A stretch of DNA of 36,937 nt from a virus (Duplodnaviria; Caudoviricetes). Both the position numbers and the translations under genes were made by a program. Shown in pieces: positions 1 through 36,937 of the stretch (the first letter of the stretch is position 1; the number at the start of each line of letters is the position of its first letter). The notes under the pieces were generated by a model. It was not told where the DNA came from. It saw only the letters and a program-made list of their open reading frames with translations, and searched no databases. The stretch covers positions 1 through 36,937 of the IMG/VR virus record IMGVR_UViG_3300005326_000738; one strand, 5' to 3'.

Positions 1-264
1 TTAATTGCTATAACCCCTGCAATCATTTCCTTTTGGGCTTCCATAACCTCTTAGTCTCATACAATCAACTTGTAATGAGCCCGTGCGCATTCCTCTACTC
101 ATACCGCTCGACATACTTCCCGCTGCTTTTTCAGCTTCATAATCACATTCTCTATAATCTCTTTGAAGTTGTTCTTGTGATCTACCTGGATGGCAAAAAT
201 AAGTGTTTGCGCCGCATCCTGCAAATATGACCATTATTAATAACATAAATAACGCTTTTTTCAT
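1..264 (-). CDS. Small lipoprotein (candidate superinfection exclusion/lysogenic conversion)
   Basis: MKK + hydrophobic stretch + lipobox FAG-C; four further Cys; AAGGGGG RBS; same strand as the repressor. Confidence 0.75.
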   Translation of the reverse strand: MKKALFMLLIMVIFAGCGANTYFCHPGRSQEQLQRDYRECDYEAEKAAGSMSSGMSRGMRTGSLQVDCMRLRGYGSPKGNDCRGYSN

Positions 265-331
265 TATAACCCCCTTATATTAATTATATAGTTACATATT
301 TTACATTATTTTTCCCGCTCTCCTTAAATTT

Positions 332-359
332 CCTGTCGAGGGACCCCGCCGGGATCCCT
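332..359. repeat. CCTGTC-footed GC hairpin; divergent copy of the dispersed element, possibly a terminator or stability hairpin
   Basis: CCTGTC-G-AGGGACCCC-GCC-GGGATCCCT between two minus-strand genes. Confidence 0.45.
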
Positions 360-365
360 GAAAGA

Positions 366-1022
366 TTACTCAAATATATCATATTCTATTTTTCTTGTCC
401 CTTTTTTTGTATAATTGCCAGCATTGAAATTGGGGCACCAATCGCACCCTTCCTTAACCGCGGCTGCCTGGATTTGATTTTCCGCTGTTGCCGGGTGATC
501 AATTTGAAATTTAAATCGAGAATGTAAATAAGAGCACGGGAATAAATATCTATCTATAAATAGCGCCTGCTTAAAATTAGGTCTATTAGCGTCAGCTACT
601 CGTATGGTGTATTTAAATTTAGGGGGATTAATATAAGGATCATCAATAACGTCTTGACAATGTGCCCTCCAGTCATTACACCCACCAGCCTCAAGATAGC
701 ATTCTAAAATAGTTATTACAGGCCAGGCATTTTGGATAAGTTTTCCACCAGCATAAACTTGAATGCCCTTCCATCCATAGATGTGTTGGAGAACCGCTCT
801 TGCTCTTGCCGCGTCCTCCCTTGTCCGACTAAAAGCTGAACAATGAAACAATTTTTTGCCGATTAATATTTGATCATAAAGATGCGCTCCTGACGCTATT
901 CCAACAGCAATAGGATAGATATGCGAGTTACTCTGTACAAAACTAATTACAAGAAGATGTTCAATTGATGCCCTTATTAAGTCAAATTTTAATAGCGAAA
1001 TATCTACATTCGGATTATTCAT
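366..1022 (-). CDS. Hypothetical Cys-containing protein in the repressor operon
   Basis: Long ORF (TTG at 1043, ATG at 1022 more likely) with C-x6-C-x6-C and CDWC motifs. Confidence 0.75.
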   Translation of the reverse strand: MNNPNVDISLLKFDLIRASIEHLLVISFVQSNSHIYPIAVGIASGAHLYDQILIGKKLFHCSAFSRTREDAARARAVLQHIYGWKGIQVYAGGKLIQNAWPVITILECYLEAGGCNDWRAHCQDVIDDPYINPPKFKYTIRVADANRPNFKQALFIDRYLFPCSYLHSRFKFQIDHPATAENQIQAAAVKEGCDWCPNFNAGNYTKKGTRKIEYDIFE

Positions 1023-1029
1023 AAAGTCT

Positions 1030-1155
1030 CTATAATACTGCAAACCCTCGCTGACATAATAATTTTATATGGTTTACAAGGCGGCGGCATTTGGCATCAG
1101 CACAATATACTGTAATAATATAACTATCAGCATCCTGCCCATATCCTCCGTCCAT
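1030..1155 (-). CDS. Possible 41-aa peptide coupled to the repressor
   Basis: ATG overlaps the repressor stop (TAATG) with GGAG upstream: MDGGYGQDADSYIITVYCADAKCRRLVNHIKLLCQRGFAVL. Fills the gap to the next gene. Confidence 0.3.
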   Translation of the reverse strand: MDGGYGQDADSYIITVYCADAKCRRLVNHIKLLCQRGFAVL

Positions 1156-1733
1156 TATTCTCCATTGCCCCCGCCCGCTTTTGTCTCCCCTTTTAATTCC
1201 TGGATTTTAAAGTCATCTTCACGGGGAGATAAAAGCCGTCTTATTTCAGCTATATCATTTTCAAGCTTCGATATCTTTTGTTCACCCCGTACGGACTGTT
1301 GAAATGCAAAGGCATTTTGTGTAAGCGCTATTTTGAATACTTCATTATTTGAGGTCATCACTTCTACAACAGCATCTACAACAGGTTGAATTTCTAAAGG
1401 AATATTATTTATATGCAATGCCGAAGTTTCGTTTATTATCCCCTCTTTATATGAGCTGTCTTGTTTATAAATGCCCGGTTCATCCGCAGTGGTTAAAATC
1501 TTTTTACCATTTATATCAATATATTTTGTATTAATTTGCCCCATTAAAATCCAACTCAAAGACCATTTTTCATGCTCACATAATGGGACTATATGATCAT
1601 AAGGGATAGAGTTTCTTTGTCTCCAATTTGTGACTGTGTTAGGCTTAACTTTAAACAGGCGCGCCAAAGCTGCATCATTTTTAAGCCCTTTTAACTTAAT
1701 AATTTTATCTAATATTTCATCACTTGTAAGCAT
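1155..1733 (-). CDS. cI: Phage CI-like repressor (N-terminal HTH)
   Basis: MLTSDEILDKIIKLKGLKNDAALARLFKVKPNTVTNWRQRNSIPY...LSWILMG is a typical phage CI HTH; divergent from the ner-like gene. No S24 peptidase domain seen. Confidence 0.9.
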   Translation of the reverse strand: MLTSDEILDKIIKLKGLKNDAALARLFKVKPNTVTNWRQRNSIPYDHIVPLCEHEKWSLSWILMGQINTKYIDINGKKILTTADEPGIYKQDSSYKEGIINETSALHINNIPLEIQPVVDAVVEVMTSNNEVFKIALTQNAFAFQQSVRGEQKISKLENDIAEIRRLLSPREDDFKIQELKGETKAGGGNGE

Positions 1734-1743
1734 TATAATAAAT

Positions 1744-1793
1744 ATTCCCATTATATGAATTATTATCTTGACAATAAATCCCAATTTGTGAAT
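1744..1793. promoter_or_regulatory. Two 17-bp imperfect palindromic operators in the switch region
   Basis: ATTCCCA-TTA-TATGAAT (1744-1760) and AATCCCA-ATT-TGTGAAT (1777-1793); the second lies between the -35 and -10 of the early promoter. Confidence 0.7.
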
Positions 1794-1798
1794 ATAAT
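1768..1798 (+). promoter_or_regulatory. Early promoter (Pe-like)
   Basis: TTGACA (1768-1773), 19-nt spacer, TATAAT (1793-1798); ATG of the ner-like gene 6 nt after the -10. Confidence 0.7.
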
Positions 1799-1804
1799 AA
1801 ATAC

Positions 1805-2059
1805 ATGATTAAACTATCTAACCTAAAAAAGCTAAAGAAACAGAACAAACCTTTATACATCAGAACATTAATGGCGGCTAATAGCGGAATTAGACTTCTC
1901 GATCTTAGTATAAAACTTGGTGTTTCAACAGCCATGATATCACGGGTTGTACATGACGTAGGAGTATCAAGGCCGATACAACAAGCCATAGCAGATGCCT
2001 GTGGTGTCTCATATGAGCATTTATGGCCGGAAGAAAAGACGCGCAAAAAGGCGGCATAG
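1805..2059 (+). CDS. ner: Ner/Cro-like HTH regulator
   Basis: 84 aa HTH (LLDLSIKLGVSTAMISRVV) with Ner-type tail IQQAIADACGVSYEHLWP; first gene of the early operon. Confidence 0.85.
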   Translation: MIKLSNLKKLKKQNKPLYIRTLMAANSGIRLLDLSIKLGVSTAMISRVVHDVGVSRPIQQAIADACGVSYEHLWPEEKTRKKAA

Positions 2060-2068
2060 GAGGCAGGT

Positions 2069-2227
2069 ATGAAAATGATACCAATTGAGGAAGTATTAAA
2101 TATATTAGTTGAGAACGGCCAGCTTCCATCATTCATACTGAGTTACCAAATCCCAAAAGGTATGGTCGATAATGTCATAATCACAAAAGCGGCTGCAAAG
2201 GTAAACAGCAAGATCAGTTGGTATTAA
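2069..2227 (+). CDS. Small hypothetical protein (52 aa)
   Basis: AGGAGG RBS; MKMIPIEEVLNILVENGQLPSF...ISWY; below the ORF-track cutoff. Confidence 0.55.
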   Translation: MKMIPIEEVLNILVENGQLPSFILSYQIPKGMVDNVIITKAAAKVNSKISWY

Positions 2228-2647
2228 TAGATGATAAATAATTTCATCGGAATTGAAAAAAGCCAGCCTGAAAGACAATTTTACTCTTTTGGATTTAATA
2301 AGGCCGCGATAAGCATTGCCCAGGTCAGTCAGGAAATAACCGTCCCCGCCCTTAATCTTTTTGGTATCGATACAGAAAAGAACTCTGATAAGCACTTCGA
2401 ATCCATCATAGGGAAGGTTGTTGAATATGGCCATAGGTACATATTCTTTTGTAAGGATATATGCTCTCAAATAGGGCAGAGCTTCTTTTTTTTCGCATGT
2501 TCTATTTTGAGTCTTATGGCTGTTGTGCCCAGCTATTGGACGGGCTTTTATTTCAGCAATATCATTCTCAATGCTAAATACCGGATCATATTTCAAGCTG
2601 ATTATGCTGGTTTTCCCGATTTCTGCAATAAAGTTGTTTTCAAACAT
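2129..2647 (-). CDS. Hypothetical protein, antisense inside the early operon
   Basis: 172-aa AT-rich ORF with natural-looking composition; the competing + ORF (2231-2692) looks like its shadow. Confidence 0.5.
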   Translation of the reverse strand: MFENNFIAEIGKTSIISLKYDPVFSIENDIAEIKARPIAGHNSHKTQNRTCEKKEALPYLRAYILTKEYVPMAIFNNLPYDGFEVLIRVLFCIDTKKIKGGDGYFLTDLGNAYRGLIKSKRVKLSFRLAFFNSDEIIYHLLIPTDLAVYLCSRFCDYDIIDHTFWDLVTQYE

Positions 2648-2681
2648 GATTTGATTTTAGCAATAAAAAAAGAGGTTTGCA

Positions 2682-3176
2682 ATGTCAAATAATAAAAAGA
2701 AAATTGACGAAAGGCAGATGACGATATTTGAGTGTCTACTACCGGAAATTCCACCCACGCCCGGCAGTATGGATATAGGTATGCGGATCAGACAGGCAAT
2801 AAGCCAGGCAATCAGAAAATCAGGCAAAGAGCGTATAGATATCTGCGCCGAGATATATAAATTGACCGGCAAGGAAGTACCAAAATCAAGCCTGGATAGC
2901 TGGTCCGCCGAGGGGCGTGATCTGGCAAGCGAGAATACAGACCATAATGGAAATAAGCGCTGGGGAATACCCGCCGAACTAATCCCGGCGTTTTGTCAGG
3001 TAACGAATGACTGGGAATGTCTTTTTATCCTGGCCGATGCAGGGCATTTTAAAGCCATGAAAGGCAAAGAAGTAATTCATGCCAAGATGGGCCAACTCAA
3101 GGAGCGTATTACAAAGGATCAACAGGCATTAAAGGAACTTGAAAAGGCTCTTATAAACACAAATAAGGGGGAATAG
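2682..3176 (+). CDS. Phage regulatory protein (CII-like HTH + coiled coil)
   Basis: GAGG RBS; SLDSWSAE...IPAELIPAFCQVT pattern typical of Mu-like early regulators; C-terminal coiled coil. Confidence 0.7.
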   Translation: MSNNKKKIDERQMTIFECLLPEIPPTPGSMDIGMRIRQAISQAIRKSGKERIDICAEIYKLTGKEVPKSSLDSWSAEGRDLASENTDHNGNKRWGIPAELIPAFCQVTNDWECLFILADAGHFKAMKGKEVIHAKMGQLKERITKDQQALKELEKALINTNKGE

Positions 3177-3482
3177 ATGAACGGAAAAACGACATATAAA
3201 AGGATCGAGGCAGTAACAAGAACGGGCGAGATACTGAAATATCTGGCAAACCAGAAAGAACCGACTAATGGCCCGCAGGTAGCGGCAGGGGTTAACCTTC
3301 CGGTAGGCACTGTCATGTGTCACCTTGCCACACTGGAAGATCTTGGGTTTGTTTCCACGGTTGGAGATCGTTTTAAGCTCGGTATGGGGTTGGCGTTATT
3401 CTGGGCGCGGGTGAAGAGCAACCTGGAAGTGGAACGGGAAAGGATTGAAAAGGATTTAGAGCAAATAAGCAATTCCAATTAA
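3177..3482 (+). CDS. IclR-type winged-HTH protein
   Basis: IEAVTRTGEILKYLA...VAAGVNLPVGTVMCHLATLEDLGFV...FKLG; typical of B3-like early operons. Confidence 0.85.
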   Translation: MNGKTTYKRIEAVTRTGEILKYLANQKEPTNGPQVAAGVNLPVGTVMCHLATLEDLGFVSTVGDRFKLGMGLALFWARVKSNLEVERERIEKDLEQISNSN

Positions 3483-3499
3483 ATAATGGAGGGGACGCG

Positions 3500-3664
3500 A
3501 TGGAAAAGGATAGAAAAAAGCAATCTGAGGCTTACATAGCAGAAATAGACCAACTGCTTAATGAGGCAAACAAGCATTGTGCACAATGTATAGCAAAAAG
3601 AAAAAAGGCTAACCAAATATTAAAGAGATGGGTGCGTTTACGCGGAGGTAAAAATGTCAAATAA
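3500..3664 (+). CDS. Small hypothetical protein (54 aa)
   Basis: GGAGG RBS; MEKDRKKQSEAYIAEIDQLL...; fills the gap and overlaps the next start. Confidence 0.6.
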   Translation: MEKDRKKQSEAYIAEIDQLLNEANKHCAQCIAKRKKANQILKRWVRLRGGKNVK

Positions 3665-4577
3665 ACCAGAATCACAGAAGATAACCAATATTGATTTTGA
3701 AGTTAATAAACAGTCCTATGAGGCGGGCAGGCAGTCTGCATTAATCGAACGGGATGAAATGGAATTAAAGCTGGACTCGGCAAAATGGGTCTATGAGATG
3801 GCGGGAAAAATAAAATCTACTCGTTTTGCTCATAAACAATCTAAATTTTTTACGCTGTTAATGCTCAAGCAGGTAAAGGAGACAAGAGAATATCGTCTGA
3901 AATACGGTATGAACTGGGAAGATTTTTGCGAGTATGTGGGTGTGGATAGAAGAAATATAGACCGCCAGCTTGAAGATTTAGAACCTTTCCGGGTTGATTT
4001 TCTGGGTACTTTTGCCGGTTTTATGGGTGCCGACATTAGTAAAATCAAGTACTTAGGTAAAGCAATTGCGGGTAATTTTACCCAGTTTGACGGAGAGAAC
4101 ATAATTATCGGAGAGGATAAAATACCCTGTATTCCCGAACGGGCTGGGGAAATAAATGCAATCCTTGATCAACTCCAGGAAGAACTTAAAATTCAAAAAG
4201 AAGAAACTGTCGCTCAGAAAAAAGCTTTTGAGCGTGTTCAAACGGACACACATAAAACCCTTACAAAACTTGAAAAGGAGCTTGATAAATTTAAAGGCAA
4301 GGCAGCGGAACTTGGTATCACACCTGACGAGGCCCAGTTCCTGAAAAAAATGGAATTTTTGAAAAAGACCTTCGACGGCTACACGCTCCAGATTGAGCAG
4401 GCGGGGATGAATGCTCTGGCTTTTAACGCAGACCCTCAGCCCACAAAAAGGATGATCGCGGAATATCTGAGCGCCCTCTCCTATATGAAAATGCAAATAC
4501 TCTCGGCCTACGATGTGGCGGCTGATACTTACGGCGATCCTTCAATGCTGCCCGAAGAATCGCTCCAAACAGAATAA
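3654..4577 (+). CDS. Transposable-phage early protein (DUF3102-like, coiled coil)
   Basis: LKQVKETREY...WEDFCEYVGVDRRNIDRQL pattern; conserved slot just before the transposase in B3-like phages. Confidence 0.7.
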   Translation: MSNKPESQKITNIDFEVNKQSYEAGRQSALIERDEMELKLDSAKWVYEMAGKIKSTRFAHKQSKFFTLLMLKQVKETREYRLKYGMNWEDFCEYVGVDRRNIDRQLEDLEPFRVDFLGTFAGFMGADISKIKYLGKAIAGNFTQFDGENIIIGEDKIPCIPERAGEINAILDQLQEELKIQKEETVAQKKAFERVQTDTHKTLTKLEKELDKFKGKAAELGITPDEAQFLKKMEFLKKTFDGYTLQIEQAGMNALAFNADPQPTKRMIAEYLSALSYMKMQILSAYDVAADTYGDPSMLPEESLQTE

Positions 4578-4595
4578 ACCGCGACGGGGTGGGCT

Positions 4596-6341
4596 ATGTG
4601 GCAGGAAGAACTCGTTGATGCATTAAGATCAGCACCATGGAGCGAAAAAAGCCAGGTCATGTCAGAATATCGGGATATGACAGGTTACAGCGATCAACAG
4701 CTTTACCGCATTGCCGCCCGCTACGGCTACAAACCCGGCAAAAAGCCACGATCCGACAAAGGCATCTTAAAATCGGGGATTACAGACGGCCAGATAGAAA
4801 TGGCTGCATCCCTTATCTATCAAACAAGGCGCGAGGTAAAAGGGCCTATCATGCCAGTAGAAATGTCTATGGAAATAATGGAAGACAATCATTATCTGAA
4901 CTCCGGACAGATATCGGTAGCCCGGATGCAGCAACTCCTTCGAGAACGTGAGATGTGCGCGGCAGCTCTGAAAAATACAGAAACTTCACAGCCCATGCGG
5001 TCCCTTCATCCCAATCATGTCCATGTTTTTGATGTCTCCGTATGCGTCCAGTATTACCTGCGAAGTGGCGGGAAGGGCATGCGGATTATGGATGAGCGCG
5101 ACTATTACAAAAACAAGATGCATAATATTGCAAAGATAAAATTAAGACTTTTACGATATGTTGTTGTGGACCACTTTTCAGGTCTCTTTTATTTCCGCTA
5201 TTTCAATACCACCGGCGAGACTCAAAATAACTTTCATGAATTCATTCTGGAAGCCTGGGCGGATAAAAACAATGATAAATTTCCCTTCCGTGGCGTCCCC
5301 TTTGAAATTCTTATGGACGCAGGTTCTGCAAATACCTCCCGTGCCGTTGTCAGCTTTCTGAAGCGCCTCGGAGTTCATATTCCCGAAGGCGAGCCTTATA
5401 ACAGCAAGCGGCAGGGAGCTTGTGAAGTCATGCATAATTACATTGAAAAATGGTTTGAGTCGGGGCTGCGCCTTCAGCCTGCATCCACTCTGGAAGACCT
5501 GAATGCCTGGGCGCTGGACAGGCAGATATATCTAAACAGTAAACGTAAACATACCCGCCACGGTATGACTCGCACACAGTGCTGGCTGCTCATCAAACCG
5601 GAACAACTCAGGGAATTGCCGGATAAAGACCTGCTGACAGATCTCTATTCGTATACCGATGAAGACTATATCAGAACTATAAGCCGGGATTATACAATCA
5701 GCTATAAAGGTGAGGACTGGAACGTAAAACATATTGCCGGGATTATACCGGGACGGTCAAAGGTACAGATCGTCATAAAGCCCTTTACTCCGGAACTAAT
5801 AGGAGTACTTTTCAATGAAACCGTCTATGAGGCATATGTAATTAAAAAGCTTCCTGCCGAGTTGGGAGGTTTCCGTGCGGATGCCGCCGTCATCGGGCAG
5901 GAATATAAATCTCAGCCGGAGACCCTGACGGAACGCGCTGTAAAACGCTTTGACAACATGGCTTATGGAGAAAACACTCCAGATACCAGAGCAGCAAGGG
6001 CAAAAACAATACCTTTTGAGGGCCTCACTGTATTCGGGAACCATGCTGAGAAAGTAGATATATCCTTTATCGCGAAGCACGGCACTCCCGTGGAGATCGA
6101 CCGAGGGATCGCGGAAAAACAGATATCCTTCATGGAGTTTCTCAAACGCCTTACCAGCCGAGTGGGAGCCATATCAAAGGACCTTAACCAACAGCTTCGG
6201 GCTGAGATAGGGAATTCCATTGAAGTGTCAAGGGCAGAGGAATTAATAAGAGAAATGGAATCCAACCCCTTGCCAAACGGCTTAACTGTTTCAAATGACC
6301 TGAATATATTGAAAACCGCCGCAGGGCAGGAAAGGAGGTAA
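4596..6341 (+). CDS. DDE transposase (MuA analogue, B3/BcepMu type)
   Basis: KPRSDKG; SLHPNHVHVFDVSVCVQYYL (D1); VVDHFSG; PFRGVPFEILMDAGSAN (D2); QGACEVMHNYIE (E). Confidence 0.95.
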   Translation: MWQEELVDALRSAPWSEKSQVMSEYRDMTGYSDQQLYRIAARYGYKPGKKPRSDKGILKSGITDGQIEMAASLIYQTRREVKGPIMPVEMSMEIMEDNHYLNSGQISVARMQQLLREREMCAAALKNTETSQPMRSLHPNHVHVFDVSVCVQYYLRSGGKGMRIMDERDYYKNKMHNIAKIKLRLLRYVVVDHFSGLFYFRYFNTTGETQNNFHEFILEAWADKNNDKFPFRGVPFEILMDAGSANTSRAVVSFLKRLGVHIPEGEPYNSKRQGACEVMHNYIEKWFESGLRLQPASTLEDLNAWALDRQIYLNSKRKHTRHGMTRTQCWLLIKPEQLRELPDKDLLTDLYSYTDEDYIRTISRDYTISYKGEDWNVKHIAGIIPGRSKVQIVIKPFTPELIGVLFNETVYEAYVIKKLPAELGGFRADAAVIGQEYKSQPETLTERAVKRFDNMAYGENTPDTRAARAKTIPFEGLTVFGNHAEKVDISFIAKHGTPVEIDRGIAEKQISFMEFLKRLTSRVGAISKDLNQQLRAEIGNSIEVSRAEELIREMESNPLPNGLTVSNDLNILKTAAGQERR

Positions 6342-6345
6342 AACC

Positions 6346-7596
6346 GTGAAAGCAGTGCCAAAAGTATACCGGATGGAAATACAACCCATTATTTTAAAGG
6401 CTTTACTGATCGGCTGCGACATATCCCAGGGGGTGCTTGCAAAGGCTACATCATACAAGCGTATTACCATGCACAATGTTGTCAACAGGGGATATATCCC
6501 TCAAGACCCTGATTTCAGGCAGGATGTGGAAAAATATATAGCATCCTTAAAACAGGCTCGCACCTGGCTCGCAGAAAGAGGCATGAACATTAATAATATA
6601 TGGGATCCGCTGTCCGACAGCGGGCAGACAAAATATCAGCACCCAATAGGCATAGGCATGAGAATAGCAACATCGATAAAGGCACATTTACAGGGGCTTG
6701 TACCCGGCAACCCTGAACACATTAATATTATCAAGGAGGTGGAAGTGATAACCGAGGAGACAAAAAGACATTTTAAGTTGTTTAAAAACCCTTTCATTAA
6801 TGATGTCCTGGAGGATCGGGATATCTACATGTCCGATGAACACTATTACATTGAAGCGGCAATGGTCGACGCGGCAAAACATGCCGGATTTCTCGCTGTA
6901 GTCGGCGAGGTGCAGAGTGGCAAGAGCATTATGAGACGGAAGGTGGTTATCGCCCTGCAAAAGGAAGGTAATGTCCGGGTTATATTCCCACAGATTGTCG
7001 ATAAGGAACGGGTTAGTGCCTCTTCCCTCTGCGATGCCATTATTCATGATATATCCTCCGAAACACCGAAACAAAGGCTTGAAGACAAATCCCGGCAGGT
7101 ATTGAGACTGTTACTCGCCAGGCATAAACAGGGCTCCCGCCATGTTGTTATTATCGAGGAGGCTCATGATTTGAATTACCGTGTGCTCAAACTGTTGAAG
7201 CGGTTTTACGAATTTGAAGACGGCTATACAAAACTGCTGGGCATCATTCTTGTGGGACAGCCTGAATTAAAAGACAAGCTGGATGAAAATGTCCATCCGG
7301 ATATGCGGGAGGTCATCAGGAGAATACAGGTTGCAGAGATAAGGGGCCTGAACGGCAACATCAAGGACTATCTAACACTTAAGTTCAAACGGCTCGGGGC
7401 AAAGATGGAGAATATGTTTACCGATGAAGCAGTGGCAGCTCTCTCCAAGCGTCTTACCGACAAGGATGGGCGGACGGGCAAAACAATCAGCCATGCCTAT
7501 CCGGGCCTTGTCAATAACTATGCGGCCAAGGCCATGAACCTTGCCTGTGAAATGGGCGAGGAAAAAGTCACAGCAGAGGTGGTGATGGCGATATGA
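6346..7596 (+). CDS. Transposition AAA+ ATPase (MuB analogue, ExeA-like) with N-terminal HTH
   Basis: Walker A GEVQSGKS, Walker B VVIIEEAH, IILVGQPEL; directly after the transposase. Confidence 0.93.
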   Translation: MKAVPKVYRMEIQPIILKALLIGCDISQGVLAKATSYKRITMHNVVNRGYIPQDPDFRQDVEKYIASLKQARTWLAERGMNINNIWDPLSDSGQTKYQHPIGIGMRIATSIKAHLQGLVPGNPEHINIIKEVEVITEETKRHFKLFKNPFINDVLEDRDIYMSDEHYYIEAAMVDAAKHAGFLAVVGEVQSGKSIMRRKVVIALQKEGNVRVIFPQIVDKERVSASSLCDAIIHDISSETPKQRLEDKSRQVLRLLLARHKQGSRHVVIIEEAHDLNYRVLKLLKRFYEFEDGYTKLLGIILVGQPELKDKLDENVHPDMREVIRRIQVAEIRGLNGNIKDYLTLKFKRLGAKMENMFTDEAVAALSKRLTDKDGRTGKTISHAYPGLVNNYAAKAMNLACEMGEEKVTAEVVMAI

Positions 7597-7850
7597 AAGG
7601 GCAAGCTCGTACTCACCGGGGACAGTTCCCGGGAAAGAAGGTAAAAACAGATACGAAAACAAAGTGTGTGGAAGCCCCGCGGGACAGGATTTCAGTCCCC
7701 CTCACGGGGACAGGCCCGGCAGGGCGGTTTGCTAATGGGGATGTTCAGTGTCCCGGATGGGGTGACAGAATAGACCGTAGTGTGTGTATCACACGCAGTG
7801 TCCGGCATCAGGAAAAATGCGCAGGCGCAACGTGCCCGCTGAATTTATAA
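7593..7850 (+). CDS. Small Cys-rich hypothetical protein
   Basis: ATGA overlap; CPGW...C...C...C tail; contains two hairpin-ACAGG copies. Confidence 0.55.
   Translation: MKGQARTHRGQFPGKKVKTDTKTKCVEAPRDRISVPLTGTGPAGRFANGDVQCPGWGDRIDRSVCITRSVRHQEKCAGATCPLNL
7675..7714. repeat. Two short copies of the hairpin-ACAGG element
   Basis: CCCCGCGGGACAGG (7675-7688) and CCCCCTCACGGGGACAGG (7697-7714). Confidence 0.65.
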
Positions 7851-7861
7851 GGGGGTTGAGA

Positions 7862-8020
7862 ATGAAAGCAATAGAAATATATATCAACGAAGAAGCAATG
7901 GAACGGGCACAAAGCAAAGAGGAGAAAAACACGGAGAAATATTTCTGGTGGTTCCTTTGGTTCATTGTGGGAGTTATCTTCGGGTATGCGCTGCTTTGGA
8001 TGCAAGCAAGTGGGAAATGA
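7862..8020 (+). CDS. Small single-TM protein
   Basis: MKAIEIY...YFWWFLWFIVGVIFGYALLW; AAGGGGG RBS. Confidence 0.6.
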   Translation: MKAIEIYINEEAMERAQSKEEKNTEKYFWWFLWFIVGVIFGYALLWMQASGK

Positions 8021-8175
8021 AAGCAATCATTGAGATATATGAAGACAGAAAAAGCATCATTAAGATCACACAAAACAGTGGTGTTTTGATTGACCGGTAT
8101 GAGGTATCGGCAATAGCAGTAGAAATGCCGAGGGGTATATCACAACAACAAATCCGGAAGGGACAATACTTGTGA
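8017..8175 (+). CDS. Small hypothetical protein (52 aa)
   Basis: ATGA overlap with the previous stop; MKAIIEIYEDRK... Confidence 0.55.
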   Translation: MKAIIEIYEDRKSIIKITQNSGVLIDRYEVSAIAVEMPRGISQQQIRKGQYL

Positions 8176-8203
8176 AGTCCCGAAGGGCTTAAAAGGAGGA
8201 AAT

Positions 8204-8752
8204 ATGGCAACATTGGGAGAAGTTGAAAAACTTACAAAGGAATTTGCAGATGCGTGGGACAAAATGGGCGATACGCTTCGTGATCTGGATGATAAGGCAC
8301 AAGCACTTAACAGGCAATATTTGCCGGGTTTAAAGACACAGGAGCGCATCCTGGAAGAGAAAAGAGACAAATTGTCGGCGGCGCTTGAGGCCAGTCCGGA
8401 ACTATTCAAGAAGCCGAGGTCCATTGTAATACATGGCATTAAAGTGGGTTTACAGAAAGGTAAGGGAGAATTGTCCTGGTCAAAGAAGGCCGCAGCTAAA
8501 ATAGTTGAATTAATCAAAAAACATCATCTTGACAGAGCAGATGTATTCATCAGGACAACAGAGGAGCCGAATAAGGATACTCTTAAAATCCTGCCCGGGG
8601 CGGATTTAATGAAATTGGGCGTTCGAGTTGGCGGCATAGATGATGAAGTGGTTATTAAGCCGGTAGAGTCGCAGATTGAAAAATTAATGAAACACTGGCT
8701 GAAACAGGGCAGAAACGGTGTAGATGAGACAGTGGAGAAGGAGGCAGCGTGA
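8204..8752 (+). CDS. gam: Gam-like host-nuclease inhibitor
   Basis: Long N-terminal helix, then PELFKKPRSIVIHGIKVGLQK...IRTTEEPNKDTLK...LGVRV; AAGGAGG RBS; Mu early position. Confidence 0.8.
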   Translation: MATLGEVEKLTKEFADAWDKMGDTLRDLDDKAQALNRQYLPGLKTQERILEEKRDKLSAALEASPELFKKPRSIVIHGIKVGLQKGKGELSWSKKAAAKIVELIKKHHLDRADVFIRTTEEPNKDTLKILPGADLMKLGVRVGGIDDEVVIKPVESQIEKLMKHWLKQGRNGVDETVEKEAA

Positions 8753-8994
8753 CTGCACATGAAGCAATACGCGAATACAATGGCTGTGATAACTGCGACT
8801 GTCTTTGTACCGGCGATCAGCTTACAGCCCGCCTGTGTTTTTTTGATGATGTGGATACGGCGAAATATCAATGCACCAGAGAGGAGTGTGAGGTATACCG
8901 GTATTGTTTGTCACAGGGTGAAATATGTGAGGATTCGTTTGTCATGATGACGTTTAAAGAGAAGGAAGGAGATTTTTCAATGAAAAATATATGA
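8749..8994 (+). CDS. Small Cys-rich hypothetical protein
   Basis: GTGA overlap; AAGGAGG upstream; CDNCDCLC plus further Cys. Confidence 0.6.
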   Translation: MTAHEAIREYNGCDNCDCLCTGDQLTARLCFFDDVDTAKYQCTREECEVYRYCLSQGEICEDSFVMMTFKEKEGDFSMKNI

Positions 8995-9011
8995 CATTGT
9001 AGCAAAGGCCG

Positions 9012-9039
9012 AGACCACTAAACATTTGTTTAGTGGTCT
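9012..9039. other. Perfect 12-bp intergenic hairpin
   Basis: AGACCACTAAAC-ATTT-GTTTAGTGGTCT; no U-tract. Confidence 0.7.
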
Positions 9040-9083
9040 GCCGGTTATACCGGTACTGATGAGGCAAAACGCGAGGTGACAGA

Positions 9084-9389
9084 ATGAAAATACCATGTTC
9101 TCCAGGTTGCAGTGGGCATGTATCACATCCGTGTGAAAAATGCGGGCAGCAATGGGATAAGCCAGAGGCAAAAATGAACGACACTGTTATCATCAACGTT
9201 AGATTCGGCGACGGCACTTATACTGCCAGGGCAAAGGGACTAAATAAAGCGGTATCGCGTACATCATGCGGAAAGGATGCTGCAGAGGCTCTGGCGGTTA
9301 AGCTGATGACCGGCAAACCATACACGCTAAAACAGTATGGAACATTATATACATGGGTGTTGTCGAAAATACCGGAGGGAAAAGAATGA
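9084..9389 (+). CDS. Hypothetical protein with N-terminal Cys/His motif
   Basis: GAGGTG RBS; CSPGCSGHVSHPCEKC. Confidence 0.65.
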   Translation: MKIPCSPGCSGHVSHPCEKCGQQWDKPEAKMNDTVIINVRFGDGTYTARAKGLNKAVSRTSCGKDAAEALAVKLMTGKPYTLKQYGTLYTWVLSKIPEGKE

Positions 9390-9628
9390 TGAATCAAAAA
9401 TTGTTGGAAATTAACCATCCTTGGGTAGGAGAAAGAATTACAATAAGGCGTACCAAAGGAATTGTTGTGGCTGCGAGAAAGGGCGAAAAGATGCTTGATC
9501 TCATAACAGGAAAAATGGTTGATGACACGGTACAATTTAAAATTCAGCCGGATTCCGGGGCACGTCAATTTTGGACCGCTTCATTTATTAGTTATACAGA
9601 AAGCGAAAAACCTCCTATCGTGATTTAA
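9386..9628 (+). CDS. Hypothetical protein (small beta-rich domain)
   Basis: GGAGG RBS and ATGA overlap. Confidence 0.6.
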   Translation: MMNQKLLEINHPWVGERITIRRTKGIVVAARKGEKMLDLITGKMVDDTVQFKIQPDSGARQFWTASFISYTESEKPPIVI

Positions 9629-9651
9629 AAAACCAAAGGGAGCAAACTAAC

Positions 9652-10359
9652 ATGCAACACACAAACATTGAGTGGGTTATTAATCCTGACGGATCGAGGG
9701 GATACACGAGCAATCCCGTAAAAGGGAAATGCCTGCACGGATGCCCTTATTGTTATGCCGAGCAGATCAGGAAGCATTATAAATGGCCGGAAAAGATGTC
9801 CTATCATATCGAGGAACTTGACGAGATTGAAAAGCTCAAAAAGCGAAGCACGATCTTTGTCGGCAGCATGCATGACATTTTCGGTGAATGGGTACCCCAG
9901 GTGGTCATTGACAATATTGCAATGCTGGCAAATTACTGTCCCCATACACTGCTCTTCCTTACAAAAAACCCCACAAGGTATTTGACTGTTATTGATGGGT
10001 ATCTGCATAAAAGCATGTGGCTGGGCGTCACAATGACCTATGACAACAGTAAACTTCAGGGAGAAATAAGAGATCTGTACCATTTCTATCAATCCCAGGT
10101 AAACGTCTACGTATCCTTTGAGCCATTGCTGGGAGAAATAGGCCATTTACCGTTGTGTGACTGGGCTATTATCGGGTGCCTTAACCGTAACGGCAGGCCA
10201 GTGTCTCCGGATCGCGGCGGGACAAAGAAAGAATGGGTGCTGAATCTCATCGAAGCATTAGACAACGCACAGGTACCCATATTTATTAAAGACGCATTAT
10301 ACCGGCTCTATCCCGATCTACCGCAAAGACGGGAATTGTCATATTTGAGGAAAAAATGA
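9652..10359 (+). CDS. DUF5131 / phage Gp37Gp68 family radical-SAM-like protein
   Basis: TNIEW, NPVKGKCLHGCPYCYA (CxxxCxxC), IFVGSMHDIF, LFLTKNP, VSFEPLLG, DWAIIG, VPIFIK. Confidence 0.92.
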   Translation: MQHTNIEWVINPDGSRGYTSNPVKGKCLHGCPYCYAEQIRKHYKWPEKMSYHIEELDEIEKLKKRSTIFVGSMHDIFGEWVPQVVIDNIAMLANYCPHTLLFLTKNPTRYLTVIDGYLHKSMWLGVTMTYDNSKLQGEIRDLYHFYQSQVNVYVSFEPLLGEIGHLPLCDWAIIGCLNRNGRPVSPDRGGTKKEWVLNLIEALDNAQVPIFIKDALYRLYPDLPQRRELSYLRKK

Positions 10360-10526
10360 ATACTATGCCCTGCTGGAACTGTGACGGAGAAATGAGGCGA
10401 TTCGGAGAGGATAGTTTTTACTATTATTACCGCTGCCCGAAGTGTGGGAAAACACATACCGAACTCCGGGATGACCGTCCCGGAAAAATTGGGGAGAACA
10501 ATGAAAACAATAACTATCTCAGTTGA
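10356..10526 (+). CDS. Small zinc-ribbon protein (56 aa)
   Basis: ATGA overlap with GAGG RBS; CWNC...CPKCG; below the ORF-track cutoff. Confidence 0.7.
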   Translation: MNTMPCWNCDGEMRRFGEDSFYYYYRCPKCGKTHTELRDDRPGKIGENNENNNYLS

Positions 10527-10770
10527 TTTGAACGAGGATGATATCTACTTGTTGGGAATAATACACGAGAAAAAATCTACAAAAAAAAAGTACGTCATAG
10601 GCCGACCTGAACACTGGGGAAAAACCAAGTTATACATAAAGGTTTTTCAAAAACTGGTTTTGATTGAAGCGGTACATCATTCTCGTAATGGGTACTGTTG
10701 GTTGACCGCCCGTGGACTGCAGGCGTTACAAACGGCTCAAACTGCCTGTCCTCGCTTGACGGGGGTTTAA
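10501..10770 (+). CDS. Hypothetical protein (possible winged-helix-like)
   Basis: GGGGAG RBS; WLTARG motif; its last codons (CPRLTG) come from a 20-bp repeat copy. Confidence 0.6.
   Translation: MKTITISVDLNEDDIYLLGIIHEKKSTKKKYVIGRPEHWGKTKLYIKVFQKLVLIEAVHHSRNGYCWLTARGLQALQTAQTACPRLTGV
10745..10764. repeat. 20-bp hairpin element
   Basis: CCTGTCCTCGCTTGACGGGG; identical at 13896-13915 and, reverse-complemented, at 11676-11695. Confidence 0.9.
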
Positions 10771-10825
10771 ACTGGTTGCCAGTCCCGGAGTAGCTCTGTC
10801 CGGGGAACTGTGCCGGAGGCACATT

Positions 10826-11185
10826 ATGGAGCAGATGCCGATTGATTTTGACAAGCCGATGATGACAGAGGAGCAGCGTATGATCTACTCTCTTTTAAGA
10901 AAAGGCAGAGCGAATGCGCGGACGGTTGAAACTTTGTCAGTAATTACCAGCATACATGAAACAAGGCTCAGAGCTATCGTCAAGCATATTATCGAGCGTC
11001 ATCATATCCTGATCTGTTCGGCTACATCGCCGCCTGCAGGGTATTATCTGCCGCAGACAAAACAGGAATATGCCCAGGGAACGGCGCAGCTCGTGCACAG
11101 AATCAGGTCAATGGCTGTAAGGTTGAGAGCTATGGACTTATCGGCATATGAAGAATTATTCGGTCAAAGGAGGCTTGATTTATAA
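10826..11185 (+). CDS. Winged-HTH protein
   Basis: GRANARTVETLS...RLRAIVKHI...ICS...GYYLP pattern; GGAGG RBS. Confidence 0.75.
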   Translation: MEQMPIDFDKPMMTEEQRMIYSLLRKGRANARTVETLSVITSIHETRLRAIVKHIIERHHILICSATSPPAGYYLPQTKQEYAQGTAQLVHRIRSMAVRLRAMDLSAYEELFGQRRLDL

Positions 11186-11739
11186 TGCTGTATTACAAAC
11201 CTAAAAAACCTGAACTGTCCATCAGCAGGGATCAGATCAGGAAGATAGGCACTGTGCGCCATACATTAGGCATACCTGACGAACAATATTACAGCATACT
11301 CGCTGAGCGATTCCGCGCAACATCCTGCAAATCGCTGACGATGAGGCAGGCAAGACAGTTTATTGATCTGCTTACCGGTAAAAAATGCTGGATTTGCGCT
11401 CCGAGGCCCAGACGGGAGAGTCTGCCGACTAATGTGACTGTCCTTGTATCGCCTGATCAGGAATATATGATCGAGGATCTCCGCCAGGCTCATTCCTGGG
11501 CATGGCATCCGCTGAAATATAAGACATGGTTGAAAAACCGTTTCGGTAAGGAATGGGCAAAACAATGCTGGCCTGTGGACAGGGTAATATTGTCATACCA
11601 GGCAAGTATGGTTATCGAGGCATTAAAAGCAATGATAAAGGCAGAGAAACGCTGTGGATGCAGTTTTAATAACTCCCCCGTCAAGCGAGGACAGGCCCCG
11701 TTGCACGAGGACAGGAGCACGGAGCAAACACAGGTATGA
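11185..11739 (+). CDS. gemA: GemA-like regulatory protein (DUF1018, Mu gp16)
   Basis: QIRKIGTVRHTLGIPDEQYYSIL...SCKSLT...QARQFID and QASMVIEALKAM; directly before mor. Confidence 0.85.
   Translation: MLYYKPKKPELSISRDQIRKIGTVRHTLGIPDEQYYSILAERFRATSCKSLTMRQARQFIDLLTGKKCWICAPRPRRESLPTNVTVLVSPDQEYMIEDLRQAHSWAWHPLKYKTWLKNRFGKEWAKQCWPVDRVILSYQASMVIEALKAMIKAEKRCGCSFNNSPVKRGQAPLHEDRSTEQTQV
11676..11715. repeat. Tandem pair of 20-bp hairpin elements
   Basis: CCCCG-TCAAG-CGAGGACAGG followed directly by CCCCG-TTGCA-CGAGGACAGG. Confidence 0.9.
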
Positions 11740-12059
11740 GCGACAGATCCCTTGCATGGGTAAGAGATATTGAGATTGAAGATCTGCTGGATAAAGACGC
11801 CAAGCTTGTGCACGAATGGTGTGGTCTTGATGTTCTGATGAAGCTATGGGAACATTTCCCGTCTATGAATATATATGTTTCCACGACACCGTTGAACAAG
11901 ATCAAGAAAAGGTATGTCAAAAAGCATTTCAATGGTCACAACGTAAAAGAACTCTGCAAACTACTGGATGTATCGGAGCGTTTTGTCTATGAAGTGCTGG
12001 AAGAAAAGGGAATAGTCCATAAAGGACAAGAAGGGTTGTTTGATAATTTTAATAGTTAA
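11736..12059 (+). CDS. mor: Mor/C-family transcription activator
   Basis: GLDVLMKLWEHFPSMNIYV...FNGHNVKELCKLLDVSERFVYEVL; last early gene. Confidence 0.9.
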   Translation: MSDRSLAWVRDIEIEDLLDKDAKLVHEWCGLDVLMKLWEHFPSMNIYVSTTPLNKIKKRYVKKHFNGHNVKELCKLLDVSERFVYEVLEEKGIVHKGQEGLFDNFNS

Positions 12060-12109
12060 AAAATTCTCCATGTGATAACATGATAAAAATCCATTACATG
12101 GGGGTAAAT

Positions 12110-13120
12110 ATGGCACAAAAACGTGAGATCGAATTTGCAAATTTTACATGTAAATTTGGAGAAAGAAAGGTATTGCTCGACTATGCCACTGAGATAGTTA
12201 TACCGGCATTTCTTGTGGAAGGGCTTGTTCGATCTTATGGTAATACACGGTACTGTTTTCACAAAACAGAATTGATTAAACTTGAAGACGGAGACAACCC
12301 TGTATTTGGCATTACGGGACGATTTATTAAAGACACCAAATTGAAAAGAGAACAGATTTTTGATGGTATAGATATAAAAAAAGATGATATGGAAATACCA
12401 TCCGCACCATCCGCGCTCTTCCTTCTTATATTAAATAATCATAAATTCATATATTTACCTGAAACATCAAATGCCCCTAAAATAGAATCTTTTGAGGCTA
12501 CAATAGATAAGTTTATCAGAATAAAACATAGAGAATATATAGATAAGACCTATGATTTTCATAAAAACAATCCAAAAGGAGATTCTTCCGTAACTAAAAA
12601 AACCTTATTAGAAGAATGCCCATATCCATCGGTCGATATAATTCCTTTGTCCAGCGATGAAAACCTTGAAAGGTTTATTAACCGATATGGTTTGTTGAAA
12701 ACTATAAACGCCAAGTTAGTACAAACAAATAATGAAGCCGATACAGATCCTCTTTTTGAGATGATAAGAAATAAAATGGGTGATATTGGTTCGGATCAAA
12801 CTACCTTGATACATAACAACCGAAAGGGCTTATTGAAAGAAGAAGCTATCAGGCAGTTGAAACCAATTGCGAGAGACGGAAACGCGCGTATAAATCTTGA
12901 AGGAAAAGATGAATATGGAAGTGTTCTGAAAGGGAATAATAACAATTTTAGGCTTCGCATTCCAGTCGAAAACATCCACGATGTTATACGGAAAAACGCA
13001 AATGAAATGTATAATGCTTTTAAAAAACTTCTAAAACAGGGTACGATTGAAATAAATATTGAACTACCCTCCATCAAGAAGATTTTGGAGATATTGGAAT
13101 ATGGCAAAAAAATTGAATAA
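12110..13120 (+). CDS. Soluble protein, DUF4747/RexA-like (putative defence sensor)
   Basis: AT-rich; VDIIPLSSDENLERFI...LKTINAKLVQTN and GNARINLEGKDEYG resemble DUF4747 by eye; overlaps a 4-TM gene. Confidence 0.6.
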   Translation: MAQKREIEFANFTCKFGERKVLLDYATEIVIPAFLVEGLVRSYGNTRYCFHKTELIKLEDGDNPVFGITGRFIKDTKLKREQIFDGIDIKKDDMEIPSAPSALFLLILNNHKFIYLPETSNAPKIESFEATIDKFIRIKHREYIDKTYDFHKNNPKGDSSVTKKTLLEECPYPSVDIIPLSSDENLERFINRYGLLKTINAKLVQTNNEADTDPLFEMIRNKMGDIGSDQTTLIHNNRKGLLKEEAIRQLKPIARDGNARINLEGKDEYGSVLKGNNNNFRLRIPVENIHDVIRKNANEMYNAFKKLLKQGTIEINIELPSIKKILEILEYGKKIE

Positions 13121-13763
13121 TAAAGATTTTATGCAGGAATTAACTGCGGAAAAGAATCTTTTTCAAATATATAAACAAGCAAGAAGATTGCCATCAAAGA
13201 AATTCAATAATATAGCAACCGGTATAACGATCTTACTACTTATGTTATATGTGTTATTAAATACCAAATCAGAATTAGACATTGCTAATGAAGTCAGAAC
13301 ACTATCAAACGCGGGTTTTGTTTTTACGACTCAAATGCTCGCATTTCTGCTTGCAGGCTTTACAGTAGCCGCTACACAGATTAAACCAGAATTACTCAAG
13401 ATAATGGCACAAACAACAGAGGAAGAGAGCCAGCTTAGTTTCTTAAAATATATCTTATTTTCTTTCATGTATGTATTTGCAATTTATATGGCATTTGCTA
13501 TATTTTGTATAAGCATAAAACTGTTTGCTTCAACAGGTGGTTTATGTTCTATTTTGCTATCCTGGATAAATATCGATATTGCCAGAATAGTAAAGAAATG
13601 GTTGGTAAATGTAGGATTTGTTTTAGTTGGTACCTGTTTTGTCAATTCCATACTTCTTCTTAAATCATTTGTGTTTAACGTTTATCATATAATAATGACC
13701 GGGATTAGATGGGAACTTGAAAAGAAGTGTTTGAATAGAATTTCCTCCGATACTGACCAGTAA
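13101..13763 (+). CDS. Four-TM membrane protein (putative defence effector)
   Basis: About four hydrophobic helices; AT-rich; overlaps the upstream gene. Confidence 0.75.
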   Translation: MAKKLNNKDFMQELTAEKNLFQIYKQARRLPSKKFNNIATGITILLLMLYVLLNTKSELDIANEVRTLSNAGFVFTTQMLAFLLAGFTVAATQIKPELLKIMAQTTEEESQLSFLKYILFSFMYVFAIYMAFAIFCISIKLFASTGGLCSILLSWINIDIARIVKKWLVNVGFVLVGTCFVNSILLLKSFVFNVYHIIMTGIRWELEKKCLNRISSDTDQ

Positions 13764-13815
13764 TAATAAAAGCCCTTTTTGTCTGTCAAACTTAGCATAT
13801 TTCAACTTAAATTCT

Positions 13816-13868
13816 TGAACCGTTCAGTAAGCATTATTCAGTAGCATATCTTAGAATCTCCCTATAAT
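13816..13868 (+). promoter_or_regulatory. Activator-dependent late promoter
   Basis: TGAAC-C-GTTCA palindrome (13816-13826), TTCAGTA(A)GCAT direct repeat (13823, 13837) and TATAAT (13863-13868) with no consensus -35; upstream of the lysis genes. Confidence 0.6.
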
Positions 13869-13895
13869 GACTCACAGCAAAAACCACACACGTGA

Positions 13896-13915
13896 CCTGT
13901 CCTCGCTTGACGGGG
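13896..13915. repeat. 20-bp hairpin element in the late-operon leader
   Basis: CCTGTCCTCGCTTGACGGGG, identical to 10745-10764. Confidence 0.9.
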
Positions 13916-13987
13916 AATAGTTTATCTATCGGACGGGGACCTGACGATGTGCAGGCCCCGATCCTCATCAATCAACCGGAGGATTTT

Positions 13988-14464
13988 ATGGAAACAAGTT
14001 TTGATCCTGCCTTGCAATTTATCCTTAAGGAAGAAGGCGACTATGTTGTAGACCACGCAGGTGCTACACAGATGGGGCTTACAATTGGTCTGATGAAGAC
14101 GCTTAAACTCGATCTCGATCATGACGGGGATGTAGATAAGGATGACGTAAAGAAAGTGGATTCCGAGCTTGTCCGTAAGGTCTTCCGTGAGCAGTTCTGG
14201 AATCCTGTTAATGGAGATAAACTACCTCCCGGCATAGATCTGCTTGCAGCGGATTTCTCATATAACGCCGGGGCTGTAGCCGCAAAATCATTGCTTGTTT
14301 ACGATGACATAGCCGTATATACGCTCCGCAGACAAATGTATTATTGGTCTCTGAGATGCAAAAATCCAAAAAAGTATAAAGATTATTTTGATGGCTGGAT
14401 AGGTCGCTCACTGCGTGCATGGCAGAAAGCTATAGAGCTACAAGCCAATCATAAGGAGGGGTGA
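13988..14464 (+). CDS. Endolysin, glycoside hydrolase family 108
   Basis: GGAGGA RBS; EEGDYVVDHAGATQMGLT variant of the EGGY..D.GG.T..GIT motif; FW...D.LP.GI...DF.YNAG; FDGWIGR. Confidence 0.88.
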   Translation: METSFDPALQFILKEEGDYVVDHAGATQMGLTIGLMKTLKLDLDHDGDVDKDDVKKVDSELVRKVFREQFWNPVNGDKLPPGIDLLAADFSYNAGAVAAKSLLVYDDIAVYTLRRQMYYWSLRCKNPKKYKDYFDGWIGRSLRAWQKAIELQANHKEG

Positions 14465-14465
14465 C

Positions 14466-14996
14466 ATGGAATGGGGTGATGTAGGAAAAATCATTGCGAA
14501 GATAGCTCCGCTTGCAGGTACGGCTTTGCTCGGCCCTGCCGGGGGAGCAGTAGGCGGGATCATAGCTTCACTCTTTGGAGTAGATGCAGCACCCGATCAG
14601 GTCGTGCAGGCCATACAAGCAGACCCCCAGGCAGCGTTAAAACTTAAAGAGCTTGAACTCAATCATAAGCTGGAACTGGAGAAGATGATCCTCGATGCCG
14701 AGCGCTTGCGCCTTGCCGATGTAGCCGACGCACGGCATAGAGAGGTGGAAGGTACTAAAGTGACAGGCAAACGGGACATCAACCTCTATATGCTCGCATG
14801 GGTCCTCGTGCTCGGTTTTTTTGCTCTGGTGGCAACGCTGATCTTTCGGGCATTACCACCTGATTCAAGCGGAGTGATCTATATGCTCTTCGGTTCCCTT
14901 AGCGCAGGCTTCGGAGCCGTGACACAATACTTTTTCGGCAGTTCCAAGGGTAGCGATGACAAAACCGTGCTACTTGCAAAGGCGAGCATTAAATGA
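14466..14996 (+). CDS. Holin-like membrane protein
   Basis: Gly-zipper N-terminus, DVADAR.RE, two TM helices, YFFGSSKGS; next to the endolysin. Confidence 0.75.
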   Translation: MEWGDVGKIIAKIAPLAGTALLGPAGGAVGGIIASLFGVDAAPDQVVQAIQADPQAALKLKELELNHKLELEKMILDAERLRLADVADARHREVEGTKVTGKRDINLYMLAWVLVLGFFALVATLIFRALPPDSSGVIYMLFGSLSAGFGAVTQYFFGSSKGSDDKTVLLAKASIK

Positions 14997-15298
14997 CCTG
15001 GGGAGAGGTTTTAAAAACGCTGGTATTTTGGGGGCCGGGGGCAGTGCTTGCCGGAATACTTATTTATGTCGGATATATGCTGCTTCTTAAATTAGCGGAT
15101 AAGCTGATTGATAAGTTCGGGAATGAATTCATTACAGCACAGAAAGCCCAGGCTGAAGCAATGACAAAACAGGCTTTGAGTCTGGAAAAGCTTGAAACCT
15201 GCATACAAGGGATATTTGCCAGGGATGACAGGGACCACCAGGACATAAAGATCATGTTGAAAGTTGTTATCGACAGGCTTGAGAGGGGATATCAATGA
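14993..15298 (+). CDS. TM + coiled-coil protein (Mu gp25-like slot)
   Basis: One N-terminal TM and a helical C-terminus; between holin and terminase genes. Confidence 0.65.
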   Translation: MTWGEVLKTLVFWGPGAVLAGILIYVGYMLLLKLADKLIDKFGNEFITAQKAQAEAMTKQALSLEKLETCIQGIFARDDRDHQDIKIMLKVVIDRLERGYQ

Positions 15299-15606
15299 AC
15301 GAGGTTATGCGAGAAATCAGGGTGCGGGGGTTGATATTGGAGATACTGAAGGCAGGTGAAGGCACACGGGAACTTTCAGATCTGCAAAGCAATCTCTACA
15401 CCTTCGGCTACGCCATGCTTGTTAATGAAATAATGCCGGAGCTGAGGTATCTGCAGGACGGGGGATATGTAAGGATTGAAAAGAAATACGGCGGGAGAAT
15501 CGTTGAAATATCAATCACCAAAAAAGGCGACGATCTGGTGAATTGCATCATTGATGAGGATGTCGGCGTATTGATCCCAAGGTGTGAGAAGCCGCATGGC
15601 AAATAA
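15295..15606 (+). CDS. Mu gp26-like winged-helix protein
   Basis: R..ILEIL...ELRYLQDGGYV...ITKKGDDLV...D.GV.IP pattern. Confidence 0.75.
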   Translation: MNEVMREIRVRGLILEILKAGEGTRELSDLQSNLYTFGYAMLVNEIMPELRYLQDGGYVRIEKKYGGRIVEISITKKGDDLVNCIIDEDVGVLIPRCEKPHGK

Positions 15607-16108
15607 ATCATATCAAGATGAGACAAGAGAAACTGCCTATCAGACCTGGAGAGACTGTGGGCAAAATTATCAGTTCACACTGAAGGAACTGAAAAAGAAA
15701 GGTTTTATTATCAGCGCTCCTACCCTGTATGACTGGGCCGAGAAATATACCTGGAAAGACCGGGCAGCAAGGGCTGAGACTGAGGAACGGAAAGCAAAAG
15801 ATATAAACATATCTTTTGATGAAAAACTTCTGGCCGATATGACAAAACAAAAAGAACGTTACGACCGATATCTGGAAGGTCTGGGCGATATGAAGACGGA
15901 TGTAAATGCACTGAACGGCTATATAAACCTTTGCAAAACAATATCTGATGTACGTTCTAAAACCGGCGCGTTTAAAGCCGCACTGTTTATTGATTTTATG
16001 AAAGACCTCATAGACTGGCTGAGCAAGAATGACCCCGGAGCGGTTGCTGTCATTGAAGGGATCTTTGACGACTTTGTGAAGTATGCCAGGGAGAAATATG
16101 CCGCTTAG
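15596..16108 (+). CDS. terS: Terminase small subunit
   Basis: N-terminal HTH (TLYDWAEKYTW) with helical body; directly before terL. Confidence 0.75.
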   Translation: MANKSYQDETRETAYQTWRDCGQNYQFTLKELKKKGFIISAPTLYDWAEKYTWKDRAARAETEERKAKDINISFDEKLLADMTKQKERYDRYLEGLGDMKTDVNALNGYINLCKTISDVRSKTGAFKAALFIDFMKDLIDWLSKNDPGAVAVIEGIFDDFVKYAREKYAA

Positions 16109-17786
16109 CGTGAAAGATAAGAAGTTTGACCGGGAGATCGAAAGTCTAAGGGCTCTGATTCAGAGTAAGGCAAAACCTTTTCCAGACGACAAAAAAGCTC
16201 AGAAAGAGCGTGTAAGCAGGGCAAAGAAAGACCTGGAGTTTTTCGGAAAGACATATTTCCCGCACTATCTGGACACTCCGCCGTCAGCGTTGCATAAATA
16301 TTTTTGCCTCCGATATCCGCAGATAATCGCTCGTGCAGTAGAAACCGGCGAGGGAGATCGTGAAGCCGACGCTGCACCGAGAGGTAATGCAAAATCTACC
16401 TGGACTACACTGATCCTGCCGCTCTGGTGCGCAGCCTATAAACACCGTATATTCCCGCTGCTTGTATCGGAGACAGCACTGCAGGCACATGATTTTGTAT
16501 CTTTTATCAAGGCCGAATTAGAGACAAACGAGCGGTTAAAACAGGACTTCCCGGATCTCTGCGGAGAGGGTCCGGTCTGGAGAGCAGATACAATCATTAC
16601 ACGCAATGATGTAAAGATCAGGGGTATAGGCGCAGGACAAAGAATGCGTGGTATGCGTCACGGCTCAAAGCGTCCTGACCTGGTGATTGGAGATGATCTC
16701 GAAAATGACGAAGCCGTTGAGTCACCGGATCAACGCAAGAAGCTGGAGAAGTGGTTTTTTAAGGCGCTCATGAAGATCGGCCAGCCGGATACTGTCTATA
16801 TCGTTGTCGGAACGATACTTCATTATGACAGCCTTTTGAATAACCTTTTGAAAAAACCGGGATGGAAAGGCCAGAAATTCAAAGCTGTTTTGAAATGGTC
16901 GCAGTCTAAGTTATGGGATGCCTGGGAAGCAATATTCTCAGATATTACAATCGGCAAGGGAGAAGCAGAAAACCGTGCTGACGATTTTTACTTGCAGCAT
17001 CTTGGGGAAATGACCGCAGATACGGAAGTGCTCTGGCCGGAAAGGGAGAATTATTACTACCTCATGAAAATGCGAGTGTCTGAAGGCCGTGCATATTTCG
17101 ATAGTGAAAAACAGAATGAGCCGATTAATCCGGAAGATTGTTTCTTTAAAGAAGAAGATATTGCCTACTGGGGCGACGAAGATAACGACGTTGATCTTAC
17201 CGGTATACCGCTTGTCGGCGTGGTAGATCCGTCTATGGGCAAGAAATCAAAGCGCCACGATCCATCGGCAATTGTCGCGGGCAGGTACAAAAACGGACGT
17301 ATTTATCTTGAGATTGCCGATATTGAGAAACGGGTACCCGACAGGATCATAGACGATATTCTCGTATATCATGAACGGAATGTGTTCAATATCTTCGGTG
17401 TGGAATCAATCCAGTTTCAGGAATTCTTTGCCACTACACTTGCCAATGAGGCACATAAAAGAAACCTGACGCTTAACGTGGTGGAATTAAAACCACACGT
17501 AGATAAAATGCTCCGGATACAGACCCTTCAGCCCTGGATAAAAAACGGCTGGATCATCTTCCGCCGCAACATGCGGGCGCTAATTGATCAGCTCATACAC
17601 TATCCCATGGGAGACCATGACGATGGGCCCGATGCGCTTGAGCAGTTAAAGAGTCTGATCGAGGCAGGTTTTGTGGTTGCAACCTCGGTAAACAGCGAGT
17701 CAGTGGATGATGATTACCATGCCGAGAGACCGCGCTTAGGCAGGATACGAGACCATTACGGCAGAAATCAAAGGAGAGCCGCATGA
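16098..17786 (+). CDS. terL: Terminase large subunit
   Basis: APRGNAKST (Walker A), RPDLVIGDDLEND (Walker B), VGTILHYDSLL, nuclease VDPS...HDDGPDAL. Confidence 0.95.
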   Translation: MPLSVKDKKFDREIESLRALIQSKAKPFPDDKKAQKERVSRAKKDLEFFGKTYFPHYLDTPPSALHKYFCLRYPQIIARAVETGEGDREADAAPRGNAKSTWTTLILPLWCAAYKHRIFPLLVSETALQAHDFVSFIKAELETNERLKQDFPDLCGEGPVWRADTIITRNDVKIRGIGAGQRMRGMRHGSKRPDLVIGDDLENDEAVESPDQRKKLEKWFFKALMKIGQPDTVYIVVGTILHYDSLLNNLLKKPGWKGQKFKAVLKWSQSKLWDAWEAIFSDITIGKGEAENRADDFYLQHLGEMTADTEVLWPERENYYYLMKMRVSEGRAYFDSEKQNEPINPEDCFFKEEDIAYWGDEDNDVDLTGIPLVGVVDPSMGKKSKRHDPSAIVAGRYKNGRIYLEIADIEKRVPDRIIDDILVYHERNVFNIFGVESIQFQEFFATTLANEAHKRNLTLNVVELKPHVDKMLRIQTLQPWIKNGWIIFRRNMRALIDQLIHYPMGDHDDGPDALEQLKSLIEAGFVVATSVNSESVDDDYHAERPRLGRIRDHYGRNQRRAA

Positions 17787-19243
17787 GCTGGTGGAACAAT
17801 ATACCCTGGTTAAATAATGCGGCAAAGCCGCAGGAAACCGCGAAGCGAGTATCCGCTGCAAGCAGTTCCTTGTCTGCACCTTCCGCTGAGGATATTCAAT
17901 GGCGGAAACTGACCGGCAATGACGAGCGGAGCCTGCTGCCCGTAACTCAGGATCGCATGATCGAGATAGCCTACTGGCTGATCGAGACAAACCCCCTTGC
18001 CGGATGGCTGGTGGACGTCACGACGGCTTTTATTCTGGCGGAGGGCATACCATATGAGGCTAAGCATCCAGAGACGAAAGCTGTTCTTGACGGCTTCTGG
18101 CACAATCCTGTTAACAGGATGCCTTTATATTTTCCAAAGCATGTGAATGAACTCCAGATATTCGGAGAGTTATGTCTTCCGGCATTTACGGCAAAACAGA
18201 CAGGCCGGGTGCAGCTTGGTTACATCGACCCCGCACGGATCGACATGGTTGTCACCGACCCGGAGAATGTCAGGATGATTATAGGCGTTTTAACAAAGTC
18301 CTGGACGGGTATGATCGGAGGAAATGCCGTTAATACGGAACCCAAACAATATATGACAATCCTGCCTGAAGAGGCGGAATATATGCTGTCGCCTGCGGCT
18401 CAGCAACTGCGGGAACAATTCACCGACGGAGAGTGCTTTTACTGGGCAATAAATAATGTTACCAATTCTCCCAGAGGCAGGTCATCATTCCTGTCCGTTG
18501 CAGACTGGCTCGATGTATATGAGCAATTTCTGTTTGATTACTCGGATAAATGGCCGCAGTTCAATTCGTTTATCTGGGATTTGCAGGTAGATGGCGGCGA
18601 TGATACTGCCATCAAAGAACAACTTAAAAACCTGTCAAAGAAGTCCGGTTCAGCCTTTGGACACAATGAAAAAGTAAAGCTCCAGGCAATAACGCCGGAT
18701 TTAAAATCAGCGGATGCAAAAGAAGGCGCACGGCTTTTCAGGAATCATATCCTGGGCAGATGGGGTTTCCCGGAACACTGGTATGGAGGCGGCGGGGATG
18801 TAAACCGCGCCACAGCATCAGAGATGGATATGCCCGCGCTCAAAATCATGAGCCAGAAACAATTGACCGTGAAATACATCATCGAGGACATGCTGGGCTA
18901 TCAGATCCGGCAGGCCCGCAACGCCCGGTATCTCAGGGTAACCGATGACGACGCCAAATTCAGCACGAGCACCCCGGAGATGGGCACAAAGGATATTGCT
19001 AAGATGAGTACGGCAGCTCAGCAGATGGGCACAGCCTGTGTCACAGCGGAAATGCAGGAGTGGGTGGATAAAGATACTGCGCGGAGGATATTTGCAAGCG
19101 TGGTCTCGTTTACAGGCGTGGATATGGATTTTGAGGAGATAAAAAAGAACCTGGAAGAGCAGGAAGTGAAAAAAGGATATGAGGATTATAAAAACCCTAA
19201 GAAAGATAGCAAGCCGGATTTGAAGATTGTGGAGGGTGAATGA
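17783..19243 (+). CDS. Portal protein
   Basis: 486 aa directly after terL; ELQIFGEL, PRGRS, GFPEHW.G.G.DVNRATA.EM portal-like motifs. Confidence 0.85.
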   Translation: MSWWNNIPWLNNAAKPQETAKRVSAASSSLSAPSAEDIQWRKLTGNDERSLLPVTQDRMIEIAYWLIETNPLAGWLVDVTTAFILAEGIPYEAKHPETKAVLDGFWHNPVNRMPLYFPKHVNELQIFGELCLPAFTAKQTGRVQLGYIDPARIDMVVTDPENVRMIIGVLTKSWTGMIGGNAVNTEPKQYMTILPEEAEYMLSPAAQQLREQFTDGECFYWAINNVTNSPRGRSSFLSVADWLDVYEQFLFDYSDKWPQFNSFIWDLQVDGGDDTAIKEQLKNLSKKSGSAFGHNEKVKLQAITPDLKSADAKEGARLFRNHILGRWGFPEHWYGGGGDVNRATASEMDMPALKIMSQKQLTVKYIIEDMLGYQIRQARNARYLRVTDDDAKFSTSTPEMGTKDIAKMSTAAQQMGTACVTAEMQEWVDKDTARRIFASVVSFTGVDMDFEEIKKNLEEQEVKKGYEDYKNPKKDSKPDLKIVEGE

Positions 19244-19395
19244 CCCGCAAAACCCCCGCGGAAATCGCTATTGACATAGTTATAACACGTGTCAATGGAT
19301 TTATGCGGATATTTGCCCTCATGAAAGAGTCAAATGCGTCACAACGCAAATATGCCCCCTTATGGGGACAGGCGGATCGGTCATGCCTGAAGTGA
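19240..19395 (+). CDS. Possible 51-aa ORF over a palindrome-rich segment
   Basis: GGAGG + ATGA overlap; the segment may be mainly non-coding. Confidence 0.3.
   Translation: MTRKTPAEIAIDIVITRVNGFMRIFALMKESNASQRKYAPLWGQADRSCLK
19355..19372. repeat. 18-bp hairpin-ACAGG element
   Basis: CCCCCTTATGGGGACAGG; 16/18 identical to 7697-7714. Confidence 0.75.
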
Positions 19396-20246
19396 CAAAA
19401 GAGATAAAACGGATTCTAAAAGAAAAAGATCGCGGCATCCTGACGGGGACGGAGGCTATGCTGGGCATCATGAAAAATCTACACGGTCAGATTACTGACG
19501 AGATAGGCCGGGCCGCGCTCGGATCATGGGATTCGTATTCTTTAAAAAAGCTCCTTGATAGCCTGGAGATCCGCATAGCAGATTATGAAGGCACAGCTAC
19601 GCGCGAATTGTCGGGCCAGCTTGATAACATGTGGAACAAAGGCAGTGAACTGGTGAGTTCGGCATTGCGCACCGGGGGTTTAGGAATAGGACAGATAGGA
19701 CTTATGGGACATATAAATATTTCTATAAGCTCTCTGGATGCATTGAAAGATTATTCGAATTCATATCTGGAAAAGCTCTTCGGGGATACATGGTTTCAGA
19801 TCAAAGGTGAGATTAATCTGGGGATCCTCGGCGCAAAAACTCCGCAGGAAGTATCAGCTTCAATAGGCACGACAATAGACAAGGGCAAATTCGCAAACAT
19901 CGCGCTGCGAGCTGAGACGATCACGGAGACGGAAATGGGGAGAATATTTTCAGAGGCCACACAGTTCCGGATGAATGAAGCGATGCAACATGTTGAAGGT
20001 TTGGAAAAGCAGTGGATACATGCAGGGCATCCGAGAGCGCCGAGACTATCACACATGGCAGCATCCGGGCAGCATGTGCCGGTGGATCAGCCATTTATGG
20101 TGGACGGGATCCCGATGATGTTCCCGCGGTCTCCGGATGCACCGCTCAGTGAAGTAATCCATTGCGGCTGTGATCATGTACCGTATCACCCGTCCTGGGG
20201 ACCTCCGAGTTCGGGTATCGCGGAATCAATTTTAGGTGCAAGGTGA
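19383..20246 (+). CDS. Minor head protein, Mu gpF / SPP1 gp7 family
   Basis: RAETITETEM...KQWIH...R.SH...GQ...DQPF...MFP..P....EVIHCGC. Confidence 0.88.
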   Translation: MPEVTKEIKRILKEKDRGILTGTEAMLGIMKNLHGQITDEIGRAALGSWDSYSLKKLLDSLEIRIADYEGTATRELSGQLDNMWNKGSELVSSALRTGGLGIGQIGLMGHINISISSLDALKDYSNSYLEKLFGDTWFQIKGEINLGILGAKTPQEVSASIGTTIDKGKFANIALRAETITETEMGRIFSEATQFRMNEAMQHVEGLEKQWIHAGHPRAPRLSHMAASGQHVPVDQPFMVDGIPMMFPRSPDAPLSEVIHCGCDHVPYHPSWGPPSSGIAESILGAR

Positions 20247-20530
20247 AAGATAAAAGAAAAATGATGATCAGGTGCTTCATAGTAATCGCAATACTTTTTA
20301 TCTCAGGTGTTTGCGTCTTTGATAATACGTCATCCGGATCAAATGCGGAGGCTGTGTCTTATAACGTCAACGAACCTTACATATCGTGGAATAGAGTGCA
20401 ATGGATTACCGAGGTGGGCATATTGAAAATCCTGGCGCTGGATGAGACTGCCAAATATATGAGCAGGCTCAGTGATAAGTTCTATGGCTGTGGAATCCTT
20501 ACAGGATGTGACAAATACAGCGAGAAGTAA
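20243..20530 (+). CDS. Small exported or membrane-anchored hypothetical protein
   Basis: Basic N-terminus plus hydrophobic CFIVIAILFISGVCVF; GTGA overlap. Confidence 0.55.
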   Translation: MKDKRKMMIRCFIVIAILFISGVCVFDNTSSGSNAEAVSYNVNEPYISWNRVQWITEVGILKILALDETAKYMSRLSDKFYGCGILTGCDKYSEK

Positions 20531-20566
20531 AAAGATTTAACGTACAAAATAAAGGAGGGATAAACC

Positions 20567-20839
20567 ATGGCTGAGGTAGAACAAAAACATTTAGCAGGAT
20601 TGCAGTTCAGAACATCGGTACTGAAAGAAGTTGCCGATGATGGGAGAAAAAAGAAGAGGCATTTTTCTGTTGAAAGGCAGTTAAAGACCTCCGACCTACT
20701 CACACAGAGAGACGACGGCGATACATTCCACATAGTGACAAAAGACGGCCAGAAATACAACATTCCTAAAACGCCCGCAAAAAATGCCGGTAAGGATTCC
20801 GGCGAGGATGCCGGTAAGGAAACAGGCAAGGAGGCGTAG
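20567..20839 (+). CDS. Hypothetical head-region protein
   Basis: AAGGAGG RBS; 90 aa with repeat tail. Confidence 0.75.
   Translation: MAEVEQKHLAGLQFRTSVLKEVADDGRKKKRHFSVERQLKTSDLLTQRDDGDTFHIVTKDGQKYNIPKTPAKNAGKDSGEDAGKETGKEA
20786..20833 (+). repeat. 4 x 12-bp in-frame tandem repeat
   Basis: GCCGGTAAGGAT TCCGGCGAGGAT GCCGGTAAGGAA ACAGGCAAGGAG (AGKD SGED AGKE TGKE). Confidence 0.8.
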
Positions 20840-20842
20840 GCG

Positions 20843-23113
20843 ATGCTGAGTTTCAGCGAAATAAGACGAGCTCTGTGTGATGCGTTTACCGCGGCGTTCC
20901 CGAATTCAAGGGGCGATGTAATCGACGTTTATGCGGATCACTGCATTATCTCTGACGGGTCTGGGGCGCTCTATGAAGTGCCGTACACCCTTGACGAAAC
21001 CGACAAGGTTATAACCGGAGACATGGCAAAGGTACGCAGACAGGTGGATTATGTAAGAGTTGCCGCGGCAGCGAGACTCTTGTCAGCAGTTGATAATGCC
21101 TTAGATGCGGAAAAAGGATATCAATGGCATGTCCAGATCATAGATGCCGGACAGGACAAACAGGGCAATGTGGAATACCCCTATGATGTGCTGAAAGCCG
21201 CTGTCCCGTTGTACGATGGTGCAAGAGTTTTTGCTTTGACTCAGGGGCAACACGCGAATCCGAAAAACCCCTTCGGGAAATCAATACGTGACCTGGTGGG
21301 CTGGATATCGGATGTAAAACCGAATACTACCGGCATTGAGGGCACACTTAATCTGCTCAAATCCGCAGCATGGCTTCGCGATGATCTGATAGATGCGTTC
21401 AGCAAGGGGAAAACCGATCTGATCGGCTTATCACATGATGTTATGGGCAAAGTAGCTAAAGGAAAAAGGATTGTAGAATCCATTGTCAAAGTGGATTCCG
21501 TTGATGTAGTGTATGACCCCATCGGAGGGGGAAAATTTATCAGAATGGCCGCAGCCGGGCAAACCGGGCAGGCCGAAAAGGAGGTAGCAATGTTTGAAAA
21601 ATTGTTAGCAGCATTGGCAACCGCCCGCCCCGGAGAGTTTCAGCAGCTTGTAGCGGCGGGCAAAGTGGCAGATGGTAAGGCTGTGGAGGGTAAAATCACG
21701 GAAGATGAAATTCTCGCAATTCTGGCAGCCGCGCCTGCGGTACCGGCAGCACCGAACAACGACGAAGCGAAGCAGATTCTTGAGCAAACCAGAATTGCAG
21801 CCTGCGGGATTATACTGGTTGGCGATCTGAATGAAAGCGGCCTCCCGCTTCTGGCAATCAACAGAATTAAGAAAACTTTTGAAGGGAAAGTTTTTGAACC
21901 CGTGGCCCTTCAGGCGGCAATCAGAGAGGAAAAGGAATATCTCGACAAGCTGACCGGCAGCGGAATTGTAACCGATTCAGGCCAGACCAGAATTGGCGCT
22001 GAGGAACCTGAGAAGATTCAGGCAGCTTTTGATAAGTTGCTCGGGGTTGTAGTAGACGATAAATTTAAAGATGTCAAATCCATGGAATCATTGCGGGCTG
22101 CATACATACGGATTACCGGAGATCAGGATGTAAGCGGCAGGCCGACAAGAGAAGGTATTAAACTCGGTGAGGCAATAATGGAGATGCTCCGGTTGCCTGC
22201 GGCATACAGCTCATCCTCATTCAGTTTTGTGCTTGGAACATCCATGTACCGGAGGCTTGTCCAGGATTATAAAGGTGTAGATTACGGCGAACAGGTTCTT
22301 GTCAGTTATGCAAGACGCGCCGTAGATTTTAAGACCATGGAATCCATCAGGGTCGGGTATTATGGCGATCTACCGGATGTGGACCCCGAGGCTGCGGACT
22401 ATACGGAACTGACAAATGTTACGGATGAGGAAGTAACCTTTGCCCTGAACCAGAAGGGCGGAATTGTTACAATAAGCCGTAAGACAATTCTGAATGATGA
22501 TCTTCGAGCCCTTCAAAAGATACCTTCCAGGCTGGGCAGAGCTGCAAAAAGGACAAAAGCTCAGCGCATCTGGAATAAGATCATCAACAATTCAACATAC
22601 AAAGGCGACAGCAAGGCGCTATTTCATGCAGATCACGGCAACCTTGGCGCGGTGACTCTCACTAACGACACCACCGGCATTGCGACCCTGACTAATCGTC
22701 TTGTGGCCATGTATAACCAGACCGAACAGGACTCCGGCAAAAAGCTGGCCCTTGAGGCAATGTATGAATGGGTGCCGAGAGAGTTATATGAAGTAGCCTG
22801 CGGGCTCAATTCTCCATGGCCTGGTGTGGCCGGAGGCAATCCTCATGCGGGCAGATTCGGCACAAACCATGAAAGGATTATCAAAAATGCGCTCACTACA
22901 GACACAAATGACTGGGGCCTGATAGCCGACAAAAACGACGTAGAGCTGCTGGAAGTGGCAAGCATGAACGGGCAGGAAGAGCCGGAGTTCTTTGTAGCAG
23001 ACAATCCATTGGTGGGCCAGATGTTCCTTGCTGATGAACTGAAGTATAAAATCCGCCACGAGTATGAAGTAGAAATCGACGACTACAGAGGGTTTGACAA
23101 GAGCGTAATATAG
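20843..23113 (+). CDS. Prohead protease-scaffold-major capsid fusion (Mu gpT-like capsid)
   Basis: Protease (H...SIRDLVG...IGLSH...SVDVVYDP), Ala-rich scaffold, then capsid motifs DFK, ISRKTILNDDL, LGRAA, LFHADHGNL, DYRG. Confidence 0.9.
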   Translation: MLSFSEIRRALCDAFTAAFPNSRGDVIDVYADHCIISDGSGALYEVPYTLDETDKVITGDMAKVRRQVDYVRVAAAARLLSAVDNALDAEKGYQWHVQIIDAGQDKQGNVEYPYDVLKAAVPLYDGARVFALTQGQHANPKNPFGKSIRDLVGWISDVKPNTTGIEGTLNLLKSAAWLRDDLIDAFSKGKTDLIGLSHDVMGKVAKGKRIVESIVKVDSVDVVYDPIGGGKFIRMAAAGQTGQAEKEVAMFEKLLAALATARPGEFQQLVAAGKVADGKAVEGKITEDEILAILAAAPAVPAAPNNDEAKQILEQTRIAACGIILVGDLNESGLPLLAINRIKKTFEGKVFEPVALQAAIREEKEYLDKLTGSGIVTDSGQTRIGAEEPEKIQAAFDKLLGVVVDDKFKDVKSMESLRAAYIRITGDQDVSGRPTREGIKLGEAIMEMLRLPAAYSSSSFSFVLGTSMYRRLVQDYKGVDYGEQVLVSYARRAVDFKTMESIRVGYYGDLPDVDPEAADYTELTNVTDEEVTFALNQKGGIVTISRKTILNDDLRALQKIPSRLGRAAKRTKAQRIWNKIINNSTYKGDSKALFHADHGNLGAVTLTNDTTGIATLTNRLVAMYNQTEQDSGKKLALEAMYEWVPRELYEVACGLNSPWPGVAGGNPHAGRFGTNHERIIKNALTTDTNDWGLIADKNDVELLEVASMNGQEEPEFFVADNPLVGQMFLADELKYKIRHEYEVEIDDYRGFDKSVI

Positions 23114-23130
23114 ACAACAAAAGACAGAAA

Positions 23131-23170
23131 AATAAGTCCTATAAGCCGTACATGGCCTATAGGACTTATT
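23131..23170. other. Strong intergenic hairpin after the capsid gene
   Basis: AATAAGTCCTATA / TATAGGACTTATT perfect 13-bp stem with further GCC/GGC pairing; followed by A-tract on +. Confidence 0.8.
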
Positions 23171-23196
23171 AAAAAAGTAAAACAAGGAGGTTCGAA

Positions 23197-23667
23197 ATGA
23201 ACAAAGTCAAAAGAAGTTTGATAATGATAATGGCGATGACAGCGTTTGTGCTTGTAATGTTTGCTGTACCTTTTCCGGGTATGGCTGCAACGTCTAATCC
23301 GTCATCGGGATCCACCGGATATGAAACGGTTGTCTTGCACATGCCGGGCACATATTCAAGTACTGTGACACCGATCAAATTCAAAGCCCCCTGGCCATAC
23401 AGAGTGATATCTATTTCCGCCTATGCACGAGCTCTCAACACTGTCGGGACAGGAACATATACTGTGGATGTAAAGCAGGGCTCTACGTCGCTGCTCTCGA
23501 CCGCCATACCAATTCCCAGCCTGGAATATGACACGATAATTGACGGCACGCTGGCTACAACCCCTACTATTACAGATGAAGCTACGGTGAGTGTGTTGCT
23601 TACGCTGGGCGGTACATCGCCCGAGATGACGGATGTTACCGTACTGATGGCGGTGAAAAGACAGTGA
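23197..23667 (+). CDS. Signal-peptide-bearing Ser/Thr-rich beta protein in the capsid decoration slot
   Basis: AAGGAGGT RBS; MNKVKR + hydrophobic core + GMA|A cleavage; mature part ATSNPSSGSTG then a beta-rich domain (P.PYRVISISA...TVDVKQGSTSLLST). Confidence 0.75.
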   Translation: MNKVKRSLIMIMAMTAFVLVMFAVPFPGMAATSNPSSGSTGYETVVLHMPGTYSSTVTPIKFKAPWPYRVISISAYARALNTVGTGTYTVDVKQGSTSLLSTAIPIPSLEYDTIIDGTLATTPTITDEATVSVLLTLGGTSPEMTDVTVLMAVKRQ

Positions 23668-24941
23668 GTAATTTATCCAATGTATATAACAAATTTGCAA
23701 AAAAGTGGGGGAGAGACATCTCTCCCACGGTACTGCTCATATTTGTTGTGGCATCGGCGACAACATTATTTGCCCTATGCCCTATACTGAGGCTAAGCCG
23801 GTACATGGTGCTGTGCTATGCACTGATCATTGGGAGCGGATTATTACTATTTAAAACATCGGCGCCTACCGGGGCTCTTTTTATATGGCTGGGGGTAATT
23901 TGTTATATTCACAAAAGCACGCCGATTCTGGCGGCGCTTGCAATCCTGATGTATGCGATCGTTTTGCTCTATATAATCATAAAGGAGATTAAAAGACCGT
24001 GGATATATAATACGGTCTGTGTTCTCGCAATGATTTGCGCATGTTCGCAGTGGCTCCAGTTTTGGGATATAGCTATAATTTTTAAACCTGTTATGCCGGG
24101 GCAATATACCGGCATCTTAGGGAACCCTAATGAAACATCAGCGTTTATGGCCGTATGTTTGCCTGGATTTTTCCGCAGGCGCTGGATATGGTTCATATTT
24201 ATTCCAATAACCGGTCTTTTCCTGGCTAAATCATTAATAGGCGTCATGGCCTCTGCTATAATAGGCTGCGCCTGGCTGGTATCACGGAGATCACGCATAT
24301 CGTTGAGAACGGCCTGTCTTGCTGCTGTACTGATATGCGTCGCGGTTACAGGTTATATGGTCCACGTGGACCACTTCAACTGGCAATTGCAAAAAAACTC
24401 CCGTCTTATAGTCTGGCAGGAAAGCATAACCGCGTCGCTTTATAAATCAAAATCTCTCACTGGCTGGGGGTTCGGCCAGTATAGCGTGGTAATCCCGATG
24501 CTGACAGCGCCGCTGAGCATACGCGATGTCAGGATTAAATTGGCAATGTATGCAGAGATTGAAGACAAAAAAGCATTTATAGACCTGATTAATGCCTTGT
24601 CAAAAAGTGATGTGGCAGGATATTACAAAACCAAAATATATCCTAATGAAGCTTATTTTGAAGCTCATAACGATTATGTGGAAATCCTTTTTGCCGCAGG
24701 CATGATGGCGCTTGTGCTGCTCATTACTGCTATAGCTCATTCACTCTGGAGCGGGTGGAGAAATCCCGACCGAATACCGTTTTACGGGCTGCTCGCTTCA
24801 TGTGCAGCAGCCGGGGTGTTTTTTGTGTGGCAAATTGTGCCCATTGCGATTGTATCGATCGTCTGGGCCGGATTGTGCCTGTCTGCTCGAAACCAGATAG
24901 TGGCCGGCTTAAAATCGAATAGCACGCAGGGGGTTGCATGA
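23664..24941 (+). CDS. O-antigen ligase / O-oligosaccharyltransferase family (WaaL/PglL, Wzy_C) membrane protein
   Basis: About 10-12 TM segments with GILGNPN, RLIVW, GWGFGQY and AHNDYVEILFAAG motifs; GTGA and ATGA overlaps with both neighbours. Confidence 0.9.
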   Translation: MSNLSNVYNKFAKKWGRDISPTVLLIFVVASATTLFALCPILRLSRYMVLCYALIIGSGLLLFKTSAPTGALFIWLGVICYIHKSTPILAALAILMYAIVLLYIIIKEIKRPWIYNTVCVLAMICACSQWLQFWDIAIIFKPVMPGQYTGILGNPNETSAFMAVCLPGFFRRRWIWFIFIPITGLFLAKSLIGVMASAIIGCAWLVSRRSRISLRTACLAAVLICVAVTGYMVHVDHFNWQLQKNSRLIVWQESITASLYKSKSLTGWGFGQYSVVIPMLTAPLSIRDVRIKLAMYAEIEDKKAFIDLINALSKSDVAGYYKTKIYPNEAYFEAHNDYVEILFAAGMMALVLLITAIAHSLWSGWRNPDRIPFYGLLASCAAAGVFFVWQIVPIAIVSIVWAGLCLSARNQIVAGLKSNSTQGVA

Positions 24942-25615
24942 GCACGCTGGTAGATATTGAAACAGAAGTAATCGGGATAGTGAAGGATGATTCCGGTAAG
25001 CTTGTGAATCCTGCCGATTACGATCAGGCTGTCAATACGGCGCTGATGCGTTATTCACGCCATAAACCCCTTAAGGTTACTGACGATATATCCGGGGACG
25101 GAACAAATCAAATATTGCTGCCCGTAGGATGGAGCCCGGAGTTTTCTTCTGTATTATCAATAGAATATCCGATAGGGGATTTCCCTCCGACTCTGCTCGA
25201 TGAGGAAGATTATTATGTCATAGACAGGGCCGGAACCGCGACACTCGATTTTGAACTGGCAGCAACGGACAGCGTCCGCGTTACTTATACGATGCTCCGT
25301 ACGGCTGATGATATACCGGATATTGATCTGCACGCCTTCTGTTTTCTTGCGGCATCGATATGCCTGGAACTGCTTGCAAACTCGTTTACACAGGACGGAG
25401 ATTCCACAATAAACGCTGACGTAGTGGATCACAAGTCAAAAGGGGCTGATTTTGCATCCCGTTCGAAGAAGCTTATGGCTCTCTATAAAGATCATATGGG
25501 AATTAAAGATAACGACACATCGCCTGCGGCATCGGCTGTGGCCGACCTTGACATAAAATACCCCGGAGGATCGGAGAGGCTGACACACCCGAGATGGGCG
25601 AGGAAAAGACGCTGA
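24938..25615 (+). CDS. Putative head-tail adaptor/neck protein
   Basis: Position after the head genes; ALMRYS...SIEYP pattern. Confidence 0.65.
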   Translation: MSTLVDIETEVIGIVKDDSGKLVNPADYDQAVNTALMRYSRHKPLKVTDDISGDGTNQILLPVGWSPEFSSVLSIEYPIGDFPPTLLDEEDYYVIDRAGTATLDFELAATDSVRVTYTMLRTADDIPDIDLHAFCFLAASICLELLANSFTQDGDSTINADVVDHKSKGADFASRSKKLMALYKDHMGIKDNDTSPAASAVADLDIKYPGGSERLTHPRWARKRR

Positions 25616-26127
25616 TGAAAATGGAAGCGACAGTAACGATTAAAGGGGCGATATTCGCGGGTAAAGGCCCTGAGATTATCCAGAGTGAGGTCCTGGCTTT
25701 TATGTATGAAGCAACGGCTTTCCTTGAGAGGAAAGTAAAAGAAAATATCCGGGAAGCAGGCAGAGTTGGAGTAGGTGGCGCACAGGGCGGGCTTTTATCA
25801 ACAATACACGGTGAGGTAGAGAAAGGAACGCCGGTAACAAAAGGCGTTGTGGCACATCAGAGCAAATATGGCGATGTAATTGAAAAAGGCCGTACTCCCG
25901 GAAAGACATGGCCGCCTGAAGGGGCCCTGCTGAAATGGATGATGCTGAAGATGGGGCTGGGAGAGACAGAGGCAAAGCGCCTTGAGTTTGTTGTGAGGCG
26001 GAAGATAGGACGGAAAGGATTTCCCGGCATTCACATGTTTGAAAAGGCATGGACACGGTATCTGCCGCAGATAATTGCGATGGCGGATACGCACGGACTG
26101 AAATTAGCGGAGCGGTTAAGTGAGTGA
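25615..26127 (+). CDS. HK97 gp10-like neck/tail completion protein
   Basis: YGDVIEKGRTPG.TWPP..L..W...RKIGRKG.PG.HMFEKA. Confidence 0.75.
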   Translation: MKMEATVTIKGAIFAGKGPEIIQSEVLAFMYEATAFLERKVKENIREAGRVGVGGAQGGLLSTIHGEVEKGTPVTKGVVAHQSKYGDVIEKGRTPGKTWPPEGALLKWMMLKMGLGETEAKRLEFVVRRKIGRKGFPGIHMFEKAWTRYLPQIIAMADTHGLKLAERLSE

Positions 26128-26566
26128 GTCAATAGCACGGACAGGGATTTATACCATTTTAAACGCAGTTACCGATGTCGGCAAGGTTTACGATTATGAG
26201 CGCTGGGCCAAGGACTGGGGCACGTTCATTAACCTGTTTAAGACGACAATCAGCGGCAAAGCACAGATCAGGGGCTGGGAGATCAAGAGAAAAGCCGCTA
26301 AAGAAGATGCTACAAATGCAAAAACACACATATATGGCATTAATGGATATATGGGCGTTGATGATTCGGCAGCTTCAGAAAAGACTTTTAACGCGGTTAT
26401 AGAAGCTATAGCGACAGCGTTCAGAGCAGATAAGACACTTAACAAGGCGGTGCTGGGACATGATTTTATTCAGGTTGAGTTAATTGAGCCTCGAATGTTT
26501 GCAAGCGTGCTTTGCCATTGTGCGGAGCTAAGTCTTGTCGTATACGACCATCAGTCAGGTGAATAA
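26120..26566 (+). CDS. Putative tail terminator
   Basis: Size and position; SEKTF...IEAIATAFRAD.TL...LCH.AEL. Confidence 0.65.
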   Translation: MSESIARTGIYTILNAVTDVGKVYDYERWAKDWGTFINLFKTTISGKAQIRGWEIKRKAAKEDATNAKTHIYGINGYMGVDDSAASEKTFNAVIEAIATAFRADKTLNKAVLGHDFIQVELIEPRMFASVLCHCAELSLVVYDHQSGE

Positions 26567-26612
26567 ACCCGGGCAGCAATTCCTGGGGATTAAATAGGAT
26601 AAGGAGGATAAA

Positions 26613-26870
26613 ATGCCATACAGATTAAAATTGAAACAACCCGATTTTGAACCGGTTGAAGGGCCTTATGCAAACAAAAAATTCAACGCCGGGGAAATTT
26701 ATCAGGATATACCACGGGAGTTTGCCTCCAGGTTTGAAGAGATAAAAGTGGAAGCTCCGAAGACTGTTGTCTTGCCTGCATCAGATCAGCCCCCGGCAAA
26801 AGAAGCGAATGAAAAAGCGGAAGCATCGAAGAATCCTAAATCGAACGTAAATACCGGAGGTGACAAATGA
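26613..26870 (+). CDS. Small protein preceding the tail tube
   Basis: AAGGAGG RBS; Pro/Ala/Glu-rich tail. Confidence 0.7.
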   Translation: MPYRLKLKQPDFEPVEGPYANKKFNAGEIYQDIPREFASRFEEIKVEAPKTVVLPASDQPPAKEANEKAEASKNPKSNVNTGGDK

Positions 26871-28138
26871 AGAACCCTTTTGAGGAACACAATCTGGTGG
26901 CCTTTTCTGCAAATGCAGCAGAGATTGCCCTCAATACCGAACAGACCTTGGACACTACGTTTCACGTCGGGCAGGGGAAACTGATACGATTAATTCCACG
27001 CCTGGAAGACAATGCAAATGAGAACACCGGGAAGGAGGAGCCTGATACCACCTATAAAATGCCATATCGTTCCGAGGCTTCCCTTGAACCGGTGAGACCC
27101 ACAGCCCAGCATTTCGGGTTCTTTTATGCTTTCGGGCTCGGATTGGATACCCCTGCCGCGTGGGGTACAGGGTATAAGCACATTATCACTCCGCTGGTGT
27201 CCCGTTATATGCCAAGCATGACCGGTGCAAACCGGGTAGGTCAGACAATTTTCAAAAGGCGCTTTGGCGGGCTTTTTATGGACACGGTCTCGGCAAATTT
27301 TACAAAAGGATCATGGGCTAAGATATCGGGAGGCGTTAAAGGCACAGGCAAATTCACCGACAGTGTTACAAAAGAAACTGTTAATGCGGCTTACAATGCC
27401 GCATCGCTTACCCTTGCCGCTAACGTAGTCCAGGGAACAACTGCCGCCGAACGGCTTGACAGCATCCACAATGTGCGCGTAAAGGTCCCAACAACGGGAG
27501 AATGGGCGGATGTGGTTGTTACTGCGGTATCCGATGCCGAACCCGCTGTACTCACGATCACACCCCCAGGGGGCGCAGTCACATTGTGCGATTATGAGAT
27601 TCTTTATGCGCCGGAAGAAGCTGCCTGGGCTACATTCCCGGCACGGATAACAGAACCGCCCCTTTTTGTGGCAAACATGATCGTGAATGTCGGGGGCAAG
27701 TGGAACGGTACGACCCTGCTTGGAGGCCATAATATTGCAAATGAGCTGAAAAGCATCGACCACACTCTGAACAATAATATGTCCATCGAAGATCGACCGG
27801 ATGGGAACGGGTTGTATGCTAATTATGGCATACGCAATAACCGTGTCCAGAAATTAAAGCTGAACCGTGAGGCAAAAGATTTCTTATTAGAGCAACGGCT
27901 GCTCGACAATGAAGACATCACTGTCTATGTTGAATGCATAGGCGCGGAATGGGCCACGGGATACAACTACTATTTTAAACTGCTCTGCCCGCAGTGTACT
28001 CTCCTGACAAAGCCTTTTGAGCAGGACGGTAAGTTTATAGCCGAAGTAGGGGACCTGCTCGTAAAGCAGGATAGCACATACGGGTCAGTCCGGGTCGAAG
28101 TGGCTAATAGGGTCGCGGCATATGCAGCAGCAGCGTAA
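26867..28138 (+). CDS. Major tail tube protein (with probable inserted beta domain)
   Basis: Position before chaperone and tape measure; YKHIITP, LNNN motifs; long for a tube protein; no sheath gene. Confidence 0.8.
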   Translation: MKNPFEEHNLVAFSANAAEIALNTEQTLDTTFHVGQGKLIRLIPRLEDNANENTGKEEPDTTYKMPYRSEASLEPVRPTAQHFGFFYAFGLGLDTPAAWGTGYKHIITPLVSRYMPSMTGANRVGQTIFKRRFGGLFMDTVSANFTKGSWAKISGGVKGTGKFTDSVTKETVNAAYNAASLTLAANVVQGTTAAERLDSIHNVRVKVPTTGEWADVVVTAVSDAEPAVLTITPPGGAVTLCDYEILYAPEEAAWATFPARITEPPLFVANMIVNVGGKWNGTTLLGGHNIANELKSIDHTLNNNMSIEDRPDGNGLYANYGIRNNRVQKLKLNREAKDFLLEQRLLDNEDITVYVECIGAEWATGYNYYFKLLCPQCTLLTKPFEQDGKFIAEVGDLLVKQDSTYGSVRVEVANRVAAYAAAA

Positions 28139-28169
28139 AACAGTGAAAAATAAAAATTAAGGAGGCCAC

Positions 28170-28664
28170 ATGTTTATAATCAATAATCCGGATATAGAAC
28201 AGGCTAAAAAAGGGGGAAAGTGGTTTGAAAGGGACTGGTTTGGCAGCACCTTAAGTATGAAAATCCGGGCCAATACGGAAAATGCAACAAAAAGCATAAA
28301 AGATAGATTTAAGGGTATGAAGGATGGCAAAAAGAAAGATGATAGTATTTTTGAAGCTGTATATGATTATTTACTCGAAGACTTCGGTGTGGTTAACCCT
28401 AAAACAGGTGAAATAGAACCTATAGCTGAACGGCTTCCTGATGGGTCCATTAAAATTATGGAAGTGAATATTGTCAATAAAAAGAAGTTTCTTTTTATGC
28501 CTCCGCCGATAGGAGAAGAAAACAATTATATCTTTATAACCAACAAAGCAAACGAACTTGCATACGAGGTGCGTGAGGAAGAAGTAAAAAACTTAAATCC
28601 CTCGCCGAGTATTACTGCGGCGGCGGGGGACAATCTTCAGGAAACTTCCCCCCTTCAGGGATAG
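28170..28664 (+). CDS. Tail assembly chaperone (gpG-like)
   Basis: AAGGAGG RBS; ends EEEVKNL at a slippery site; between tube and tape measure. Confidence 0.85.
   Translation: MFIINNPDIEQAKKGGKWFERDWFGSTLSMKIRANTENATKSIKDRFKGMKDGKKKDDSIFEAVYDYLLEDFGVVNPKTGEIEPIAERLPDGSIKIMEVNIVNKKKFLFMPPPIGEENNYIFITNKANELAYEVREEEVKNLNPSPSITAAAGDNLQETSPLQG
28586..28630 (+). promoter_or_regulatory. -1 programmed ribosomal frameshift signal
   Basis: A AAA AAC (28586-28592), 5-nt spacer, 10-bp stem TCCCTCGCCG / CGGCGGGGGA. Confidence 0.85.
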
Positions 28665-29161
28665 GAGCTGAGGGCTTATCCCTGGATGATTTTACCGAGG
28701 GAGATGAGCCGGAGACTTACCCTCAGGAGGCTTTCCCCTTTCGGGTACATGCACCGAGGGTTTTACCGGGCAATATCAAAATATGGACGCTTCTCAAGCT
28801 TGGCGCAACGCAATGGAGAACGGGGGCAAAATCCACCCCCGTTGAAGTCAAAAACAAAATGGGTGAAATAGTAAGGACGGTTCTTTGGATCGATACTAAA
28901 TATGAAAGTCTTGATTATGGGGTATTAACCCGGATGGCAGAAGGAATGCGCATTCCCATTAATCAAACCTTTTTTGAGAATCTCAATATATTTGAGCATA
29001 TCGCCAAGAAATATCTTAACGGGCAAACAGATAATAATACATGTAATGCGAAGAAAAAGGAAGAGTGCAGATTTGATTTCGGTGAATGGCTTGAGAGCGC
29101 CTGTAAGACCTGTAAAAATAATGTAAAAAGTTGTTTACCAATGGAAGACTTTGATGAATGA
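28592..29161 (+). CDS. -1 frame extension of the tail chaperone (gpGT-like, DUF1799-like)
   Basis: Open from the slip site to 29161: LKSLAEYY...PGNIKIW...TQWR...SLDY...L.IFE; fused product about 330 aa. Confidence 0.8.
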   Translation, partial: LKSLAEYYCGGGGQSSGNFPPSGIGAEGLSLDDFTEGDEPETYPQEAFPFRVHAPRVLPGNIKIWTLLKLGATQWRTGAKSTPVEVKNKMGEIVRTVLWIDTKYESLDYGVLTRMAEGMRIPINQTFFENLNIFEHIAKKYLNGQTDNNTCNAKKKEECRFDFGEWLESACKTCKNNVKSCLPMEDFDE

Positions 29162-32100
29162 AACTAAAATAATTTTTACCGGCGATCCTCAAAGCCTTAT
29201 CAATGCATTCAACACTGCTGCTGCCAGCGCCGCAAAATTTAACAAGGACATGGAAACCCTGCAGAAGAGTCTTATATCGTCGGCGGAAGAGCAAGCCAAG
29301 GCCGAACAAGCCAAAAACAATAAGATAAAAGAACTTAATGAAGAGCAATATGGATCACAAAAAACACTTGCAGGAAAAATCAAGGACGCTTGGAACACAG
29401 CATACGAAGACATAAAGCAAACAGCTAAAAATGCAGCAAGTTCCGTCTATGAGGACATAAAAAAAGCATCGGCAAGTGTTTATGAAGATGTAAAAAAGTC
29501 AGCAAGCTCTGCATGGTCTACCATCGGAGAATGGGCCGGGAAAGCTGGCGAATATCTGACAGGAGTGATCGAAAAAACCGCTGCTGTAAGTGTGGCATTT
29601 TGGGCATGGGGTGCAGCGGGAGCGTCTGTTGTGGCGAATATATTTACAGGTGTCACCATACTGATAGGTGCTTATAAATCCCTTGAATTTATCATCGGGT
29701 TGTTCACCGGATCAAGCTACAAGAGTGAACATATAGATGCTTTAATTGCCGAAAGAGATGCAGTAGAAAATCTGAGAAAATCCTTGCAATTGTCTACAGC
29801 AGATACTCAGGCTACACGTGGCGCAATGCAGGCCCTGGGCATTTCTTCGTCCGATGTAACAACTGTATATGATGGTGTGAGAACATCTTTGCGAAACAAT
29901 ACTGACGAACTTACACGACTTGGTGTGAAATATAAGGATGCAAATGGAAATATCTTAGATCAGCGAACAATTCTTGAGAATGCAAAGGGAGTTCTCGACC
30001 AATATACCGAAGGATGGGATAGAAATCAAGCAGCCGTTGCGATTGGTATGGGTTCTTATGAGCAAATAGGTAATACACTCAAAATCACAGATGCTGAATT
30101 ACAAAGGGCTAAGGAAGGTCTTGATAAATATCATTTAGGTATAGGCAAGGAAACTAACGAGGCAGTAGATGAATATCAGAAAGCAATGCTCTCATTTAAA
30201 AATGAATCAAAATTAATGGCTGATGGCCTGAGCCGGGCCATTTCTGACCAGATCATGCCCGCATTCACGAGTCTGGCGAATTTCTTTAGCGGCGGATGGC
30301 CTCGTGTGGTAGATATTTTCCGCTATTCAATGGCTACGGTGACGAGCCTTTTATATGGGTTAAAAACATCTTTTGATATTGTGGTTGATTCTGTTAAAGC
30401 TGGCTTTGGAGTTGTAGGCGATATCTTTGTAGGCTTAGCAAAAGCATCTATCGCAGCATTGAAAGGTGATTTTTCCGGGGCAAAAGATGCACTTGCCGGT
30501 ATATGGACAGATGTAAAAACCACGGCTTCAAAGACCTGGGCAGAAATGCAGGCGGACGCAGAACGCAGCAACAAAGCCATGAAAATGGCATGGGCGTTCG
30601 ATGGCAGAGAGATAGGAACAAAGGCTGCTGTAAAAGGAAAGACATGGGTCGCAGCAGTAAAAGATGATGCTGATGATGCTGATAAGGCAGTGAAGATGCT
30701 CGGCGCGTCAGAAAAATATATCCTCACTGCCTTGCTGACCGAATACAAAAATTATTATGAATCGGCTATTTTTGAAGCAGATAGATGGTTGATGCATCAG
30801 CAAGAAATAGGCACAAATGAGCTTGTTTCTACAACTGGTTATTATGATGCAAAAGATGCCGCCCTTTGGAAATATTATGATGATTCATGGAATGCAATAG
30901 AAAAAAGTGAAATATTAGAAGCCGAAAAGACCGCAAAGTTAAAAGAATTGAATGCCAATTATTATAAGACAATTGAAGACGATTTAAAAAAACAAGAAAA
31001 GGCTGAGATTGATTATAGAAAAAAGAATATTGAAGTTGAAGCAGCCATGCATAAAACCATCAATCAATATTCCAATGAGGCTGTAGCGGCAGATATTGCC
31101 CTGATTAAAAAGAAATATGTAGAAGCAAGCCGCTGGACAGACAAAACCATTGATCTTACAAAAGCTGAAGCACAGGAGATACGTAATTTACAAATAACCG
31201 CCTTGAATGCTTCAGAAAAATTTTATTCCAATATTTTTGGCTACAGCAAAGTTGCCTATCAAAAGAAACTCCAATTAATAGAGTTTGAACGACAGGATAA
31301 CATCCGCCTTTATGGTGATATAAGAGCTGCAAATCAAAAAGCCGTTGATGACACCATGCGTGCTTATATTCAAATGGCTCAGAAATCCGATAATTGGACC
31401 ACCGGTGTCAAAGCAGGACTCCTTCAGATTACTCAGGCACATGAGACCTGGGGGAATACGGCTTATGCCGTTACACAGGCATTTACAAACTCTGCCGGGC
31501 AGCAGTTGCAGACAAACCTCTTCAGCATATGGAAGGGAAATATTAGTGACATAAGAGTAGACTGGACGGCAATGACTGATGATTTCGGTATGACTTTAAC
31601 GAAGAAGCTCGCTGATATAATAAAAGAAACGGCGGCAAATAAAATCATACTTTATTTTACAAGCACTATGGAATCGTCGGCGGCGGGCGCTGGAACGGGA
31701 CTGCTCGGAAGTGCGATAAGCTCCGTATCCGATTGGCTCTTCGGCAGCAGCCCCGGCAATAATGATATGTACCAACTTGGAAATTATGACCCCGAAGGCG
31801 TAGGCCTGAGTTTTTCAGGCGGCGGCTGGGTACCCGGCACTGCTCTTGTATCAGGCAATTCAGCAATCAACGATATGATTAAAGGCTGGCTTTCTCCCAA
31901 CGAATATGTTGTTGACAGGGAGACAACGGCAGCCATTGCCGGAAAGGGCCGCTCCGGTGATACTCTACTTGCTCACATAAATATGGCGGAGGCTCAACTG
32001 TTAAAAGCACTTGGCGGGAAAGGTACGGTAAATCCTCAAACCGGCATCCTTGAATTTTCAACCGCTGACTCGGAAGCATGGGACAAATACAGCCAGATCA

Positions 32101-33002
32101 TGGCAGCAGTAACAAGTGGCAAATTAAAACCATCAGATTTCCCTATTCGGATAGCTGGCCCTGGTTCATCTTCCGGTAAATATTCAACCCAGGCGTGGGC
32201 CGAGTATTTCTGGCCAGATATAAATTCTCCTGTTACGCAAAATATTAAACGTACCGACACAACACAAGACGAAGGAAGCAGTCTTCTTGGTAATTTAATC
32301 GGTGAACAAGCCGCAGGTTTGGTGTCAATAGCAGGAAAAATACTTGCCACTACATACGGCGGGCCTATAGGTGCCATGATTGCCACAGCAGGCGGCAGAA
32401 TCGGCGGGAATCTTTTACAGGGCAATGACATGGACTGGGGCAGCATAGCAAAGGATACGGCAATAACGGGAGCTTTAGCTTATGCCATGCAGGGATTAAA
32501 AGCCGATACATTAATAGGTAGAATAGCAAAATTTATGACAGGTAAAGCTCTCGGAACGGGCTTAAGCACTCTTGCTTATGGGAATGGTGAAAGTTCTGGC
32601 CAGTCAGGAACGACTAAAACCACGGTAAGAATGGAAGATAATGGGCTGTTTGCAAGCCTTTACAATCAGATTGATGGCCTTTATAAAGATAAAGAATTTT
32701 CTATGTCTCCTTTTGCCGGAGTCCGCCGTGCTCATAGCGGATATTCCCCTGCCGCCCCGCTGAAGCTTGCAAACAATGAAATGCCGGTCATCATCGAAGA
32801 TACTGAGTCTATCCTTCCGGAGACACAGGTAGGCCAGATCGGCGCAAAACTGAACCAGATCATCGCCCTGTCGGCTAAAAGCACAAAGGGCAATGAATAT
32901 CACTTCCATTTCCACGGCACAATTATCGACAAAAAGGCCGTCAATGAATTTGCAGAGATGATCTATCCGAGATTAAAACAACTTGAGCAGTGGGGCCATT
33001 GA
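29154..33002 (+). CDS. Tape measure protein
   Basis: About 1280 aa, helical, Ala-rich, 11-aa repeats (VYEDIKKASAS / VYEDVKKSASS), C-terminal FSGGGWV...LSPNEYVV. Confidence 0.93.
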   Translation: MNETKIIFTGDPQSLINAFNTAAASAAKFNKDMETLQKSLISSAEEQAKAEQAKNNKIKELNEEQYGSQKTLAGKIKDAWNTAYEDIKQTAKNAASSVYEDIKKASASVYEDVKKSASSAWSTIGEWAGKAGEYLTGVIEKTAAVSVAFWAWGAAGASVVANIFTGVTILIGAYKSLEFIIGLFTGSSYKSEHIDALIAERDAVENLRKSLQLSTADTQATRGAMQALGISSSDVTTVYDGVRTSLRNNTDELTRLGVKYKDANGNILDQRTILENAKGVLDQYTEGWDRNQAAVAIGMGSYEQIGNTLKITDAELQRAKEGLDKYHLGIGKETNEAVDEYQKAMLSFKNESKLMADGLSRAISDQIMPAFTSLANFFSGGWPRVVDIFRYSMATVTSLLYGLKTSFDIVVDSVKAGFGVVGDIFVGLAKASIAALKGDFSGAKDALAGIWTDVKTTASKTWAEMQADAERSNKAMKMAWAFDGREIGTKAAVKGKTWVAAVKDDADDADKAVKMLGASEKYILTALLTEYKNYYESAIFEADRWLMHQQEIGTNELVSTTGYYDAKDAALWKYYDDSWNAIEKSEILEAEKTAKLKELNANYYKTIEDDLKKQEKAEIDYRKKNIEVEAAMHKTINQYSNEAVAADIALIKKKYVEASRWTDKTIDLTKAEAQEIRNLQITALNASEKFYSNIFGYSKVAYQKKLQLIEFERQDNIRLYGDIRAANQKAVDDTMRAYIQMAQKSDNWTTGVKAGLLQITQAHETWGNTAYAVTQAFTNSAGQQLQTNLFSIWKGNISDIRVDWTAMTDDFGMTLTKKLADIIKETAANKIILYFTSTMESSAAGAGTGLLGSAISSVSDWLFGSSPGNNDMYQLGNYDPEGVGLSFSGGGWVPGTALVSGNSAINDMIKGWLSPNEYVVDRETTAAIAGKGRSGDTLLAHINMAEAQLLKALGGKGTVNPQTGILEFSTADSEAWDKYSQIMAAVTSGKLKPSDFPIRIAGPGSSSGKYSTQAWAEYFWPDINSPVTQNIKRTDTTQDEGSSLLGNLIGEQAAGLVSIAGKILATTYGGPIGAMIATAGGRIGGNLLQGNDMDWGSIAKDTAITGALAYAMQGLKADTLIGRIAKFMTGKALGTGLSTLAYGNGESSGQSGTTKTTVRMEDNGLFASLYNQIDGLYKDKEFSMSPFAGVRRAHSGYSPAAPLKLANNEMPVIIEDTESILPETQVGQIGAKLNQIIALSAKSTKGNEYHFHFHGTIIDKKAVNEFAEMIYPRLKQLEQWGH

Positions 33003-34072
33003 TGGGTAATGCCCGCTTCTTATATGATAACCGGATCACTTCCGAATCAATGATTTCCGTATCATCTTTACGCACCGGCATGGTCACAGGCGCTATAAAA
33101 AGAGGTACCGGGTCAGCCGTTCTTAATCCATCAGGTAATTATACAGAAACAACAGATAAAGAATACATAATAGAAATAGACTCCATTGCTGCAGGAGCAG
33201 AAGTAGGACAGGCAACATTCAAATGGTCGGCCGGGGGAGGGGGATGGAACGCTTCAGGTGTGATCACATCAGCCACAAATATTACATTAAATAACGGAGT
33301 AACCATTAACTGGTCATCGGGCAGCGGGGATGATTTTGTTGTGGGGGACCGCTGGTATCTTAAGGGCATAAACCTTTTCAATGCAGGCAGAATGATCGAC
33401 CTTGACAGGGATAACAGATACAGATCAGCGGCGCTGGAGTCACCCAATACCATAACAATAGACAAACTATCAGCCCAGGAAGAAAAGGCGCTTGTGATCT
33501 TCGACCATAACCTCACTTCCGGGGCTACTATAGCTCTCAAAGAAAACACTGCCAATGCATGGAGCACACCGGCATTCTCGGAAGGAGTTACCTGGAACTT
33601 AGAAAAAATGCTCCATTATTTATCGGCTGCACAGACGTACAGGTATGACCAGATACAGATCACGGACCCTTCCAACCCTGACGGATACATAGAAATCAGT
33701 GAGCTGTTCCTTGGTTCATATCTGGAGTTGTCAAAGAATTTCGATAACGGATATTCCCGGCAGATCAACTTTCTTATGGATAAAAATACAACTCCCTATG
33801 GAGTGGGGAAGAAAAGGTTCTATAACCAGCAGAGCGTCTTTACCTTCGATTTCAATGACATGCCTGCGGCTGATGTCACGAGCATGATAACGCTGATAAA
33901 TGCGGTTTCAAACAGGGATACAGGGTTATTTAATCCTTTCTGGTTCAATCCTGATTCCGATGTCCCGAACGAATTTTACCTTGTGGAAATCACTTCCCTG
34001 CCGGTAAATCATTCGAAGCTCAGTTATTTCAACATGCCCCTTGAGCTTACCGAGGTTGTAACAAGTGTATAG
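33002..34072 (+). CDS. Tail tip / distal tail protein
   Basis: TGATG coupling to the tape measure; DGYIEISELFLG and PFWF patterns. Confidence 0.7.
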   Translation: MGNARFLYDNRITSESMISVSSLRTGMVTGAIKRGTGSAVLNPSGNYTETTDKEYIIEIDSIAAGAEVGQATFKWSAGGGGWNASGVITSATNITLNNGVTINWSSGSGDDFVVGDRWYLKGINLFNAGRMIDLDRDNRYRSAALESPNTITIDKLSAQEEKALVIFDHNLTSGATIALKENTANAWSTPAFSEGVTWNLEKMLHYLSAAQTYRYDQIQITDPSNPDGYIEISELFLGSYLELSKNFDNGYSRQINFLMDKNTTPYGVGKKRFYNQQSVFTFDFNDMPAADVTSMITLINAVSNRDTGLFNPFWFNPDSDVPNEFYLVEITSLPVNHSKLSYFNMPLELTEVVTSV

Positions 34073-34568
34073 ACTGCCTATAACATTTCACAATCACCTG
34101 AAGCTGGGAGAGACACCGGTTATATACCTGGTGGTGCATACTCATCTGGGCTACCGGATTTATGCGAAAAAGGAACTGAAAGGCGTCTTTGCCACACAGG
34201 GGACGCTGGGGGACGGCACAGCCCTTGGAAACGGAACTGTTTTAGGCGGAGATGATATCATCACAGGGCTTGAAAAATCAGCCAGGGTCATATCATTCGG
34301 GAGTTTCGAGCGGACATTGACCCCTAAGCAGTCGGACATTCTGGCATCATACGGCGGCAAGCAGTTGCAGCATACAAGCATGGAGATGGATAATGCCGAC
34401 AGGTATTTTTCAAGACTTATTGCAAAGGAGCCTTTTATCGGAAGGCCCGTGTCGATATATGCCGGATTCGAAGCTGATCTCCAATCCGAGCATATAAAGT
34501 TTTTTACCGGCATTATATCCGAATTGTCGGTGCTGTCTTTGATGACGATCGAGGCTGATGAAAGATGA
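34065..34568 (+). CDS. Tail tip protein
   Basis: MDNAD.YF...V.IY.GF...FTG.I pattern; GDGT repeats. Confidence 0.65.
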   Translation: MYRLPITFHNHLKLGETPVIYLVVHTHLGYRIYAKKELKGVFATQGTLGDGTALGNGTVLGGDDIITGLEKSARVISFGSFERTLTPKQSDILASYGGKQLQHTSMEMDNADRYFSRLIAKEPFIGRPVSIYAGFEADLQSEHIKFFTGIISELSVLSLMTIEADER

Positions 34569-35767
34569 GTTATCTATCCGACACTTTCTATCTGAACCGT
34601 GCAGGCCGTTATTCCTCGCCGCTGAATTCTAATGATAGATTGCCGCTGATATATGGAGATCTTACTGACGGCTCAATGGGAATATGGACTCTGCCCTGCA
34701 TCAATACCTCGGCATATGTCTATTGTTTCGCCGGTCATGAGGTTATAAGCGCAGCCAATGGAAACAGCATAAGTATCTATGCCGATGGAGTTCTTGTCAG
34801 TCCTGCAAATTATACTTTTAATGCCTGCAACAACTATGGGTCGCTCGGCAATATAGCCACCGTTACATTCACAAGCGATCAGGGAATATCCGCCATAACA
34901 GCAAGAGGCAAAGGCAAGCCGACGACAAGCGGAGGCTCAACGTTAATGGATAACATCGTAGACATCGTTAACGATTTCCTGACTGTTGAAAATGATTTTT
35001 CCGGATCGCTCTTTGAATCTACACTGGAAGCTTTGGCCTCGCAGGTATTCTCCTCACAGGGATACGAAGCAGCCGGAGTTATCCCGGAGGATGCAAAAAT
35101 ATGGGATATCATAACAGAAATGATGGCATCATTTCTCGGCAGCGCATTCTTAAACGGCTCAGGCGAGCTTGTTCTCGATATAGATAACGGCTTCATCTCA
35201 CAGTACAGCGCATCTGTCATACGCAAGTCAGGTACAACTCTGGTCGACGCAGAACAACGTCTTGTAAATATTATCAATCAATGCCCGTGCCACTATGCAT
35301 ACAATTATGCCGCAGGGGAGTTCAAAAGGGAAACAGATGACAGCTCCCATACAGATACAGCTTCTCAGGGCATATATGGTGTAAGGAAGCCTGATTCTCC
35401 TTATCAGTTCTACTGGTGCAGGGATCTTACAAGCGTACAAAAGATACAGGATATTATTGTAGCTAAATTCAGGAATCCTCTTTATGAGATCGAGATTGAG
35501 AATAATTCTTTGAAGTATGTCGAACTCGATCAGGGGGATATATTCATTTATTCGGTTGATTCACTTTATGACGAGAATGGAGATGAACTGCTGAACCATT
35601 ACTGGAAAATAATTTCCGTAAGCCCTGATTTTCAGGCAGGTAAGATAAAATTCCGCGCCCTGCAGACAAACTATTATTTATCTGCACCCACCGCTTTCGG
35701 AGATGGAACTATACTGGGAGACGGCACTGTCATGGGCGGGGGTGCGAGAGTAGCAACAATATATTAA
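34565..35767 (+). CDS. Tail hub-like protein
   Basis: LPLIYGD, SQGIYG and LDQGDIF motifs; position in tail tip cluster. Confidence 0.7.
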   Translation: MSYLSDTFYLNRAGRYSSPLNSNDRLPLIYGDLTDGSMGIWTLPCINTSAYVYCFAGHEVISAANGNSISIYADGVLVSPANYTFNACNNYGSLGNIATVTFTSDQGISAITARGKGKPTTSGGSTLMDNIVDIVNDFLTVENDFSGSLFESTLEALASQVFSSQGYEAAGVIPEDAKIWDIITEMMASFLGSAFLNGSGELVLDIDNGFISQYSASVIRKSGTTLVDAEQRLVNIINQCPCHYAYNYAAGEFKRETDDSSHTDTASQGIYGVRKPDSPYQFYWCRDLTSVQKIQDIIVAKFRNPLYEIEIENNSLKYVELDQGDIFIYSVDSLYDENGDELLNHYWKIISVSPDFQAGKIKFRALQTNYYLSAPTAFGDGTILGDGTVMGGGARVATIY

Positions 35768-35778
35768 CGGAGGTGCAT

Positions 35779-36372
35779 ATGGCTGATCTTACTTATAAAT
35801 CAAACGAATATGTGGTGGGTTCGGGACATGCGACACTTGAGGATACAATAAACCGCCTTGCGCTTGTGGAACACAATACAGACGGGACGCACAAAATAGA
35901 CATCGGGATATTGCCACCAGGCGCGCCGCTCGACTGGCCCACGGAAACCGTTCCTGACGGTTTCCTGGAACGTGACGGATCATCCTTGTCAAGAACAACA
36001 TACGCAAATTTATATGCCGAAATTGGGACTTTGTATGGGGCAGTTGATGCAAATCATTTTAATCTCATGGATGACAGGGGTAAATTCCCGCGTTACTGGG
36101 ATCATGGCAAAGGCGTTGACCCGGACGCTGCAACAAGGACAGCCGTAACGACTACCGGCGCCACTATGAGTGCCGGGGATCATGTCGGTACCACGCAGGC
36201 GGATGAAATTAAATCCCATGCACATAATCATTATATCCCTGAGGGTGTAGGAGGTACAAGAGTTGTCAATCCGTCTGGTACATCAAGCCAGACACTGATC
36301 ACATCAAACAGTACCGGTGGAAATGAGACAAGATCTATCAACTACTATGTAATGCCATTAATAAAATACTAA
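35779..36372 (+). CDS. Short tail fibre with tail-collar domain
   Basis: PPGA...VPDGFLERDGSSLSRTTYANLYAEIGTLYG...FNLMDDRGKF; SHAH; ETRSIN....LIKY. Confidence 0.9.
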   Translation: MADLTYKSNEYVVGSGHATLEDTINRLALVEHNTDGTHKIDIGILPPGAPLDWPTETVPDGFLERDGSSLSRTTYANLYAEIGTLYGAVDANHFNLMDDRGKFPRYWDHGKGVDPDAATRTAVTTTGATMSAGDHVGTTQADEIKSHAHNHYIPEGVGGTRVVNPSGTSSQTLITSNSTGGNETRSINYYVMPLIKY

Positions 36373-36388
36373 TAATAAGGAGGGTGTC

Positions 36389-36937
36389 ATGCAGATATAT
36401 CATTATAAAGGGGATACAGGCGAGTATATCAGCACATCAGAGGCAAGACTGGACCCGCTGGAGACAAAAATGCAGGAAAAGGACGTGTACCTCATACCGG
36501 CCCATGCAACGATTCAGGAGCCGCCGCAGGCGGGAGATAATGAAGCCGCTGTATTTGCAGCCGGTGCGTGGCAAATTGTCCCGGATCATCGTCGTGCAAC
36601 ATATTGGAAACAAGATGGTACACGATACACAATCGAAACTTTGGGCGTTGCACCTGCGGAAACCGATCTCGATTATGATCCAAGGTTGTCTGTGTACCAT
36701 GATTACTCCGATGGCGAATGGATATTGAACCGTGCCAGGTGGCTCGATACGGAGATCAGGCCGCAACGTGATAGGATGCTGAATAATGTTGATACAACCT
36801 ATTGCAACGCAGATAAGTGGGAAAATATGACAGGGGCACAGAAACAAGCCTGGCGTGAACACAAACAAGCCCTGCGCGATCTTCCCGCAACAATAGACTA
36901 TGCAAACCCGGTGTGGCCTACTATGCCGGAGAAATAA
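36389..36937 (+). CDS. Tail fibre assembly chaperone
   Basis: IYHY...TGEY...IPAHAT..EPP...WQIVPDHR plus C-terminal RDRML...W...QALRDLP...WP. Confidence 0.88.
   Translation: MQIYHYKGDTGEYISTSEARLDPLETKMQEKDVYLIPAHATIQEPPQAGDNEAAVFAAGAWQIVPDHRRATYWKQDGTRYTIETLGVAPAETDLDYDPRLSVYHDYSDGEWILNRARWLDTEIRPQRDRMLNNVDTTYCNADKWENMTGAQKQAWREHKQALRDLPATIDYANPVWPTMPEK

Follow-up and report, generated by a model that had tools for sequence, protein, structure and literature searches.

Known systems closest to the locus

To our knowledge, the cytoplasm is the site where the particles of tailed phages are fully assembled, and those cases of virion glycosylation that have been described make use of cytoplasmic enzymes. 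In the actinobacteriophages, soluble glycosyltransferases modify capsid or tail-tube proteins in that compartment. The locus described here would share with these phages (Freeman et al. 2023) a phage-encoded sugar coating of the virion, whereas its enzyme sits in the membrane, with a predicted orientation towards the periplasm, and its putative acceptor is an exported accessory protein.

Dedicated protein O-oligosaccharyltransferases (O-OTases) represent another point of comparison. In the pairs pilA-tfpO, pilin-tfpM and comP-pglS, the substrate gene is found directly upstream of the enzyme gene (PMC9829042 and PMC12800693, both available in part), which is also the order seen here if the small upstream gene does encode the substrate. 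TfpM, like the present enzyme, has about 425 aa, a Wzy_C domain and an essential His, and its H286A mutant is inactive (excerpts of PMC9829042); for PglS, H324 has been proposed as the base (excerpts of PMC12800693). The substrates of TfpO and TfpM are pilins, whereas the neighbour of this enzyme has a predicted jelly-roll fold and a leader of the type I kind.

Phage-borne Wzy_C membrane proteins are likewise known from morons, namely Wzy-beta of D3 and p25 of VarioGold. Of the literature covered, the nearest item is VarioGold p25-p26. There, p25 likewise follows a signal-peptide gene but is encoded on the strand opposite to that of the late genes, away from the head module, and the authors interpreted this signal-peptide/Wzy_C pair as a lysogeny cluster (accessible text of PMC9658991). 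Full-text searches, which reached few subscription papers and whose hits were mostly judged by title and the opening of the abstract, returned no paper on an exported capsid protein of a tailed phage or on a phage oligosaccharyltransferase in a head operon. HFTV1 was considered as a precedent and set aside, its turrets binding glycans and being neither exported nor glycosylated according to the available part of PMC12494034.

The head operon of a Mu-like phage

The window, that is, the whole stretch of DNA analysed, is an entire virus record of 36,937 bases. An integrase-core transposase, an AAA protein, Gam, GemA and a CI repressor were identified with Pfam and mark a temperate, Mu-like phage; a terminase, a portal, a head morphogenesis protein and a protease-capsid fusion then follow, as assigned with PHROG. 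Close relatives were found within genomes of Syntrophobacterales and of Deltaproteobacteria UBA6106, and one flank of the Syntrophobacterales copy consists of ORFs that, judged by eye, resemble host metabolic genes. The host is likely a diderm of the Thermodesulfobacteriota type. The region is matched by contigs from two groundwater runs, for which not a single difference is listed, and one contig spans the junction between the small gene and the enzyme gene; X1, among these matches, may be where the DNA itself comes from.

These two genes occupy positions 23197-23667 (156 aa) and 23664-24941 (425 aa) of the + strand, flanked by the following neighbours:

20843..23113, + strand: prohead protease-major capsid protein fusion of 756 aa, the presumed binding partner of the small protein (PF25209, E 1.4e-31; phrog_4523 and phrog_133; NF045541 below its cut-off)
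24938..25615, + strand: probable head-tail connector, coupled to the stop codon of the enzyme gene by an ATGA overlap, its function being taken only from its position

The preliminary description had located the pair between the capsid and the neck genes. Pfam and PHROG bear out the capsid side of this claim, but the neck label derives from position; neither Pfam nor PHROG gave a match for the ORF at 24938-25615, which in many relatives without the enzyme stands directly behind the small gene. The GTGA and ATGA overlaps that had been claimed are present in the sequence at both junctions. No marked AT shift was seen, as had been stated, the GC/GC3 values of 0.49/0.50 for the small gene and 0.46/0.49 for the enzyme gene being late-gene-like, in contrast to an AT-rich gene pair at 12080-13763 (0.32-0.34/0.29-0.30). 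The absence of a visible promoter of its own was also confirmed, since 13 promoter-like sites were found against 12.0 +/- 3.7 expected by chance; the gap preceding the small gene has none, and weak ones occur inside the small gene. Taken together, the overlaps, the late-gene composition, the chance-level promoters and the conserved arrangement agree with the earlier view of the pair as members of the head operon and not a moron. The marks of a serotype-conversion moron (own promoter, distinct composition, a place apart from the late genes, partner glycan genes) were not found, and the small gene and the enzyme gene would be co-expressed late.

One further element of this region had escaped the preliminary description:

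23131..23170, strand not assigned: stem-loop of 17 pairs in the gap between the capsid gene and the small gene (-22.1 kcal/mol, z -6.0)

The stem-loop was listed as terminator-like on the - strand only; on the + strand it has no U-tract, so that it is likely an mRNA-stability or attenuation element. Among 28 gaps from relatives, 20 have a comparable hairpin (z <= -2), mostly without a U-tract, compared with one among 28 control stretches, and relatives that have no enzyme carry it too.

A predicted jelly-roll protein with a putative signal peptide

The small gene presents the following features:

23184..23190, + strand: ribosome-binding site, AAGGAGG
23197..23286, + strand: predicted Sec/SPase I signal peptide, residues 1-30, a variable hydrophobic leader with Ala kept at -1
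23287..23667, + strand: mature jelly-roll protein of 126 aa, predicted capsid cement or decoration protein (pLDDT 92; structure matches)
23287..23319, + strand: low-confidence N-terminal arm, residues 31-41, with T32, S36, S37, S39 and T40 as candidate O-glycan acceptors (pLDDT about 60)

The Sec signal peptide claimed for this protein withstood comparison: a basic N-region, a hydrophobic core and the residues GMA before an Ala are present, and the layout is conserved in relatives. Signal peptides were called by eye and with a home-made rule. Ala occupies position -1 in 23 of 26 aligned rows, the remaining three being one row mis-registered by the pattern, one with a 2-residue insertion and one that is signal-less. 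Cleavage is predicted after Ala30, a point that coincides with Met1 of the signal-less orthologues in two relatives, L021 and L128. Among relatives the leader sequence diverges while its basic-hydrophobic-Ala layout is kept, and conservation begins right behind the predicted cut. There are 29 close relatives of the small protein, and a wide search gave 1,033 clusters at E <= 0.001; among the best 150 of these hits, 90 were signal-bearing by a crude rule that, by eye, errs both ways, and many of those not flagged are proteins of 120-135 aa that start where the mature form starts. We are highly confident that the small protein is really exported.

The structure of the mature part was modelled and compared with 48,161 chains. 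The five best matches were a tail-fibre tip (9rkv, Z 9.4), Pam1 7eel_H (9.1), a peptidase domain (8.8), BPP-1 3j4u_H (8.7) and GP4 8h89_J (8.4), three of which are phage head chains of 140-155 aa. TNF-like and carbohydrate-binding domains score close behind, and with these scores tied the fold alone cannot settle function. The alignment with 7eel_H covers 121 of 140 residues and describes a single jelly-roll domain of cement-like size. Foldseek with the mature part also reached 7eel_H (E 9.7e-4, TM 0.61); at E <= 0.001 it returned 199 models of viral proteins, with collagen and fibre proteins frequent among them, and the Atlas clusters nearest to the small protein are 91-100% viral. A relative, P0203, has the small-protein domain fused to Phage_cement_2, above the cut-off.

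The jelly-roll cements of BPP-1 (Bbp16, 3J4U), Pam1 (7EEL chain H), GP4 (8H89 chain J) and KHP40 (7DOU) are like the small protein in size, in fold (Z 7.0-9.1) and in having a capsid-adjacent gene, while sequence identity is only 8-18%. We take 7EEL-H and 8H89-J to be cements, although their database titles say only "capsid". Chain 3j4u_H corresponds to the 140-aa jelly-roll cement of BPP-1, which is uncleaved and has no leader (PMC3863775, available in part). By this pattern a cement is made in the cytoplasm without a leader, whereas the small protein carries a predicted signal; the L021 and L128 orthologues fit the cement pattern.

The capsid gene is immediately upstream of the small gene in 23 of 23 mapped loci, out of 32 (the other nine being mostly copies of mapped ones, plus L004 and L005, viewed separately), and also in L001, L004 and L128; in L003 one gene intervenes. 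In L021 and L128 the signal-less orthologue occupies the same slot between capsid and neck genes, neither phage has the enzyme, and in L021 a clear ribosome-binding site precedes the Met. These signal-less cases came from L021 and from a search of genomes (2 of 401), and a query with P0119 for the loci of signal-less library relatives found none. A signal-less, cytoplasmic form in the same slot cannot act at the cell surface, which argues for a role in the virion; judged from sequence comparison, this is the strongest argument for the small protein as a virion part. The decoration-like nature proposed in the preliminary description is thus upheld as a prediction by the cement-like jelly roll (Z 8.4-9.1), the capsid-adjacent slot and the P0203 fusion. 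The small protein is very probably a virion component, and an exported cement is well supported by the comparison of sequences.

If exported, the protein would bind mature capsids at lysis. Many decoration proteins bind mature capsids only and can be added in vitro, Dec and Soc being precedents for late binding (excerpts of PMC7602432). On the other side, the BPP-1 cement is essential for particle production (accessible part of PMC3863775), which is hard to reconcile with addition at lysis only.

The Ser/Thr-rich character of the mature part, which had been pointed out earlier, stands as a count, with 29% Ser+Thr against 8-19% in 14 other late proteins; however, the arm is shared with the signal-less orthologues and is therefore no proof of glycosylation. 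At arm position 37, Ser or Thr is present in 7 of the 8 proteins linked to the enzyme and in 2 of the 18 that have no enzyme; at position 40 the figures are 8 of 8 and 5 of 18. These rows share ancestry, so that the comparison is a pointer to the acceptor site and not evidence of a glycan. The Ser+Thr fraction rises from 0.20 in 30 signal-less library proteins to 0.24 in 44 with a signal, and from 0.25 in the 18 without the enzyme to 0.28 in the 8 with it. N-linked glycosylation was discarded, the mature part having no N-X-S/T.

A membrane enzyme with the WaaL fold

The second gene encodes a membrane protein with these landmarks:

23664..24941, + strand: Wzy_C/WaaL-fold membrane glycosyltransferase of 425 aa with about 12 predicted membrane helices, candidate protein O-oligosaccharyltransferase (PF04932; model)
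24402..24404, + strand: R247, counterpart of Cupriavidus WaaL R265 by alignment, invariant in 62/62
24666..24668, + strand: H335, counterpart of Cupriavidus WaaL H313 by alignment, the conserved Wzy_C histidine, invariant in 62/62

All motifs named in the preliminary description are present (GNPN at 153, RLIVW at 247, GWGFG at 267, AHNDY at 334). Each of the 62 relatives compared keeps R247, G267, G269, H335 and N336 unchanged, and E340 is also strictly kept; GNPN is not conserved, G153 being found in 24 of 62. The PF04932 check proposed earlier gave E 3.4e-5 and 24.1 bits, below the curated cut-off of 31.7; 26 of 27 aligned relatives match, L061 and L103 exceed the cut-off, and the Atlas annotation of the enzyme agrees with Wzy_C. 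In the structural comparison, the model (pLDDT 86) matched WaaL best (7tpj, Z 20.0, rmsd 4.5, 303 aligned), the next fold following at Z 12.9 and SEDS proteins at 10-13, and Foldseek also placed WaaL at the top (E 3e-3). A sequence search of solved structures gave nothing significant, WaaL being reached only at E 1.2. The active site is predicted to be periplasmic.

The differences from known families are equally defined. The enzyme resembles the WaaL of Cupriavidus metallidurans (PF04932; 7TPG/7TPJ) in fold, size and the equivalents of R265 and H313, whereas it is about 15% identical and has no R191 equivalent, and its gene, instead of lying in an LPS locus, follows that of a predicted exported protein among the head genes of a phage. 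R191 of WaaL is the Arg of an S/T-R-G motif after a short helix. The window has Leu191/Ile192 at this position, no Arg occurs there in 59 of 60 phage rows printed, and the Arg is kept by 4 of 4 chromosomal enzymes; its absence means that the chemistry or the donor may differ, and counts against a simple WaaL or PglS identity. R43 (51 of 62 rows) and R46 (43 of 62), in the first predicted periplasmic loop, could stand in for the lost charge, if sequence position is a guide. An insertion of 60 residues separates the GxG and HN motifs.

PglL and PglS have 520-600 aa (PMC9829042, in the part available) and a Wzy_C_2 or C-terminal periplasmic domain, whereas the enzyme has 425 aa and ends after its last helix, and a PglL-type Pfam domain is absent in 27 of 27 aligned relatives. 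TfpO and TfpM use a C-terminal Ser/Thr of the substrate, which is missing here, the small protein ending in KRQ; among the signal-bearing upstream neighbours listed, only that of L054 has Ser/Thr as its last residue. The WaaL/PglL-family assignment made earlier therefore stands for the WaaL fold and for R247 and H335, but the enzyme, without R191, fits neither the PglL/PglS nor the TfpO/TfpM pattern. By analogy, it would resemble the dedicated O-OTase of a substrate pair while falling outside WaaL, PglL/PglS and TfpO/TfpM. The fold cannot separate a ligase from a polymerase or a protein transferase.

A phage clade coupled to signal-bearing ORFs

In a tree of 41 rows, L077, whose enzyme is identical, stands for the window, and only those two of the four host enzymes that gave a score were included. 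Here, 33 rows form one branch (98/96) apart from the two host enzymes, with 11 Mu-like rows as a sub-branch (100/100). The mapped loci of the 33-row branch are phage head modules of differing plans, and more distant relatives are similarly placed, except L117, which is not in a head module, and L071 and L072, which look chromosomal. The capsid proteins beside the enzymes of this clade fall into seven best-hit families. Across the host phylum, the enzyme family occurs in 1 of 401 genomes, within a known prophage. tblastn found no match for the enzyme, for the mature small protein or for its distant relative P0070 in 50,697 phage records, a collection that may or may not include D3 and VarioGold.

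In 28 of 33 loci, the ORF immediately preceding the enzyme passes the signal rule; of the 303 other ORFs that these loci contain, 18 do. Each locus stands for one distinct enzyme with upstream DNA, after near-copies, cut loci and the two chromosomal-looking cases were dropped; the rule is home-made, and as the loci are related the P value of the coupling overstates the case. Five loci do not pass. Of these, L061 and L068 do seem to have a signal when inspected by eye, in L059 a signal ORF is found directly downstream, L086 has an ORF inserted between partner and enzyme, and L117 is the locus outside a head module. Twenty-three partners sort into 12 BLAST groups, or 10-12 when two group pairs that look alike by eye are considered, and in a comparison with PHROGs 5 of 18 partners match tail-fibre or virion families and 13 match none. 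The arrangement of capsid, signal-peptide protein and Wzy_C, for which a synteny survey had been suggested, is conserved far beyond a single locus; the idea of an enzyme dedicated to one substrate was not sustained, the neighbours spanning 12 BLAST groups. Two apparent variants were rejected: the fusions of small gene and enzyme in L078, L085 and L070 are run-on frames over a separate small gene, and a supposed TMTC-like transferase in L034 turned out to be only a 137-aa TPR protein.

The pair is also not fixed, contrary to what had been supposed. Of the 28 distinct Mu-like small proteins, 8 are followed by the enzyme, 18 carry the leader but no enzyme comes after them, and 2 lack both, which makes the small gene the constant and the enzyme the optional part. 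L003, whose capsid protein is 87% identical and the nearest after that of L001, has no enzyme. Enzyme-bearing phages do not form one group in the capsid tree (AU p 1e-37); in the small-protein tree a single, modestly supported branch (80/84) sets them apart, and of the capsid-defined groupings tried on that tree two were rejected and one was not (p 0.12). Joint movement of small gene and enzyme could be explained by linkage alone. The arrangement of the small gene and the enzyme is real, conserved and unusual.

Proposed mechanism and alternatives

The reading that we prefer, with a probability of about 0.5, is that of a cement protein that leaves the cytoplasm, receives a lipid-linked glycan of the host by O-glycosylation in the periplasm, and joins the heads at lysis. 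Late transcription of the head operon would yield the precursor of the small protein; after export by Sec and cleavage by signal peptidase, the mature jelly roll would be free in the periplasm, where the coupled enzyme would move a host undecaprenyl-PP glycan onto Ser/Thr of the flexible N-terminal arm; and lysis, by mixing the compartments, would let the modified protein reach and bind mature heads. Such a coat might serve camouflage, adhesion or stability, as had been suggested. The small neighbour is probably the acceptor of the enzyme, and its glycosylation is, at about even odds, the most economical reading of the coupling. The glycan donor would be the host's own: none of the 33 window ORFs scanned with Pfam is a glycan-synthesis, flippase or soluble glycosyltransferase gene, and initiating phosphoglycosyl transferases (PF02397) are present in 4 of 4 host genomes of relatives that were checked. 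A search for host PglL (PF11846), considered as a source of glycosylation for the phages that have no enzyme, gave zero in four host genomes, and zero in the controls too, so that it carries no information.

Alternatively, the cement may be exported while the enzyme acts, late in infection, on the host glycans, re-ligating, re-polymerising or draining O-antigen or capsule units, so that the receptor of dying cells changes and progeny escape debris. We consider this unlikely, while recognising that the nearest solved fold is an LPS ligase, that most relatives, L003 included, do without the enzyme, and that O-antigen is the target of known Wzy_C proteins of phages, for example Wzy-beta of D3 (PMC4815439 and PMC9658991, in the parts accessible). 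However, it leaves unexplained that a signal-bearing ORF, of 10-12 different kinds, directly precedes the enzyme in 28 of 33 loci; the enzyme has no match in the 50,697 phage records, and the order of substrate followed by enzyme is that of pilin-TfpM (extracts of PMC9829042).

It is distinctly unlikely that the small protein is glycosylated but never bound to the virion, serving instead as an envelope or released decoy, an exclusion factor or an adhesin. Export does place it across the membrane from the assembling heads, jelly rolls are frequent among lectin-like domains, and VarioGold offers a signal-peptide and Wzy_C pair outside the late operon (PMC9658991, as far as its text was available). 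Against this, signal-less orthologues occupy the same slot, the domain is fused to a cement domain in one relative, partners elsewhere in the clade are of fibre type, and the gene stands directly behind the capsid gene with a late-gene composition.

A third proposal, which we find improbable, retains the WaaL fold with a changed chemistry, the enzyme using another donor (e.g., a monophosphate-linked sugar) or acting as a scaffold that holds the protein until lysis. The clade-wide loss of the R191-equivalent Arg, the sub-threshold Wzy_C score in the window and the 60-residue insertion between GxG and HN speak for it; but R247, H335, N336, E340 and GxG are strictly kept, and R43/R46 could, from their place in the sequence, replace the charge. 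Finally, a lysogenic-conversion moron inside the head operon, read from an internal promoter, is very improbable. A temperate lifestyle (transposase, CI), a hairpin at 23131-23170 that could separate downstream expression, and weak promoter-like sites within the small gene speak for it, but the promoters are at chance level, the composition is late-gene-like, the junctions overlap and the hairpin also occurs in enzyme-less relatives.

Meaning for tailed phages

The relatives hold three natural states of one slot, namely no signal, signal alone, and signal plus enzyme, which makes the question directly testable. If the proposal is true, glycoengineering would also gain from the clade a new set of compact O-OTases that act on something other than a pilin. 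In broader terms, we give slightly less than an even chance to the view that in many uncultured tailed phages the heads are completed beyond the cytoplasm, with cement and fibre proteins exported by Sec and a phage-only WaaL-fold clade, carried as a cassette across unrelated capsid lineages, that loads surface glycans of the host onto whichever exported virion protein precedes it. An exported cement and a periplasmic transferase would then add an assembly step at lysis, and particles would exit the host clad in its O-antigen or capsule units. The surface of the particle would thus be set by the glycan of the last host, and adsorption, stability in sediment and groundwater, and recognition could be affected.

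Additional genes around the capsid and small genes

Besides the small gene, which encodes a predicted capsid cement protein with a signal peptide, further ORFs for candidate exported or fibre-like proteins were found in the window and in related phage loci, including:

Window 20243-20530, + strand: 95-aa ORF with a hydrophobic N-terminus, preceded by the head morphogenesis gene and followed by that of the capsid
L003 1029-2414: signal-peptide protein of 461 aa containing fibre repeats (phrog_38058)
L136 6353-8731, prophage of genome G001: tandem pair of related tail-fibre-like ORFs

The 95-aa ORF, which has a similar counterpart in the related locus L001, may encode another protein that is exported or sits in the membrane. 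The fibre-repeat gene of L003, a phage lacking the enzyme (the WaaL-fold membrane glycosyltransferase), lies after the capsid gene and before the small gene; by eye, the N-terminus of its product is cement-like, and its tip is related to enzyme partners, the signal-peptide proteins encoded directly upstream of the enzyme, from other phage types. Within the L136 pair, a signal peptide was recognized by eye in the first ORF and none in the second. More signal-peptide or lipoprotein-like ORFs are clustered in the interval from the small gene to the neck genes in L006, L015, L030, L033, L034 and L035, with a collagen-repeat protein in L015 and a small TPR protein in L034.

Other features close to the enzyme gene or the neck genes of relatives:

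L086 393-866: HNH endonuclease-like ORF (by eye), inserted at the junction of exported partner and enzyme
L001 10077-10340 and L006 8014-8418: small beta-rich ORF immediately 3' of the enzyme
L059 5851-6807 and L064 5384-6642: shortened or split enzyme gene copies
L022 9261-10271 and L031 8465-9487: ORFs resembling, by eye, diversity-generating retroelement reverse transcriptases, shortly downstream of the neck genes

The beta-rich ORF carries a leader in L006 and none in L001, and the L059 and L064 enzyme copies are possibly decaying.

Insert and stem-loop of the window

Window 12080-13763, + strand: two AT-rich ORFs (GC 0.32-0.34) of 346 aa and 234 aa, the latter with several membrane helices
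Window 23131-23170: stem-loop behind the capsid gene

The AT-rich pair, placed right behind a Mor-like gene and with neither a Pfam nor a PHROG match, is the true moron-like insert of the window, with a possible role in defence or exclusion. A post-capsid stem-loop is present in 20 of the 28 relatives, in unrelated sequences and mostly without a U-tract, and may govern how much capsid protein is made relative to the proteins encoded downstream.
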